Assembly (NCBI GenBank): GCA_036679605.1
Contig: JAZDCZ010000386.1
Location: 96,001 to 160,000, forward strand
Direction: 5' to 3'
Origin: Gemmatimonadota bacterium
GTDB lineage: Bacteria; Gemmatimonadota; Gemmatimonadetes; Gemmatimonadales; GWC2-71-9
Length of the DNA stretch: 64,000 bases
Positions 1 through 64,000 of this stretch are shown piece by piece. The translations under genes and the position numbers were made by a program. Under the pieces are notes generated by a model. That model was not told the origin of the DNA. It saw only the letters and a program-made list of their open reading frames with translations, and did no database searches. Each line of letters opens with the position of its first letter. Position 1 is the stretch's first letter.

Positions 1-870
1 GGCGAGAGCGTGGCGAGTGCCTATGCCTTGGAGGACGGTGACATAATGTCCCCGCTTATTCGCAACCTGGGCTCGATGCTGGTTCGAGGGGCCATGCCCA
101 TTGAGGTTCTCCGTCAGTATATGGCCAAGGCGACTAGCCCCGCTCGCGGGCGGGACGGCAACATCCACTTCAACGATCTCGAACTTGGATATCTGGGACA
201 GATCTCCCAGCTAGGTGACATGGTAGCAGTGATGGCGGGAGTGGCTCTGAGCTTCAAACTGCGGGGAGAGAGGCGGGTTGGCTTGGTGTACGTGGGTGAC
301 GGTGCTACCAGCACCGGTGCATTCCACGAAGGCTTGAATCTAGCCGCTGTCCAGCGGGCTCCGCTTGTGGTAATTGTCGAGAACAACGGGTACGCGTATT
401 CTACCCCTACCGTGAAACAGGCTGCTGTGGAACGTTTATCTACAAAGGCAAAGGCTTACGGGGTTGCGGCTGCTTCGGTAGATGGCAACGACGTGTTTGC
501 CGTGTATGAGGCTACAAAGAATGCGGTTCGGAACGCACGTGACGGTGGTGGAGTGACACTCATTGAGGTGGTAACCTATAGGCGGAAGGGGCACGCTCAG
601 CACGACAACCAGAGCTACCAACCGAAAGATGAGATAGCCTTGTGGGAGAGCCGGGATCCTATCGACCGTTACACTCGGCGTGTCCGTGATGAGGGCTGGC
701 TTTCACAGAGTGAGCTGAGGGAGGTCGAGGCAAGAGTGAGCACAGAACTCGATGCAGCCGTTGCGGAATGCGAGAACGATCAACTTCCCGCCGGCGATAC
801 TGCGCTTGCTAACGTGCTGGTCGATCCGGACTCTGCCTGCCGTCTTTGGTTTAGGGGGTTGGATGCCTGA
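1..870 (+). CDS. 2-oxoacid (pyruvate/branched-chain) dehydrogenase E1 alpha subunit, 5' partial
   Basis: ThDP motif GDGATSTG...ENN and YRRKGHAQHD loop; frame open from base 1; followed by E1 beta and E2. Confidence 0.9.
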   Translation, partial: GESVASAYALEDGDIMSPLIRNLGSMLVRGAMPIEVLRQYMAKATSPARGRDGNIHFNDLELGYLGQISQLGDMVAVMAGVALSFKLRGERRVGLVYVGDGATSTGAFHEGLNLAAVQRAPLVVIVENNGYAYSTPTVKQAAVERLSTKAKAYGVAAASVDGNDVFAVYEATKNAVRNARDGGGVTLIEVVTYRRKGHAQHDNQSYQPKDEIALWESRDPIDRYTRRVRDEGWLSQSELREVEARVSTELDAAVAECENDQLPAGDTALANVLVDPDSACRLWFRGLDA

Positions 871-1843
871 GATCACCTACCTAGAGGCCATACGTCAGGG
901 TTTGTCGGAGGAGATGCAACGCGACGAGAATGTGTTCATTATAGGTGAGGATGTGGGTGCCTACGGAGGTGCGTTCAAAGTAACCGATGGCTTGCTCGAC
1001 CGCTTTGGACCCAACCGTGTCATCGATACCCCGATTAGTGAAACGGCGATTGTGGGCGCCGCCGCCGGAGCTGCCCACATGGGCATGCGGCCGGTTGCAG
1101 AGATGCAGTTCATCGACTTCATCTCGTGCGCGTACGACATTCTCACAAACTATGTGGCAACTGCACGCTACCGCGCAGGGCTCTCAACTCCCATTGTGGT
1201 TCGGGGTCCATCGGGTGGATACGTCCGCGGTGGCCCTTTTCACTCGCAGAATCCGGAGGCTGCGTTTTTCCACACACCAGGGCTCAAGCTCGTCTGTCCG
1301 GCAACGGCGCGTGATGCCAAGGGCCTTATTAAATCGGCGATTCGGGACGACGATCCAGTCATCTACTTCGAGCACAAGTATCTCTATAGGCGAATCAAGG
1401 AGGACCTACCTGATGACGAGGAGATCATCACACCCATTGGAAAGGCACAGATCAGACGCAGCGGGAGCGATCTAACGATCATTACCTGGTCGGCCATGGT
1501 GTGGAAATCGTTGGAAGCCGCCGAACGGATCGAAGTGGAGGATGGAGCTTCGGTGGAGGTGATTGATCTGCGCACGCTCGTTCCCATGGATGACGAAACG
1601 TTGCTCGAGTCGGTCAGGCGGACGAACAAGGTACTCGTTGTGCACGAGGATACGCGCACCGGTGGTGTGGCAGGAGAGATCATGGCGCGTATCAACGAGG
1701 CAGCTTTCGAGTGGCTCGATGGACCGGTGATACGAGTGACGGCCCACGACACTCCAATTCCGTATGCGCCCTCGCTGGAGGATTTCGTGTTGCCGCAGAC
1801 CGATGATGTTGTGCGAGCGGCTAGGTGGCTTCTGGCCTACTGA
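863..1843 (+). CDS. 2-oxoacid dehydrogenase E1 beta subunit
   Basis: GEDVGAYGGAF, DTPISETAIVG, EMQFIDF, HSQ motifs; start moved to ATG 863 (MPEITYLEAI), overlapping the E1a stop. Confidence 0.93.
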   Translation: MPEITYLEAIRQGLSEEMQRDENVFIIGEDVGAYGGAFKVTDGLLDRFGPNRVIDTPISETAIVGAAAGAAHMGMRPVAEMQFIDFISCAYDILTNYVATARYRAGLSTPIVVRGPSGGYVRGGPFHSQNPEAAFFHTPGLKLVCPATARDAKGLIKSAIRDDDPVIYFEHKYLYRRIKEDLPDDEEIITPIGKAQIRRSGSDLTIITWSAMVWKSLEAAERIEVEDGASVEVIDLRTLVPMDDETLLESVRRTNKVLVVHEDTRTGGVAGEIMARINEAAFEWLDGPVIRVTAHDTPIPYAPSLEDFVLPQTDDVVRAARWLLAY

Positions 1844-2286
1844 CGGGCGGTGCGACGCCAGGGTATGGGACCAAAGACAACCGTCGGTACGGCTTCTGAG
1901 CGGCTGAGCCCGAGAATGTTACGCCGGACTGCAGACACAGAGTATGCGTTTCGCAACACGAAGCACCAGGCATGCTCCCCCCATACGCTTCGACGAAAGA
2001 CCGTGCGATTGCCGGTGCGTTGTATCGCAACGGAAGCAGCCCGCCGTATTTTCATAATTATTGCCTTCCGAGACAGCGAAGCAGGTGCTCTCGCCAAGAG
2101 CCGGAGCCTTGATTGCGTGAGGGACACTTCGTCGATCTGCCAACCCGGATTTGCGCACGCTTTACCGATCAGGCGCTCGCAGAATCGGGCGGTTGCGGGT
2201 ATCTTCAACTGTTCACAGTCTGGTGCGATGGTACAAATGATGTGGCACCATTTTTTGGTGACCGTTGCATGGACGTGGTGTTTCAT
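1837..2286 (-). CDS. IS200/IS605 TnpA (Y1 HUH)-fold protein lacking catalytic residues
   Basis: 149 aa with TnpA-like residue pattern (CHII; LIGKAC..GWQIDEV; LL..P..LS; W before the last strand), but SRLRLL where DHVHLL is expected and RRNI where xxYI is expected. Confidence 0.6.
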   Translation of the reverse strand: MKHHVHATVTKKWCHIICTIAPDCEQLKIPATARFCERLIGKACANPGWQIDEVSLTQSRLRLLARAPASLSRKAIIMKIRRAASVAIQRTGNRTVFRRSVWGEHAWCFVLRNAYSVSAVRRNILGLSRSEAVPTVVFGPIPWRRTARQ

Positions 2287-2392
2287 GCGGCAAAGATGTA
2301 TGCCGCAGTGCCACTAGGCATACCCAAATTTACGCAGCTAATGACACAATTTTTCCGTAAGCCGGGGCGACGGCACTTCAGGGAGACCGTGC

Positions 2393-3745
2393 ATGTCTAG
2401 GGTAGATGTGGTAATGCCACAAATGGGAGAGTCAATTGCCGAGGGCACTGTCTCACAGTGGCTCAAGAAGGTTGGCGATGAGGTCAAGCGTGATGAGGCC
2501 ATCCTAGAGATCTCGACGGACAAGGTTGACGCTGAGATTCCGTCTCCCGTAGGCGGCGTCCTGGCTGAGATAAAGGTTGAAGCAGGTGCGACCGTGGAAG
2601 TCCAAACGGTCATCGCCGTGATCGAGACCGAGAAGGGTGCGGCCGTTGCGTCCCCCACACTCGAGAAGTCCGCGGACGACTCTGTCGCAGTAACACCGGC
2701 ACCGGTGGCGGCAGCTCCGGGCGGTTTGGTAGACCCGACTCCAACGCCTGCCGTTGAGCCTCATACACCGGCCGGTGACGGTGGTAGTGAAACGGCCGAA
2801 GATCGACTGAGACGCAGGTCGACCCCGTTGGTGCGCAAGATCGCGGCCGAGCACCAGGTGGAGATTGAGACAATAGAGGGAACGGGCCACGGCGGCCGTG
2901 TGACAAAAAAGGACATCATGTTGTTCCTGGAGGGCCGCGCATCTGCAGTGCCGGCTGCTGTTGTCCAGAGTTCGCCGGGGCGTGCTGGGATACCGCGTGA
3001 AGATCGCGGAGAGATCGTGCACCCGACCGTAGAACCCTGGCCGGGCGACCGAGTTGAGCCGATGACCAGGATTCGGAAACTCACCGCCGATCACATGGTG
3101 TTGTCTCGTCGCGTATCGGCGCACGTGACCAGCTTCTATGAGGTCGATTTCTCGGCCATCGCCCAGATCAGGCAGGACAAGAAGGATGACTACTTGCAGC
3201 GTGGTGCCAGGCTCACGTTCTTGGCGTTCATTGTGAACGTTTTGTCGAGCAATCTTCGGAAACACGCGATCCTCAACGCCTCGGTCAGCGGCGACAATAT
3301 TATCTATCGGCAACCGATCAACATTGGAATCGCTGTGGCGCTTGACTGGGGTTTGATCGTTCCTGTTCTGAAGAACGCCGACGATCTGTCACTCATAGGG
3401 ATCGCCAAGCGAATGGCCGACCTGGGCGAGCGAGCGCGAAGCAAGCGTCTCAGCCCGGACGAGGTCCAGCAGGGAACGTTCACGATCACTAATCCGGGAG
3501 GATTCGGTTCGTATATCGGTGCTCCGATCATAAGCCAGCCACAGGTCGCGATCATGGGCGTCGGGGCGATAGAGAAGAGACCTAAGGTCATTACACTGGC
3601 TGACGGCCAAGATGTCATTGCCATTCGTACGATGGGAATGCTTTCGCTTTCCTACGATCACCGTGTGGTAGACGGGGCCGATGCCGACAGATTCATGGCG
3701 GATGTAAAGAGCGACCTCGAGCAGTTCACGGCTAGTGCGGTATAG
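2393..3745 (+). CDS. dihydrolipoamide acyltransferase E2
   Basis: Lipoyl STDKVDAEIPSP, subunit-binding domain TPLVRKIAAEH...GTGHGGRVTKKD, catalytic DHRVVDG. Confidence 0.93.
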   Translation: MSRVDVVMPQMGESIAEGTVSQWLKKVGDEVKRDEAILEISTDKVDAEIPSPVGGVLAEIKVEAGATVEVQTVIAVIETEKGAAVASPTLEKSADDSVAVTPAPVAAAPGGLVDPTPTPAVEPHTPAGDGGSETAEDRLRRRSTPLVRKIAAEHQVEIETIEGTGHGGRVTKKDIMLFLEGRASAVPAAVVQSSPGRAGIPREDRGEIVHPTVEPWPGDRVEPMTRIRKLTADHMVLSRRVSAHVTSFYEVDFSAIAQIRQDKKDDYLQRGARLTFLAFIVNVLSSNLRKHAILNASVSGDNIIYRQPINIGIAVALDWGLIVPVLKNADDLSLIGIAKRMADLGERARSKRLSPDEVQQGTFTITNPGGFGSYIGAPIISQPQVAIMGVGAIEKRPKVITLADGQDVIAIRTMGMLSLSYDHRVVDGADADRFMADVKSDLEQFTASAV

Positions 3746-3748
3746 GCC

Positions 3749-4024
3749 GTGGCGCGCCGTACGATCGACGTCAATGGTGAGCGCTGGGCTATCTATCCAT
3801 CCGGTCGCGTAACCGTATACAACCGAGACGAATTTGCCCTCATGTTTGAAAAGGGAACCGGGCCGGATAGAGTGTGTCGTGTAACGCGGTTCTCACCTCA
3901 GGGTATGCGCCGTCGTGATGCGGCCCTTTCGGAGCTGTCCGATTCGCAGCTACTGGACTTGTTTCGAACGTCGCAGATAGCTCGCACCAGTCCGGAGGCC
4001 GGCTACCGCCGCCGGACCAACTAG
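3749..4024 (+). CDS. small hypothetical protein
   Basis: 91-aa ORF exactly filling the gap between E2 and PHP (3 and 2 nt spacing). Confidence 0.7.
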   Translation: MARRTIDVNGERWAIYPSGRVTVYNRDEFALMFEKGTGPDRVCRVTRFSPQGMRRRDAALSELSDSQLLDLFRTSQIARTSPEAGYRRRTN

Positions 4025-4026
4025 CT

Positions 4027-4893
4027 GTGCCCAAAATAGATCTGCACCTTCATTCAACCGCTTCAGACGGGTCGTGTACGCCTGCCGAGGTGGTCCGACA
4101 GTCCATGGTGTGTGGCTTGACCGCAATCGCTCTTACCGATCACGACACGCTGGGTGGTGTGCCGGAAGCGGTTTCGGCCGCTAGGGACTGCGATCTGCGT
4201 GTCCTAGCCGGATGCGAGTTCAGTGCCTCCTCCACGTGGGGTGAGGTCCACATCCTGGCATATTTCCTCCCGCTCGACGACCCATCCCTGAATTCTTTTA
4301 TCACGTTGCAGCAGGATCGACGACTCGCGCGCGCGAAGTCCATGGTGGACCGGCTCAATCGGCTGGGAGTCGCTATTGGACTCGACGACGTTCTCGAGGT
4401 GGCAAAGGGGGGTGTGCTAGGACGCCCGCACGTGGCGCGCACTTTGGTGAAGCGCGGTGCGGTGAAGGATGTTCAGGCAGCGTTCCGCAGATACCTGGGT
4501 GCCGACCTGCCGGCCTACGTCCCCAAAGAGTTACCGACTCTGGCTGAGGTTGCCTCGGTGGTGAGACTTACGGGAGGTACTACGTCGGCCGCCCATCTGA
4601 GGGAGTTGGCCTTGGATCCAGATGTACTCGATGAGTTGGTTGATGCGGGAGTGGATGCAGTAGAGGTGATGCATCCCTCCCACCATGAGAGACAGTTCGC
4701 AGCGATCGAGGCGGCGGCGCGGCGGGTCGGGTTGCTGGCCACGGGAGGATCGGATTGGCACGGTGAGGAATCCGGCGGGCCGAGTCGAGCGGTCCCGGGA
4801 TCTCTTAACGTGCCGCCGGTCTGGCTGGGTCAGATAGAAGCGCTCCATCGCCAGCGATCCGTAATGGAACCAGCCGCAGAGGGGGGTCGTTAA
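4027..4893 (+). CDS. PHP-domain metal-dependent phosphoesterase (TrpH/YciV-like)
   Basis: HLHSTASDG, TDHDT, GRPHVA, GGSDWHG. Confidence 0.9.
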   Translation: MPKIDLHLHSTASDGSCTPAEVVRQSMVCGLTAIALTDHDTLGGVPEAVSAARDCDLRVLAGCEFSASSTWGEVHILAYFLPLDDPSLNSFITLQQDRRLARAKSMVDRLNRLGVAIGLDDVLEVAKGGVLGRPHVARTLVKRGAVKDVQAAFRRYLGADLPAYVPKELPTLAEVASVVRLTGGTTSAAHLRELALDPDVLDELVDAGVDAVEVMHPSHHERQFAAIEAAARRVGLLATGGSDWHGEESGGPSRAVPGSLNVPPVWLGQIEALHRQRSVMEPAAEGGR

Positions 4894-5004
4894 TAGTGGT
4901 GGAGTTATCGTTAATGAGAAATTGAGAACCTCGGGGTATTGCGCATCATTCTTGTGCAGCGAAGTGATGGGGAATAGCCCGGCCGTCAGGAATTGAGGAT
5001 AGAA

Positions 5005-5976
5005 GTGACGAACGACAGAAGTAGCGGACTGCGATATGATGTAGTTGTCATCGGTGGAGGGCCGGCCGGACTGTGTGCGGCCATGTACGCCGCACGGGGC
5101 ACACTCAAGTGCGTGCTAATCGAGCGTGGATTGCCGGGAGGCGAACTGCTCAATACGGAACTCATCGAGGATTACATCGGCTTTGAGAGCATCTTGGGAC
5201 GCGACCTTGCGGAGAAGATGACCAACCACGCGCTCAAGTTCGGCGCCGAGATTGTTACCGACACGGTCGAGACGATTGAGAAGACGCCGGATGGGGAATT
5301 TGAGGTGAGGACTGCTTTGGGAAAGACCTATAACGCCCCGTCTGTGATCCTTACAGCGGGTGGTACTCCCACCAAGTTGGATGTGCCCGGCGAAATAGAG
5401 TATGCCGGAAAAGGCGTATCGTACTGCGCAGTGTGTGACGGCGCGTTTTTCAAAGAAGAGACCATTGCGGTGATTGGTGGCGGTGACGCCGCAACTGAAG
5501 AGGCGGACTATCTAACGCGCTTTGCGAAGAAAGTGTACGTCATTCATCGGCGAGATAAGTTCCGCGCGACTCAGATTCTGCAGGACCGGGTGTTTGCGAA
5601 CCCGAAGATCGAAGTGGTGTGGAACAAAGTTGTCGAGGAACTCACCGGCGACGAAAGTGGAATGAAGAGTCTTTCATTGAAGGACACTGTCACCGGAGAA
5701 ACTTCCACACTCGATGTGACGGGTGCGTTCATCTTTATTGGATTTCGCCCCAACACAGATCTAGTAAAGGGACATTTCGATCACGATGCCGGTGGCTACA
5801 TCATAACCGACAGCAACATGATGATGTCAATCGAAGGACTCTTTGCTGCTGGTGACCTGCGCCAGCAACTGGTAAGGCAGATCACCACGGCAGTCGGAGA
5901 TGGCACAACAGCTGCCATCGCGGTCGAGAAATACCTGGCGGATCGGAAGGATAAGGCCGTCGTTGGCGCCGGTTGA
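5005..5976 (+). CDS. trxB: thioredoxin reductase
   Basis: GGGPAG, CAVCDG, GGGDAA, HRRDKFRA; GTG 5005 follows GAGGA. Confidence 0.95.
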   Translation: MTNDRSSGLRYDVVVIGGGPAGLCAAMYAARGTLKCVLIERGLPGGELLNTELIEDYIGFESILGRDLAEKMTNHALKFGAEIVTDTVETIEKTPDGEFEVRTALGKTYNAPSVILTAGGTPTKLDVPGEIEYAGKGVSYCAVCDGAFFKEETIAVIGGGDAATEEADYLTRFAKKVYVIHRRDKFRATQILQDRVFANPKIEVVWNKVVEELTGDESGMKSLSLKDTVTGETSTLDVTGAFIFIGFRPNTDLVKGHFDHDAGGYIITDSNMMMSIEGLFAAGDLRQQLVRQITTAVGDGTTAAIAVEKYLADRKDKAVVGAG

Positions 5977-6601
5977 GGTCATCTGTCTCACCAACGGTGC
6001 GTTTCAGGAAAACTGCTACATCGTCATCGATCGTGAGACCAAAGAGTCGGTTGTAGTCGATCCAGGAGAAGACTCAGAACTCTTCCTCCGACGGATAAAC
6101 TACGAAGGTGTTCATGTTGAGGCTGTATGGCTGACGCACGCGCATCTGGATCATATCCTCGGCGTCAAGCACGTCGTAGAGCAGACCGGCGCTCCGATAT
6201 ACCTGCACCCCGACGACCGCTCGCTTTACGACAGCATCCAGGAGCAGGCTTCGTGGCTCGGCTTACAGGCAGATGAGCAGCCACAGCCCGGTCATGAACT
6301 CGCTCATGGAGGTCAAGTGGCAGTGGGCGAGTCCACATTTGAGGTGAGGCACGTTCCGGGGCATAGCCCCGGCGGTGTTGCGTTCGTGGGGTACGGATTG
6401 GCTATCGTGGGAGACGCGATTTTCGACGGTTCGATCGGACGTACTGATCTGCCGGGCGGGGATTCGGAAACTCTTCTGACCAGCATCCGAGAGCAACTAC
6501 TGGTTCTTCCCGACGAGACGCTCGTCTACCCCGGACACGGCCCGGCGACGACGATAGGAAAGGAACGCAAATCCAACCCGTTCTTGTCCGGTGGTTCTTA
6601 G
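5963..6601 (+). CDS. MBL-fold metallo-hydrolase (glyoxalase II-like)
   Basis: THAHLDH, PGHSPG, GD, GRTDLPGG, PGHG; start approximate. Confidence 0.9.
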   Translation: MAPVEVICLTNGAFQENCYIVIDRETKESVVVDPGEDSELFLRRINYEGVHVEAVWLTHAHLDHILGVKHVVEQTGAPIYLHPDDRSLYDSIQEQASWLGLQADEQPQPGHELAHGGQVAVGESTFEVRHVPGHSPGGVAFVGYGLAIVGDAIFDGSIGRTDLPGGDSETLLTSIREQLLVLPDETLVYPGHGPATTIGKERKSNPFLSGGS

Positions 6602-6621
6602 AATTGTCTAGGGACCGCGAG

Positions 6622-6705
6622 TGCCGAAGGGGGGACTCGAACCCCCATGGGCATTTGCCCACTGCGCCCTGAACGCAGCGCGTCTACCAATTCCACCACT
6701 TCGGC
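6622..6705 (-). tRNA. tRNA-Leu (anticodon CAG)
   Basis: Reverse complement GCCGAAGTGGTGGAATTGGTAGACGCGCTGCGTTCAGGGCGCAG...GGTTCGAGTCCCCCCTTCGGCA; long variable arm; CCA not encoded. Confidence 0.97.
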
Positions 6706-6727
6706 CGGAACTTCCGAACAAGTGCCG

Positions 6728-6757
6728 AATATAGACGGGCTGTCAAAGCCGCGTCAA
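6728..6757 (-). promoter_or_regulatory. putative sigma70 promoter for tRNA-Leu
   Basis: TTGACG-N18-TATATT on the minus strand. Confidence 0.5.
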
Positions 6758-6765
6758 GCCTTCGC

Positions 6766-6794
6766 TTGACCGCCCGGAAATGGTTTTCTATCTT
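6766..6794 (+). promoter_or_regulatory. putative sigma70 promoter for smpB operon
   Basis: TTGACC-N17-TATCTT. Confidence 0.65.
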
Positions 6795-6805
6795 GAACTT
6801 AGCTC

Positions 6806-7285
6806 GTGTCGCAGCAAACTAGACCGGAGAACTCGCGTGGCCGCGTAGTGGCCAGTAACCGGAAGGCCCGGCACGACTATCATATCGAGGAAACCTGGGA
6901 GGCTGGATTGATACTCACAGGATCCGAGATCAAGTCCGTCCGGGCTGGGAAGGTGAGTCTCAAGGGTGCCTACGGCATAATACGCCAAGGCCAGATCTGG
7001 TTGGAAGGTGTGAATATCGCTGCATATGAATCTGGTGGTTATACGAACCACGATCCGGTCCGATCCCGTAAGCTCCTGATGCACCGATCCGAAATCCGGC
7101 GACTCATTGGCTCGCTGGAGCGTCGAGGGCTCACCTTGATTCCCCTAGATATGCATCTCTCACATGGTTGGGCGAAGGTGACGTTGGGCCTTGGTCGAGG
7201 AAAAAAACTTCACGACAAGCGTGAGGATGTGAAGCGCCGCGACGCCGAGAGAGAAGCTGCGCGTGAAATGGGTCGCCGCCGATGA
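6806..7285 (+). CDS. smpB: SsrA-binding protein
   Basis: NRKARHDY, EAGLILTGSEIKSVR, RKLLMH, GKKLHDKRE. Confidence 0.97.
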   Translation: MSQQTRPENSRGRVVASNRKARHDYHIEETWEAGLILTGSEIKSVRAGKVSLKGAYGIIRQGQIWLEGVNIAAYESGGYTNHDPVRSRKLLMHRSEIRRLIGSLERRGLTLIPLDMHLSHGWAKVTLGLGRGKKLHDKREDVKRRDAEREAAREMGRRR

Positions 7286-8538
7286 AGGCTATGCTAGGCG
7301 CGGCGGTTCTATTTGCCGGGATCTTGAGTGAAACCGGAGGAGCGCCCGCCCCCGCCCCCGCCCCCACTTCCATAGTGATCGCGACTGCCCGGGGGCAGGC
7401 CACGGTTGCCGTATTGAGGGAACGGGGGCATCCGGCGCTGGCGGCACCCATACTTGCCACCCTATTACCGATCAGCACAAGAGTCGAGGGCGATTGGGCA
7501 ATCGTAGAGTTTGCCCAGCAGCCGTTTCGTTTTCCCGTCGATGTTCCTGCTGTGCTATTTCGTGGTCGTGTCATACCTCTGGTGGGTGGAGCCTACTCGC
7601 TGCGCGACACGGTTTTTGTGCCGCTGCAATGGCTCACTGAGTTTGTCCCCCGCATCTTTCACGAAGGATACCGGTACGATCGTGACGCGGCGCGCTTCGA
7701 AGAGGCGCGAATCGCTCGAATAGACCCGACGACCGAAGCCTTACCGGAACCAGCATACAGGATGGCCGCACGAGGCAGTGAGGCGGCCAAGCATGGCTTC
7801 AGGATGCAGCACATGGTCGTGGTCGATGCGGGGCACGGCGGGCGCGACCACGGTAATCCTGGACGATTCCTGCCGCGTGGTGTTCAAGAGAAACACGTGA
7901 CTCTAGCCATTGCAAAACAAGTGCGGGATGAACTGCAAGGGCAGGGCATAGTGGTCACCATGACCCGAAGCAGGGACAAGTCCATCAATCTGTTCGACCG
8001 GGCGCCAACGTGTAACCATGAGTGTGACCTCTTCGTAAGCATCCACGTCAACAGCCTGAAGCGTGGGCCCGGATACGATCGGGTGAGTGGTGTGGAAACT
8101 TATTTTCTGAGCGAAGGGCGCACTGCCGAAGCCAATCGTGTGGCAGCAATGGAGAACGATGCGCTCCGCTATGAAACGGGCAGTTCCGTCGATGCCGGCG
8201 ATCCGCTGTCCTTCATATTAAAGGACCTTCACACCAATGAATATCTCCGTGAATCCGCTCTTCTCGCGGACTTCGTGCAAGAGCAGGCGGCCAAAGTGCA
8301 TCCTGGCAAGAATCGTGGGGTCTCCCAGGCACGACTAGCGGTGCTGGGGGCCGCGCTGCGACCTGCGATATTGGTCGAGACCGGCTTTGCAACCAATCGG
8401 CGGGACGCTCAATATCTAGTCTCGGCAGCCGGTCAGCGTAAGTTGGCGAAGGCCATCGCTTCTGGTGTCGCAACTTACTTGCGGCAATACGAGGACAAAC
8501 TGCTGGCTGGTGCCGGACAGAACGGGCCACGCCGGTGA
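7282..8538 (+). CDS. N-acetylmuramoyl-L-alanine amidase (Amidase_3) with signal peptide
   Basis: DAGHGG, EK, SIHVN, LVETGF zinc/catalytic motifs. Confidence 0.9.
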   Translation: MKAMLGAAVLFAGILSETGGAPAPAPAPTSIVIATARGQATVAVLRERGHPALAAPILATLLPISTRVEGDWAIVEFAQQPFRFPVDVPAVLFRGRVIPLVGGAYSLRDTVFVPLQWLTEFVPRIFHEGYRYDRDAARFEEARIARIDPTTEALPEPAYRMAARGSEAAKHGFRMQHMVVVDAGHGGRDHGNPGRFLPRGVQEKHVTLAIAKQVRDELQGQGIVVTMTRSRDKSINLFDRAPTCNHECDLFVSIHVNSLKRGPGYDRVSGVETYFLSEGRTAEANRVAAMENDALRYETGSSVDAGDPLSFILKDLHTNEYLRESALLADFVQEQAAKVHPGKNRGVSQARLAVLGAALRPAILVETGFATNRRDAQYLVSAAGQRKLAKAIASGVATYLRQYEDKLLAGAGQNGPRR

Positions 8539-9416
8539 TCCTAGCGGGTACGATCTCCGTTTTTGGTACCAGCTTCCAGAATCCAATCTTGCTTGCCGCC
8601 GGCACGGCGGGGTTCGGACGTGAATTGGCTGGGGTAACCGACCTGGACCGGTTGGGCGGGTTAGTGACAAAAGCGGTCAGCTTGGAACCGCGTGCAGGCC
8701 ACGCTCCACCTCGGGTCGCGGAGTTCTCCGGCGGAATGCTGAACGCGGTGGGTCTTGCGAATCCGGGTGTGGACTACGTGGCCGAGACAGCTCTGCCGTG
8801 GCTGGCGGAACATCTCACGTGCGCCAAGGTGTTGATCAACGTGGTGGGGGACTCGGTAACGGATTTTGGTATGGTGGTCCGGAAACTCGAGGGCCAGGAG
8901 ATCGTGACCGCGTTCGAGTTGAATGTCTCGTGCCCCAACACTAACGGCGGTGGCGACGAGTTTGCGGCGAACGAAGGCATCTTGTCGGAGTTGGTTTCCC
9001 GGTGTCGCGGCGAGACCTCCAAGCCGTTGGTGGTGAAGTTGGCCCCGACGCTGACGGATCTAGCGCGGACCGCTGCCGCTGCTGCGAACGCTGGCGCAGA
9101 CGGTTTCACGTTGGTCAACACGTTACCCGGAACGCTTTTTCGCACTGAGCACGAGGGAGGCGATGGAGAGAGTCGATTGGGATTTGGGCGGGGGGGGGTG
9201 AGCGGGCCTGCGTTGCTACCGGTAGGAGTCCTTGCCACCAGCACGGTCAGCAAGCAGATTGGGCTTCCTGTTATTGGGTTGGGCGGCATCCGGTCGTTGG
9301 GCGATGTGGACCAGTATCTGGCTGCAGGGGCATCGCTGGTTGCGGTTGGTACGGCTGCATTGTGCGACCCACGCCTGCCGGAACGGCTTGCCTCTGGTTG
9401 GAGCGCCCGTGGCTGA
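8535..9416 (+). CDS. pyrD: dihydroorotate dehydrogenase, class 1B catalytic subunit
   Basis: NAVGLANPG, ELNVSCPN, VKLAP, GGVSG. Confidence 0.92.
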   Translation: MILAGTISVFGTSFQNPILLAAGTAGFGRELAGVTDLDRLGGLVTKAVSLEPRAGHAPPRVAEFSGGMLNAVGLANPGVDYVAETALPWLAEHLTCAKVLINVVGDSVTDFGMVVRKLEGQEIVTAFELNVSCPNTNGGGDEFAANEGILSELVSRCRGETSKPLVVKLAPTLTDLARTAAAAANAGADGFTLVNTLPGTLFRTEHEGGDGESRLGFGRGGVSGPALLPVGVLATSTVSKQIGLPVIGLGGIRSLGDVDQYLAAGASLVAVGTAALCDPRLPERLASGWSARG

Positions 9417-10095
9417 GCTGATAGTGGCACTGGACGTCGATTCCAGGAACGATGCTCTGCGGCTGGTCGACTCCCTTCCCGATCTGGAGTGGGCCAAAGT
9501 CGGGCCGATGCTGTTCTTGGCCGATGGGCCTGCCATAGTTGAGGCGCTGAAGGCGCGCGGGATCAAGGTCTTCTTGGATCTCAAGTGGCACGATATCCCG
9601 AACTCGGTTGCCGGTGCCGTGCGAGTGGCTGCAGATCTGGGCGTCGATCTCGCTACGGTACATGCTCTGGGTGGCGAGCGGATGTTGAGCGCGGCTCAGG
9701 CTGCCAGCGGGCATATGCGAATTGCGGCGGTCTCCGTACTAACCTCGCATTCGGAGCAGGGTTATTGGGATACAGTTGGACGCGCTGGAAATGGTAGTTT
9801 AGGAGGTGAGGTAGCGCGGCTGGCAGAACTGGCGGTACGTTCGGGTGTGGATGGGATAGTGTCGAGTCCGAGGGAGGTGGCCGAGATTCGTTCAAGGGTA
9901 GGGGCCGACTGCTGGATCGTGGTTCCTGGGATTCGCCTGCGGGGTGGGGGCGCATCCACTGACGACCAGAGCCGGACTGCTGAACCTAGTTCCGCTGTGC
10001 GGGCGGGAGCCACGCATCTCGTGGTTGGCCGTCCCATCACGGAGGCCAAAAACCCGATTCAGGTGTATGATACGATCAGGAACGAAATTAGGTGA
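9409..10095 (+). CDS. pyrF: orotidine-5'-phosphate decarboxylase
   Basis: LIVALD, DLKWHDIPNS, PGIR, VVGRPIT; start moved to GTG 9409. Confidence 0.95.
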   Translation: MAELIVALDVDSRNDALRLVDSLPDLEWAKVGPMLFLADGPAIVEALKARGIKVFLDLKWHDIPNSVAGAVRVAADLGVDLATVHALGGERMLSAAQAASGHMRIAAVSVLTSHSEQGYWDTVGRAGNGSLGGEVARLAELAVRSGVDGIVSSPREVAEIRSRVGADCWIVVPGIRLRGGGASTDDQSRTAEPSSAVRAGATHLVVGRPITEAKNPIQVYDTIRNEIR

Positions 10096-10118
10096 TCCCG
10101 TTGTTTGGCTTATAGAAT

Positions 10119-10562
10119 ATGAATAGACCCAATCGTCAGCACTTGCGCCGCGCCTCTATCTTGGGGGCCGCCCTCATCCTCGGGTTTTCACGGGCCGATG
10201 CCCAGGAGCCCGATCTCAGCGAGGCTGTGAAGAAGGCCCAGAGCGCATGGATGGAGCACCGGGTCGACCTGCTGGTCTCCAGCAGCGATACGGTCAGGCT
10301 CCATATTCCGGGAGTGGTCCCTTCTGCATCCCTGAGGCCGGGCCAGGCAGCCCGCCTATTGGAACGTTATCTCAAGACCGCGAGCGAGCGGACATTCGAG
10401 CTGCGAGATGTCCGCGAACTGGCCCCAGACCACGCATACGCCGAGGTAGAGAGAGTTTATGTGGTGAAAGGCACGTCTGAGGAGCGGGAAGAGACCGTGT
10501 TTTTGGGCTTCCGTTTGGTCCACGGCAAGTGGAGCCTGCGAGAGGTTCGCGTCACCCCGTAA
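10119..10562 (+). CDS. exported hypothetical protein
   Basis: Signal-peptide-like N-terminus (ADA-Q); fills gap before rpmJ. Confidence 0.65.
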   Translation: MNRPNRQHLRRASILGAALILGFSRADAQEPDLSEAVKKAQSAWMEHRVDLLVSSSDTVRLHIPGVVPSASLRPGQAARLLERYLKTASERTFELRDVRELAPDHAYAEVERVYVVKGTSEEREETVFLGFRLVHGKWSLREVRVTP

Positions 10563-10570
10563 CTCCTCAC

Positions 10571-10599
10571 TTGCGCAGCACTTACGCCCCATCTATATT
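10571..10599 (+). promoter_or_regulatory. putative sigma70 promoter of alpha operon
   Basis: TTGCGC-N17-TATATT. Confidence 0.6.
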
Positions 10600-10632
10600 T
10601 CAAGGCTCTGAAATTTCTTTCGAGGTGTTCTG

Positions 10633-10749
10633 TTGAAAGTCCGCTCCAGCGTCAAGCCAATTTGCGAACACTGTAAGGTTGTGCGTCGCAAGGGAGTTAC
10701 ACGAGTGATTTGCAAGCGCAATCCAAAACACAAGCAGAGGCAAGGGTAG
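10633..10749 (+). CDS. rpmJ: 50S ribosomal protein L36 (zinc-binding form), absent from ORF track
   Basis: TTG start after [44 protein letters not shown]. Confidence 0.97.
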
Positions 10750-10752
10750 CAG

Positions 10753-11133
10753 ATGGCGCGTATTTCTGGAGTTGACCTCCCCAGGGGTAAGAGGGTCGAA
10801 ACGGCACTCACATACATTTACGGCATCGGTATTTCCACGTCGCGCAAGATTCTGGAGTTGAGCGGAGTTAATGGCGATACGCGAGTGAGTGATCTCTCGG
10901 ACGCTGACGTGGCGCGGCTTCGTCAAGCCATTGAGCGAAACGCCAAGGTCGAGGGCGCCCTTCGTACCGAAGTGGCGATGAATGTGAAGCGCCTAATGGA
11001 CATCGGTAGCTATAGAGGCACTCGTCATCGGCGAGGACTTCCAGTGCGCGGACAGCGCACCCACACCAACGCTCGGACTAAAAAGGGACCGCGCCGGGCA
11101 ATCGCTGGCAAGAAGAAAGTGATAAAGAAGTAG
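10753..11133 (+). CDS. rpsM: 30S ribosomal protein S13
   Basis: [26 protein letters not shown]. Confidence 0.98.
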
Positions 11134-11136
11134 CTT

Positions 11137-11529
11137 ATGGCCAAGCCGAAGGGTTCAGGGGGAAAGCGAGTCAAGAAGATCGTCGAAGCAGAGGGCATCG
11201 CGCACGTTACGGCGACGTTCAACAACACGCTGATTACCATTACAGATACGAAGGGCAACGCGATCGTTTGGGGATCGGCGGGAAAGTCAGGCTTCAAGGG
11301 ATCTAAGAAGTCGACTTCCTTTGCGGCCACGGTGGCAGCGGAGAATTGCGCACGCGAGGCGCTCAACATGGGTGTACGCAAGGTCCATGTTAGGGTCCAG
11401 GGCCCCGGTGCTGGTCGCGAATCCGCGATCCAGGCGCTGGCCGGAGCGGGGTTACAGATTGCGTCGATCCGCGATGTCACGCCGATTCCGCACAACGGTT
11501 GCCGTCCACCTAAGAAGAGGCGGGTCTAG
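11137..11529 (+). CDS. rpsK: 30S ribosomal protein S11
   Basis: [28 protein letters not shown]. Confidence 0.98.
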
Positions 11530-11531
11530 CC

Positions 11532-12167
11532 GTGGGTCGATATACAGGTCCGGTTTGCAGGCTTTGCCGCAGGGAGGGCGCAAAGCTGTTTCTGAAGGGT
11601 ACGAGATGCCTCACAGAGAAGTGCTCAGTCGATCGCCGTGCCTACGCTCCGGGAGACCATGGCCAGGCACAAGCAAGGCGCCGCAAGGTATCGGAATATT
11701 CCAAGCAGCTGCGTGAGAAGCAGAAGGTAAAGCGGATGTACGGAATATCGGAGCGGCAGTTCCGAAACACGTTTCAGCGTATCCGCCGAGCGCCTGGTGT
11801 CACCGGAGACAATCTGCTGATCGCGTTGGAGACGAGACTCGATAACATAGTGCATCGGATGGGGTTTGCCGTGAGCCGAAATGCGGCGCGACAGCTGGTC
11901 CGACACGGTCACGTAGAAGTGAACGGGGGTGCAGTGGACGTTCCCTCCTATCGAGTCAAAGTGAACGACGAAGTGCGAGTGTCCGAAAAGAGTAGCGAGT
12001 TGGTCATTGTGCGAGCATCGCTTGAGGCGCTGTCTCGAGCAATCCCGGTGTCTTGGATAACAGTAGATGCGGAGAAGGCGGTAGGAAAAGTTACTGAAAT
12101 GCCGACGCGCGCGACGATCCCCGTCGATGCGCAGGAGCAGCTCATCGTTGAATTATACTCGAAATAA
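11532..12167 (+). CDS. rpsD: 30S ribosomal protein S4
   Basis: RYTGPVCRLCRREG, LETRLDN, ARQLVRHGH, IVELYSK. Confidence 0.98.
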   Translation: MGRYTGPVCRLCRREGAKLFLKGTRCLTEKCSVDRRAYAPGDHGQAQARRRKVSEYSKQLREKQKVKRMYGISERQFRNTFQRIRRAPGVTGDNLLIALETRLDNIVHRMGFAVSRNAARQLVRHGHVEVNGGAVDVPSYRVKVNDEVRVSEKSSELVIVRASLEALSRAIPVSWITVDAEKAVGKVTEMPTRATIPVDAQEQLIVELYSK

Positions 12168-12169
12168 AT

Positions 12170-13216
12170 ATGACGATTGATCTAACTGGTTTGGTTCGAC
12201 CCCACGTGGTCGAAATGACGAGACGGGATGACCTCCCGTTCGCGGCAGAGTTCCGACTTCAGCCTCTTGAGCGTGGGTTCGGCCATACGCTTGGCAATGC
12301 CCTGAGGCGCATGCTGTTGTCAGCGCTGCAGGGGTCGGCTGTTTGGGCGTTTAGACTCGAGGGCGTAGTGCACGAGCACCAGACCGTGCCGGGCGTGGCC
12401 GAGGATATTCATCAGATTATTCGGAATCTGAAGGCCCTGACCATCATAGTGGCGCCCGATGTAGAGGGCACAGTGCTACACCTCAAGACGAACAAGGCCG
12501 GCCAGGTAACGGCCAAAGATCTCGAGCCCCATGGCAGTGTGAAAATTGTCGATCCCGACCACGTGCTCTTTACGCTGCAAGAAGATCGGGAGATCCTTGG
12601 TGAGCTATATGTCAACAAGGGACGCGGCTATGTGGAGGCATCCCAGCATCCCGCCGACCGATCCCTTCCGGTCGATTTGGTCCGGATCGACGCCCTATAC
12701 AATCCAGTACACCGAGCGAACTTCACCGTGGCTGAGACACGCGTCGGGCAGCGGACTGACTTCGACAGTATAACGCTGTCGGTAGAGACCGACGGGGCAG
12801 TTAGCCCGGAGGACGCTGTAGCGTACGCAGCTGCGTTGCTCGAGGAGCATCTGCACCACTTCATCGACTTCGGCCAGGTACCCACGGCGCCCAACGGAGG
12901 CGATGGGTCATCAGGGGCTGACACCGCTGCGCTGAGAGATCTGCTGTCAAAGTCCATCGATGACTGCGGACTTTCGGTCAGGTCGATCAACTCGCTGAAG
13001 AATTCGAGCATTAGCACCCTTGGTGACTTGGTCAAATACAACAAGGACGACCTGCTAAAGGTGAAGAACGTGGGCGAGAAGGCGCTGAATGAGATCATGG
13101 AGATGCTCGAGCGCGAAGAGTTGAGCTTCGGAATGACCGTCGATGAACAGAGCGACGAGTTGGCCGTGTCAGATTCCGGAGCGGGCGGCATAGGACTTGG
13201 GGAAGTGAAGGCATAG
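12170..13216 (+). CDS. rpoA: RNA polymerase alpha subunit
   Basis: [38 protein letters not shown]. Confidence 0.98.
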
Positions 13217-13220
13217 GCAT

Positions 13221-13577
13221 ATGCGGCATCGCAAGCGCGGCAAACAGCTCAGCAGGACCGCCAGCCATCGGAAGGCAATGCTCCGCAATATGGCTACGTC
13301 GCTGTTCAAGCACGAGCGAATTGTCACCACTCAGACCAAGGCCAAGGAGTTGAGGCCCTACGCGGAAAAGCTCATTACTTGGGCCCGACGCGGAGATCTA
13401 CATGCTCGCCGGCGGGTAGAGCGGTATGTGAAAGATCGTAAGGTTGCAGGACATCTGTTTGGAGAGATCGGACCCAGGTTTGCCAGCAGGCCGGGTGGTT
13501 ATACTCGTATTATCAAGCTCGGTCATCGATCCGGAGATGGTGCCGAGATGGCCCGGATCGAGTTACTCTCCGAGTGA
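13221..13577 (+). CDS. rplQ: 50S ribosomal protein L17
   Basis: [24 protein letters not shown]. Confidence 0.98.
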
Positions 13578-13600
13578 GCGGGAGCAGTGCATACGGTAGG

Positions 13601-13629
13601 ATGGGGGCCTAAAGGTCCCCATTTTTTTT
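13601..13629 (+). terminator. intrinsic terminator after rplQ (between convergent rplQ and rpmB)
   Basis: ATGGGGGCCT-AA-AGGTCCCCAT stem followed by a T run. Confidence 0.8.
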
Positions 13630-13846
13630 AGGGCGAAGCGGCGAGAGCGGTACTTCTGGGCGCTTTGGTAACACGGCCGGATCTGAGGCATGCCGTGCAG
13701 ACGCGGATTCGCTTGGACTTACCGTCGACCAGCGCTCGGACGCGCTGTAAATTAGGGTGCCACCGGCGCTTTGTCTTGTTGTTGGCATGACTTACGTTGT
13801 TACCGTACCGAGGACCCTTGCCACAGATTTCGCAGATGCGTGCCAT
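13628..13846 (-). CDS. rpmB: 50S ribosomal protein L28
   Basis: [30 protein letters not shown]. Confidence 0.97.
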
Positions 13847-13902
13847 ATGTCCGTCAATGAATTGGTGTTCGTTAATAAACTGCCGATAACAGGTAATCTT
13901 AA

Positions 13903-13931
13903 AACCTAGCTGTGGTCGGCCACTGATTCAA
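13903..13931 (-). promoter_or_regulatory. putative sigma70 promoter for rpmB
   Basis: TTGAAT-N17-TAGGTT on the minus strand. Confidence 0.5.
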
Positions 13932-13948
13932 GGGTTGAGGAGACGAGA

Positions 13949-14914
13949 ATGCCTACCGCATTGATTACGGGAATAACCGGTCAGGACGGATCGTACCTGG
14001 CCGAACTGCTGCTCTCGAAGGGATATGAGGTGGTGGGGGTCGTACGGCGGACCTCGCACGATTCGTACGAAAGAATCGGTCACCTCCTGGATCGGCTTTC
14101 GATAGTGCCGGCCGATCTGCTCGACCAACACTCCTTGACGACCGTGATTGGGGACGTCAAGCCCGATGAGATTTACAACCTTGCGGCGCAGAGTTTCGTG
14201 CCCACCAGTTGGTCCCAGCCGGTTCTCACCGGTGAATTCACAGCGCTCGGCGTAACCAGGATTCTGGAAGCGGTGCGATTGGCACATCCCCAGGCGAGGT
14301 TCTACCAGGCGAGTTCGTCGGAAATGTTCGGCAAAGTGCTTGAAACACCGCAGACTGAAAAGACCCCATTCTATCCGCGCTCTCCGTACGGCATCGCTAA
14401 GGTGTACGGCCACTGGATAACTGTGAATTATCGGGAATCCTACGACCTCTATGCGGTGAGTGGAATTCTATTCAATCACGAATCGCCGCGCCGGGGTCTG
14501 GAGTTTGTCACACGGAAAATCTCCGATGGCGTGGCCCGGATCAAGCTAGGCTTGGCGGACGATCTCAAGCTCGGCAACCTCGATGCCCTCAGGGACTGGG
14601 GATACGCGGGTGACTACGTAGAAGCGATGTGGCTCATGCTGCAACAGGATGAGCCCGGCGATTACGTGATCGGCAGTGGAACAAGTCACTCAGTACGCGA
14701 TTTCGTGGAGGTGTCCTTTAGCCACGTCGGTCTGGATTGGGAGAAATATGTTACGGTCGCGCAGCAATTCATCAGACCGGCTGAAGTGGAGATCCTTCAC
14801 GCCGACGCGAGCAAGGCGTGCGAGGTGCTCGGCTGGGCTCCCAAGGTATCGTTCGAGCAACTGGTAGTGATGATGGTCGACGCCGACATGGAGCGTCTGT
14901 CGGTGGCGAAGTGA
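13949..14914 (+). CDS. gmd: GDP-mannose 4,6-dehydratase
   Basis: [40 protein letters not shown]. Confidence 0.95.
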
Positions 14915-15858
14915 AGGTTCTGGTAACCGGCGCCGACGGCTTCGTGGGGTCGCATCTCATCCCCAAGCTGCTGGAGAAGGGTCACGAGGTGTCAGCCGCC
15001 GTCCGTCCGAGCGACCCCATCGGTTCTGAGGTGCGGCGGGCAGTGTCGCCGGACATCCCCACGGTCCCGCTGGAGTTGCTGGATCCCGAGTCGGTGCAGC
15101 GAGCCGTGGACCAGGAATGGGATGCGGTGGTCCACCTGGCGGCTATGGCTTCAGGGTCCGACGTAAACAGCGATCCGATGGCCGGATGGAGGATCAATAC
15201 GCTGGGCGCTGCCCTCATGGTCTATGAACTGTCGAAGCGCAAGCTGGCAGGAGCGGATCCTGTCGTTCTGATCGTGTCTACGGCTGAGGTCTACGGTGCA
15301 GGGGAAGAGCGACCCCGTGTCGAGACGGATGTCCCCTGTCCGACCTCTCCTTATGCTGCTACCAAGTTGGCGGCTGAATGCGCTGCGTTGGAGGCATATC
15401 GGAGAACAGGGCTCAGAGTGATTGTCACCAGGGCGTTTCCCCACACAGGCCCGGGTCAGGATAGTCGTTTTGTGGTTCCGGCGTTTGCCGAGCGCCTGCT
15501 GGATGCCAAACGGCGTGGGGCCCCCGCCGTCAAGGTAGGCAACTTGGAGGCGGTAAGAGAGTTTACCCATGTCGATGATGTTGCGGCTGCGTACGTGCGC
15601 CTGCTGGAGGACGGCGCGGCCGGTGAGATCTACAATGTCTCATCGGGCGACGCCATCACGATCCGTGAGTTGTTTTTCTTGCTTGCCAAGGCGCTGGAGA
15701 TGGACTCCATCCCTGAGGTCGATTCCAGGCTGATGAGGAGGGCAGACATCCCATACTTGGTGGGGGACAGTACCAAGCTGCGTGAGAGAACGAGCTGGGA
15801 ACCACGGATATCGCTGGAGCAGACCATCCGAGAGGTCGTCGGTGCCCAAGCGGACTGA
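14911..15858 (+). CDS. GDP-4-keto-6-deoxy-mannose reductase-like SDR (Rmd-like)
   Basis: [26 protein letters not shown]; directly follows gmd; start GTG 14911. Confidence 0.7.
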
Positions 15859-18800
15859 CATAGAGAAGATCCTCCTGATCGGTTCGGGTCCGATAGTGAT
15901 CGGGCAGGCAGCCGAATTCGACTATTCCGGCACGCAGGCCGTGACCGCGCTAAAGGAAGAGGGCTACCAGGTAGTTCTCGTCAACTCCAATCCCGCGACG
16001 ATCATGACCGATCCGGAATTCGCCCATCGAACCTACATCGAGCCTGTCACTCCGGAGTGGGTCGCCAAAGTCATCGAGAAGGAGCAGCCGGACGCGCTGC
16101 TGCCGACTATGGGCGGGCAAACCGCTCTGAACGTGGCTATGGAGCTGACCCGTGACGGTACGCTCGAGAAATTCGGCGTGGAATTGATCGGTGCGGACGA
16201 ACGAGCGATTCGAATGGCGGAAGATCGGCAGGAGTTTGCGGCAGCCATGGAGCGGATTGGACTCGCCGTTCCGAGGGGTTCGGTAGTCGGTTCGTTCGAG
16301 CAGGCGATGGAAGTTGTCGGCGACATTGGATATCCGGCGATTCTTCGACCTTCATTCACATTGGCGGGGACGGGCGGCGGTGTGGCGTACAACCGGGAGG
16401 AATACGAGAAGCTGGTCCGAAGAGCGCTCGATCTTTCCCCTGTGGGCTCGACACTCATTGAACGGTCAGTGTTGGGATGGAAGGAGTTCGAACTCGAGGT
16501 CATGCGCGACTGCGTTGACAACGTCGTGATCGTATGCTCTATCGAGAACTTCGACCCCATGGGCGTTCATACCGGTGACTCGATTACCGTGGCGCCCGCG
16601 ATGACCTTGACCGATCGTGAATACCAGGTGATGCGCGACGCCGCGATCGCAATCATTCGGGAGATCGGTGTGACGGCGGGCGGGTGCAACATCCAGTTTG
16701 CGGTGAGTCCGACCACGGGTGAGATGCTGGTAATTGAAATGAATCCTCGTGCGTCCCGATCGTCGGCTTTAGCGTCGAAGGCCACCGGTTTTCCCATAGC
16801 GAGCATAGGTACGAAGGTCGCCGTAGGATACACGCTCGACGAACTGCCGAATGCCATCACCAAGTCGACACCGGCATCGTTTGAACCAGTGCTTGACTAT
16901 GTGGTCGTAAAGTTTCCTCGGTTCGCGTTTGAGAAATTTCCCGACGCCGACAATACTCTCAACACCCAGATGAAAGCGGTGGGAGAGTCGATGGCCATTG
17001 GGCGCACGTTCAGGGAGGCGTTCCAGAAGGGCTTGCGCGCCCTCGAGATCGATCGACCAGGGTGGGTTGCCGGGGCGAATCTCTCCGATGATGGGCTCGA
17101 TTCGGACGACCTCGATGCTTTGAGACTGGCGATCCGTCGGCCCACCGCCGAGCGGATCTTTCAGATCAAAAGGGCGATGTACCGTGGGCTCACCGCCGAA
17201 GCGATCGCGGCTCTGACGGGAATTGACGCCTGGTTCTTGAGTCAACTCGCCGAACTGGTCGATGCCGAACGCGAGTTTATCTCGCTGGGTGAACTCGACC
17301 CCTTGTCAATTCGCGATATGAAGCGGCAAGGATTCTCTGATCGACAACTTGCCGAACTACGCGGCATGAATGAGGAAGATCTGCGTGAACTTCGGTGGGG
17401 AATGGAGATCCATCCTTGCTTCAAGGTAGTAGATACCTGCGCCGGCGAGTTTCCCGCGGCGACACCCTATTTCTACTCGACCTACGATGATGAGAATGAA
17501 TCGGAACCTATCGGATCTGAAGGAGTGGTCATTCTGGGCAGCGGCCCCAACCGAATAGGCCAGGGTGTGGAGTTCGACTACTGTTGCGTTCGTGCGGGCC
17601 TGGCTTTTCGGGAGCTAGGGTACAAGACCATAATGATCAATTCCAATCCCGAAACGGTCTCTACTGATTTCGATATCTCCGACAAGCTCTACTTTGAGCC
17701 ACTGACGTTGGAGGACGTCCTAGAGATCGTCCGGCTCGAGCGGCCCAAGGGTGTAGTAGTTCAACTGGGCGGTCAAACTCCACTCAAGTTGACCAAGGAC
17801 TTGGAGAAGCATGGAGTAGCCGTTCTGGGAACGAGTCCCGATGCGATCGACATCGCGGAGGATCGTCGTCGGTTCGCGGCGATCGCCCGAAAACTCGAAG
17901 TAGCTCAGCCTCCCAACGGTATGGCTATGAGTGTAGACGATGCGGTGAAGGCCGCGACGAAGGTCGGATACCCGGTGCTGATGCGGCCATCCTACGTGCT
18001 TGGTGGGCGAGCCATGGAAATAGCTTACGACGAGCATGCTCTGCGCAGCTACTTCGAGCGGGCCGCACGTGTCTCTCCCGATCATCCGGTTTTGATTGAC
18101 AGATTTCTCGAGGACGCATTCGAAGCCGATGTCGATGCCGTGTGCGACGGAGAACGTTGCTTTATCGGGGGAGTAATGCAGCACATCGAGGATGCGGGGA
18201 TCCATTCGGGCGACTCCGCGTGCGTGCTGCCGTCATATCTGATTGACGCACCGGCTGTCGACGAGATGCGTCGCCATACCAGGGCGTTTGCGAGAGCGCT
18301 CGGCGTCATCGGCCTCATGAACGTTCAGTATGCCGTCAAGGACGGCGTCGTATACGTTCTGGAAGTGAACCCACGAGGGTCGCGTACCGTACCGTTCGTG
18401 AGCAAGGCTACGGGTATCCCACTAGCTGCGCTTGCGTCGGCGGTGATGGTGGGTAAGTCCCTCGATGATCTCGGTGTCCGGGAGGAGCCGTCGCTTCCCT
18501 ACGTAGCGGTCAAAGAGGCTGTGTTCCCATTCGACAAACTCACCGGAGTGGATCCCCTGCTTGGCCCGGAGATGCGTTCGACTGGTGAAGTGATGGGCAT
18601 CGCAGAGACCTTTGGGATGTCGTTTGCCAAGGCTCAGATTGGTGCACAGGGACAGTTGCCGCTTTCCGGCTCGGTGATGGTGACTGTGAACGACAACGAC
18701 AAGCCTACCGTGCGTCCGATCGTGCAGCGTCTGGCCGAGCTGGGATTCAAAGTGTGGGCCACCGCCGGCACCGCTCGATATCTTACCGCCGGTGGTATCC

Positions 18801-19120
18801 CGGTAGAGGAAGTATTGAAGATCCACGAGGGTCGACCCAACGCAAAGGACCTGATCCTATCGGGCGCGGTTCACCTGCTTATCAACACCCCGTTGGGCAA
18901 GCTCACGCAGCGCGATGACTACGATATCCGGCGAACGGCGCTGACACGTCGGCTACCCTACTGCACAACAGTGTCGGCAGCCAAGGCAGCGTGCGATGCG
19001 ATCTTTGCGCTGAGAAATCAGGAGGCAACCGTGCGCTGTCTTCAGGAGTGGTACGAAATAGCCAGAAGAGAGAGTAGTCGAATCGGCGCGAGCCGTGCCG
19101 TCGCCGCTGACATCGGCTAG
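15842..19120 (+). CDS. carB: carbamoyl-phosphate synthase large subunit
   Basis: PKRTDI...[17 protein letters not shown], second unit [16 protein letters not shown]-terminal MGS domain; start GTG 15842. Confidence 0.97.
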
Positions 19121-20049
19121 TGAATGCCTCTCTGCTAGACGAGCTGGCGTCCCGAGTACAGGGTCAGGTAACGTTTGGGGCGCGGCTCGCGGGGTACACA
19201 ACATTCAGAATAGGGGGCCCCGCGACAGCAGTGGTGTCACCCGACTCGACCCAAGACGTTGTAGAGGTAGTGCGGCTTTGCTCTCAATCGGGTACTTCTT
19301 GGCTACCGCTCGGGCTGGGCTCGAACGTGCTGGTGGCCGACGGCGGTTTTGACGGTGTTGTGATTCACATGGGCCAAGGGATGGCTTCGATCGATCGGGC
19401 TGGTGATGGTAGGGAGTGGCGCGTCGGCGCCGGTCTGCCAACCCCTCGACTTGCTCGACGTACTGCCAAGGCCGGGCTCAATGGTATTCAGAAATTGATC
19501 GGCGTTCCAGGAACGGTTGGTGGAGGAGTAGCGATGAACGCCGGTGCACACGGACAGGATTTTTCGCAAACCGTACGCAGCGTCGAGTTAGTCGAAGCCG
19601 ACGGCACGGTGCGGGAAGTCTCCACGGAAGATATTGCGTGGCGCTATAGGAACAGCGGCATCAGTGGAGCGATGGTGACACGTGCGACATTCGAGTTTTG
19701 TTCGGCGGATAGTGCGGAAATGGAACGAGATATAAAGCGACACTTCAAGTGGCGTCGTAGGGGCACTCCGTTTGACCAGCCGTGTTGTGGGTCGGTCTTC
19801 CAAAATCCGGCTTCGGATGAAGCTGCGAGGCGGTCGGCCACTCGCACAGCCGGTCGGTGCGTCGACGCAGTGGGGCTCAAGGGCTTCCGCGTCGGTGGCG
19901 CTCAGGTGTCGCAGAAGCATGCGAACTACATTGTGAACATCGGCGGAGCTACTGCCGATGACGTGAAGGCGGTGATCGACGCCATGCGGGAGAAAGTGCT
20001 TACGGAACTGGGTATCGAACTCCAGTTGGAAGTGAAACTAATCGGATAG
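19120..20049 (+). CDS. murB: UDP-N-acetylenolpyruvoylglucosamine reductase
   Basis: TTFRIGGPA, GLGSNVL, PGTVGG..MNAGA, GSVFQNP, KHANY. Confidence 0.95.
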   Translation: MNASLLDELASRVQGQVTFGARLAGYTTFRIGGPATAVVSPDSTQDVVEVVRLCSQSGTSWLPLGLGSNVLVADGGFDGVVIHMGQGMASIDRAGDGREWRVGAGLPTPRLARRTAKAGLNGIQKLIGVPGTVGGGVAMNAGAHGQDFSQTVRSVELVEADGTVREVSTEDIAWRYRNSGISGAMVTRATFEFCSADSAEMERDIKRHFKWRRRGTPFDQPCCGSVFQNPASDEAARRSATRTAGRCVDAVGLKGFRVGGAQVSQKHANYIVNIGGATADDVKAVIDAMREKVLTELGIELQLEVKLIG

Positions 20050-20065
20050 TAACCAGGTGTGATGA

Positions 20066-20656
20066 GTGTCTGACTATTTCGTGCATGAAAGCTCCTATGT
20101 GGATGATGGAGCCGACGTTGGTGAGGGAACCAAGATCTGGCATTTCTCTCATGTCATGACGGGGGCGCGCGTTGGCCGAAACTGCAATCTCGGTCAAAAC
20201 GTTGTAGTGATGCCGCGGGTCACGATTGGAGACAACGTAAAGATTCAGAACAACGTGTCGGTTTATGAGGGGGTGGTCTTGGAGGATGACGTTTTCTGTG
20301 GGCCGTCTTGTGTTTTTACGAACGTAGGCACGCCGCGAGCCAACGTTTCGCGCAAAGGCGAGTACGAGAAAACGCTAGTTCGACGGGGCGCTTCGATCGG
20401 CGCCAACGCCACAGTGATATGTGGTACGGAGCTAGGTGAGTTTTCTTTTGTGGGAGCGGGAGCTGTCGTAACGGCCGACGTTGCTGCACACGCTCTGATG
20501 CTCGGAGTGCCTGCCAGACGGGTAGGTTGGATGTGCCGCTGTGGTGACCGATTGCACGTGGTCGACGGAACAGGGAAGTGTGAGCGCTGCGGGCTCTGGT
20601 ACCGTGAGGAAGGCGGAAGCCTCCATCCGATTGACCACCCTCCTGAAGTCGCGTAA
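20066..20656 (+). CDS. hexapeptide N-acetyltransferase (WbpD/WlbB-like)
   Basis: GTKIWHFSHV, KIQNNVSVYEGV, FCGPSCVFTN. Confidence 0.85.
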   Translation: MSDYFVHESSYVDDGADVGEGTKIWHFSHVMTGARVGRNCNLGQNVVVMPRVTIGDNVKIQNNVSVYEGVVLEDDVFCGPSCVFTNVGTPRANVSRKGEYEKTLVRRGASIGANATVICGTELGEFSFVGAGAVVTADVAAHALMLGVPARRVGWMCRCGDRLHVVDGTGKCERCGLWYREEGGSLHPIDHPPEVA

Positions 20657-20686
20657 GTTTGTACGCTTTCAAGACTTGGACATAAT

Positions 20687-21802
20687 GTGAAGATTCCGCT
20701 GCTGGACCTGCAGGCCCAGTTTGAGACCATAGAGAATGATGTCTTGCCGGCTGTGTTGCGGGTTGCAAAGAGCCAACATTTCATCATGGGTGAGCTGGTT
20801 GAGAGGTTGGAGGTAGCCATAGCGGAGTTGGCTGGAGTGTCACACGGCATAGCCTGCGCCAGCGGTACCGATGCTCTCCTGCTATCACTCAAGGCTCTCC
20901 GGCTGAAACCCGGCGACGAGGTCATCACAACCCCGTTCACCTTTTTTGCCACGGCTGGGGCCATCTGCAATGCGGGCGGCCACCCGGTTTTTGTCGACGT
21001 TAAACGGGATACGTTCAATATCGATGTCGAGCAAGTTGCTGCCGCTGTCACCGAGCGAACCCGTGCCATAGTCCCCGTCCATCTGTTTGGTCAGATGGCG
21101 GAGATGGATAATCTTCTCGAACTGGCCGCGCGCCACGACTTGGACATTATCGAGGACGCAGCACAGGCTATCGGAGCTAGTAGACTGATAGGCGGCGAGT
21201 GGCGAGCGGCTGGTGAACTGGGTACTACTGGAGCGTTTTCGTTCTTCCCGAGCAAGAATTTGGGCTGCTGGGGAGATGGCGGCATGATTGTGACTAGCGA
21301 TCCCGAACTGGCTGCGTGTTTGCGAAAACTGAGAACGCACGGAGGTGCAAAGCAGTACCACCATGAGGAGGTTGGGATAAACAGTCGTTTAGATGCAATT
21401 CAGGCCGCGGTGCTCCTTGTCAAGTTGCCGCACTTGGCCGCATGGACAGAGGTGAGGCAGAAGAATGCCGATCGATATTCTCAGTTGCTGCAGGATGTGG
21501 ATGCTGTTGAATGTCCTCCCACCGATCCGGCGAATCGGCATGTATACCACCAGTACACGGTTCGGGCCGAGCGGAGAGACGAGTTGAAGGAACATCTGGC
21601 CGAATCAGGGATTGGCTCTGCGGTATACTATCCACGTGCGCTGCACATGCAGCCGTGCTTCGCTGACCTCGGCTACGTGAAGGGGCAATTCGAAATCTCG
21701 GAACGCGCGTGTGACGAAGTGCTATCGCTTCCGATTTATCCGGAACTGACGCAGCAGGATCAAGAAACCGTTGTAGATGCGGTGAGGGAATTTTACCAGT
21801 GA
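20687..21802 (+). CDS. DegT/DnrJ/EryC1/StrS aminotransferase (WbpE-like)
   Basis: SGTDAL, EDAAQAIG, SFFPSKNLG, NSRLD. Confidence 0.9.
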   Translation: MKIPLLDLQAQFETIENDVLPAVLRVAKSQHFIMGELVERLEVAIAELAGVSHGIACASGTDALLLSLKALRLKPGDEVITTPFTFFATAGAICNAGGHPVFVDVKRDTFNIDVEQVAAAVTERTRAIVPVHLFGQMAEMDNLLELAARHDLDIIEDAAQAIGASRLIGGEWRAAGELGTTGAFSFFPSKNLGCWGDGGMIVTSDPELAACLRKLRTHGGAKQYHHEEVGINSRLDAIQAAVLLVKLPHLAAWTEVRQKNADRYSQLLQDVDAVECPPTDPANRHVYHQYTVRAERRDELKEHLAESGIGSAVYYPRALHMQPCFADLGYVKGQFEISERACDEVLSLPIYPELTQQDQETVVDAVREFYQ

Positions 21803-22827
21803 CGCGGTTGTCTATTGCGGTTGTGGGTGCGGGTAGTTGGGGGCGAAACCACGTTCGCACTCTGGCGTCACTAGCCGAGGTGCAACTATCCGCAATTTGC
21901 GACACTAGTGAACAGTGCCGCGCGTCAATGCAAAAGTCCTACCCAGCTGTGAGGGTAACCGCAGACTTTGACGAGGCGCTGGATTGCTCTCAAGCCGTGG
22001 TAATAGCGACGCCCGCTGGTGCCCATGCAGATCTCGCGCTGAGGGCAATTGAGAGGGGAATTCCGATATTGGTTGAGAAGCCTTTCGCGCTGTCGGTAGT
22101 TGAGGCGGAGGCGATTGCCGAACTAGCTGCCAAGAACGACGTTCCCGTTGTTGTCGGCCATCTCTTGTTGTTTCACCCGGCGATCACAATACTCAAACAA
22201 TTGATTGATGCAGGAGATGTCGGTGACATCCTATACCTTTACAGCCAGAGAGTGAATCTAGGCCAAGTTCGTCCTGATGAAAACGCGCTGTGGAGCTTCG
22301 GCCCGCACGATGTTTCGGTGGCATTGGACTTGCTCGGTACCGAGCCTTCGCGAGTACGGGCGCTGGGAAAGAGTTATCTGCAGCCGGGCATAGAAGATGT
22401 CGTTTTCATGACCATGGAGTTTGCGTCTGGAGCGATGGCACACGTCCAGATGTCGTGGCTTGATCCCCACAAGGAAAGGCGACTCACAGTGGTGGGTTCG
22501 GAGAAGATGGTTGAATTTGACGACATGGAAGTTCGAGACAAGTTGAAGATTTACGATCGAGGCGTCGACCGTCCGCCCGAGTACGCATCATACGGAGAGA
22601 GCCTTTCGGTTCGCGAAGGCGATATCTGGATACCGCGTGTGCCCAACGTCGAACCTTTGGCGGAGCAATTGCGGCACTTCGTGTCAGTGGTGCGCCGCGA
22701 AGCCGAACCCCGAGTTTCTGCCGATAGCGGAGTGTCGGTAGTACGCGTCTTAGAGGCTGCATCGCAATCGCTTGCAGCAGATGGTTCGGCGGTGGAAATC
22801 GTGGCTACCGGAACAAGGCAGGCTTAA
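21799..22827 (+). CDS. Gfo/Idh/MocA oxidoreductase (WbpB-like role inferred)
   Basis: VVGAGSWG, VEKP, PHD. Confidence 0.85.
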   Translation: MTRLSIAVVGAGSWGRNHVRTLASLAEVQLSAICDTSEQCRASMQKSYPAVRVTADFDEALDCSQAVVIATPAGAHADLALRAIERGIPILVEKPFALSVVEAEAIAELAAKNDVPVVVGHLLLFHPAITILKQLIDAGDVGDILYLYSQRVNLGQVRPDENALWSFGPHDVSVALDLLGTEPSRVRALGKSYLQPGIEDVVFMTMEFASGAMAHVQMSWLDPHKERRLTVVGSEKMVEFDDMEVRDKLKIYDRGVDRPPEYASYGESLSVREGDIWIPRVPNVEPLAEQLRHFVSVVRREAEPRVSADSGVSVVRVLEAASQSLAADGSAVEIVATGTRQA

Positions 22828-24120
22828 GTGCAACCAAAAGCTCAACTCATCGCGAAAGCTAAGGACAAATCTGCAGTCTTCGGTGTTATCGGTCTCGGAT
22901 ATGTGGGTTTGCCGCTCGCGATAGAACTCGGCAAGACCGGATACCAGGTGATCGGGTTTGACTTAAGCAACGAAGTGGTTGATGGAGTGAACGCGGGGCG
23001 GTCTCACATTCGAGATGTGCCGGCCGAACAGCTGTCGACTCTCGTGTCTGCCGGACTCATTACTGCAACGAGTGACATGGGCCGTCTGGGTCAAGTCGAC
23101 GCGATATGTATTTGTGTGCCGACTCCGTTGTCCAAGACCAAAGACCCCGACGTTTCCTACGTGATTGCAGCAGCAGATGCTGTTGCTACATCGGTGAGGT
23201 CGGGACAAGTGATCATCCTCGAGAGCACGACGTATCCGGGCACCACGCGGGAGCTTCTGCTGCCAGGCATAACCGCGCGCGGGCTAGAAATTGGGAAGGA
23301 TGCGTTTCTCGCGTTCAGCCCGGAGCGGGTGGACCCGGGCAATCCTACATGGCGCACGCGCAATACGCCGAAGGTGATCGGTGGGCTAACCGACGATTGC
23401 CTCGATGTTGTCCTCGCGCTGTATGAGCCTGTCTTCGACTCGCTGGTACCCGTCTCATCGCCTGAAGCGGCAGAATTGGTCAAGCTGTTGGAGAACACAT
23501 TCCGCAGCATAAATATTGGATTGGCCAACGAAATGGCCATAGTGTGCGACAAGCTCGGTGTCGATGTGTGGGAGGTCATTGAGGCGGCTGCCACTAAACC
23601 GTTCGGTTTCATGAAATTCACTCCGGGGCCGGGCTTAGGTGGTCACTGCATTCCTATTGACCCGCACTATCTCTCCTGGAAAATGCGAGGCCTCAACTAC
23701 AAGACGCGCTTCATAGATGTGGCAGGTGAAGTCAATTCGGAAATGCCCGCCTTCTGGGTTAGAAAGATCGCCGAACGGCTGAATGAAGACGAGAAGGCGC
23801 TGCGCGGCTCCAGAATTCTGGTAGTGGGATTGAGCTACAAGCCGGATATCGACGACGTTCGGGAAAGCCCGTCGTTGGACATAATTCGTCTATTGAGCCA
23901 GCAAGGCGCCGACGTGGTTTACCACGATCCCTACGTGCCCGAGCCTCCTGATGGAGACTTGTCGCTCCAACCTATTGCGTTCACAGAAGAAGAGATAAGA
24001 AAGGCGGATTGTGTGGTGATAGCGACAGATCATTCGTGCCTGGATTACGAGATGCTAGGTGCCAACGCGCGGCAGATCGTGGACACCAGGAACGCGATGA
24101 AACGGGTAGGGCGCAAATGA
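22828..24120 (+). CDS. UDP-N-acetylhexosamine 6-dehydrogenase (WbpA-like)
   Basis: GLGYVGLP, ESTTYPG, SPERVDPG, GGHCIPIDP. Confidence 0.88.
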   Translation: MQPKAQLIAKAKDKSAVFGVIGLGYVGLPLAIELGKTGYQVIGFDLSNEVVDGVNAGRSHIRDVPAEQLSTLVSAGLITATSDMGRLGQVDAICICVPTPLSKTKDPDVSYVIAAADAVATSVRSGQVIILESTTYPGTTRELLLPGITARGLEIGKDAFLAFSPERVDPGNPTWRTRNTPKVIGGLTDDCLDVVLALYEPVFDSLVPVSSPEAAELVKLLENTFRSINIGLANEMAIVCDKLGVDVWEVIEAAATKPFGFMKFTPGPGLGGHCIPIDPHYLSWKMRGLNYKTRFIDVAGEVNSEMPAFWVRKIAERLNEDEKALRGSRILVVGLSYKPDIDDVRESPSLDIIRLLSQQGADVVYHDPYVPEPPDGDLSLQPIAFTEEEIRKADCVVIATDHSCLDYEMLGANARQIVDTRNAMKRVGRK

Positions 24121-25427
24121 AGGTTGCGGTCATTGGAACCGGCTACGTCGGCTTAGTCGTCGGGGCTTGTTTGGCGGAAGCGGGGAACGACGTTATCTGC
24201 GCGGACGTGGACGAAAACAAGATAAACCGGCTCAAGGAGAACAACATACCCATCTATGAGCCGGGCCTGGAGGCTTTGGTTGTTAAGAATCAAGCGGCGG
24301 GCCGGTTAGAGTTTACAACCGACGTCGGAACCGCAGTAGAGCGATCTAGTGTGGTGGCTATCGCGGTCGGAACTCCTCCAGACGAGGACGGTTCGGCAGA
24401 TCTGAGTCATGTGCTTGATGCAGCGCGCACTATCGGTGACCACATGAACAACACCAAGATCGTGATGACAAAGAGCACGGTTCCTGTAGGAACCGCCGCT
24501 AAAGTCAGGGCCGCGATCGCCGAGCGCACCTCGCAAGAGTGCCACGTTTGTTCCAACCCCGAGTTCCTGAAAGAGGGCGCCGCCGTAGACGATTTCATGA
24601 AACCCAACAGGGTAATAGTCGGAGTAGACTCAGACGAAGCGGCAGCCGTAATGGGCGAGTTGTACGAGCCATTTGTACGCACGGGGAATCCCATCCTCTT
24701 CATGGATCCGACGTCGGCAGAGCTGGCTAAATACGCGGCTAACGCCATGCTGGCCACGCGCATCTCGTTCATGAACCAAATGGCTTCGTTATGTGAAGAA
24801 GTGGGCGCGGACGTGAACCTGATAAGGAAGGGTATGGGCAGCGACCCGCGGATCGGCCGTCACTTTCTTTTCCCCGGTCCTGGATATGGAGGATCATGCT
24901 TCCCCAAGGATGTGAAAGCGCTCGTCAAGACGGGCGACGAACACGGTATTTCTCTGGACATCCTAAAGGCAGTGGAGGACGTCAACCAACGGCAGAAGCT
25001 GTGGCTATTCAATAAAGTGAGCGAGGCCATTGGCGGGAGCCTCGAGAAGTCGACGGTTGCCCTTTGGGGTCTCGCGTTCAAGGCCGAGACGGACGACATG
25101 CGGGAGAGCCCGGCCGTCGATCTCATTGACAGTCTGTTGAGTGCCGGTGCCAAGGTCCGGGTTCACGATCCCAAGGCCAACGGAACTGCGGAAGCAGTTT
25201 ACGGCGACCGCATAGAGTATCTGTCCAGCGCTTACGATGCGTTGAAGGGCGCCGATGCCCTGGCAATAGTTACTGAGTGGATGGCATTCCGAAACCCGGA
25301 TTTCGAGCGCGTCAAAGAACTGCTGAATCGACCCATCGTGGTTGATGCGCGCAATCTCTACAAGCCCAGCAGAATGAAGGCACTGGGATTCACCTACTTG
25401 AGTATTGGGAGGGCGGGCAGGGCATGA
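24117..25427 (+). CDS. ugd: UDP-glucose 6-dehydrogenase
   Basis: [25 protein letters not shown]; start ATG 24117. Confidence 0.9.
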
Positions 25428-26356
25428 GGGTACTTGTGACGGGTGCAGCGGGATTCTTGGGCTCGCATCTCTGCGATCGGCTCCTGGCGGACGGCCACAC
25501 GGTGATCGGAATGGATAGTCTGCTCACCGGTTCCACCGACAACCTGGCACATCTGGAACGCGTGCCGGCATTCACACTTGTTAGACAAGACGTCAGTAGC
25601 TTTATCTCCATCGGCGGGCCGGTCGATGCCGTGTTCCACTTTGCCTCGCCGGCCAGCCCAGTGGACTACCTCAAGATGCCGATCCAGACACTCAAGGTCG
25701 GGTCGCTCGGCACTCACAATGCGCTCGGGTTGGCCAAGGCGAAGGGCGCCCGCTTCTTCCTTGCCAGCACGTCCGAGGCTTACGGCGATCCGCAGGTACA
25801 TCCGCAGCCCGAATCTTACTGGGGTCATGTGAATCCGGTCGGCCCGCGCGGCGTGTACGACGAAGCCAAACGGTTCGCCGAGGCTATGACCATGGCGTAC
25901 CACCGCTACCACGGAATCGATACCCGCATCGTCAGGATATTCAACACCTACGGACCGCGCATGAGGCCGGATGACGGCAGGGTGGTTTCCAATTTCATTG
26001 TCCAAGCGCTACGAGGTGAGCCGCTAACGGTGTACGGTGACGGTTCGCAGACTCGTTCGTTCTGTTATGTGGATGACGAGGTTGAGGGGATCATGCGGTT
26101 ATTCGAGCACGGCAGCCATGAGCCCACCAATGTCGGGAATCCCAACGAATTTACGGTGGTGGAACTCGCCGACATCGTAGCAAGACTGACAGGATCAAAC
26201 TCAAAGATCGAGTTCAAGCCTCTCCCAACCGACGACCCGAAAGTTCGCTGCCCAGATATTTCACGGGCGAAAGCCGAATTGAATTGGGAGCCCAAGATTC
26301 TCCTCGAAGAGGGTTTGCAGCGGACCATCCCATATTTTCGAGAGAAATTACAATGA
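25424..26356 (+). CDS. UDP-glucuronate decarboxylase (UDP-xylose synthase family)
   Basis: [43 protein letters not shown]. Confidence 0.9.
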
Positions 26357-27336
26357 CCGGGCGGGTGATGGTCACCGGTGCGGCTGGTTTCATCGGTGGG
26401 CACCTGTGTGACGCCCTGCTACGTGCCGGCCTTGAGGTAACGGGGGTCGACAACTTCGATCCGTTCTACGACCGGAGTATCAAGAGTGACACGGTGAGTC
26501 GCCTTAGCTCAACATCATCGTTCACTTTTTGCGAGGCGGATATCCGGGACGGGGTGACCATGCTGGAGCAGGTTGCCGGGGCCGATGTCGTAGTTCATTT
26601 GGCTGCCAAGGCCGGTGTGCGGCCGAGTATCCAAGATCCCGCATCGTACACTTCGGTCAATGTCGATGGTACGGTGCAGCTTCTTGAGGCCTGCGTCCAG
26701 AATGGTGTTCGGAAATTCGTGTTCGGATCTTCTTCGTCGGTGTACGGCGACGATACGCCGGCTCCGTTTTCAGAAACCGTCCCCGCCATGGTTCCGATAT
26801 CTCCCTACGCAGCCACGAAGAGGGCGGGAGAGTTAATGTGTGAAGTGTACGCCAGACTGCATGACCTCCGCATCGCTGCACTACGGTTTTTCACGGTTTA
26901 CGGCCACCGACAGAGACCCGACCTAGCGATTTACCGGTTTACCAAGTTGCTCGCTCAGGGCAGCCCGATAGAGAGATACGGCGATGGCTCGACCGAGCGT
27001 GACTACACTCACATAGACGACATTGTAAAGGGGGTTGTTGCGGCCGTTGAGTGGACTGCCGCTAAGGAGTCCGGATACGAGATCTTCAACCTGGGCGAGT
27101 CACGCACAGTTAGGTTGGACTATCTGATCGAACTCATAGCTGGCTCCCTCGACGTGACTCCGAAGATTGAGCTATTGCCGATGCAGCCAGGCGATGTAAG
27201 ACGAACGTTCGCAGATATATCTAAAGCCCGCCGAGTACTGGGCTATGATCCTAGTGTTACTATTGAACAGGGAATCCCAGATTTCGTAGACTGGTACAGG
27301 ACGGTGTATGGACATAAGTCCCCATCGGTTGCTTGA
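26353..27336 (+). CDS. UDP-glucuronate 4-epimerase-like SDR
   Basis: [42 protein letters not shown]; start ATG 26353. Confidence 0.85.
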
Positions 27337-28018
27337 TAGAGCGAAGGAACGCTTTCAGCTCGCCGACTACTTCGGCTGCATCCACCTACTAGAGGATCTG
27401 ATCGAAGGCGGCCGCGCGTTCGCCGACGCTCACCATTTGCTTGGGTTGGCGTTTCAGATGATCGGCCGACCTGAGCGTGCTCTCGAGTCACTGGATCATG
27501 CCTTGGAACTCAATCCCCGGTACGTGGAGGCCCATATCCATCGCGGGATTGTGCTGGGCGAATTGGGAAGACCGGCCGAAGCCGAAGATTCGTTTGCGGC
27601 GGCGCGAGACTACGGTGGCGGAGAAAGAGGCGGGGTTCCTGCGCACCATGCATCCGAACTCGCCAACCTCCATGCCGCGCTTGGTGAGGCCTATGTCGAA
27701 GCTGGAGCCCTGAGCCAGGCGATTGACCAATACGAAGCGGCGTTGCGCTTCGGACCTGAGTTTCACGACCTCCGCTATCGGCTGGGGAGGCTACTGCTCG
27801 AGGCCGGCCGCTCCCTGGAAGCTCGTGAGGCACTCAAGCAGGTGGCCGACGCCAGGCCTGGATCAAATGACGTCAGATCGACCTTCGGGATGGCCTGCTA
27901 TGTGTCGGGTGATGCGGGCACTGCGAGAGAAGTATGGGAGGAGCTGCTGGAGCGGGACCCAGACGATACGAGAGCAATCACTTATCTTACCATGCTAGAT
28001 CGTGGGGCGGACGCCTAA
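27308..28018 (+). CDS. TPR-repeat protein
   Basis: Repeated TPR helices (ADAHHLLG, LELNPRYVEAH, DLRYRLG). Confidence 0.85.
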   Translation: MDISPHRLLDRAKERFQLADYFGCIHLLEDLIEGGRAFADAHHLLGLAFQMIGRPERALESLDHALELNPRYVEAHIHRGIVLGELGRPAEAEDSFAAARDYGGGERGGVPAHHASELANLHAALGEAYVEAGALSQAIDQYEAALRFGPEFHDLRYRLGRLLLEAGRSLEAREALKQVADARPGSNDVRSTFGMACYVSGDAGTAREVWEELLERDPDDTRAITYLTMLDRGADA

Positions 28019-28928
28019 GTTGCCGTGTCGATTTGGGCCGATCGTCGCAGTGTTCTTATTCGCTGGGTGTGTCGGATCTGCAACTGAGCACGAAGTGCTG
28101 GGTGACCAGGCGTACGCAGACGGCAGATTTAGGGATGCCTTGGTAGAGTACCGACTGGCTCTCCTCCAGCGCAGTGATCCCGAACTACATGCCAAGACGG
28201 CTGCTGCTGCCTTCCACACCGGTGAGCTTACGAGTGCTGCCGAGCAGTATGTTGCTGTGGCAGAGTCGGGTGGTGAATCCGGCGTTTCCGAAGGGGCGGA
28301 TGGTCTGGCGCGGGTTGCCCGGGCGGCGTTGGCGGGCCGGGATCGGATCGCGTTGACGACCGCCCTTGTCGGCTTGCAGCAGATCGCACCTGGGCGCGCG
28401 CTGGGCTCGTTTTCTCGCGAGATTGCCAGCCAGGTAGGTGACGCACCGCCGTCGGAGGAAGTGTTGTCCGTGCTGGAGTTGGCTGCCGCCGGGGCACCGG
28501 ATGCTCGATTACAGGATTCACTTGTCTACAAGTACTCAGTAGTGCTCCGACGATTGGAGCGGTGCGAGGAGGCCCTGCCGGTGCTCGAAAGCCTCTTGAG
28601 GCGGCAGCGCGAACCGGCGGTGTTGGATAGTGCGCGGCAGGATCTTGGGTTTTGCGCCCTGAGGCTCGGCCGGGAGTCGTTGGACCAGGGACTGCCGCTG
28701 TCCGCCGAAGCATGGTTCCAGCGGGCGGTGGCTGGCTCTGGTACGACGCGATATGGGCGGATGGCGTATGTAGGATTGGGTGATGTGCTGTTTGCCAGAG
28801 CTGATTTTGCGGGTGCGGCAGCGGCCTATGAGAGTGCGTTCGTGGGCGGTACACCTGACGATTCAATTTCGGTGGCTGCGGCGGCACGCCTCAGGATAGT
28901 TGAAGCAGCTGGAACGGGGACTCCATAA
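28002..28928 (+). CDS. TPR-like lipoprotein
   Basis: Lipobox FAGC; helical Ala-rich repeats; start uncertain. Confidence 0.75.
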   Translation: MGRTPKLPCRFGPIVAVFLFAGCVGSATEHEVLGDQAYADGRFRDALVEYRLALLQRSDPELHAKTAAAAFHTGELTSAAEQYVAVAESGGESGVSEGADGLARVARAALAGRDRIALTTALVGLQQIAPGRALGSFSREIASQVGDAPPSEEVLSVLELAAAGAPDARLQDSLVYKYSVVLRRLERCEEALPVLESLLRRQREPAVLDSARQDLGFCALRLGRESLDQGLPLSAEAWFQRAVAGSGTTRYGRMAYVGLGDVLFARADFAGAAAAYESAFVGGTPDDSISVAAAARLRIVEAAGTGTP

Positions 28929-29012
28929 TGGTGTTAAATCGAGGTGGCTTGGCTGAACGGCGGTCTCTTAAGACAATGGACATGGGAATTGACAAATGGT
29001 GGAGTTTAGGCA

Positions 29013-29813
29013 GTGACATCATGTAGTTGGCCACAGCACCACCGTTCTGCAACTCCACCGTCGTTCCCAGTCAAGCCATCATCGTGGCTGGTGCTGTTGC
29101 TGACAGTCGGAGTTCTCGCATGTGGACGTGGCCTGAATCTTTCGCAGTATCCAACTCCCGAAGCGCTACTGGAGGTTTCACTTCTGAAGTTTGCGGAAGG
29201 GAATTGCGGAGCGGCGGAGACAGGGTTCGAAAGCCTCACCTTGGTGCTGTCCTCCAGAGATCCGCGGCAGGCCATCGCGCGCTTCTTCATAGCCGAGTGC
29301 AGTTTTAAGCGTAAGCGCTATCTGCAGGCAACGCGCGACTACCGGCGCGTGACAAACGAGCATCCCCAAGATTCGCTGGCACCCAGGGCACTGTTGAGAG
29401 CCGGCGAAGCATATGGAAAGCTGTGGAGACGATCGGAGCTGGATGCAACCAACGGGCTGAGTGCGCTCACCACCTACAGCGAATTGCTGAACCGGTACCC
29501 ATCTAGCCCTGAAGTGTTGCAGGCTCGCGAGCGTATTACCGTCTTGAACGAGAAGTTCGCGAAGAAGGAATACGACTCTGGGATCTTCTACCTGCGTCTC
29601 AAGGCGTTCGATTCAGCGATAACATATTTTAAGACCGTTGTAGCCGATTACCCGCAATCGATCTTCGCACCGGAAGCTCTGCTGAAACTGGTTGAAGCCT
29701 TTGACAAAATCGGCTACAACGAAGACAAGAACGATATGTGCACACAGTTGCAACGATTCTATCCGGAGGTACTCGATCGGGCCGAGTCATGTCCGGCTCG
29801 GAACGCCCCGTAG
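29013..29813 (+). CDS. bamD: outer membrane protein assembly factor BamD
   Basis: Lipobox VLAC, TPRs, RYPSSP, GIFYLRLKAFDSAITYF..VVADYP; start uncertain. Confidence 0.8.
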   Translation: MTSCSWPQHHRSATPPSFPVKPSSWLVLLLTVGVLACGRGLNLSQYPTPEALLEVSLLKFAEGNCGAAETGFESLTLVLSSRDPRQAIARFFIAECSFKRKRYLQATRDYRRVTNEHPQDSLAPRALLRAGEAYGKLWRRSELDATNGLSALTTYSELLNRYPSSPEVLQARERITVLNEKFAKKEYDSGIFYLRLKAFDSAITYFKTVVADYPQSIFAPEALLKLVEAFDKIGYNEDKNDMCTQLQRFYPEVLDRAESCPARNAP

Positions 29814-29820
29814 GCAGAAC

Positions 29821-30396
29821 TTGCGGATCGGAATCTTTGGTGGGTCGTTCGACCCGCCACACATAGCGCACGTTGCGGTGGCGTCAGCGGCAGCAGACAT
29901 GCTTTCGCTCGACCGCGTTCATTTCGTCCCGACGTTCATGCAACCGCTGAAGCCCGGACCGCACGTTGGTTCTCCGCAGGAGCGTCTGGAAATGGTGAGG
30001 GCGGTCGTGGCGGAAGACCCTCGGTTCGTTGCCGATGCGAGGGAGATAGAGCGGGCGGGCACTTCCTATACAATCGATACACTGCGCAGCCTGCGGCGCG
30101 ATTTTCCCAATTCTGAGCTATCTTTATTGATTGGGGCAGATACGGTCCAAGACCTTCCTCGGTGGCACGAGTGGGAGGAACTGCCCCGATTGGCGAGCAT
30201 AGTGGTGCTTTCACGGCCAGGTGCCAAGCCCGCGGTCAGCGCAGCGGTGGCCAGCTACCTCGAGGTGCCGGAGATCGACATCTCCGCCACTCGGATACGC
30301 GAGACGATTCGCGATGGTCGACCGTTTCGGGAGCTGCTACCCGCTTCCGTCGCCGATTACATAGAAACGCACGGTCTCTACGGTTTAGGGAACTGA
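29821..30396 (+). CDS. nadD: nicotinate-nucleotide adenylyltransferase
   Basis: [32 protein letters not shown]. Confidence 0.93.
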
Positions 30397-33300
30397 TGAT
30401 CAAAGACTTAGTGAACAAGGTGATCGGCACACGCTTCGAGAGAGAACTGAAGCGGATCCAGCCGATTATAGATCAGATAAAAGAACACGAGCAGCGTCTC
30501 GCATCATACTCTGAGGCCGAGATTCAGCAGCAGACTACCAAGCTTCGTGGCATGGTCAAGGAGCGTATCGGCGCACTGGAAGGCGAGGTGGCCAAGAAGA
30601 AAGAGGCAAAACGTAGCTGCAGTGACCCCGGCGAGCGGGATGCAATCGGCAAAGAACTACATGACTTGGAGGACCAACTCCACACTACTACGGCCGAGGC
30701 CCTCGATGAAGTCCTTCCCGAGGCATTCGCAACGGTTCGAGAGGCTTGCCGCCGACTGATCGGAACCAAAGTCGTAGTGACGGCATACGAGCTGACGTGG
30801 GACATGGTGCCCTACGATGTTCAGTTGATCGGGGGGTTAGTTCTTCACCAGGGCAAGATCGCCGAGATGGCGACGGGTGAAGGCAAAACGTTGGTCGCGA
30901 CGTTACCGCTCTATTTGAACGCCCTAACAGGGCGGGGTGCTCACCTGGTAACGGTCAATGACTATCTAGCCCGCCGAGACTCAGAGTGGATGGGCCATCT
31001 GTTCAGTTTTCTCGGGCTATCCGTCGGATGCCTTGACAAGACCGAACCATCCACGCCGGAGCGGCGCGCCGCTTACAACTGCGATGTTACCTACGGCACG
31101 AACAACGAATTCGGCTTCGATTATTTGCGCGACAATATGGTGTTCTCTTTCGACCAGAGAGTGCAGCGCGAACACGTCTACGCGATCATCGACGAAGTCG
31201 ACAGCATCTTGATCGACGAGGCAAGAACGCCGCTCATCATCTCTGGTCCCGTCGGCAACGAGGGTGATGTAGAGTACGCGCAGCACAACTCACAGGTGCT
31301 GCGGTTGGTCCGTAAACAGACAAAAATCGTGAACGAACTCGTCGCCGCAGGTGAGCCGCTCCTGGACGATGAGGGCACCGAATACGAAGCCGCAGTCAAG
31401 TTATTCAAGGCCCAGCTCGGCATGCCGAAACATAAGCGGCTCATGAAGTTACTGCAGAAATCCGGGATCAAGCAGCTAGTGCAGCGAGTGGATCTGGATC
31501 GCATAGCAGACAGGAAGCTGCCGTCCCAGCAGCAAAGATTCCGTGACATTGAGGAAGAGCTTTACTTCGTGCTGGATGAACGTGGGCACTCTGTACACCT
31601 GACCGAACTGGGTGTCGAAGAGATGAGTCCGAGCGATCCGACGCTGTTCGTCGTGCCGGATATTTCGGAGGAGATGGGACGCCTCGAACATGACGAGGAT
31701 ATGCCGGCAGAGGAAAAACTGCGGCGCAAGACCGAACTCGAAGCGGAGTATGCGTCAAAGAGCGAAGAACTCCACATCATACACAAGCTGCTTCAGGCTC
31801 ACGCACTCTACGAAAAAGACGTCGAGTACGTCGTGCAAGATGGTCAGGTGTACATCGTGGACGAATTCACCGGCCGCATAATGGCCGGGCGGCGCTGGTC
31901 GGACGGACTACATCAGGCGATCGAGGCCAAGGAAGGTGTGACGGTGCGAGGCGAGACTCAAACGCTCGCCACGATCACGATCCAGAATTACTTCCGGATG
32001 TTCGAGAAACTCTCCGGTATGACGGGGACGGCGGAGACCGAAGAGACGGAATTCTTCGAGATATATAAGCTAGACGTAATGGTGATCCCGACCAACCGTC
32101 CGGTGCGGCGGGTCGATGGTCACGATCTCATTTACAAGACCAGGCGTGAGAAATACAACTCTATCGTCGATGAGGTCGAACGCCATCGCGAAAGAGGGCT
32201 GCCGGTTCTGGTGGGTACCGCGACGGTCGAGGTATCGGAGACACTGTCGCGGTTGTTCAAACGCCGGGGTATCAAGCACGAAGTTCTCAACGCGAAGCAG
32301 CATCAGCGAGAGGCCGAAATCGTGAGGAACGCCGGTCGTGCCGGGTCGGTAACCATTGCGACCAACATGGCGGGCCGGGGTACCGACATCAAGTTGGGGC
32401 CGGGAGTCAAGAGCTGTGAGGTCTGTGGGATCAAATCGAAACTGGCGCCATTCGGGCAGCAGGTGGAGCAGCCCGATCTCGATGGGGACGAGATGAAGAA
32501 GCGGGGCTGCAATGACGATCCTCCGTGTGGATTGGTGATTGTCGGCACCGAGAGGCACGAGTCCCGTCGCATAGACAGACAGCTCCGCGGCCGCTCCGGC
32601 CGACAGGGAGATCCGGGGCAGAGCACATTCTTCCTGTCGTTGGAAGACGATCTCATGCGGCTTTTTGGATCCGAGAGGATTGCCAAGATCATGGACCGCA
32701 GTGGTGCGGAGGAAGGTGAGGTGATTACCCACCCGCTTGTTACGCGAGCCATTGGGAACGCCCAGAAGAGAGTGGAGCTGCAGAACTTCGATGCACGCAA
32801 GCGATTGCTGGAGTATGACGATGTCATGAACCAGCAACGTGAGGTGATCTACTCGCTACGGCTGTTCGCGCTGGAGGGTGGAGAGGAACTCAAGGCTGAG
32901 GCGATCCGCACTATTGACGGGGCCTTGACTCGGTTTGCAGAGGAGGAATTGGACGGGTCGGAGGACTGGGACCGTGAACTCGTCTCCACCGCCTTGCTGC
33001 AGCGGTTCTTGCTTTCTGCTCCAGACATCCAGGATGCGGACAAGGTACCGGACCTCGGTTCGCTCGCCTCGCTGCTTCACGCAGCAGGTCGGACCGCATT
33101 TGAAACCAAACTGGTCACGTGGGATGAACTGGGGTCTCGTCACGGGATCGAGCAGCTCGGCGAGAAAGTACTGTCGCATCTCTTCCTACGGGTGCTGGAC
33201 GAAAAGTGGAAGGACCACCTGTTCGAGCTAGACCATCTGAGGAGCGGGATCTACTATCGGTCGCTCGGTCAGAAGGACCCGTTGGTGGAGTACAAGAGGG

Positions 33301-33644
33301 AAGCATTCGACATGTTCGTGGATCTCATGCACGACATCCGATCCACGTTCACCGAAACCTTCTTCAAGCATCAATTGCAGGTCAACGCTGGTCCGCCCGC
33401 CCAAAGACCTGCTGGTCCGCGAGTTGAGCAGCGTTCTGAGCCGGTTTCCGAGACCGATTTGATGGTGCCGGGAGCTGCCAGAACCCGCTCCCGAACGGAC
33501 GGTATCGTGACATCTCATGGCGAGCGGCCCTCAGCCGGCGGTGCAGCGGTTGGACAGCAGACCATGCCTAAGGTGGGCCGGAACGACCCCTGCCCTTGCG
33601 GAAGCGGGAGAAAGTACAAGAAATGCCACGGGGCCAAGGCCTGA
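30396..33644 (+). CDS. secA: preprotein translocase SecA
   Basis: [45 protein letters not shown] tail; ATG overlaps nadD stop (TGATG). Confidence 0.97.
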
Positions 33645-33737
33645 TATGACGCGCAAAGGGTCCGATGTCGTAGACTACGGGTACGTCTTGCGCTGATTCG
33701 TTTATGTTTTTCTCTCCGAAGTGCACATCTTCGGGGG

Positions 33738-34424
33738 ATGGACAGCCTTCGACTTTCCGAAACCCGAGTTGCAGACAGACCCCGCGAGCGGCTATTCACG
33801 CTCGGTGTGGCCTCGTTGACGACCACTGAACTCCTCGCCATTCTGATAAGTACGGGAACTGCGCGCCGCGACGCACTTGAGGTGGCAGGTGGACTCCTGC
33901 GGATTGGGACGGGCTCCCTGCGCGAACTGGCTCGCCGCCCGCCGGGAGAACTGGCCGGTGTGTCCGGGGTAGGTAAGGCCAAGGCCGCAAGAGTGGCCGC
34001 GGCCTTAGAACTGGCGCAGCGATTGGCAGGAGAGGGGCGGGAAGAGCCGTTTGGCATACGGAGTCCAGCTGATGTTCACCGCTGGTGCGGGCCGCGCATG
34101 CGTGACTTGGCGGTAGAGGAATTTCATCTGTTGGCGCTTGATACACAGAACAGGATCCGGCGCGATCTACTGATAACGCGGGGCATCCTCGACAGCTCGT
34201 TGGTTCATCCACGGGAGGTGTTTAGGGCAGCCATTGCGGAGGCTGCAGCCGGCGTCATCGTGGTGCATAACCACCCGAGCGGTAACCCCACGCCTTCGGC
34301 CGACGACCGAGCGGTAACCAGGCAGCTGAGCGACGCGGGGAAGCTACTCGACATTCCGCTCTACGATCACGTTGTGGTGGGTGGAGATAGATACTTCAGC
34401 TTTGCGGAGGCAGGTCTTTTGTGA
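33738..34424 (+). CDS. radC: RadC (JAB-domain) protein
   Basis: RPRERL, HhH GVGKAKA, HPREVF, HNHPSGNPTPS..D, DHVVVG. Confidence 0.93.
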   Translation: MDSLRLSETRVADRPRERLFTLGVASLTTTELLAILISTGTARRDALEVAGGLLRIGTGSLRELARRPPGELAGVSGVGKAKAARVAAALELAQRLAGEGREEPFGIRSPADVHRWCGPRMRDLAVEEFHLLALDTQNRIRRDLLITRGILDSSLVHPREVFRAAIAEAAAGVIVVHNHPSGNPTPSADDRAVTRQLSDAGKLLDIPLYDHVVVGGDRYFSFAEAGLL

Positions 34425-36601
34425 CGGTTGCGTTGGCGAAGGTCGATTCTGCATTTGCAGCAGTCCTAGCTGAGCGGAAAGATAGGCTGGACTTGCCGTT
34501 GGTCGAGCGTGCGTTCGAATTCAGCGCCGCCGCCCACCGGGGGCAGAAGCGCCTTTCGGGCGAAGACTTTATCTACCACGCGATCGAGGTCGCCAAGATC
34601 CTCGTAGAGCAGCATCTCGATTCCATTACTATCGCCGCTGCATTGCTCCACGACGTCGTGGAAGATGCCGAGGTCGAGCTAGACGAAATCAAGGAGCTGT
34701 TTGGGGAAGAAGTAGCGGGGATGGTAGACGGACTTACCAAGATCTCGAGCTTGACCTTCCAGTCGGCAGCAGAAGAACAATCTGAGAACTACCGCAAGTT
34801 GCTGCTTTCGATCGCACGGGATGCGCGAGTGATCGTAGTCAAGTTGGCGGATCGCCTACACAATATGCGCACGCTCGAACACCTGCCGGCGGAGAGTCGT
34901 CGCCGGATCGCGCTGGAAACCCGAGAGATCTACGCACCCCTGGCGCATCGCTTTGGAATGGCTGGTGTCAAGGCCGAACTCGAAGATCTGGCGTTCAAGT
35001 TCCTGGAGCCGGACGATTACGAGCAGCTCGTTTCCACCATCCAGGCGACGGCCGCTGAACGCGATCAGATGATAGAAGGTCTGCGCCGGCCGTTAGAGGC
35101 AGCCCTACGGCAGGCCGAAATACAAAATTTTGAGATCACGGGACGGCCCAAGCACCTCTGGTCGATCTACAAGAAGATGACGCAGAGAGACCACCCGTTC
35201 GAGGAGATTTACGATCTGATGGCCGTCAGAGTACTCGTCGATAGCGTGCCTGATTGTTACCATGTTCTGGGTGTAATCCACCACAAGTGGACTCCGTTGC
35301 AGGAACGAATCAAAGATTATATCGCGTCGCCCAAGTCGAATGCCTATCAGTCTCTCCACACAACCATCTTCGGTCCCGTAGGCAGTCTCTATGAGATCCA
35401 AATAAGAACTCGCGAAATGCACCGGACCGCCGAATACGGTATCGCGGCTCACTGGGTGTACAAGGAAAAAGGGAAACGTGACGAGCTGGACGATCAGTTC
35501 GTTTGGTTCAGGCAGTTGCTCGAACTGCAACAGGACGAGCACAGCCCCGAGGAATTTCTCGAATTTCTGAAAATCGATCTGTTTCAGGATGAGATATTTG
35601 TTTTCACGCCCAAGGGTGACGTAAAGCGCTTGCCGAAAGGTGCGACGGTAATCGACTTCGCGTTCGCCGTGCATACTGAGGTTGGTCTGAAGACGCAGGG
35701 GGCAAAGGTAAACGGGAGGATCACACCGCTCCACCGGTCGCTCAAGAACGGTGATACCGTGACGGTACTCAGCGGTCCGCACGCGCGACCAAGCAAGGAT
35801 TGGCTCAGCCATGTTCGAACAGCCCGCGCACGCCACAAGATCCGTCAGTGGCTAAAACTCGAGGAACGCGATACCAGCATCGGACTGGGCAAGGAAATAC
35901 TCGCGCGCGAACTGCGCCGCCGAAAGCTCGGCGCTGTGAAACCAAAGCAGACCGCGCAGGCCGCCGATCGCCTGTCCGTCGGATCGGCCGACGGACTCTA
36001 CCACGTTTTGGGTCGCGGTGACGTGCCGATAGGGCAAGTCATCAAGGCCCTATTCCCCGATCACAAGACGGAGGCTCTGGAGGCGCCCAAGCCGACCATG
36101 TTCGGCAGGGTGCTGGACCGCATCCGTCTGGGTCGTGGTGTCCGCATTCACGGTGTAGACGGTCTAGTGGTACGATATGCACAGTGCTGCCAGCCGGTAC
36201 CGGGAGATCCAGTGGTAGGATATGTGACTAAAGGGCGGGGGATCTCCATCCATAGGGCCGACTGCGCCAACCTCCTAACGATGTCATCCGATGCCGATCG
36301 CCGGGTGGAAATCGACTGGCAGAGCATGCAGGATGAAGTCTTCGTGGTCTGTCTCGGGGTCTCCGGTGAGGATCGGAGAGGTCTCTACGCTGACCTAATG
36401 GATGCGGTATCCCGGACGGGGACCAACATCAGAAGCGCGGAACTCTCGAGCAAAGACGCTGCAATGTTTGGTTCAGTTCTAGTGGAGGTCGAAAACCAGG
36501 CGCAACTTGCCAAGGTGATGCGAGTGATGCGGCGGGTCAAAGGCATCACGTCGGTCGATCGGAGGGAACCTACCTCCGCAGTCGATTCAGAATCGAGCTG
36601 A
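34421..36601 (+). CDS. rel: bifunctional (p)ppGpp synthetase/hydrolase (long RSH)
   Basis: [35 protein letters not shown] and ACT domains. Confidence 0.93.
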
Positions 36602-36623
36602 GGGTCCGACTGCTGCGGCTTCC

Positions 36624-38663
36624 GTGAGCGTTTTTGAATTGGAGATGCCGTTCGTGCTGGCTGGTGATCAGCCGCGCGCGATTGCCGAGTTGAGCAAGGG
36701 CCTCGACCGGGGCGAGCGATATCAGACGCTGCTGGGTGTAACCGGCTCGGGCAAGACCGTGACCATCGCCAACGTAATCGCCGCCCTTGGTCGTCCGGCC
36801 CTTGTCCTGTCGCACAACAAGACTCTCGCGGCCCAGCTTTACGGCGAATTCAAATCGTTCCTACCACGGAACGCCGTTGAATATTTCATCTCGTACTACG
36901 ACTACTATCAGCCCGAAGCCTACGTGCCGGCTACTGACACCTACATAGAGAAGGATGCGTCGATAAACGACGATATAGACATGCTCCGGCTACGAACGAC
37001 ATCGAGCCTCATGGAGCGTCAAGATGTAGTGATCGTTGCGACCGTTAGCGCCATATATGGATTGGGTGACCCCGCCGCATACCGTCAACTCATGCTGACG
37101 CTAAGCGAAGGTGAGGAGCGCTCTCGCGATGCGATATTCGAGGACCTGGTGCGGATAAGGTACGAGCGAAACGATATCGGGTTCGAGCGTGGAAAGTTCA
37201 GGGCCAGAGGTGACACGCTGGAGATCTTTCCGGCATACGAGGAACAGGCGGTACGGGTGGAATTATGGGGCGACACCGTGGAGAGGATCTCCAAAATAGA
37301 TCCGCTCACGGGCAACGTCATCACACGGCTGGATCGCTGCGCTATCTATCCGGCAACCCACTTCGTAGTTCGCCGTCCGACCATCGAACGGGCGGTTACC
37401 CTGATCCGACAGGAACTGCGTGAGCGATTGGCGGAGCTGCGCGTGGCCGGCAAGTTGCTGGAGGCGCAACGGTTGGAATCGCGCACCCACTTCGACATCG
37501 ACATGTTGCTAGAGGTGGGAGCATGTGCCGGCATTGAGAACTACAGCAGACATCTCACTGGGCGCGGCGCCGGCGAGCGACCCGCATGCCTGCTCGACTA
37601 TCTGCCCGACAACTATCTGACGATCATAGACGAATCACATGTTACCCTGCCTCAGATAGGCGGTATGTTCGAGGGGGACAAGTCTCGTAAGACAACTCTG
37701 GTGGAGTATGGCTTTCGACTCCCGTCGGCCCTGGACAACCGCCCCCTCAACATTACCGAATTCATGGATCTCACTCCGCGCACGCTGTTTGTGTCGGCGA
37801 CCCCGGGCGCTACCGAGCTGGAGTTGAGCGGCGGAGTCGTAGTGGAGCAGATCATACGGCCGACCGGGCTGATCGATCCGCGAGTCGAGGTTCGGCCTGT
37901 CAAGGGCCAGGTCGATGACCTGCTGGCGGAGATCCGCGAGTGTGCGGCCAAGGGAGATCGTGTCCTGGTTACGACACTTACCAAGCGCATGGCGGAGGAT
38001 CTCACCGACTACCTTCTGCAGACCGGCGTCCGCGTCCGCTACATGCACTCAGACATCGATACGATTGAGAGAATGGAAATTGTCCGCGGCCTCCGACTGG
38101 GGGAGTTCGATGTTCTTGTTGGTATCAACCTCCTAAGAGAGGGTTTGGATCTTCCTGAGGTGGCATTGGTCGCAATCCTCGATGCCGATCAAGAGGGTTT
38201 CTTGCGTTCGGATCGCTCAATAATTCAAACGGTTGGCCGCGGAGCGCGACACGTGAATGGCCGGGCTATCCTGTACGCCGACCGGATTACGGGCTCGATG
38301 CAACGCGCCCTCGATGAGATGGACCGGCGAAGGGAAATCCAGCAATCCCACAATGAGGCACACGGCATTACTCCGCGATCGATTCATAAGTCCGTCGAGC
38401 AGGTACGTCTTGTCACCAGAGTTGCAGATGCGCGTCTAACAAAGATGCCGCAACCCGAACCACTGAATCGTAGTGAACGATTGGACAGAGAGAGTCTCAT
38501 CGTTTTGTTGGAGAAACAGATGAGGGAAGCGGCAGCAGAACTCGATTTCGAACTCGCGGCGCAGTTGAGGGACCAGGTCTTCGAGCTGAAGGCCGAAGGC
38601 GATCCGGTTCGAAGGAGCCCTCGAGGCGCACGCATGGGCCGGTCGGGTAAGCGTGGTAGCTGA
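36624..38663 (+). CDS. uvrB: excinuclease ABC subunit B
   Basis: [34 protein letters not shown] tail. Confidence 0.97.
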
Positions 38664-39087
38664 GCCACTGCGCGGGACGGAGAGACTCTTGTCACTCGAT
38701 GCGATGCAGGCCGAAGCTGAAGTTCTTGCAACCGCAATCGAGGCCGGGGCAGTCGTCTGGCTTTCGGGTGAAGTCGGGTCCGGTAAGACCACCTTTGTTC
38801 AGGGATTCGCGAGAGCGATGGGGGTAGACTACGTGCGAAGTCCCACTTTTTCTCTCGTAAATGAATACCGGGCCCGTGACAAGACTCTGATCCACGTCGA
38901 CTGCTATCGTTTGAGATCACCCGCCGAGGCTCTGGATCTCGATTTTCCGGACCTGGAGCGACGAGCTACAGTGCTGATAGTCGAGTGGCCCGAACAAGGA
39001 GGCGAGTTCGTGCCGGCCCCGGACGTTCATATCGTCTTGAGGCACGGGGACGATCCGTCCGTACGGCTCTTGGAGCGTGTCAGGTGA
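38653..39087 (+). CDS. tsaE: tRNA threonylcarbamoyladenosine biosynthesis ATPase
   Basis: [30 protein letters not shown]. Confidence 0.93.
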
Positions 39088-39845
39088 GCTTGAGTCTGGC
39101 TCTGGATACGACAACCGCTATGGGGAGTGTAGCTGTCGGGGAACCCGGATCCATGCAGGCCGAAATTGTCATTGCCAACAGGCGACACGCGACCTCACTA
39201 GTACCGGCCATCGGAGAGGTGTTGCGCCTGGCAGGTGCGGACTACGGTGACTTGAGCGGCATTGTGGTGGCGGATGGGCCGGGCAGCTTCACCGGCCTCC
39301 GCATTGCCTTTGCGACGGTGAAGGGCCTCTTGATGGAGCATGACGACCTGACCCTCTCCACTGCCCCGTCTCTGCTAGCTGCTGCCTGGAGTGGACTTCA
39401 GATCGATCCGGCCCCGGTGGCCGCGCTATATGACGCACTCCGGGGCGAGGTCTTTGGGGGAGTTTACAGTCTTGCCGGCAATGAGATCCAAGTTGAGCTG
39501 CCACCGACTCTGGCTACTGTCGAGGCGCTTGAGCTACAGTCTCCGGTGCGGCCATGGCTGGCGGTCGGAGACGGCGCTGTGAGTCATTCGCAAGCTGTCC
39601 AGAAATGGACGGGACGACGACCGGTTGGCCCGCCGACAGGGGCACCGAGGGCCGGTGCACTAATAGAGCTGCTCGCTGTTGGGAAGGCGACGACGTGCGT
39701 AAGGGATCCCGCCTCGTTTGAGCCGAATTACGGCCGTCAGGCCGAAGCACAGGTCCGTTGGGAGCGCGAACATGGGGTGCCTTTGGGGGCCGGACATGAG
39801 CCTCGGCACGACCCCGAAGTCAAGCCGAAACAGGGCTCGCAATAA
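39084..39845 (+). CDS. tsaB: tRNA t6A biosynthesis protein TsaB
   Basis: LALDTT, GPGSFTGLRI, DALRGEVF, EPNY; start GTG 39084. Confidence 0.92.
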   Translation: MSLSLALDTTTAMGSVAVGEPGSMQAEIVIANRRHATSLVPAIGEVLRLAGADYGDLSGIVVADGPGSFTGLRIAFATVKGLLMEHDDLTLSTAPSLLAAAWSGLQIDPAPVAALYDALRGEVFGGVYSLAGNEIQVELPPTLATVEALELQSPVRPWLAVGDGAVSHSQAVQKWTGRRPVGPPTGAPRAGALIELLAVGKATTCVRDPASFEPNYGRQAEAQVRWEREHGVPLGAGHEPRHDPEVKPKQGSQ

Positions 39846-39870
39846 ATCGCGCCAAGTCGCGTATCTTCGG

Positions 39871-39899
39871 TTGACAAAAGGACTTAAAGCTCCTATAGT
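39871..39899 (+). promoter_or_regulatory. near-consensus sigma70 promoter of ssb
   Basis: TTGACA-N17-TATAGT. Confidence 0.8.
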
Positions 39900-39942
39900 T
39901 TGTCCCCGTCCGGGTCCCACCCCGCGAACTTCGGAGGTAATT

Positions 39943-40398
39943 TTGAGTCGCAGTCTGAACAAGGTGATGCTCATCGGCAATCTGGGCAATGATCCAGAGG
40001 TGCGGAGCACCGCCAACGGGACCCGTGTGGCCACCCTGTCGGTGGCCACGAGCCGCCAGTGGAACAATCAGGCGGGAGAGCGTCAGGAGAAGACCGAATG
40101 GCACCGTGTTGTGCTGTGGAACAACAAGTCTTCCGGCCTGGCCGATGTGGCAGAGAAGTACATGAAGAAGGGTGATAGGATCTACGTCGAGGGGCGGATC
40201 GAATACCGAACTTGGGAAGACCGAGAGGGAAAGACTCGCTACAGCACGGAGATCAATGCGCGGGAAGTGATCATGCTAGGGTCTCGCGCATCTGGTGTCG
40301 AAGCGGGTGCGCCCGTGAAGGCACCGGCCGGTGGGGGTGAGTCGTACGACGACTTTCCGGAGGCGCTAGATGAGGAAGACGACGATCTTCCGTTTTAG
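39943..40398 (+). CDS. ssb: single-stranded DNA-binding protein
   Basis: SLNKVMLIGNLGNDPE, TEWHRV, tail DDDLPF; TTG start after GGAGGT. Confidence 0.97.
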   Translation: MSRSLNKVMLIGNLGNDPEVRSTANGTRVATLSVATSRQWNNQAGERQEKTEWHRVVLWNNKSSGLADVAEKYMKKGDRIYVEGRIEYRTWEDREGKTRYSTEINAREVIMLGSRASGVEAGAPVKAPAGGGESYDDFPEALDEEDDDLPF

Positions 40399-41545
40399 TT
40401 CTGCGGTGGCGGCCGCCGGCCTTATGGCCTCGGCGGTCGCCTTGCAGGCGCAGGAGCAAGCCGGGGGCGCCGCGCAGCGGCCCACGGTGCATGTCGTAGT
40501 CGATGGAGAAACTCTCTGGGACATTGCAGAGCGATACTTTGGTGATCCGTTTCTGTGGCCCCAGATCTATCGAATTAACACCATGGTGGTTGAGGATCCT
40601 CACTGGATATTCCCGGGCGAAGAACTCCGGCTGGTGCCGGCTGAACCGGTGCGAGTAGTCAGTGCCGAGCCTTCCGACGTCGATACTACCGAGTCGCGAG
40701 CAGTCGTCCCGCCACCCGAGGTGGTGACGATCGAAGAGCCGCCGCCGGCTCCTGTTGCACCGCCACCGCCTCCGAGCGAGACAACGCCAACGATCTTCAA
40801 CCGTCCCGAAGGGGCGGCGGCTATGCTCGTCGGACGGGCTGGATCACCGGCTTTTCGCTATCGTCCCGTTCGCCGAGGCGAGTTCTATGCCGCCGGATTC
40901 CTGACTGAGGGAGATGACCTTCCTTGGGCACATATGGTGTCGGCCGTCGGACGGCCGACCATTAGGAACTTGCCAGGTTCTTCGTCGGCGCGGATCTACG
41001 GCGAGGTGAATATCGAGGCCCCGGAGTCGGCCACCTACCAGGTGGGTGATTCTCTCTTGATGGTAGACTTGACCCGCGAGGTCAGGGGATGGGGCCATGT
41101 GGTTGTGCCGACGGGAATCGTGCGAGTTTTGCACGTATCCGGCTCACAAGTCCGGGCCGAAGTGGTGACTCAGTTCGGACGGGTTGCCGACAGGCAGATG
41201 GCGCTCCCGCTCGAGACGTTCGACGACCCAGGTCTGGTGTCGCCGGTCCCGATAGAGAATGGAGCGATGGGTCTGATCGTGGCGCCGCGAGATATCCATA
41301 CCGTGCCGGGCCAGCAGGATGTCGTTTTCATCGATCTCGGTCGCGAGGATGGTGTTGCCCTCGGTGATCTTTTCGAGGTCTTGAAGCCCAGCAGCGATGC
41401 AGGGTCGGTTCCGGCTACGAGCGTGGCAGTCCTGCAAATCGTACACGTGCGTAACGGTTCGGCGTCCGGTTTCGTGATCAGCATCAGAGATCTAGGAATT
41501 GCTGAAGGTGCTCCAGTGCGTCTCGTTCGCAAGATGCCGTCATAG
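40370..41545 (+). CDS. exported LysM protein (TsaP-like architecture)
   Basis: Signal peptide, HVVVDGETLWDIA...LWPQIY...PHWIFPG, Pro-rich linker, beta-rich C-terminal region. Confidence 0.8.
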   Translation: MRKTTIFRFSSAVAAAGLMASAVALQAQEQAGGAAQRPTVHVVVDGETLWDIAERYFGDPFLWPQIYRINTMVVEDPHWIFPGEELRLVPAEPVRVVSAEPSDVDTTESRAVVPPPEVVTIEEPPPAPVAPPPPPSETTPTIFNRPEGAAAMLVGRAGSPAFRYRPVRRGEFYAAGFLTEGDDLPWAHMVSAVGRPTIRNLPGSSSARIYGEVNIEAPESATYQVGDSLLMVDLTREVRGWGHVVVPTGIVRVLHVSGSQVRAEVVTQFGRVADRQMALPLETFDDPGLVSPVPIENGAMGLIVAPRDIHTVPGQQDVVFIDLGREDGVALGDLFEVLKPSSDAGSVPATSVAVLQIVHVRNGSASGFVISIRDLGIAEGAPVRLVRKMPS

Positions 41546-41737
41546 GTGGTGAGGAGCCCAGGGTGATCGGGTCCAGACTTGCCGCTGTATTGTGAGAGCG
41601 TGCTCTATCGCACTCACTTTGTAGATTCCGTCCTTGTTTAGATTCCTTCGCGTTACAAATTCATCGGCCGTCCACGGACGGCCGGTTGTTTATGCGGTGT
41701 GTGCGGTTACTGACATACAGCATTTGAGAGGAGATTC

Positions 41738-42688
41738 ATGGCCAAGAAGGTGCTTGTGACCGGTGGTGCTGGATTCATCGGCTCGCACGTTTCTGACCTT
41801 TACGTGAAGGACGGCTACGAGGTCACGATCATCGATAATCTGTCGAGCGGTCGTCGTGAGAACGTTCCGCCCAAAGCAACGTTTGTACAGTGTGATATCG
41901 GCTCGCCGGAGGCTCGCGAGCTGCTCGAGAGCAACCGGTTTGACGTGCTGAACCATCACGCGGCGCAGATGGATGTCCGAGTCTCGGTGGCCGACCCTGA
42001 ATTCGATGCCAGAACCAATATCTTGGGGTTTCTCAACCTTCTGGAGGGCGCTCGGGCCGGCGGTACTGGGCGCGTTGTGTTTGCATCGTCCGGTGGGGTT
42101 GTGTACGGCGAGAGCGACGCACTGCCGCACAAGGAGGATGCCCGCAAGCTGCCCATATCACCATATGGAGTGAGCAAGCTCACCTCGGAGTTCTATCTCG
42201 CTGCCTACTCTCTGCTGCATGGCATTGAGGTCATCTCGTTGCGCTACGGCAACGTCTATGGGCCGCGTCAAAACCCTCATGGTGAGGCTGGTGTCGTCGC
42301 GATATTCTGCAGCCGGATCAGCGCGGGTGCTCCAATCGAGATTTTTGGCGATGGCGAGCAAACACGCGATTACGTATTCGTCACGGACGTTGCGCGCGCG
42401 AACCTAGCCGTTACCAGTTGCCCCGTCGAGAGCATCGACACCATTGACGTGGCCGCATTCAATGTCGGCACCGGAACCGAAACGAGTGTTAACACGCTTG
42501 CACAGACACTGATCGCTGCTACCGGAACCAACACGCAGATAGAGCACCTGCCTCCCCGATCGGGAGAACTTCAAAGGAGCGCAGTGGACATAGGCCGGAT
42601 ACAGCGCGAACTCGATTGGGAGCCGCAGGTTCCATTACAAGAGGGACTGCAAGCTACCTATCAGTGGATTACGGAGAACGCCACGTGA
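41738..42688 (+). CDS. NAD-dependent UDP-sugar 4-epimerase (SDR)
   Basis: TGGAGFIGSH, YGVSK, RYGNVYGPRQ, GEAGVV. Confidence 0.88.
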   Translation: MAKKVLVTGGAGFIGSHVSDLYVKDGYEVTIIDNLSSGRRENVPPKATFVQCDIGSPEARELLESNRFDVLNHHAAQMDVRVSVADPEFDARTNILGFLNLLEGARAGGTGRVVFASSGGVVYGESDALPHKEDARKLPISPYGVSKLTSEFYLAAYSLLHGIEVISLRYGNVYGPRQNPHGEAGVVAIFCSRISAGAPIEIFGDGEQTRDYVFVTDVARANLAVTSCPVESIDTIDVAAFNVGTGTETSVNTLAQTLIAATGTNTQIEHLPPRSGELQRSAVDIGRIQRELDWEPQVPLQEGLQATYQWITENAT

Positions 42689-43401
42689 TCTTACAAGTGG
42701 GCGGAGCGCTGCCGACGAGCCCGTGGGAACTCATCACCGCATCGAGTGTCGCCACCAAGATCGTCCTTCTCATTCTCGTAGTTTTCTCAATGGTCTGCTG
42801 GTCTCTGATTCTACTTAAGTGGGTCCAGTTTAGGCGCGTGAGAAAGCTGGGTGACCGGTTCTTCGACGAGTTGGAACGCACGTCGCGCCTGGAGGATGCA
42901 TACCACGCAGTGATGAAACTGCCGCCGTCTCCGTTCGGCCGCCTGTTGCGGGAAGGTCTGAACTTCTTTTCCGAAATCCGCCCGGGTGCGCTCAAGGAGA
43001 GAGGGGAGCAACCGCAGAACGACACCCTTTCATCCACGCAGCTCGAAGTGCTGCGGATGCAGCTGGCAAAGGAGATAGGTGCGGAACGCGACCTGATGGC
43101 GCGGTTTATACCATGGTTGGCGACTATCGGCTCGGTGAGTCCGCTGATGGGGCTTTTGGGCACGGTACTCGGTGTCATGGATTCATTTCTCGGCATCGCA
43201 TCCGGCGGGTCGGGAAATATTTCGGCGGTCGCACCCGGAGTGGCTGAAGCGCTCGTGACTACCGTCGTGGGCCTGGCGGTCGCGATTCCGGCGGTAATCG
43301 CATATAACCTTCTCGCGAATCGGCTCGGGGTGTTCGTCGGTGAATTGGAAGGTTTCGCTCAGGAGATCATCGGCTCAATGGCGCGAGAAGGAAAAATTTA
43401 G
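42685..43401 (+). CDS. tolQ: TolQ (MotA/TolQ/ExbB family)
   Basis: LATIGSVSPLMGLLGTVLG, APGVAEALVTT; tol-pal context; start GTG 42685. Confidence 0.88.
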   Translation: MILQVGGALPTSPWELITASSVATKIVLLILVVFSMVCWSLILLKWVQFRRVRKLGDRFFDELERTSRLEDAYHAVMKLPPSPFGRLLREGLNFFSEIRPGALKERGEQPQNDTLSSTQLEVLRMQLAKEIGAERDLMARFIPWLATIGSVSPLMGLLGTVLGVMDSFLGIASGGSGNISAVAPGVAEALVTTVVGLAVAIPAVIAYNLLANRLGVFVGELEGFAQEIIGSMAREGKI

Positions 43402-43403
43402 CA

Positions 43404-43832
43404 GTGCCGAATCGAGGATTTGGGAACAGAGGCGACTTGCCACTCAGCGCGGACATCAACGTGACGTCGTTGGTCGATGTCGCATTCGTCCTGCTGATCA
43501 TCTTCATGATCACTGCGCCCATCATGCAGGGGGGGGTGGACGTCGAGCTGCCGCGAGGCGAGGCCCGTCCGATCCAGCCCAAGGACGGGCTCAACGTCAC
43601 CGTGAACCGGGAGGGCCGGATCTTTGTGGGAGACGACAAGACTTCCCTCTCGTATCAAGAGTTTCGTACCACGTTCAAGGCGCTGGTCGATCGGCGGAAG
43701 CCCAACGGCGTTTACCTTCATGGCGATAAGCGTGCCGACTACGGTGATGTGGTGCGCGTATTGGCAGTGATTCAGGCGGCGGGGATCGAAGGGGTGGGAA
43801 TAGTCTTGCAAGACGAGGTAATACGTCGGTGA
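43404..43832 (+). CDS. tolR: TolR (ExbD family)
   Basis: DINVTSLVDVAFVLLIIFMITAP. Confidence 0.88.
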   Translation: MPNRGFGNRGDLPLSADINVTSLVDVAFVLLIIFMITAPIMQGGVDVELPRGEARPIQPKDGLNVTVNREGRIFVGDDKTSLSYQEFRTTFKALVDRRKPNGVYLHGDKRADYGDVVRVLAVIQAAGIEGVGIVLQDEVIRR

Positions 43833-44530
43833 GAGGATTGGGCCGGCCGGGTGTGACCAGCGCAACTGGAACCCGCGCAAGAACCGGCGGAGCAGTGGCA
43901 GGTAGTCTTGCCTTTCACATTCTCGCGGGTGCGTTGGTGTTGGTACCGGCCGGGGTGCAGCGAGCCATGCCGCCGGTCTACCGTGTGGAACTAGTCGCGG
44001 CCCCGAAAACAACTCGACAGACCCGCCGCGCTCCGGAGGTTGTGCAACGGCCGGCCGAGCGGACGGTGCCTACGCGTCAAGAACGTCGTACGTCTGTCGC
44101 AGAAGCGCCCCCTCCTCCCAAGCAAGATCGCGAACACGAGCAGGAGCCGGCGGCACGGACGAATCCCGACACGTTGGTCGCGGATGCAGAGCCCTCGACC
44201 GGGAGCGATCCCGCGACGGTAAACACCAGCGGCGTAGATTTCCCGTACCCTGCCTACCTGCAAAATATCGTGGTACAGGTGTATCGCAGGTGGAGCCGTC
44301 CCAAGGGCAACCGGTCGCTCAAGGCCGAAGTGATATTTTTCATTCACCGGGACGGTGCGGTCACTAATTTTCAGTTTGTGCAACGCTCGGGGAGTTTCGG
44401 ATTTGACACGGAGGCTCAGGGAGCCATAGAGGCGGCCGCCAATGCGGTCGCGTTTGGCCCGCTGCCTGATGGTTATCCGGCCGACGTTCTTCCGGTGAGC
44501 TTCTTCTTCGATCCCAAGTCGGCGAGATGA
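43829..44530 (+). CDS. tolA: short TolA/TonB-like protein
   Basis: TM with SxxxH (SLAFH), extended linker, TonB_C-like domain; between tolR and tolB. Confidence 0.75.
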   Translation: MRGLGRPGVTSATGTRARTGGAVAGSLAFHILAGALVLVPAGVQRAMPPVYRVELVAAPKTTRQTRRAPEVVQRPAERTVPTRQERRTSVAEAPPPPKQDREHEQEPAARTNPDTLVADAEPSTGSDPATVNTSGVDFPYPAYLQNIVVQVYRRWSRPKGNRSLKAEVIFFIHRDGAVTNFQFVQRSGSFGFDTEAQGAIEAAANAVAFGPLPDGYPADVLPVSFFFDPKSAR

Positions 44531-45906
44531 CGGAGGGTTTGCGCAAGCGGATGCTCGGGGCGAAGACGCTGCGGGTTCTGCAGTTCTTGTTAGCGCCGGC
44601 GTTGGCAGCCAGTGCGGTGTCGGCCCAGGACACCATCCCGCCGGTTGAGCAAGGAGTCCGACTGGGTATCACTTACACCCCGGGAATGCGGCCGGGCATG
44701 CTCGTGTTGGGAGGACCGCATCGAGAAGTGCTCGATTCCGCCCGCACAATCTTGCGGCGAGATCTGGATTTCAGCGATCGCTTTGAGATGATTTTCCTGC
44801 CGGGTGGAGACAGTCTGGTTCTGGGTGTGAGCACGACCGAAGACAACGGGACGACCTCCGGGGTCTTCGTCAATTATTCGCTATATGCTGCTCTCGGGGC
44901 CGATTTCGCGGTCAGCGTGTTGGAGACCCCAGATTCCTCTCTCAGCGTGAACGTTTATGACGTGAGGGGTGAGGCGGTGGCCAAGAGCGCAGTGCTGGCC
45001 GAATCCGATCCTCACTCGCCAGAGTTTAGGATGGAGGTACACCGGGCGGCGGACGAAGTGGTTCGCGTGGCGACCGGCGAGGTTGGGTTTGCGGCCAGCC
45101 GCGTCACATTCGTCAGCCGGGGTCGACTCTATACAATCGACTCTGACGGACGTGGGCGCAGGCCCCTGTCTCCCGATGGTGTGTCCGCCTTTTCTCCTGC
45201 CTGGTCTCCCGATGGTTGGATGCTGGCCTATACCGATTTCAGGCAGGGGAGCATCAGGCTCCATGACCTGAGATCGGATACGGAATCGACGATTGCGGTC
45301 ACTTCCCAATATATGAACTACAGTCCGATATTCTCTCCGGACGGACGGGCATTGGCGTTCAGTCGGAGCTGGGAACAGGGCACTGACCTCTTCTCATATA
45401 ACCTTGCGCAGGACTGTTGTTTACAACGCTTGACGGTGGGTCGGTTTTCCGATAACCTTTCACCAGCATTTAGCCCAGACGGGCGTCGAATCGCGTTCGA
45501 GTCAACTAGATCGGGCCTTGCTCAGATCTACGTGATGGCGTCAGATGGCACCGACCAGGAGCTGTTCGCACCATTTGATTATGGGGTAACGGGCGACTCG
45601 CATAGTCCGACTTGGTCTCCCGATGGGTTGTGGTTGGCGTTTCATCGAACGGTGGCCGGAAGTCCGCAGGTTTTCTTGATGGATTCGCGGACCAGAAGTG
45701 TCCGGCAGTTGACGAGCTTTGGCCGTAATGAAGATCCATCGTGGGGGCCCGACAGTCGGCACCTTGTGTTCAAGTCGAGCCGCACGGGATCGGAGCAGGT
45801 CTGGGTGATGGATACCGACACCGGACGCGTTCGCCAGCTGACTAGAATTGGTGGTACGAGGTTTCCCAAGTGGTCTCTTCGTATAGAGAGACCTGACGAA
45901 AACTGA
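44527..45906 (+). CDS. tolB: TolB beta-propeller protein
   Basis: DLDFSDRF N-domain, PD40 repeats (PAWSPDG, PAFSPDG). Confidence 0.88.
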   Translation: MTEGLRKRMLGAKTLRVLQFLLAPALAASAVSAQDTIPPVEQGVRLGITYTPGMRPGMLVLGGPHREVLDSARTILRRDLDFSDRFEMIFLPGGDSLVLGVSTTEDNGTTSGVFVNYSLYAALGADFAVSVLETPDSSLSVNVYDVRGEAVAKSAVLAESDPHSPEFRMEVHRAADEVVRVATGEVGFAASRVTFVSRGRLYTIDSDGRGRRPLSPDGVSAFSPAWSPDGWMLAYTDFRQGSIRLHDLRSDTESTIAVTSQYMNYSPIFSPDGRALAFSRSWEQGTDLFSYNLAQDCCLQRLTVGRFSDNLSPAFSPDGRRIAFESTRSGLAQIYVMASDGTDQELFAPFDYGVTGDSHSPTWSPDGLWLAFHRTVAGSPQVFLMDSRTRSVRQLTSFGRNEDPSWGPDSRHLVFKSSRTGSEQVWVMDTDTGRVRQLTRIGGTRFPKWSLRIERPDEN

Positions 45907-45939
45907 ACTTGACTCAACGAACCTGATCTTGGAGTTACA

Positions 45940-46569
45940 ATGCGCCTTTCCCTAGCCACTACATTGGGCATTTCTGCCATCCTGATCGCCAGCGCCTGCG
46001 GCGGCAATCCACCACCGCCGGTCACACCCCAGCCCGATCCGGATTCCATTGCACGGGCGAACGCCCAGCGAGACTCAATTGCGCGCGAGACGGCCCGTGC
46101 AGACAGCTTGAGGCGCGTGAGGGAACGCGAGGAGCGCGTCCGCCGCCAGCGGACTACCGATTCCCTGGCGACAATCCGCCGGGAGACAGATGCCGTCCGC
46201 GCGATGATTGCCCGAAGAGTCCACTTCGATTTCGATAAATCTGCAGTCCGTGTGGGTGAGGACACCGATGTGTTGAATGAGAAGCTGGCGGTCTTGCAGG
46301 CCAATCCCGGATTGAGTATCGAGATCACCGGACACTGCGATGAGCGCGGAACCGATCAGTATAATGTTGCCCTGGGCAATAGGAGAGCGATTTCAGCCCG
46401 GAAATTCCTGACCGACCGGGGCATAGATGCATCGCGCATTACTGTCGAGTCGAGGGGTGAGGAGCAGCCGGCCGACGCGGGCCACACTGAGAGCGCCTGG
46501 GCTATGAACCGACGGTCCGAATTCACAATTACGGGTGGTGGTTCGGTTCTCAAGCGTCCTGGGATGTGA
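45940..46569 (+). CDS. pal: peptidoglycan-associated lipoprotein
   Basis: Lipobox ASAC, HFDFDKS, GHCDERGTDQYNVALG, NRR. Confidence 0.92.
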   Translation: MRLSLATTLGISAILIASACGGNPPPPVTPQPDPDSIARANAQRDSIARETARADSLRRVREREERVRRQRTTDSLATIRRETDAVRAMIARRVHFDFDKSAVRVGEDTDVLNEKLAVLQANPGLSIEITGHCDERGTDQYNVALGNRRAISARKFLTDRGIDASRITVESRGEEQPADAGHTESAWAMNRRSEFTITGGGSVLKRPGM

Positions 46570-47354
46570 GGTCGTTTGGTGCATTTGTAGTAGCGTCCGT
46601 CGCCTTGAGCGCTTGTGCGCTCAAGGGCGATGTTCGTCGCGTTGAGAACGAAGTACAGCAACTCCGTGCTGAAATGGCCCGCGCAGATTCTGCGCGGGCC
46701 GATTTTTTTGATGTCACATTCCAACAGATAATCACGCTCCAGCAACGCCTTACGGACTCTGTTAGGCTCCAGAGTCAGCGGTTGGTGGCGTTTCAGGGCA
46801 CGGTCCGAACCGACATGACAGAGGTCTTGCGGCTGCTGGTTCAAACTCAAGAACTCACTGGCCAGAGCCAACAGCGACTCTCCGAGTTACAGGACAGGCT
46901 GGAGGAACGCGAAAGGGTCCCGGTCGTCCAGGGAGCGGTCGCCGGAGATACGTCGGGTGCGGCGATCTCTGCGGGGGATGTGCCACCTGCCTCCGAGATA
47001 TACAACGTCTCGATCCAGCAACTGCGCCGCGGCAGCGTTCAGACGGCGCGCCAGGGTTTCAGATTTCTGCTGAGCAATTATCCCGACGACGAGCGGGCTG
47101 GAGATGCACTGTTTCATATCGGCGAATCATGGGAGCGCTCGGATCCCGATTCAGCTGCTGTCGCCTATGAGCTTGTTGCACAGCGCTATCAAGACTCGCC
47201 AAGAGCCCCCACGGCGCTGTACCGTCTTGGTCTTCTTGCCGAGCAACGGGGGGACCTAGAAGCAGCACAGGTGTATTACAATCGGGTTGTCAGCGGATGG
47301 CCCAGGTCGGACGCTGCTGAACTCGCCCGGGCCAAACTGAATCCGGGCCGCTAG
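46566..47354 (+). CDS. cpoB: Tol-Pal associated CpoB/YbgF-like protein with lipobox
   Basis: LSAC, coiled coil, three C-terminal TPRs; directly after pal. Confidence 0.8.
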   Translation: MRSFGAFVVASVALSACALKGDVRRVENEVQQLRAEMARADSARADFFDVTFQQIITLQQRLTDSVRLQSQRLVAFQGTVRTDMTEVLRLLVQTQELTGQSQQRLSELQDRLEERERVPVVQGAVAGDTSGAAISAGDVPPASEIYNVSIQQLRRGSVQTARQGFRFLLSNYPDDERAGDALFHIGESWERSDPDSAAVAYELVAQRYQDSPRAPTALYRLGLLAEQRGDLEAAQVYYNRVVSGWPRSDAAELARAKLNPGR

Positions 47355-47382
47355 CTAAACCGGTGCGTCCGGCGCACTCCAA

Positions 47383-50300
47383 ATGACTAGGAAACATCAC
47401 AAGGGCGAAATGCCCTTTCTCGATCATCTCGAGGAACTGAGATGGCACATCCTGTGGAGTCTTGCCGCCCTCGTAGTAGGCTCGGCGATAGGCTTCTACA
47501 CGGTGCAGCACTTCGACGTGCTGGCGTTGCTCAAGGCTCCGATCGCGCCATTCCTTCCCGAGGGCAAGCTGTTCGTCACGCGGCCCACCGAAGCATTTTT
47601 TATCACCCTCAAGCTTGCCCTGCTCGTCGGAGTCGTGCTCGCCGCACCGATCATTGCATGGCGAGCGTGGTCGTTCCTGTCGCCGGCAATGTATGAACAC
47701 GAAAAGAAGCATGTAACACCGGCCCTGATTGCAGGGATAGGACTGTTCCTGGCAGGGGCATTGATGGCATACCTGTGGGTGCTGCCGGCCGCTCTCAAGA
47801 TCTTCTTCTCGTTCCAGCGGGAGGATCTCGAGTTCATCATCACAGCAAACGAGTATTTCAGTCTGGCCACCCAGATCATACTCGCGTTTGGAATCATGTT
47901 CGAACTTCCGGTTCTCATGGTGTTCCTCGCGACGATCGGGCTCGTTGGCCCCTCGGCATTTGCCAAGAACCGGCCGTTCGCACTTGTGGTAGCAGCCGTT
48001 CTTGCCGCCATGCTCACGCCACCCGATGTGGTGTCGATGCTGATGTTGATGGCGCCGATCGTGTTGCTTTACGAAGTCGGTATCATGATTTCGCGGGTCG
48101 TATGGAAGAAACGAGTCAACAATACAATTGCTGGCGCGGTGCTCATCCTATGCCTTTTGGGCGGTGCCACGTCCGTCAGTGCCCAAGGCGGGCAGCCACC
48201 GCCGCCGCCCCAGGGGCAGGCTGGTGTCCTGCAGGATACTGTTCCCCAGCCGATCGACACCGCTGCTGCGCGACTACTTGGCCTTCCCACTCAACCATCC
48301 CGCTCCTTCCCATCCGCAGACTCACTTCTTACGGCCCTGGCGGCGCTGACTGGATATGGAGTGACACGTTACGCCGCCGACAATCTGTCGCTGTTGACTC
48401 AGACGAGCGCCATCACGCTGAACGGACGTGCCTTGGTCGAGCGCGAGGGAAGTTTACTGGAGGCCGACTCTGTGCTGTTCTTGCAGAGCGAATGTAGAAT
48501 GTTGGCGACTGGAGATCCCAAGCTCTTTGACAGGGAGACGATTTTAGTGGGCGAGGGAATGTCATATGATACCTGTCTCAGGCGCGGAATCATCGCCAAA
48601 GGCTTTACGAGATTCAACCAACAGGGGGTAGATTGGTTCCTGAAGGGTGAGTTGGCGGTAGATTCTGCGTCCACCCGCATGTACTCGTATGAAAGCGACG
48701 TTACCTCGTGCGATCTCCCAACTCCGCACTATCACTTCGCGGCGCATAACGTCAAGTGGGTTTCCAACAACCTCATGGTAGCACGGCCCGCGGTGCTCTA
48801 TGTGCGAGATGTGCCGGTATTGTGGCTTCCGTTCATGTTTCAGGACATGCGCATCGGTAGGAGAAGTGGCATCCTGGTCCCACGGTTTGGAATCAATGAT
48901 CTGGTTCGTCCGAGTAGTGGCTACAAGCGCCATATAACCAATACGGGATACTACTTCGCCATCAACGATTACATGGATTTCCAGACTTCTATCGATTGGT
49001 TCTCGGAGAATTTTGTGGCGCTGAACGGTCAGTTCAGGTATCGGTGGCTCAACCAATTCGTGACTGGAAATCTTGCCCTGTCACGAATCTTCGAGTCGGG
49101 AGTGGACGGGGTGGGGGGCGCCAAATCTATGCGACTACAGTGGACGCACCAACAGAGTTTTGATCAACGCACCCGTTTGAACGCCAGCGTCGACTATGCG
49201 ACGAGTGCTCGCGTTGTGGAGCGAAATTCGGTCGATCCACTCCTTCAGACGGCCACATTGGGCAGCAGGATCAACTTCAACAAGCAGTATGACTGGGGAA
49301 CGGTGACGGTTGGCGGGAGCCGCACGCAAGATCTGAGCAACAATACGGTGAGCCAGACGCTCCCCAATCTGAGTATCTCCCCTGTCCCGATCAACTTGAG
49401 CGAGAACATCACTTGGTCTCCGTCGTTCTCATTGACGAGGGTGCAGCGACTGAGCCAACGACCAGGCATCCCATTGCTATCGGCGCCGATAGGTGGGGTC
49501 GAGAGCGTAGACTCTCTATTTCCCGATCAGCGGACTCTGTCCGTTAGAGTCAATACCCCGCTTAGAGTCGGTCGGTGGAATCTGCAGAACGATTTCAGCT
49601 TCAGCGACTTCACGACGGACCGTCCGCCGCCGCCGCTCACAATCATCGATCCCGACGACTCAAGCCAGGTCACGACCCGGTTTTTCGGAGAGGACTTCAA
49701 CTCGAGCCTTGACTGGAATACGGGGATCAATCTGCCGATCCTGCTGTCGAGTACATGGAAGCTACAGCCAACACTGGGCATCCAGAACAAGACATCGGGC
49801 CCGTTCATGATACGAAACCGTTTTTCCGGTGGTAATTGGGTTAGCCAGGGGAAGAGGCTGTCGTTTGGTGCCAGCATCTCGCCGACGCTGTTCGGTTTCC
49901 TCCCCGGCGTGGCCGGGTTATCCCGCATCAGACATGCAGTATCTCCGCGGGTCAGCTGGAATCTCAGGCCATCGGCAACGGTGCCTGAGGACTTTGCCAG
50001 GGCCCTTGCCGGCCCTTCTGCTACTCTGCAGTTGAAGAGTCCTACGGTTCATACCGTCAGCTTCGGTCTGTCGCAGACGTTTGAAGGAAAACTCAAGCCC
50101 CCACCAGACGACACGACGTCGGATATCCGTAACTTGCCCAAGGTCAAAGTGCTGCGTATTCAGACATCGTCGATCCAGTATGATTTCGAGCAAGCGAAGA
50201 AACCCGGAAGGAATGGCTGGCGCACGCAGTCGTTGCGGAACAGCTTGACTAGCGATCTACTGCGTGGTTTTACGCTTTCGGCGTCCCACGATCTGTGGGA

Positions 50301-50898
50301 TGGCCCCGTGGGTTTTGACAGTTCGTCTTTTAGTCCCTTTCTCACATCGGTGTCGGCGCGCTTCAGCCTAACTGGACCGACGATCACCAACGTCTTGGCC
50401 ATGCTGACGGGCGGAAACACCAAGCCCGAACCGGAAGAGGAGTTCGATGACGAAGACGACTTGCTGCAGCCTCAGGGCACGGCGACTGGTCCTCCGCGTG
50501 GACTCGATCCGGCCATCGACCGACTCGGTGCGCGCCGTCTGCCCGGGCGCGGTTTTCGTGCCGGCATCACCTACGACGACAAACGCAGGCGTCCGCGTCG
50601 TACTTCGGATTCGACTGTCATCGAGACACCGGCTGAGCGCACTGTTGGGTTGCAGGTTGGTTTCTCTCCCACCGCAGCTTGGTCGGTATCGTGGAACACG
50701 CAGTACAACGCAACGACAAAGGACTTCGGACAGCACATAGTTAGGATGGACCGCGAGATGCATCGATGGCGGGCGACCTTCTCATTTGTGAAGGCCCCCA
50801 ACGGCAACTTTGCCTTTAACTTTTTCATCACTCTCACCGACCAGCCGGAACTGAAGTTCCAGTACGATCAACGCACTGTCAGGCAGGGACGGCGCTAG
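47383..50898 (+). CDS. fusion of TatC (about aa 1-245), an internal signal peptide and an LptD-like outer-membrane protein (from about aa 268)
   Basis: TatC motifs PFLDHLEELR, FLSPAMYEHEK, FELP, LTPPD, LYE; then TSCDLPTPHY, VPVLWLPF, RRSGILVP, GYYFAINDY, REMHRW typical of LptD-like proteins; no stop codon between them. Confidence 0.85.
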   Translation: MTRKHHKGEMPFLDHLEELRWHILWSLAALVVGSAIGFYTVQHFDVLALLKAPIAPFLPEGKLFVTRPTEAFFITLKLALLVGVVLAAPIIAWRAWSFLSPAMYEHEKKHVTPALIAGIGLFLAGALMAYLWVLPAALKIFFSFQREDLEFIITANEYFSLATQIILAFGIMFELPVLMVFLATIGLVGPSAFAKNRPFALVVAAVLAAMLTPPDVVSMLMLMAPIVLLYEVGIMISRVVWKKRVNNTIAGAVLILCLLGGATSVSAQGGQPPPPPQGQAGVLQDTVPQPIDTAAARLLGLPTQPSRSFPSADSLLTALAALTGYGVTRYAADNLSLLTQTSAITLNGRALVEREGSLLEADSVLFLQSECRMLATGDPKLFDRETILVGEGMSYDTCLRRGIIAKGFTRFNQQGVDWFLKGELAVDSASTRMYSYESDVTSCDLPTPHYHFAAHNVKWVSNNLMVARPAVLYVRDVPVLWLPFMFQDMRIGRRSGILVPRFGINDLVRPSSGYKRHITNTGYYFAINDYMDFQTSIDWFSENFVALNGQFRYRWLNQFVTGNLALSRIFESGVDGVGGAKSMRLQWTHQQSFDQRTRLNASVDYATSARVVERNSVDPLLQTATLGSRINFNKQYDWGTVTVGGSRTQDLSNNTVSQTLPNLSISPVPINLSENITWSPSFSLTRVQRLSQRPGIPLLSAPIGGVESVDSLFPDQRTLSVRVNTPLRVGRWNLQNDFSFSDFTTDRPPPPLTIIDPDDSSQVTTRFFGEDFNSSLDWNTGINLPILLSSTWKLQPTLGIQNKTSGPFMIRNRFSGGNWVSQGKRLSFGASISPTLFGFLPGVAGLSRIRHAVSPRVSWNLRPSATVPEDFARALAGPSATLQLKSPTVHTVSFGLSQTFEGKLKPPPDDTTSDIRNLPKVKVLRIQTSSIQYDFEQAKKPGRNGWRTQSLRNSLTSDLLRGFTLSASHDLWDGPVGFDSSSFSPFLTSVSARFSLTGPTITNVLAMLTGGNTKPEPEEEFDDEDDLLQPQGTATGPPRGLDPAIDRLGARRLPGRGFRAGITYDDKRRRPRRTSDSTVIETPAERTVGLQVGFSPTAAWSVSWNTQYNATTKDFGQHIVRMDREMHRWRATFSFVKAPNGNFAFNFFITLTDQPELKFQYDQRTVRQGRR

Positions 50899-50906
50899 GC
50901 GATCCC

Positions 50907-51003
50907 TGTCCCAAATGCAGGACATTTATTTCCCAAGGCCTAGTGGGTAATTACTTGTAAAACAATAGGTTACGAGTTCATAGCTGGTTGGCACGCGATC
51001 TGC
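50907..51003 (+). promoter_or_regulatory. sigma54-type promoter module (activator site, IHF-like site, -24/-12)
   Basis: TGTCC-N8-GGACA at 50907-50924; AAACAATAGGTTA at 50960-50972; TGGCACGCGATCTGC at 50989-51003. Confidence 0.7.
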
Positions 51004-51044
51004 CTCCGTTAGCGACAGAACGGTCAGAGACTGGGAGGCTTGAG

Positions 51045-51941
51045 ATGCGACGAGTACTGCTCGTGCCATTGGTCGGGATTCTTGCAGCTGCCTGCGGCAA
51101 TGATTCAGTCAACGACATTGTCGTAACTGAGTTGGAACCGCCGGCGTCACTAACCACTACGAGTCTCAACGGCGCGATCCATTTGGCGTGGACCGACAAT
51201 TCCTTTGCCAATGCGCCGGCCGACCTGTTTCTGCAGTACAGGGTGTACAGCACTGGTTTCGATATCGACATCGACGGCGGGCTGTGTGACCAGACCTGGG
51301 ATCAGGAAGGATCAACCATCGCACCGGAGTTCTTGGTCGGCGCGCTGACCAACGGAGTTCCGCGGTGCTACGGCATAACCGCGGAGAGTCTGGATGGGGG
51401 AGAGAGCGATTTCTCGCCGATCTGGGGGGATACTCCACGGCCGGATGCTCGTAACGTCTTGATCTTTGCGATACAGAGCGGCCCCACACAGAGCGGGTTT
51501 CGCTTCTTCCAAGACGTGGACGGCAACGGGCAGGTGAGCGCATTGGAACTAGGTGCGGTAGCAGACGGAAACCGTACGGATATCGATTTTTGGGTCGACC
51601 GCGACTCGAACGGCGATTTTTTCATGGTTCCGGAGCGCGCAGGTACTGAACTCGCACTCTATGATCCAGACCCGATAGCGGACTTGACTTCGATCAACTT
51701 TGCCCCAGTGGGTGGCTACGGTCGCAACGCGATCCAAGCGCTGCCGCAGTTTGGTTACGTGTTCCAGATGGATGAGGGCGATGGATTCCCGCGGTTTGGG
51801 GCAGTTCGGGTGACTCACGTCGGGGCCGACTACATGTTGTTCGACTGGAGCTACCAGACGGACCCAGGCAACCCAGAGCTGTCAGTGCATGGGGGTGCCG
51901 GAATCGCCGGTGACGAAAGCTTGGTAGTGCCGAGCCGGTAA
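51045..51941 (+). CDS. lipoprotein with FN3-like domain and DxDxNG loop
   Basis: GGGAGG SD, MRRVLLVPLVGILAAAC lipobox, DVDGNGQVSALE. Confidence 0.8.
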   Translation: MRRVLLVPLVGILAAACGNDSVNDIVVTELEPPASLTTTSLNGAIHLAWTDNSFANAPADLFLQYRVYSTGFDIDIDGGLCDQTWDQEGSTIAPEFLVGALTNGVPRCYGITAESLDGGESDFSPIWGDTPRPDARNVLIFAIQSGPTQSGFRFFQDVDGNGQVSALELGAVADGNRTDIDFWVDRDSNGDFFMVPERAGTELALYDPDPIADLTSINFAPVGGYGRNAIQALPQFGYVFQMDEGDGFPRFGAVRVTHVGADYMLFDWSYQTDPGNPELSVHGGAGIAGDESLVVPSR

Positions 51942-52030
51942 GGCGCGCCCGATTGGCGAACGGACTTCTGACACACTGGCACTGCGGCATTTTCTGACTC
52001 TCAGGGCCCAACCGCCCTATATTCTTGGGC

Positions 52031-53533
52031 ATGTCAAACGAGGTCATGATTGACGGGGAGTCGCTCTCCGTTGCAGACGTGGTAGCGGTTGCACGTGACC
52101 GCGCCCGAGTAACGATTTCCGACAAAGCGAAAACTGCGGCCGATCGCTCGCGCAACGCGGTCGAGAAGTTCATCGACGGCGGAGCGTCGCTGTACGGGGT
52201 CAATACCGGTTTCGGCAAACTGGCCGACACGAAGATCGCCAGTGACCAGTTAATCCAGTTGCAACGCAACCTGATTCGGAGTCACGTAGCCGGCGTGGGT
52301 TCGCCGCTACCTACCGAACTGGTCAGAGCCCTCATGCTGCTGCGTGCTAACGTCCTGCTGAAAGAAACCAGCGGTGTGCGCTCACTGCTTGCCGTGCGTT
52401 TGGCGGACCTGCTGAACGGTGGTATCCATCCGGTTGTGCCCGAGCAGGGTAGTGTCGGTGCGAGCGGCGACTTGGCTCCGCTGGCCCACGTGGCGCATGC
52501 GCTCATGGGCGAGGGTGAGGTAGACGTGGATGACGGGAGGCGGGTCCCGGCCTCGGAAGCCTTCACGGATGCGGGAATCGAGGCCGTCGAGTTCCAGGCC
52601 AAGGAGGGTCTCTCGTTCATCAACGGCACCCAGGCGCAATCGGGCATCCTTGCGCTCATGGTGCACGACGCGCGGAACTTGTGGCGTACCGCGCACGGTG
52701 CGGCGGCGATGAGTCTCGAGGCATTGAGAGGTACACCGGTGCCGTTCGATGCACGGATTCACCGCGTAAGACCCCACAAAGGCCAATCCGAGTCGGCCGA
52801 GATCATGCGCGAGTTGTTGGTGAACAGTGAGATCCGCGAGTCGCATAGAGAGAACGATTCTCGCGTTCAGGATGCCTACAGCCTGCGCTGTACGCCGCAG
52901 ATTCTGGGGCCGGTCAAGGACGCGATCGAGTTTGCGGCTGGTGTAATAGAGGTCGAACTCAATGCCGCAACGGACAATCCTTTGGTCTTTGGTGACGAAA
53001 TCTTGTCCGGCGGCAACTTCCACGGCCAACCGGTCGCTATGGCACTCGATTTCTTGGGAATCTCGCTCACTACTCTCGCGGGCCTATCCGAGCGACGTAT
53101 TGACCGCATGCTGAATACCGAAACGTCGCACGGGCTTCCCGCATTTCTCACTCACGATCCGGGTCTCCAGTCCGGGTTCATGATGGTACAAGTTACCGCT
53201 GCGGCCCTAGTGGCAGAATCACGGACTCTCTGCACTCCGGCGAGCGTCCAGTCGATTCCCACTGATGGTAATCAAGAGGATTATGTGCCGATGGGGATGG
53301 CTGCAGCGTTCAAGGCGCGCCGGATCTTGGCCAACGCCACTCGGGTGGTTGCTTGCGAACTGCTGGCTGGGGCGCAAGGTCTCGAGTTCTTGAAGCCCCT
53401 GCGCCCCGGCGACGGTGTCCGTCGAGTCTACGGGCGGGTGAGAAAGTTGGTATCGGCGCTGGAAGAAGATCGTCCGTTCACTCCAGACATCGAGTGCATG
53501 AGCGAACTCATAGGGCGGGAGTCGCTGATATGA
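52031..53533 (+). CDS. hutH: histidine ammonia-lyase
   Basis: [11 protein letters not shown] motif [25 protein letters not shown]; next to hutU and hutI. Confidence 0.95.
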
Positions 53534-55197
53534 CTTTTACGGGCGCCCGGACGGTTCGAGCACCGCGAGGTTGCGACATTTCATGCCGTGGTTGGGTCCA
53601 GGAAGCGGCCCTCCGAATGTTGATGAACAATCTCGATCCGGAGGTCGCCGAACGCCCCGATGATCTGGTCGTTTATGGCGGAACCGGACGTGCGGCGCGC
53701 AGTTGGAAAGCCTTCGAGGCAATCTGTTCCAGCCTCAGGTCACTGGGCAACGATGAGACCTTGCTGATCCAGTCCGGGAAGCCCGTGGGAGTGTTCACCA
53801 CCCATGAGGACGCTCCGAGAGTTCTCATAGCCAACGCCAACCTGGTTGGTCGCTGGGCTACGTGGGAGAACTTCCGGGAGTTGGAACGCCAAGGGCTCAT
53901 CATGTACGGCCAGATGACAGCCGGCAGCTGGATCTATATCGGAACACAGGGAATTCTCCAGGGGACCTACGAGACACTCGGGGCGCTGGCCGAACGGCAC
54001 TTCGACGGGTCACTCAAGGGTAAGATCGTGCTTACCGGGGGGCTGGGTGGTATGGGTGGGGCCCAGCCGCTGGCGGCCACGATGAACGGCGCCGCGTTTC
54101 TCGGCATTGACGTCGACCCGTCACGCATCGAGCGACGAGTCGAGACGCGCTACATCGACGCCATAACCGATTCGCTCGACGACGCCTGGCGCATGGTGAC
54201 GGAAGCCCGCGATCGCGGCGAACCGCTATCCGTGGGACTGGTGGGCAACTGCGCCGAGCTACTGCCCGAAATCGAGAGCCGGGATTGGGTGCCGGACGTC
54301 CTTACCGATCAGACGTCGGCGCACGATCCGCTAAACGGATACGTACCGGCGGGACTGTCGCTGGACCAGGCGGCCCAACTGAGGACATCCGATCCCGATG
54401 AATACGTGGATCGCGCACGCGATTCCATTGCACGTCACGTTCGATCGATGTTGGCGCTCAAGAAACGCGGCGCGATCACATTCGACTACGGCAACAACAT
54501 CCGGACTGAGGCATTCGATCGCGGGGTTTCGGATGCATTCGACATTCCCGGCTTCGTGCCCGAGTACATTCGTCCTCTGTTCTGTCGCGGACAAGGCCCG
54601 TTTCGGTGGGTCGCCTTGTCGGGAGACCCCCAGGATATCTACCGGAGCGACGAGCTGGTGCTGGAGTTGTTTCCCAATAACGATCACCTCGTTCGGTGGA
54701 TGCGTCTCGCACGCGAAAAGGTCGCGTTTCAGGGACTGCCTGCAAGGATCTGCTGGCTGGGCCAGGGTGAGCGAGCACGCCTCGGACTCGCGATAAACGA
54801 TCTGGTCAAGAGTGGTGAGATAACCGCACCCATAGTTATTGGAAGAGATCATCTGGACACCGGTTCGGTGGCCTCACCGTTCCGGGAGACGGAGGGGATG
54901 AAGGACGGGTCGGATGCCATCGCCGACTGGGCCATTCTAAATGCACTGCTCAACACCGCGTCCGGCGCATCATGGGTTTCATTCCATCACGGCGGTGGAG
55001 TCGGCATCGGCAACAGCCTTCACGCCGGGCAAGTGATCGTTGCCGATGGGACCGAGGCCGCCGCCCGCAGACTCAACCGCGTACTCACCAATGATCCTGG
55101 CATCGGCGTCGCACGGCACGCGGACGCCGGCTATTCCGAAGCGATCGAGGCAGCTCAACGACACGGGATTTCGATTCCGATGCGGGAGATTGAGTGA
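53530..55197 (+). CDS. hutU: urocanate hydratase
   Basis: [35 protein letters not shown]; start ATG 53530. Confidence 0.97.
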
Positions 55198-56459
55198 GCG
55201 TTCTCCTTGAGGGGGCGAGCCAGGTGGTCACGTGCCGCGGACCGGCGCGGGCTCGGCGCGGAAACGAGATGGCCCAACTCGACGTCATCGATCGGGGCGT
55301 GGTTGTTCTGGATGGTGACCGTATCGCTGCTGTTGGGACCTATCAGGATCTAAGACGCGAGCATCCCGATGCGGAAGTCCTCGAAGTCGAGGGAGTTCTT
55401 TTTCCCGGTTTTGTGGACTGTCACACCCACTCCGTTTTCGGAGCGGCCCGACTGGAAGACCACGAGCGGCGCGCACGAGGAATCGGGTACAAGGACATAG
55501 CCGCGGCCGGTGGTGGAATACTAGCGTCGGTGCGCGACGTTAGATCTCGAACGGTAGAGCAGTTGGCCCAACTGCTCGGAACGCGCCTGGATCGGCTGGT
55601 GGCTTGTGGTACCACGACGGTTGAGGTGAAAAGCGGCTATGGCCTCACGTTGGAGTCGGAACTCGCCCAACTCGAGGCTATCAAACGCGTGTCCCTCAAC
55701 TCCGGTCCGTCTCTGATAGCTACGTTTCTGGGAGCACACGAAGTACCTCCCGAATTCCGCGGTCACACCGACGAATATGTTGAAGCGGTGGTAAGCGAGA
55801 TGCTGCCGGCGGTGGAGCGGCAGGGCGTGGCGCGGTTTTGTGATGTATTCTGTGAGCCTGGCGTATTTACTGTCGCACAATCTCGCCAAGTGTTGAGTGC
55901 GGCTCGCAGCCATGGACTCGGCCTCAAGCTCCACGCTGATGAGTTGGACGGGTCTGGTGGCGCCGAGTTGGCCGTTGAACTCGCTGCGGTTAGTGCCGAC
56001 CATCTGGCTGCCATATCCGACGCAGGTATCGCGGGGCTCGGAGCGTCGGATACGGTCGCGGCGCTGCTTCCTGGTACCATGCTGTTCCTTGGCAGTCGCA
56101 GGCAGGCGCCCGCCCGGCGATTGATTGAAGGGGGAGCCTCAGTTGCCTTGGCGACCGACTTCAATCCGGGAAGCTCTCCCGGAGTGAGCCTCCCGCTGAT
56201 GGCTACGCTCGGCGTGTCTCAGCTGGGTATGATCCCTGCTGAATCCGTGATAGCCATTACAGTGAACGGAGCCGCCGCGGTGGGAACCGCCGATTCTCGC
56301 GGGCAGATTGCGCCGGGAATGAGGGCAGATCTGGCGTTAGCCAGCGTGCGAGACTGGCGAGAGCTACCTTATTGGTACGGTGTCAACTTGATCAGTGAAG
56401 TGTGGATTGGAGGAGTGGCTTGTCACCCGCTGGAGTGCCCCATAGTTTCGTTAGGCTAG
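55194..56459 (+). CDS. hutI: imidazolonepropionase
   Basis: [27 protein letters not shown]. Confidence 0.95.
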
Positions 56460-56499
56460 GGCCGGTTCATACCAAATTTCGTAGCGTCCGAGGTTTATC

Positions 56500-58959
56500 C
56501 TGAATATCGATAAGGCAAAAGAAAAAGCCCGCAAACTCGAACTCAAAGGTCAGACCGACAAGGCCATAGACCTTTACGCCAAGATCCTCCAAGAGTTAGA
56601 GGGCACTCCGGAGTTATCCAGCGAGCTCGGGCTCTACAACAAGCTTGGCGACCTTTACGTTAAGGCGGGTGAGGTTCAAGCTGGCGTTGAGCGGTATGAG
56701 GCCGCAGTAGGATACTACGCCGACCAGGGCTTACCCAACAACGCAATTGCCTTGTGCAACAAAGTGCTGCGCAATGCTCCGGGCAGGACTCACATGTATC
56801 TCAAGCTTGCAAAGTTGATGATGCAGCGCGGTTTCATAGCTGAGGCGAAGCAGAATCTGCTCGAGTATGCCGAGCGGATGCAAAAGGACGGACAGGTGGA
56901 GGAGGCGTTTCGGGCACTAAAAGAATTTGCCGATCTGTCACCCGCAAGCGAAGAGATCCGCCTCATGCTGGCCGAGCAGCTCAAGAATGCCGCTCGCACA
57001 GACGAGGCGAGAGAGCAACTCGCCAAGCTCTACCACGAAATCGAGTCGAGCAAGGACTCTCCTCGGAAGCGCTCGACCGTCGAGCGCATGAGGGCCATAG
57101 ACCCAGAGTACGACCTCGACAGCGCCCCAGCGCCAAAGCGGAAGGGGAAAAAGCAGGAGAAGACTTCGGACATCGTCTTTCTCGACTTGAACGAAGAAGC
57201 TTCGGTGGTTTCGGGAGAAGTGTCTGAGCCCGTTGACGTGGAGCCGGAGCCGTTGGACATAGAACGCACGGCGCTGGACGAGGGTGACGAGGTCTTGGAG
57301 GTCGCCGATCCGCCGACCGATCTGCATGTGGAGCGTGCTTCGGTGGAGATCACTGCGAGCGACATCAACGCGGCGATGACGGATGCGGAAGACGTAGATG
57401 GCCTCGAAATGGAGGAACCATTTGAGGCACCGGACATGTCGACGGGAAGTGGCTTGGAGGTCGAAAGTACGGCCTTGGTGGACTCGATCGAGACTCCCGA
57501 GGTGGAGGCACTGGAAACGGAAGCGATGGTTGCCGGAGGTGATGAGCAGCTGGCAGACGATATCGCGGAGTTACCAGATCTCGAGGGGGTAGCTGACACC
57601 GAGGATGAGCCCCCCGAAGGCGGCGATCTCCCATTGCTGGAAATTCCGGAGAGCGCAGAGGCGCCAGCAGGTGAGACCATCGATTTCTCCGAAGACATCG
57701 ACTTGGGCGACATCGATGACGATGCGGGAATCGAGGTGCCTGAGCTGGATATGGACTTTGGCGTGGCCGACCTGCCCCTGCTGGATTCGGACGAAGCCCC
57801 GGAGGTGGAGCCAGAACCAGTAGCTGCAACGGATGACGCACTGATTCTCGCGGACACCGAATTTGGTCCGGCGCCGGAAACGGGCCCGCCGGATATCGAT
57901 GCCCTCGAGTCCAGTGTGTTGGACGATCCCGACGCGCCCGGACCTCACCGCGATCTGGCCGAAGCGCTGATCGAGTTGGGCGAGCGCGACCGCGGGCTCC
58001 AGGAATTGGACATAGCCCTCGCGCAGTACCAGGAATCGGGCGACCGGGCCTCTGCGGACTCGATCAACGAGGAGATACTCAGGCTCGAACCCAACAGCAT
58101 CGCACACCATCGTAGGAGGGTGGAGTATGTGGTCGGCGGTGGTGACGCCTCGAAAGTGATCAGCGCCCACGTAGAACTCGCCGACGCGCTGGTGCGGTCG
58201 GGAATGCTCGACGATGCGCTGAAGGTCTATGAGGCTATTCTCGAGCAGGATGCAGAGAACGAACGTGCCAAAGCCGCCATAGATACGCTCAAGCCGTTTG
58301 AGGAGATCGAAGTTCCCGCAGATGTTGTCAGCACGGACGATCGGCCGGAGGTCGCGGAGGCGGAAGTCGCGGAGGTTGAGGAGGTTGAGGAGGTTGAACC
58401 GGCTGTCGAAGAGCCGGTCGCTGACGCAAGCGGTTTCGTTGATCTGGGTGCCTTGATCCTCGAGGACGAGGGCGTCAAAGATACGCGCATGCGCATCGAT
58501 CACGCCGTGTCAGATCCTAATGAGCAGCAAGACTTCCAGGATATGCTCTCGGAGTTCAAGAAGGGCATCGATGCGAACGTGGAACTCGACGACTCGCAGG
58601 CTCATTATGATTTGGGAGTGGCTTTCAAGGAGATGGGCTTGCTGGATGAAGCGATATCTGAGTTCCAGAAGGCGCTGCGTGGTGCAGACGGGCGCCTCAG
58701 GACATCAGAGGCTCTAGGAATGTGTTTTCACGAAAAAGGCCAGTTCGCCGTGGCGGTCACGGTGCTCAGACGTGCCATAGAGGCGGAGCCCGGAGCCGAT
58801 GATGAGAAAATCGGATTGCTCTATTGGCTGGCCCGAAGCGAGGAGGAACAAGGTCATGCAGAGCCGGCCCTGTCATATTATCAGCGGGTCTTCTCCATAG
58901 ACATTGCGTTCCAGGACGTAAACGAGCGCGTCAAGGCTCTGACCGAGGCGGGCAGCTAG
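56500..58959 (+). CDS. large TPR protein with long acidic linker; probable CTG start
   Basis: Frame open from TAG at 56482; TPR-like sequence starts 84 codons upstream of the track start; C-terminal HYDLGVAFKEMGLLDEAISEFQKA. Confidence 0.8.
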   Translation: MNIDKAKEKARKLELKGQTDKAIDLYAKILQELEGTPELSSELGLYNKLGDLYVKAGEVQAGVERYEAAVGYYADQGLPNNAIALCNKVLRNAPGRTHMYLKLAKLMMQRGFIAEAKQNLLEYAERMQKDGQVEEAFRALKEFADLSPASEEIRLMLAEQLKNAARTDEAREQLAKLYHEIESSKDSPRKRSTVERMRAIDPEYDLDSAPAPKRKGKKQEKTSDIVFLDLNEEASVVSGEVSEPVDVEPEPLDIERTALDEGDEVLEVADPPTDLHVERASVEITASDINAAMTDAEDVDGLEMEEPFEAPDMSTGSGLEVESTALVDSIETPEVEALETEAMVAGGDEQLADDIAELPDLEGVADTEDEPPEGGDLPLLEIPESAEAPAGETIDFSEDIDLGDIDDDAGIEVPELDMDFGVADLPLLDSDEAPEVEPEPVAATDDALILADTEFGPAPETGPPDIDALESSVLDDPDAPGPHRDLAEALIELGERDRGLQELDIALAQYQESGDRASADSINEEILRLEPNSIAHHRRRVEYVVGGGDASKVISAHVELADALVRSGMLDDALKVYEAILEQDAENERAKAAIDTLKPFEEIEVPADVVSTDDRPEVAEAEVAEVEEVEEVEPAVEEPVADASGFVDLGALILEDEGVKDTRMRIDHAVSDPNEQQDFQDMLSEFKKGIDANVELDDSQAHYDLGVAFKEMGLLDEAISEFQKALRGADGRLRTSEALGMCFHEKGQFAVAVTVLRRAIEAEPGADDEKIGLLYWLARSEEEQGHAEPALSYYQRVFSIDIAFQDVNERVKALTEAGS
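58372..58398 (+). repeat. 9-nt in-frame tandem repeat (GAGGTTGAG x3, EVE)
   Basis: Directly visible; last unit ends GAA. Confidence 0.75.
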
Positions 58960-58963
58960 CTGA

Positions 58964-59962
58964 ATGGGAACTCCGCTTACTGCGGTTCAGCGCCTCAGCT
59001 TGGCGGCTATTCTAGAGCCGGTGCAGAGCGAACTCGATGATGTATTCGAGGAACTCCGGCGGATAGTGAAGTCAGATCTTGACCTGATCGATGGTGTCAA
59101 CCACTACCTGCTCAAGATCAAGGGTAAGATGTTTCGGCCGGCCCTGGTTCTGCTAGCGGCGAAGAGCGTGGGAACGGTCTCCAGGCGTGAGATCACCCTT
59201 GCAGCGGTCGTAGAGCTGATCCACCTAGCCACCCTGATCCATGACGATTCAGTCGACCATTCGGTCCTGAGGCGCGGTCAGCCGACCGTTAACTCGCACT
59301 TCAGCCATGAGATCGCGGTGATTATGGGAGATTACCTCTATTCCCGCGCAATCGAAGTATTGGTGCGATTGGACTCACTTGAGCCCCTGCGCATCATGAG
59401 TCGCGTCACCAATGAACTCACTGTGGGAGAGATGCGCGAGGTCGTAGCGCAGAAGTCGCTCAGTTTCTCAGAGACCGATTATGAGGCTCTAATCAAGGCC
59501 AAGACGGCATCTCTCATGGCCGGGGCGTGTGAGGTAGGATCGTTGGTGGGAGATCCCACCTACAGACAGCCGCTCAAACGCTATGGCCTTCACCTGGGAA
59601 TGGCGTTTCAGATCGTCGACGACGTGCTCGACTACGCCGAGAGTGAAGTTGTAACAGGCAAACCCAATTGGCAGGATCTACGGGAGCACAAGATCACACT
59701 GCCACTAATCGTAGCGCTTCCGCTAATGAGCGCCTCGGAGCGGAGCCAGGTGGAGGAGCTGATGGCCGATCCCGACCCATCGGACGAAATAATTGGATCT
59801 GTCGTCAGTGTGGTCGATGGACATGGCGGAATTGAGCTAAGTCGGGAGCGTGCGCGGCAACTGGTCCGGAGGGCCGAAGCGGAACTTGCCGTCCTGCCGG
59901 CGGGGTGCGCCCGCGACGCGCTACTCGAATGCGTGATCTATTCGGTGGAGAGGAGACACTAG
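58964..59962 (+). CDS. polyprenyl diphosphate synthase (IspB/HepT-like)
   Basis: GKMFRP, LIHDDSVD...RRG, KTA, FQIVDDVLD. Confidence 0.92.
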   Translation: MGTPLTAVQRLSLAAILEPVQSELDDVFEELRRIVKSDLDLIDGVNHYLLKIKGKMFRPALVLLAAKSVGTVSRREITLAAVVELIHLATLIHDDSVDHSVLRRGQPTVNSHFSHEIAVIMGDYLYSRAIEVLVRLDSLEPLRIMSRVTNELTVGEMREVVAQKSLSFSETDYEALIKAKTASLMAGACEVGSLVGDPTYRQPLKRYGLHLGMAFQIVDDVLDYAESEVVTGKPNWQDLREHKITLPLIVALPLMSASERSQVEELMADPDPSDEIIGSVVSVVDGHGGIELSRERARQLVRRAEAELAVLPAGCARDALLECVIYSVERRH

Positions 59963-59965
59963 ACA

Positions 59966-60238
59966 GTGGCGTTGGGACCCCGTAAGCCGTTATTTTACAT
60001 GGGCGTCCTGTCTCTCGGGTTTGTCTTCGGCGGCTTCCTGTCGGCATTGCTCGACTGGTTTCTGCCGGAGAGCCCTGCGAAGCAGTTTTTTACCTGGACG
60101 GTGACGCCGTCGATCGGCCCGCTGCATGCAGATTTCTTGATCTTCAGTGCGACGGTAGGGCCGGTCGCGTTGCGCGTGTCGCTATTGGGCCTGGTCGGAA
60201 TAGTCCTGGCCTACATGCTGGCGCGGTCTCTTTTCTAG
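59966..60238 (+). CDS. small membrane protein (DUF4321-like)
   Basis: 90 aa, two hydrophobic segments, tightly packed in operon. Confidence 0.65.
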
Positions 60239-60248
60239 CGAGGCTGTT

Positions 60249-60488
60249 ATGCTGCCAAACATCGGAATACCAGAACTCTTAATTATTCTGGTCGTGGTGC
60301 TACTAGTCTTCGGCGCCAAACGGCTGCCCGAGATGGGGTCGGCCATGGGGAAGGGCATCAGGGAGTTCAAGCGCGGCATCAAAGATGTGACGAAGAGCAT
60401 CGATGAGAGTGTCGACGATATCCCAACTCCCCGGAACATCGACGCGTCGATGTCCTCCGATGGAGAACCCAAGAAACTGAGTGAATAA
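60249..60488 (+). CDS. tatA: twin-arginine translocase TatA/E
   Basis: [33 protein letters not shown]. Confidence 0.95.
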
Positions 60489-60489
60489 G

Positions 60490-60515
60490 CCGACGGGGTC
60501 TTGAAGCCCCCGTCG
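60490..60515. terminator. hairpin between convergent tatA and PPIase genes (probable terminator)
   Basis: CCGACGGGG...CCCCGTCGG 9-bp stem; weak U tracts. Confidence 0.6.
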
Positions 60516-60523
60516 GATTCCTG

Positions 60524-62395
60524 CTAGAATCCCCGGGTGTTGGGCGCGGGACTTTGCCCGAAGGGCAGGGCCGGTTGCGCCCGCTGTGCCCGCGCTAACT
60601 CCTTGCGATTATCCTTCACCTTGGCGTCGTCCCGGAGGGCGGCCACCAGAAGCTGCACTCTTATCTGTCGAGCCTGCTGTAGGATCTGATTTCTGAAGTC
60701 ATCCAGGCCTTCGACGAACGCCGTGCTGTCTGCCCTGTGTCTCCCGGTCGGCTGGATGAAAAATATTGCCTGGTCGGTTTTTATCGGGCCGCTGATTTGG
60801 TCAACCGCCACCCCAAAAGCGACCCCCACGGCTTCGGGAGCTGCCCCCAGCGCGGGACTTGGCTGGCCACGAGTGAACGACTTCAGGGCGGTAGGTGCCA
60901 GACCGTACTTGATCGCGACATTGACCAATGCCATGCCGCCCTTGAGGTCCGAATCAACCTGCCGGGCGAGTTCTTCGGCCTTGACCCATTTCTTGGCCGC
61001 CTTGGCCTCTGCCGTAACACGGTCCCTTATATCGTTCAGCGGGGCTACTCCCGCCGATTCCAACGAATCGAGGCGAAATACGTAGAAGGCGTGGTCCGTT
61101 TCGATCACTGGAGAAGTCTCGTCTTCGATCGCTTCAAATGCCCAAATACCCACGTCTGATACAGGATAACGGCCGATTCGCATCTGAGACCGTTCCATCA
61201 CCGGCGGGGCCTGGGAAACGGGGACACCCAGTCTGTCTGCTGTATCGTCGAGTGCGGTTGGATCGTCCTGCTCAGCCGCGTAGAGATCCATCGTGTCTCC
61301 GCGCGACTCCACGATCCGGAGGTGCTCACCCTCGAGTTCTATCGGGATCAGAATGTGGCGTGCATGGTACTCGTCCGTGCCCTTTGACTCCAACCGGATC
61401 AGGTGATAGCCAAATTGGGTTAACACCGGGTCGGATATCTCGCCGGGTTTGAGTGCCATTGCGGCGTCGGAAAACGGAGAGACGTGGGTGCCCACGGGCG
61501 TCTGGCCCAAGTCGCCGCCGTCTTGACGGCTACCAGAATCCGCCGACTCGCGCGCCGCAATCTCGGCAAAGTCGCCGCCGGCCGCGAGTTCGTTCAAGAT
61601 GTCGCGAGCCCGAGCTGAGGCCACCGCTGTATCGGGGGCATTGGGCTCACGGGAGACTTGAATAAAACTCGTATACGCGATTGCCGGACGCTGGTAGTCG
61701 TCGCTGTGGCTGCGGTAATACGCTTTCAGCTCTTGGTCGGTGACTTCGATCTCGTCGTCGGTGGCCGTCAGTTGCGGCAGGATAGTGATCACTCTGGCCG
61801 CCACCGAATCGTTCAGATCTTGGTAGATCTTCCACAACTTTGAGTCGGGCACATAGATGTCTGCCGTGATCCGCTGGAATAACTTGGCTCTCGGCAGCTC
61901 GTCTCGGTAGCGGGATTCCAGCGCGAAAAGAAACGCAGGGTCGGTCTGTGACTGTAGGTAGCGCTGGTATTTGGCCATGTCGAATTGGCCATCTGTCTGG
62001 AACGACGGGATACCAAACATCTCAGGAGGCGGTGATGTCATTGCAGCGTCCCGGATCTCGTCGTCGGTCACCGTAATGCCACGGCGCTCGTACTCATCAT
62101 CCAACGCTATCTGCTGCACCATGCTCTCCAGGACCTGGTCTTCCAGCGCGCGCTGCTCGTCCAGGGTATAGAGCGGGGTTCCTTGCTGGCGGTATTGGTC
62201 TTGGGCGTTTCTAACTGCCCCGTAAAACGTCTGGACATCGATTTTGCGGCCGTTGATACTGGCTACCGCGTCGGTCACGCTAGGACCGCTTGACCCCGTC
62301 AGGTCCATTCCAACCTGGAAGACCATCCAGCCGACGAAACTCACGGCAACGATGCCCATGATCCATTTCGCACTGGCACGCATTGTTCGCATCAT
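60524..62395 (-). CDS. SurA/PpiD-like membrane-anchored peptidyl-prolyl isomerase
   Basis: N-terminal TM, SurA_N-like region, parvulin FAEIAARESAD..GGDLG..TQFGYHLI. Confidence 0.88.
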   Translation of the reverse strand: MMRTMRASAKWIMGIVAVSFVGWMVFQVGMDLTGSSGPSVTDAVASINGRKIDVQTFYGAVRNAQDQYRQQGTPLYTLDEQRALEDQVLESMVQQIALDDEYERRGITVTDDEIRDAAMTSPPPEMFGIPSFQTDGQFDMAKYQRYLQSQTDPAFLFALESRYRDELPRAKLFQRITADIYVPDSKLWKIYQDLNDSVAARVITILPQLTATDDEIEVTDQELKAYYRSHSDDYQRPAIAYTSFIQVSREPNAPDTAVASARARDILNELAAGGDFAEIAARESADSGSRQDGGDLGQTPVGTHVSPFSDAAMALKPGEISDPVLTQFGYHLIRLESKGTDEYHARHILIPIELEGEHLRIVESRGDTMDLYAAEQDDPTALDDTADRLGVPVSQAPPVMERSQMRIGRYPVSDVGIWAFEAIEDETSPVIETDHAFYVFRLDSLESAGVAPLNDIRDRVTAEAKAAKKWVKAEELARQVDSDLKGGMALVNVAIKYGLAPTALKSFTRGQPSPALGAAPEAVGVAFGVAVDQISGPIKTDQAIFFIQPTGRHRADSTAFVEGLDDFRNQILQQARQIRVQLLVAALRDDAKVKDNRKELARAQRAQPALPFGQSPAPNTRGF

Positions 62396-62441
62396 AGGCT
62401 TGTCATCCCTCGCACGAGTTCATTCTCCCAAAGAGCGGGTA

Positions 62442-62470
62442 AGTCTAAGTGAGATAAGGGGCAAACTCAA
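62442..62470 (-). promoter_or_regulatory. putative sigma70 promoter for PPIase gene
   Basis: TTGAGT-N17-TAGACT on the minus strand. Confidence 0.55.
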
Positions 62471-62491
62471 GTTAGATACACCTGTTTCAGG

Positions 62492-62520
62492 TTGAAGTTT
62501 TCCCCCGTAGAGACTAAGTT
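62492..62520 (+). promoter_or_regulatory. putative sigma70 promoter for TPR gene
   Basis: TTGAAG-N17-TAAGTT. Confidence 0.5.
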
Positions 62521-62560
62521 CGGAGGCGATTCCTCCCTCTGACCCAGTACCGGCGGCTAG

Positions 62561-64000
62561 ATGGCTTATCAGAGCGAAATAGAGAAGCTGGAACAGCGCT
62601 ACGAAGAGAACCGCAAGCAGTGGTTCGCCGCGTTGGCTGACTCGTACCGCAAGGCCGGCGACGTCGATCTAGCGCTGGACGTGGTGCGCGGTGGCTTGGA
62701 GGAGCGGCCCGACTATGCGAGCGCGCACATAGTGCTAGGCCGCTGCCTGCTGGCGAAAGAGGACGATCCCGGGGCCGGCGGCGCCTTTGAGCGGGTGTTG
62801 GACCTCGATCCCGAGAACATCATTGCCCTCAAATCTCTCTCTGATATCTCCGAGCGAAGTGGAGATACCGATGGGCTGAGGTCCTGGCTCGCACGCCTGC
62901 TGGACGTCGATCCCATGAACCAGGAGGCTCAGGAAAAGCTCAAGGTGCTTGATGCGCCGCCCGCGACAGAGATGCCACCAGAACCTCCGGTGGTCGCAGA
63001 GCCCGAGCCCGTAGCAGAGCCGGAGCCGGTCGCAGAGGTAGAGCCCGAGCCGGGGTTAGAGGTGAGGGTAGAGCCAGGGGCGGCCTGGGCGGCTGAAGCA
63101 ATGGCCGACATGGCAGCGGCGGGGTCGACAATAGAAGAGCCGGCAGTGGATCCCCAATTGCTGGAGGTGGCGGCGGCAGATACGGCGCCGGTGCCGGCTG
63201 TCGATATCGACGCTGCTGCTGATCCGATCGAGGTCGCAGGTGGCCTGGATGAGATAGGGCTGATCGAGGAGCCAGGCGAGCCTCCGGTGGTCGAGGAATT
63301 GGCGATCGAACCGACGTCGTTGGGTGGTGGCGTGCACGACGGCAATACCCTCGAGGTGGAGAGTCTCGATATTGGGTTCGGCCAGCCTGACGAAGCCGAA
63401 CCGCCCCAAGAGTCCCAAGAGGCGTCCGCAGTGGGCGAGATCGAGCAGCCGGCGGAGTGGACGGACGTTGAGGAAGAGCCGGCGGCGGATCCAGGCGCCG
63501 ATGAAGGTGAGATCACCGCTTTTGGCGATACAGCCGATTTTGGAGGGGACGAGCCGGAGGGTGCTGCTGACGAGGACCCGGAGCTAGCCAGGAGTGAGAG
63601 CACGGCTGATTTGGCGGGGTCAATGGAGTTCATTGACATGGTGGAGCAGGCTGAACCAGAGCCTGCAGCCGTAGAACCGAGTCTTGAAGCCGCGAGCACC
63701 GACGAAGCTGAGGTCGAGACAGAGGAAGAGGAAGAACTGCACTTAATAACGCCCGAGGAGGCGGAGGCGGATGCGGAGGCGGATGCGGGGGTGGAGCCGG
63801 GGCCGTTAGTAACCGAAACGATGGCAGAGGTATATGCCCAGCAGGGCCTGTATGACCAGGCCTGCGGCATCTATAGCCAGCTGCTGGAGCACCGCCCGGG
63901 CGATCAGGGCATTATCGACCGGCTTGCCGAGCTGACCGAACAGGCCCGCAGCCCTGTCGCTGCGGATGAAGCGGAACAGAGTCGGGCGGTCCGGTTTTCG
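62561..64000 (+). CDS. TPR protein with long acidic linker, 3' partial (absent from ORF track because no stop in window)
   Basis: MAYQSEIEKLEQRYEEN..FAALADSYRKAG..PDYASAHIVLGRC..LDPENIIAL; later TETMAEVYAQQG. Confidence 0.85.
   Translation, partial: MAYQSEIEKLEQRYEENRKQWFAALADSYRKAGDVDLALDVVRGGLEERPDYASAHIVLGRCLLAKEDDPGAGGAFERVLDLDPENIIALKSLSDISERSGDTDGLRSWLARLLDVDPMNQEAQEKLKVLDAPPATEMPPEPPVVAEPEPVAEPEPVAEVEPEPGLEVRVEPGAAWAAEAMADMAAAGSTIEEPAVDPQLLEVAAADTAPVPAVDIDAAADPIEVAGGLDEIGLIEEPGEPPVVEELAIEPTSLGGGVHDGNTLEVESLDIGFGQPDEAEPPQESQEASAVGEIEQPAEWTDVEEEPAADPGADEGEITAFGDTADFGGDEPEGAADEDPELARSESTADLAGSMEFIDMVEQAEPEPAAVEPSLEAASTDEAEVETEEEEELHLITPEEAEADAEADAGVEPGPLVTETMAEVYAQQGLYDQACGIYSQLLEHRPGDQGIIDRLAELTEQARSPVAADEAEQSRAVRFS
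62993..63052 (+). repeat. imperfect 18-nt in-frame repeat (VAEPEP x about 3)
   Basis: GTCGCAGAGCCCGAGCCC GTAGCAGAGCCGGAGCCG GTCGCAGAGGTAGAGCCCGAGCCG. Confidence 0.7.

Follow-up and report, generated by a model that had tools for sequence, protein, structure and literature searches.

Between the E1 beta (E1b) and E2 genes of a 2-oxoacid dehydrogenase operon, the stretch of Gemmatimonadota DNA analysed here (64,000 nt, hereafter the window) carries an antisense ORF that was originally predicted to encode an IS200-type TnpA with its fold kept and its catalytic residues lost. The locus raises the question of whether a transposase that cannot cut has been retained by its host and, if so, for what use. 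The ORF, hereafter the dead TnpA gene, is uninterrupted, encodes 149 amino acids and lies on the minus strand at positions 1837..2286, the coordinates first given for it. Its convergent neighbour is E1b (863..1843, plus strand), preceded by E1 alpha (1..870, plus strand; 5′ end outside the window, label read from the sequence), and its divergent neighbour is E2 (2393..3745, plus strand), about 106 nt from the start of the gene. With E1b and E2 as immediate neighbours, the locus holds no tnpB, as had been noted. The stop codons of the gene and of E1b had also been said to overlap; the 3′ ends do so by 7 nt, but the two stop codons occupy separate positions (TAG of the dead TnpA gene at 1837-1839, minus strand; TGA of E1b at 1841-1843). 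Two alternative ORFs on the plus strand, 1850-2317 and 2113-2400, were rejected, having no Pfam match; in orthologs, moreover, the remaining five frames are interrupted.

On its own, the 149-aa protein matched the NCBIfam IS200 model (E=3.7e-4) and Pfam Y1_Tnp (PF01797; E=0.0039) below their cut-offs, its nearest Atlas clusters were Y1_Tnp (0.94), and a PDB search with the single sequence gave 0 matches. Forty-seven homologs were taken from a representative library and 46 were aligned with the query; 37 of these 46 family members matched Y1_Tnp at E<=0.1 (best 7.7e-9). Compared with structures, the family profile returned eight matches, all to transposases (best ISDra2, 5e-5), and the Atlas model of ortholog P0007 matched a Y1_Tnp cluster with TM 0.74/0.76 over 138 residues. 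The sub-cut-off profile matches, the family profile and the ortholog model agree on the Y1 transposase layout that had been read by eye, and the fold comparison with Y1_Tnp found its match through the latter two. In core order and predicted fold the family resembles the IS200/IS605 TnpA proteins (IS608, ISDra2; PF01797), from which it differs in that its active site is gone, flanking hairpins are not conserved and tnpB is missing. The absence of clear flanking hairpins had been predicted for this copy, and none is conserved across loci: hairpins with z<-2 were found upstream of 6/56 and downstream of 7/55 dead loci, versus downstream of 10/16 active relatives. Fused (longer) homologs did not occur among 8000 scored candidates, which is weak evidence, and PADLOC run on 5 proteins gave 0 matches.

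Scanning 301 genomes of the host family with the family profile gave bimodal scores: 55 genomes carry a single strong copy (E<1e-30), one carries a broken, truncated copy, and the remainder match weakly (21 weak matches lie outside those listed, and active sites were examined in 17). Two overlapping samples from other families, of 242 and 175 genomes, contained no strong match. Carriers span 20 genera, and all 56 loci are syntenic, the gene standing head-to-head with E2 in 51 and, in the five of genus g55, with a PHP-domain gene (4027..4893, plus strand, in the window); E1b lies downstream in 49/56. The proposed search for syntenic orthologs thus recovered single-copy orthologs at the E2 or PHP site throughout. 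The ORF is full length in 54/56 loci, one other being cut by a contig end; the copy in G180 (L061) has an internal deletion. The dN/dS ratio, also proposed as a check, was below 1 in 72/72 computable pairs, indicating purifying selection (range 0.03-0.60, Nei-Gojobori, from 75 same-genus pairs; 0.12 for the window's genome, G000, against G001; 0.05-0.11 in g55, from the 7 of 10 pairs that could be computed); many pairs approach saturation, and those of low divergence agree. Differences by codon position (0.27/0.20/0.51) show a third-position bias, and each of the other five frames is interrupted by stops in 29-54 of 54 orthologs. Single-copy syntenic orthologs, purifying selection, third-position bias and a conserved promoter (below) argue that the gene is, almost certainly, domesticated rather than decaying, as the original prediction had it.

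All 12 strongly supported splits of the E1b tree recur in the dead TnpA tree, and 10/14 do so conversely (46 genomes; 10 of 56 loci omitted), and tree distances correlate weakly with those of E1b (rho 0.17; 0.07 between genera). In nine of nine gene-less genomes, no more than 144 nt separate E1b from E2, and no remnant was seen. Eight of these nine form a separate clade (support 0.998) in the E1b+E2 tree, which covers 52/65 loci (13 dropped) and has a midpoint root and no outgroup, and the ninth, G009, is nested among carriers; this topology fits one gain with occasional loss. In G009 (L084) the lost gene has left a 136-nt spacer. By this sequence record a Y1 transposase gave rise to a host gene that is inherited vertically, single in copy, fixed in its locus and under purifying selection, unlike the TnpA of mobile IS200/IS605 elements.

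Alignment places the former HUH motif at R60-L61-R62 (2101..2109, minus strand) and the former Y---Q motif at N123-I-L-G-L127 (1906..1920, minus strand), where they had first been read. The accompanying claim that all catalytic residues are lost is right for the 1837-2286 copy but not for the family, since His2 is kept in 29/54 full orthologs (an alignment without G180, the deleted copy, and G289, at a contig end). His1 is retained in 2/54 and never together with His2, the catalytic Tyr in 2/54 and the Gln at +4 in 4/54; the full catalytic set occurs in 0/54. Both His, Tyr and Gln are present in 17/17 active relatives. A KGxS motif, which presumably binds the hairpin in Y1 enzymes, is likewise found in 17/17 active relatives and is absent from the dead family; because it is gone, the ancestral DNA contact has not been retained as such. 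The subclass 1.2 signature Y---Q--HH occurs in 14/17 of the nearest active relatives and QxxHH in 0/54 dead orthologs, and by sequence the ancestor looks like a subclass 1.2-like TnpA-Y1. As that subclass is described in the accessible part of PMC6006769, the dead family shares its low copy number and its want of typical IS200 ends; it differs in having no HUH, Tyr, Gln or HH tail.

Other residues have become fixed. C36 and E37 (2176..2181, minus strand) and W107 are invariant in 54/54 orthologs, position 36 being Leu in 17/17 active relatives; K28, I29, W49, R73, C108 and R121 are conserved in 47-52 of 54, and H15, C108, C44 and C14 in 51, 48, 42 and 32 of 54, respectively. The core holds 4.4 Cys on average, versus 1.1 in active relatives, and its mean net charge is +13, which makes nucleic-acid binding by a basic core plausible. 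The C-terminal tails vary among orthologs, whose lengths range from 124 to 178 aa.

The original prediction set the gene inside the dehydrogenase operon, and a functional tie to that operon did not survive comparison with g55, which keeps the dead TnpA gene with no E1b ortholog. The five g55 genomes (86-94% complete) contain E1b paralogs at 44-46% only, and E1, E2, orf91 and trxB are missing from both long g55 loci examined. Because g55 retains the gene under strong selection, the dehydrogenase link appears incidental, and the operon was probably a landing site only; as E1b and E2 are adjacent in all nine gene-less genomes, the insertion split an operon. From the profile-estimated start, the spacer to divergent E2 measures 86-119 nt (40 loci). 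Directly after E2 lies orf91 (3749-4024, plus strand, 91 aa), which is 67-81% conserved in four long loci and matched nothing in Pfam or NCBIfam; in most long loci trxB is the third gene after E2. In g55 loci L076 and L077 an 846-aa ORF takes the place of the dehydrogenase genes downstream, presumably a copper P-type ATPase by its look.

Upstream of the dead TnpA gene, a predicted -10 box (YANNNT, -12..-7 of the ATG; 2293..2298, minus strand) predicts a leaderless mRNA, and a second motif, with consensus TGCGNNNNTTYGGKTA, lies at -50..-35 (2321..2336, minus strand). Across the 56 loci, YANNNT stands at -11..-13 in 46, C at -1 in 52 and a Shine-Dalgarno-like word in 2; judged by these start regions, the transcript is probably leaderless. 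The 16-nt motif occurs at -48..-51 in 46/56 loci, centred near -42. It is oriented toward the dead TnpA gene in 41/56 loci versus toward E2 in 12/56, and orientation excludes it as an E2 promoter. It is no general feature of leaderless genes (0/207 leaderless starts), LexA-box scoring rejected it as a LexA box, and its presence in genomes without the gene makes it unlikely to be the gene's own operator.

The motif is common to other promoters. A strict pattern of motif plus -10 box gave 27 matches, versus 5 for a reversed control, in 61 genomes, some without the gene. Sixteen ORFs scanned behind motif sites comprise two yraN genes, one Mg_chelatase/ChlI ATPase gene, which we take to be comM, one HHH_3 protein gene, which we infer to be comEA-like, one N-methyl pilin gene heading a run that reaches pilM, one active Y1_Tnp gene, four four-helix-bundle genes and six with weak or no match. 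A genome scan added Uma2 and PDDEXK_3 genes and the radC of the window (PF04002 + UPF0758_N; 33738..34424, plus strand), which shares the motif, the -10 box and the leaderless start with the dead TnpA gene and belongs to the same predicted regulon; an Eco57I-type gene also stands behind the motif. We fitted a two-block promoter model on 25/30 yraN promoters, which is not fully independent because it was seeded with letters from the dead TnpA motif. Under this model 47/56 dead TnpA promoters exceeded the 95th and 39/56 the 99th background percentile (n=1061), and by genus median 18/20 genera were positive, kin genomes not being independent in such counts. radC was positive in 15/21 scored promoters (28 loci; control 5.5% of 858) and comM-type genes in 8/11 above the 95th percentile (26 loci; control ~5%), with 7/28 radC and 15/26 comM loci left unscored for want of a leaderless -10. 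The active Y1 relatives scored positive in 14/17 cases, a count inflated because the best of several offsets was taken; since they mostly score, the dead TnpA gene probably inherited its promoter and has kept it.

The motif is thus shared with genes of transformation, namely yraN, radC and comM-type, comEA-like and pilin genes. YraN and ComM are described as a helicase/nuclease pair acting in transformation (PMC13663708, in part), and RadC and ComM fall within competence regulons of other bacteria (PMC1635313, PMC12378983, in the parts available). As in the CRP-S/Sxy competence regulons, so far as the available part of PMC1635313 describes them, a common site precedes pilin, comEA-, comM- and radC-type genes, and the left half of the motif resembles the TGCG of CRP-S; in contrast to CRP-S/Sxy, the motif is asymmetric, no TfoX_N (Sxy) regulator was found in G000, and the motif was seen directly upstream of neither dprA (28 loci) nor comEC (29 and 26 loci). 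Both genes may lie inside operons. The comM of G000 itself has no motif. In that genome (6.7 Mb) the dead TnpA gene, radC, yraN and recA share contig C319, and matches on other contigs are less safe because contamination stands at 6.3%. The motif may also mark a broader stress or mobile-gene class rather than competence as such, since it precedes four-helix-bundle, Uma2, PDDEXK_3, Eco57I-type, multicopy and active Y1 genes.

An SOS-type control was considered separately. The direct repeat TTCG-N7-TTCGG precedes recA in 29/30 loci from three families (L102, L115-L143) and also precedes lexA (L103; G000 C332), and is a candidate LexA box for the order. Scored with this box, which was derived here from the recA and lexA upstream repeats, dead TnpA promoters reached 6.6 bits at best (median -1.0), versus 11.6-28 at recA sites. 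In the window, positions 6713-6730 score 16.4, about 75 nt upstream of an smpB-like ORF (6806-7285) on the opposite strand. Titles and abstract openings, with few subscription journals covered, contained neither a published Gemmatimonadota LexA box nor a description of a Gemmatimonadota competence regulon. In all 30 recA loci yraN lies directly upstream of recA, and GGGAGT-type low-complexity repeats flank yraN on both sides (L102; G000 C319:168450-169220). Two adjacent WYL-domain genes in G000 (C275:1861-3035; L144, L145), which we take to be PafBC-like, are a candidate activator.

A gene that is dead, kept in 20 genera and provided with an upstream signal shared with uptake genes is likely to encode a non-cutting DNA-binding helper of transformation. 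The specific form that we favour, a non-cutting single-stranded DNA (ssDNA) binder co-induced with DNA uptake, we put forward tentatively, at somewhat less than an even chance. On this proposal, a subclass 1.2-like Y1 gene would have inserted, together with its own promoter, head-to-head with E2 in the ancestor from which one sub-clade descends; His1, Tyr, Gln, KGxS, the HH tail and the flanking hairpins would then have been lost, and a basic, Cys/Trp-rich signature (K28-I29, R34-F35-C36-E37, R73, W107-C108, R121) would have been fixed. An activator or sigma factor would read the -50 motif before the leaderless start, as at yraN, radC and comM-, comEA- and pilin-like genes. The protein itself would attach to single strands that enter or are displaced, whether or not these are structured, and would hold or shield them during transformation-linked recombination while leaving them un-nicked. 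Against the proposal, most of the host family and all other families keep comEC, comM and dprA without the dead TnpA gene. G014, a carrier 96% complete, has no dprA match at E<=1e-30. The fullest version, in which a captured and disarmed, uptake-timed single-strand transposase came to serve a single lineage as ssDNA chaperone or gatekeeper in natural transformation, expressed from an undescribed Gemmatimonadales competence promoter, is appreciably less probable, and we regard it as rather unlikely.

Other uses would explain parts of the same record. The protein could damp transposition if, co-expressed with resident active Y1 enzymes, it poisoned mixed dimers or competed for hairpin ends. In IS608 a heterodimer of wild-type and H64A/Y127F subunits was totally inactive in cleavage (PMC3597680, as far as its available text goes), the family is without exactly those two parts, active Y1 genes have the motif in their promoters, and G000 contains intact Y1 genes; but the core is only 11-13% identical to the two aligned active Y1 proteins of G000 (family median 20%), KGxS is gone and the W107-C108 strand is remodelled. 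Weak Y1 matches, moreover, occur about equally in carriers (at least 17/56 genomes) and non-carriers (at least 67/245) among the best 13 candidates per genome, and we hold a damper to be unlikely. Slightly less credible is that C36-E37, C44, C108, C14 and H15 form a metal or redox site, making the protein a sensor or a different enzyme. Invariant C36 and E37, the Cys enrichment and trxB downstream of E2 would suit that idea, yet the active relatives have an invariant Leu in place of C36 and an Ala in place of C44, which suggests buried packing; in addition, C108 is Phe in 6 orthologs, C14 is Tyr or Phe in 22, and trxB is missing from both g55 loci examined.

The constant head-to-head spacing, the orientation of 51/56 loci toward E2 and 5/56 toward PHP, and the close E1b-E2 junction of the gene-less genomes could also speak for local regulation, of the kind that divergently transcribed regulators often exert, either on the divergent E2-orf91-PHP-trxB transcript or on the dehydrogenase operon. 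Against this, g55 without an E1b ortholog shows the strongest selection, the spacer holds no conserved hairpin, and its sole strongly conserved motif is the dead TnpA promoter, which is found also in gene-less genomes; the reading is at best about as doubtful as a redox site. A nucleic-acid role unrelated to DNA uptake, within another programme such as general stress or DNA damage, would fit the place of yraN before recA in 30/30 loci, the many small nucleases and unnamed genes behind the motif and the tandem WYL pair of G000. It seems quite improbable with no LexA-type box at the dead TnpA gene and with the motif standing also before pilin/pilM and comEA-like genes. Finally, a decaying insertion sequence or a spurious antisense ORF might be suspected from the sub-threshold Pfam score, the variable tails, the G180 deletion and the nested loss in G009, but 54/56 full-length ORFs, the third-position bias, the broken other frames and dN/dS below 1 in every computable pair leave that view almost no chance.

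A non-cutting ssDNA binder would extend what is described for Y1 relatives. The dead family resembles RAYT/TnpA-REP proteins in being a domesticated, single-copy and vertically inherited Y1 relative (PMC5581495, PMC8266576, in the parts available). According to the same sources RAYTs keep HUH and Tyr amid REPs, and the dead family has neither, so that the described Y1 domestications keep a catalytic site that this family has given up. HuH/Y-lacking proteins were filtered out as probably non-functional by Quentin et al. 2018 (PMC6006769, available part); a member of that kind under selection indicates that the Y1 fold has a use without cutting. TldR, in the available portion of 10.1101/2023.11.30.569447, is likewise an IS200/IS605 protein retained by its host after loss of catalysis; it derives from TnpB and is RNA-guided, whereas the dead family derives from TnpA. 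If the fullest version of the proposal is true, nuclease-dead TnpAs would recur as nucleic-acid-binding factors of their hosts and form, as a class, the TnpA counterpart of TldRs. Titles and abstract openings, from few subscription journals, gave no description of a nuclease-dead, selected TnpA, and in the part of the 2022 review PMC8987985 that was available neither TnpA nor RAYT occurs. The family is restricted to part of one bacterial family, represented mostly by metagenome-assembled genomes, and its use has only been deduced; the common promoter offers a concrete first test of it. As by-products, the analysis yields candidates for a competence regulon and for a LexA box in the phylum Gemmatimonadota.

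The same promoter signal accompanies further genes. Intact subclass 1.2-like Y1 genes with palindromic-repeat flanks and a competence-like promoter were found at L149, L062, L066 and L067 and on G000 C113 and C89, which suggests that they are single-strand elements timed to DNA uptake. A multicopy family of 85-140-aa genes with a hydrophobic C-terminus has each copy behind the motif (G000 C26, C113, C214, C357 (two) and C161 (frameshifted); G001 L107, L109 and L110), and the one member scanned matched no Pfam family over the cut-off. In G061, three sites of the motif with its -10 box (L160, L162 and L164) lie close to contig ends and have no clear ORF behind them; one of the three is followed by what by eye is a tRNA-like sequence.

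Follow-up and report, generated by a model that had tools for sequence, protein, structure and literature searches.

The tatC-lptD locus

The window (the whole stretch of DNA analyzed, 64,000 nt) comes from an uncultured Gemmatimonadales bacterium (phylum Gemmatimonadota) and carries a tol-pal-type cluster followed by one long gene. TolQ-like, TolA-like (TonB_2), TolB-like (PD40), Pal-like (OmpA), and CpoB/YbgF-like (TPR) genes are tightly spaced on the forward strand at 42616..47354. From ORFs and domain matches, they start at 42616, 43829, 44527, 45940, and 46566, respectively. After a gap of 28 nt, the fused tatC-lptD ORF follows on the same strand (47383..50898), which agrees with the tol-pal context described in a first-pass annotation of this DNA. 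The ORF has an ATG start and 1171 codons plus a stop, and independent contigs span it. It encodes, all in-frame, a full TatC, a basic cluster, a 14-residue hydrophobic stretch, the sequence V-S-A|Q268, and 904 aa of LptD. Every coordinate previously given for this single 1171-aa frame was correct on re-reading. The tatA gene lies on the forward strand at 60261..60407 (G000:C319:156261-156407) and, with 70.6 bits, is the sole TatA/B/E match in the genome. Its measured distance downstream of the fused gene is 9.4 kb, close to the earlier estimate of about 9 kb.

The frame was compared with contigs from sequencing runs, none of those listed being an RNA data set. A 14,686-nt Logan contig from run X1 is identical to the window across the whole ORF, and it is possibly the window's own source. 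An 8,157-nt contig from another sample (run X2) also covers the ORF from end to end; it differs by 314 substitutions and by four 1-nt indels, which fall into two compensating pairs (49100/49102 and 50671/50679), none of them close to the junction. Of the 40 substitutions listed, 37 are at third codon positions. The first-pass annotation had advised a check of the reads at the junction, and X2, as an independent sample, has neither a stop nor a frameshift there. Runs X4 and X5 match the stretch only in short pieces (90-99% likeness), leave the junction unbridged, and were not used. Flags for stops inside the frame in G021, G004, and G006 turned out to mark the terminal stop codons. The window's own genome (G000) is a metagenome-assembled bin of 6.7 Mb with 96.5% completeness and 6.34% contamination.

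Identity of the two halves

The TatC domain covers aa 10-244 (47410..48114, forward strand) and has six TM helices, with TM6 ending at about aa 240, as seen with Pfam, NCBIfam, and the predicted fold. Pfam TatC (PF00902) matches aa 14-225 over profile positions 1-208 with an E-value of 5.7e-61 (206.4 bits against a cut-off of 25.1), and NCBIfam tatC (TIGR00945) scores 199.1 bits against a cut-off of 132.7. An alignment to residues 1-234 of Aquifex TatC (4B4A) has an E-value of 5.6e-45. In the AF2 model, the helices at aa 12-246 have a pLDDT of mostly 75-93, and the Foldseek target TM-score is 0.82 to both 4b4a and 9dzz_A. Compared with canonical TatC (E. coli, Aquifex aeolicus), this half superposes on 4b4a, 4hts, and 9dzz with TM-scores of 0.78-0.82 and 34-37% identity. 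The curated cut-offs are passed over the full length and the six-helix fold is matched, so the description of this half as a complete TatC was right. The one canonical feature that is absent is a free cytoplasmic C-terminus after TM6: the chain runs on into the hydrophobic stretch and LptD.

The remaining 900 or so residues had been called LptD-like, and both family (LptD_2) and predicted fold identify them as LptD. Pfam LptD_2 (PF19838) matches in two stretches, the best at aa 466-666, and scores 141 bits (cut-off 22.5; E-value 6.2e-41). The proteobacterial LptD equivalogs NF002997 and NF003358 give only 28 and 26 bits against cut-offs of 683 and 944, so this half cannot be counted as an equivalog of the E. 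coli protein. The top 16 Foldseek matches against the PDB are all LptD, with E-values from 3.4e-25 to 3.6e-13 and 738-965 aligned columns. Like canonical LptD from E. coli, Shigella, Klebsiella, and Neisseria (LptDE), it aligns over about 870-960 columns to 8h1s, 4q35, 5iv9, and 7omm; it differs in belonging to the LptD_2 family PF19838 and in having only 9-13% identity to the solved structures. Among 14 control genomes, PF19838 matched only Bacteroides thetaiotaomicron.

Four segments can be distinguished on the forward strand in this half. Mature LptD would begin with a Pro/Gln-rich linker at aa 269-289 (48187..48249). It is flexible, varies in length across homologues (about 20-50 residues), and is found in split forms too; AF2 gives a pLDDT below 50 for aa 260-289. 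A conserved N-terminal motif follows at aa 290-316 (48250..48330) with a majority-residue fraction of 0.76 and the invariant residues D292, P302, P305, P310, and D313. AF2 strands and alignment to LptD structures place a beta-jellyroll-like N-terminal domain from aa 328 to about 500 (48364..48882), and a profile match to N. gonorrhoeae LptD (7omm) extends over aa 330-654 with an E-value of 3.3e-9. Finally, a large C-terminal beta-barrel at aa 517-1164 (48931..50874) is predicted by the AF2 model, Foldseek, and Pfam LptD_2. The AF2 model of the fused protein has a pTM of 0.55, and nothing can be read from how it places the domains relative to each other.

A profile search of the window's own genome returned the fused gene as its only complete TatC and its only LptD_2 or LptD match; in this genome, which is 96.5% complete, PF04453 has no match and PF19838 matches nowhere else. 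A second TatC match in the genome, on contig C315, was considered as a functional alternative copy and rejected. It is a fragment of a different TatC type, truncated at the contig end, with transposase/integrase-like ORFs as neighbors and no lptD following. In 15/15 complete fused genomes of the window's family (f1) there is a single match per genome, so no second tatC is detectable with the fused query. Because the genome has no other complete TatC or LptD_2/LptD, both halves of the fused gene are predicted to be needed by the cell. The family, the fold, and the lack of an alternative LptD candidate in the genome point to a role of the LptD half as LPS inserter. The genome also encodes an LptF/LptG pair, LpxC, and a signal peptidase I gene (Peptidase_S26, 157.6 bits), and nine TAT_signal_seq matches exceed the cut-off, a count that speaks to presence only.

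A probable signal peptide inside the frame

At the junction, W241-K-K-R244 is followed by five residues, the hydrophobic stretch I249-A262, T-S-V-S-A267, Q268, and the Pro-rich stretch. These are the n-region, h-region, and V-S-A site of signal peptidase I type that the first-pass annotation had described, and all are present in the window. The putative signal peptide is not N-terminal; it begins at about residue 241, after a complete six-TM protein. The basic cluster W241-K-K-R244 (48103..48114, forward strand) forms the cytoplasmic end of TM6 and, from its sequence, is also the candidate n-region. Across the 113/114 fused homologues with a recognized site, the segment from TM6 to the hydrophobic stretch carries a median net charge of +4 (range 2-7).

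The candidate h-region, or seventh TM, is I249-A262 (48127..48168, forward strand). Its hydrophobicity is kept while its sequence varies: the majority-residue fraction is 0.46 here, compared to 0.67 in TM6 and 0.67-0.76 in the flanking domains. AF2 predicts a low-confidence helix at 250-259 (pLDDT about 48-60) with no confident docking onto TatC. As evidence on packing or topology, the docking in the model was set aside, since the pLDDT is too low to be informative. Because its sequence is variable and AF2 does not dock it confidently, the h-region appears to behave like a signal peptide and not like a structural helix.

The c-region, T263-A267, together with Gln268 occupies 48169..48186 on the forward strand, with signal peptidase I predicted to cut V-S-A|Q between 48183 and 48184. 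As stated before, Ala267 is the GCC codon at 48181-48183, and CAA (Gln268) comes next. A small-x-small|Q site after the hydrophobic stretch was called in 113/114 fused proteins by simple in-house rules that chose sites with Gln at +1, so that only the 113/114 figure is a finding and the count of Gln at +1 follows from the selection. The same rules found this site in 22/23 split forms. Position -1 in the 113 fused sites is A in 96, G in 13, and S in 4; position -3 is A in 63, L in 24, G in 12, V in 7, S in 5, and T in 2. The exceptions are the fused protein P0090, which has Thr at -1, and the split locus L017, which has no recognizable signal peptide in the frame read. The site lies a median of 21 residues (14-27) behind the last charged residue in fused proteins, compared to 19 (15-27) in the 22/23 split forms. 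Such a length fits an ordinary signal peptide and shows no extension toward a stable membrane anchor. The internal h-region and predicted cleavage site, whose conservation the first-pass annotation had left to be examined, are kept equally in fused and split relatives.

Q268 is invariant in 86 aligned sequences. These include six stand-alone LptD proteins, in which the ordinary signal peptide at the N-terminus ends at precisely this Gln. Its invariance is hard to explain unless a free mature N-terminus is still made.

Twin-arginine export of LptD was also considered since many relatives have RRR before the h-region. The window has K-K-R there, and the RRR runs belong to the juxtamembrane cluster of TatC and occur in split TatC tails too, so this reading was rejected. 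The junction sequence of the window contains neither a stop nor a twin-Arg, as had been claimed.

Fused and split relatives

A search for TatC and LptD in one protein, suggested in the first-pass annotation, found this arrangement to be the rule in the window's family. PF00902 and PF19838 occur together in one protein of about 1110-1200 aa in 114 of the best 120 database homologues, and these fused homologues come from NCBI, JGI, ENA, and Logan. In the first genome search, 17/24 other genomes of the family had a single-frame match spanning the junction, and the same single frame was present in at least 136/166 other genomes of the family. At the DNA level, a single frame ran to a shared stop in 15 of the first 32 loci, and 2/5 further genomes were fused.

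In other Gemmatimonadota, tatC and lptD are separate but adjacent. These split loci (L013-L027 and L035-L037, from families f2, f3, f8, and f10) have the same gene order after a tol-pal-type cluster. Their TatC and LptD are orthologous to the fused halves (33-54% identity), and the LptD signal peptide ends at the same invariant Gln. They differ in making two polypeptides and in a cytoplasmic TatC tail of 20-35 residues that is often acidic. In the fused form, the tail is reduced to the basic cluster, which would serve as the n-region of the internal signal peptide.

The start and stop codons overlap as ATGA or GTGA in 9/15 split loci, and the lptD start lies within -8 to +1 nt of the tatC stop in 13/15. 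With such overlaps, one indel suffices to fuse or split tatC-lptD. In two loci (L020 and G205), an in-frame stop immediately precedes the signal peptide of lptD. A stop at the junction in relatives had been named as a point against the polyprotein; some relatives do have one, but they are natural split forms and leave the polyprotein standing. A tree of 37 loci requires at least eight changes between fused and split. This repeated switching suggests that both arrangements work as two separable proteins.

Predicted fate of the polyprotein

We think it likely, at a probability of about 70%, that signal peptidase I cuts the TatC-LptD polyprotein into two ordinary proteins. The fused frame, its conservation, the signal-peptide-like junction, and both identities have borne out the polyprotein proposed in the first-pass annotation; the cleavage itself is what we infer. 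The fusion would have arisen when tatC merged with the next gene, lptD; tatC would have lost its stop codon and the short acidic tail of its product, and lptD its start and n-region. TatC would enter the inner membrane during translation as a six-helix protein whose C-terminus faces the cytoplasm. The W-K-K-R after TM6 would then act as n-region and I249-A262, formerly part of the LptD signal peptide, as h-region. This hydrophobic stretch may insert N-in/C-out and start Sec-dependent export of the following 904 residues. After a cut behind V-S-A267, mature LptD would be released from Gln268 onward, reach the outer membrane, and fold there, and TatC would be left with a short extra C-terminal hydrophobic helix. 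The membrane insertion, the cut, and the fate of the leftover helix are all predictions from sequence.

Translation of the two genes is already coupled in the split relatives, so the fusion probably makes little difference, and for the same reason a 1:1 stoichiometry of TatC and LptD is probably not new to it. A small effect would explain the frequent origin and reversion of the fusion. It is quite doubtful that the fusion is adaptive in both of the following ways at once: that SRP-targeted TatC forces the 900-residue barrel precursor onto co-translational export with a fixed 1:1 output, and that the leftover seventh helix, with a periplasmic C-terminus and located beside TM5/TM6 at the TatA/TatB-type helix binding site, modulates Tat assembly in a lineage with only TatA and TatC.

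Functional LptD could also come mainly from an in-frame start near the end of TM6, with the read-through chain cleaved or degraded. In the window, a start at the in-frame ATG at 48085-48087 (Met235) would provide LptD with a plausible signal peptide, 33 residues long and basic in its n-region. This ATG is also present in the congener G001, and most fused loci have an in-frame GTG near the end of TM6, but GTG is a common Val codon in GC-rich genes. Among 17 fused loci, the positions of in-frame ATG, GTG, and TTG codons differ and none is conserved; L011 has no start codon before the h-region. SD-like motifs for an internal start in these 17 loci are either absent or explained by coding. The earlier statement that there is no SD-supported internal start thus extends to the fused loci. 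SD-like motifs precede only 8/15 genuine split lptD starts, and none precedes the window's own tatC start. Since genuine starts often have no SD-like motif, its absence in the fused loci is weak evidence and excludes no start. On the other hand, with no stop in tatC, no TatC chain ends before LptD, and the polyprotein has to be dealt with in any case. We therefore consider internal initiation unlikely as the main source of LptD. Conservation of the cleavage site would also be expected if LptD came from an internal start.

If the hydrophobic stretch stayed uncleaved as a permanent seventh TM, TatC would be an anchor in the inner membrane, tied by the Pro-rich link to a barrel in the outer membrane. 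The flexible, length-variable linker after the site would suit such a tether, but stand-alone LptD has the same linker, which is hence no fusion-specific spacer. Fused proteins conserve the site and the short hydrophobic length no less strictly than split relatives do, Gln268 is invariant, and the repeated fused/split switches in the tree are hard to fit with a function for the covalent link. We know of no barrel that is assembled while anchored in the inner membrane. A tether is very improbable.

An assembly or sequencing error or a decaying, pseudogene-like read-through, for which one might cite the large and partly contaminated bin and single fused tips beside split sisters (G035 and G112) that could in principle be 1-nt errors, has next to no probability for the window and is refuted for the family by the intact frame of the X2 contig with its mostly third-position substitutions and compensating indel pairs, by the same frame in the other genomes and in database proteins from four sources, and by the good conservation of both halves.

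If signal peptidase I does cut the polyprotein, this would be a natural bacterial polyprotein with products for two different membranes. Sec and signal peptidase would accept an outer-membrane barrel precursor behind a complete polytopic membrane protein, the preceding protein could supply the n-region of a signal peptide, and TatC would tolerate an extra C-terminal helix. The importance is less than the first impression suggests, since the cell probably ends up with two ordinary proteins. There is also a consequence for annotation: databases list hundreds of proteins of about 1170 aa under the name 'TatC' alone, so that the only LptD of those genomes stays hidden. The locus also illustrates cleanly how, with an ATGA/GTGA overlap between translationally coupled genes, a single indel is enough to fuse or separate them.

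Comparison with known systems

A literature search found no paper describing a TatC-LptD fusion. A term search in the text of a TatC diversity survey (PMC3827258) returned neither 'fused' nor 'fusion'. The first-pass annotation knew of no characterized example, and for TatC-LptD that agrees with our search; the principle does have a bacterial precedent in FbcH.

The FbcH cytochrome b/c1 precursor of Bradyrhizobium japonicum is reportedly processed into two proteins, in work attributed to Thony-Meyer and colleagues from about 1991. It likewise joins a polytopic inner-membrane protein and a downstream exported protein in one ORF via the signal peptide of the latter. TatC-LptD has this architecture: two otherwise separate proteins share one ORF, with the downstream protein's signal peptide as the joint. 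The two products of FbcH belong to one complex in the same membrane, whereas those of TatC-LptD would belong to unrelated machines (Tat and Lpt) in two membranes, and their cleavage is predicted. Cytochrome b-c1 fusions are typical of Bradyrhizobiaceae, according to PMC4986455.

Host signal peptidase processes viral glycoprotein polyproteins, such as those of flaviviruses and bunyaviruses, at signal peptides within the chain (e.g., PMC7926653). These internal signal peptides likewise determine the topology of consecutive membrane segments and double as cleavage sites. Those polyproteins are encoded by viral genomes and processed at the eukaryotic ER membrane by the signal peptidase complex, in contrast to TatC-LptD, which is the product of a cellular bacterial gene and would be cut by a type I signal peptidase.

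The fused reading frame and its two halves

One uninterrupted frame of 1171 codons occupies positions 47383-50898 (+) of the window. The Pfam TatC model matches residues 14-225 (E 5.7e-61) and LptD_2 matches from about residue 330 onward (E 6.2e-41), both above their curated cut-offs; the NCBIfam tatC model also exceeds its own. Since Aquifex aeolicus TatC aligns end to end (query 10-244 against chain 1-234, E 5.6e-45), the TatC part is complete and terminates at the basic cluster W241-K-K-R244. Five residues after this cluster comes a 14-residue hydrophobic stretch, I249-A262 (the h-region), followed directly by T-S-V-S-A267 and then by Gln268 and a Pro-rich segment. The positions given in the first-pass annotation for Ala267 (48181-48183) and an internal ATG (48085) were correct, as was its placing of tatA about 9 kb downstream (60261-60407, 9.4 kb away). 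No promoter-like or terminator-like site was found at the tatC-lptD junction, and a weak terminator-like hairpin lies at 50905-50924, 3' of the stop of the fused ORF.

An AlphaFold2 model was built from 86 homologues (mean pLDDT 77.6, pTM 0.55). It places TatC helices at aa 12-246, a low-confidence helix at aa 250-259, a disordered segment at aa 260-289, a strand-rich N-terminal domain at about aa 328-500 and a very large barrel at aa 517-1164. In a Foldseek search against the PDB, the best 16 matches were all LptD (8h1s, 8h1r, 4q35, 9kn3, 7omm, 5iv9 and others; E 3.4e-25 to 3.6e-13, 738-965 aligned columns), and TatC structures ranked next (target TM-score 0.78-0.82). At the sequence level, the alignment profile reaches Neisseria gonorrhoeae LptD (E 3.3e-9) and 8h1r (E 1.4e-7). 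The C-terminal part is therefore LptD-like, as had been proposed from the sequence. When compared with the equivalog models for proteobacterial LptD it scores far below the cut-off, so it is of the LptD_2 type and not the E. coli-type equivalog. At the start of mature LptD, before the jellyroll, there is a strongly conserved motif (48250-48330, aa 290-316) with invariant D292, P302, P305, P310 and D313. This motif is common to the fused and split forms of f1, the window's family, and of f3, another Gemmatimonadota family; f2 has a different motif there.

The fused ORF comes after TolQ-, TolA-, TolB-, Pal- and CpoB-like ORFs of the same orientation, from which 28 nt separate it. Right after it is an ORF of 317 aa (50988-51941, +) that matches no Pfam family at E 0.01 and has a hydrophobic N-terminal stretch. 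Directly downstream, at 52025-56459 (+), lies a histidine-utilisation cluster whose Pfam-based members are an aromatic amino acid lyase (HutH-like), a urocanase (HutU) and an imidazolonepropionase-like amidohydrolase (HutI).

The genome of the window (96.5% complete, 6.34% contamination) has the fused gene as its sole complete TatC and its sole LptD_2 match; the other LptD family, PF04453, gave no match in it. It also carries tatA, a signal peptidase I gene, an LptF/LptG pair, LpxC and nine Tat signal matches over the cut-off. Because these Tat and LPS partners are present and each half has a single copy, both halves are expected to be needed. A second tatC fragment is found on another contig of the same bin (C315, locus L040, 1426-2052, -), where the contig breaks off within it. 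Identity is only 33% over aa 155-289, and one periplasmic loop carries a long insertion. The fragment has its own stop with no lptD after it, and adjoins transposase/integrase-like ORFs. Given the contamination and the bin size of 6.7 Mb compared to 3.7 Mb in a congener, this fragment may be foreign DNA.

Distribution of the fusion among relatives

Of the best 120 homologues in the protein collection, 114 combine both Pfam families in a single chain about 1110-1200 aa long. These proteins come from NCBI, JGI, ENA and Logan sources, and those that bear a name are labelled "TatC" of Gemmatimonadota or Gemmatimonadales. Seventeen of 24 other f1 genomes have a single-frame match across the junction. 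In two of the rest (G002, G011) the genes are adjacent but split, in two (G008, G013) tatC is elsewhere, and three (G009, G012, G015) were not classed due to contig ends or fragments. In a phylum-wide sample of 401 genomes, 136 of the 150 matches listed span the junction in a single frame. All 136 are in f1, which makes at least 136 of the 166 other f1 genomes scored; without two unpublished genomes (G199, G082) the count is 134/164. The DNA of the first 32 fetched loci was checked, and 15 run as one frame from tatC through the lptD stop. "Internal stops" flagged in G021, G004 and G006 proved in this check to be merely the terminal stop codon. In the ESM Atlas the fused form is represented by two clusters, one of 104 and one of 78 members, with Gemmatimonadota as the commonest phylum.

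The junction and its proposed processing

The anatomy of the junction and its conservation were observed directly. Among the 114 two-family proteins, 113 have small-x-small followed by Gln after the hydrophobic stretch; the sites were picked with Gln at +1, and independent support for the Gln comes from the alignment, in which Q268 is invariant (86/86 rows). The -1 residue is A in 96, G in 13 and S in 4, and the -3 residue is A in 63, L in 24, G in 12, V in 7, S in 5 and T in 2. The lone exception, P0090, has Thr at -1. Ahead of the hydrophobic stretch the net charge has a median of +4. Measured from the last charged residue, the site lies at a median distance of 21 (14-27) in fused proteins, compared to 19 (15-27) in split ones. 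Split LptDs have an ordinary N-terminal signal peptide ending in small-x-small and then Gln in 22 of 23 cases. In six stand-alone LptDs (64-72% identical to the LptD part of the window) the cleavage site aligns exactly at Gln268. The h-region is poorly conserved in sequence, with a majority-residue fraction of 0.46 compared to 0.67 for TM6 and 0.76 for both the mature N-terminal motif and the jellyroll. The first-pass annotation had proposed to look for conservation of both the internal h-region and the cleavage site; the site is kept, and so is the hydrophobicity of the h-region, with a variable sequence.

Most fused junctions in f1 are compact, running from TM6 to the basic cluster to the h-region, and a young fusion in G035 still has a long acidic TatC tail. 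Between the basic cluster and the h-region, a short motif of the Asn-Ser/Thr-Ile-Gly/Ala type (48118-48132, aa 246-250) is seen in many fused proteins, and some split TatC tails (L013, L023) end with it as well. This suggests that compact fusions join right after the motif.

The best-supported reading, to which we give a probability of about 0.7, is that the fused gene encodes a polyprotein. TatC would be inserted co-translationally, and its juxtamembrane basic cluster together with the hydrophobic stretch would serve as an internal signal peptide, oriented N-in/C-out, which launches the LptD part into Sec export. The cut, by signal peptidase I, would fall after A267. Mature LptD, beginning at Gln268, would then go to the outer membrane, and TatC would be left with a 23-residue C-terminal remnant including the hydrophobic stretch. 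We infer insertion, cleavage and what becomes of the remnant from what is established about Sec signal peptides and about the specificity of signal peptidase I.

An additional internal start for LptD is unlikely. The ATG at 48085 (Met235) could yield a 33-residue signal peptide, but across 17 fused loci the in-frame ATG, GTG and TTG codons that follow the L-Y-E motif of TM6 and precede the h-region vary in position, and locus L011 has none. In these loci Shine-Dalgarno-like words are absent or due to Glu-Val codons, which agrees with the earlier claim that no internal start has such support. This is a weak test, since only 8/15 genuine split lptD starts have such words. A stronger argument is that tatC lacks a stop, so every TatC chain runs on into LptD. 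We consider it quite improbable that the product stays uncleaved as a trans-envelope tether.

There is virtually no chance that the single frame is an artefact. A 14.7-kb Logan contig from sequencing run X1 is identical over the whole ORF, and may be the window's own source. A contig from a different sample (X2, 8.2 kb) covers the entire ORF with 314 substitutions and four single-base indels, and 37 of the 40 substitutions listed are at third codon positions (counted from the ORF start). The indels fall into two compensating pairs, both distant from the junction, where an independent sample provides the read support that had been put forward as a check.

History of fusion and fission

Elsewhere in the order, and also beyond it, the families have tatC and lptD as separate neighbouring genes. 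In 9/15 split loci (L014, L019, L021-L027) the tatC TGA stop and the lptD start codon share bases, as GTGA or ATGA. The start lies -8 to +1 nt from that stop in 13/15, with the start unclear in L013 and L017 under the start-calling rule used. In L020 (G040) and in G205, the tatC stop is followed at once by the in-frame GTG of the lptD signal peptide. These overlaps and adjacencies point to a translationally coupled pair as the ancestral state, which one small indel or the loss of the stop codon could fuse.

A maximum-likelihood tree of the LptD part was built for 37 loci by a quick search with SH-aLRT support, rooted on a single long-branched f10 locus. At least eight changes between fused and split states are required; the loci were partly picked by state, so this is a minimum count and not a rate, and the tree leaves the direction of each change unassigned. 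Family f1 is mainly fused, and its four split tips (L013, L014, L029, L030) are nested separately within it. Family f2 is mainly split; its two fused tips, L028 and L033, stand apart from each other, and each has a split locus as its sister at 100% support. One f4 genome is fused (L034) and sits beside a split f8 genome. The GTGA/ATGA overlap, a classic form of translational coupling, explains recurrent fusion and fission.

Two split loci have unusual structures. The f8 genome G205 (L036/L038) has two tandem tatC in one frame, then TGA, then the lptD GTG immediately; these TatCs are 49% and 35% identical to that of the window, and the second has a loop insertion. In L017 (G032, f3) the frame leading into the LptD match has no recognisable signal peptide, in contrast to the closely related L016; this may be due to a frameshift or to frame anchoring that was off in our analysis.

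Comparison with known systems

A full-text literature search found no paper on a TatC-LptD fusion, and by term search the words "fused" and "fusion" are absent from the TatC survey PMC3827258. The arrangement is striking and can be tested, though its likely outcome is two ordinary proteins. Its closest relatives are the split, coupled tatC-lptD pairs of the sister families. In mechanism, the nearest precedent is FbcH, the precursor of cytochromes b and c1 in Bradyrhizobium, which, according to Thony-Meyer and colleagues, is reportedly processed at an internal signal peptide. Fusions of b and c1 are typical of Bradyrhizobiaceae, as stated in PMC4986455. Unlike those of FbcH, the products of TatC-LptD would belong to unrelated machines in different membranes.
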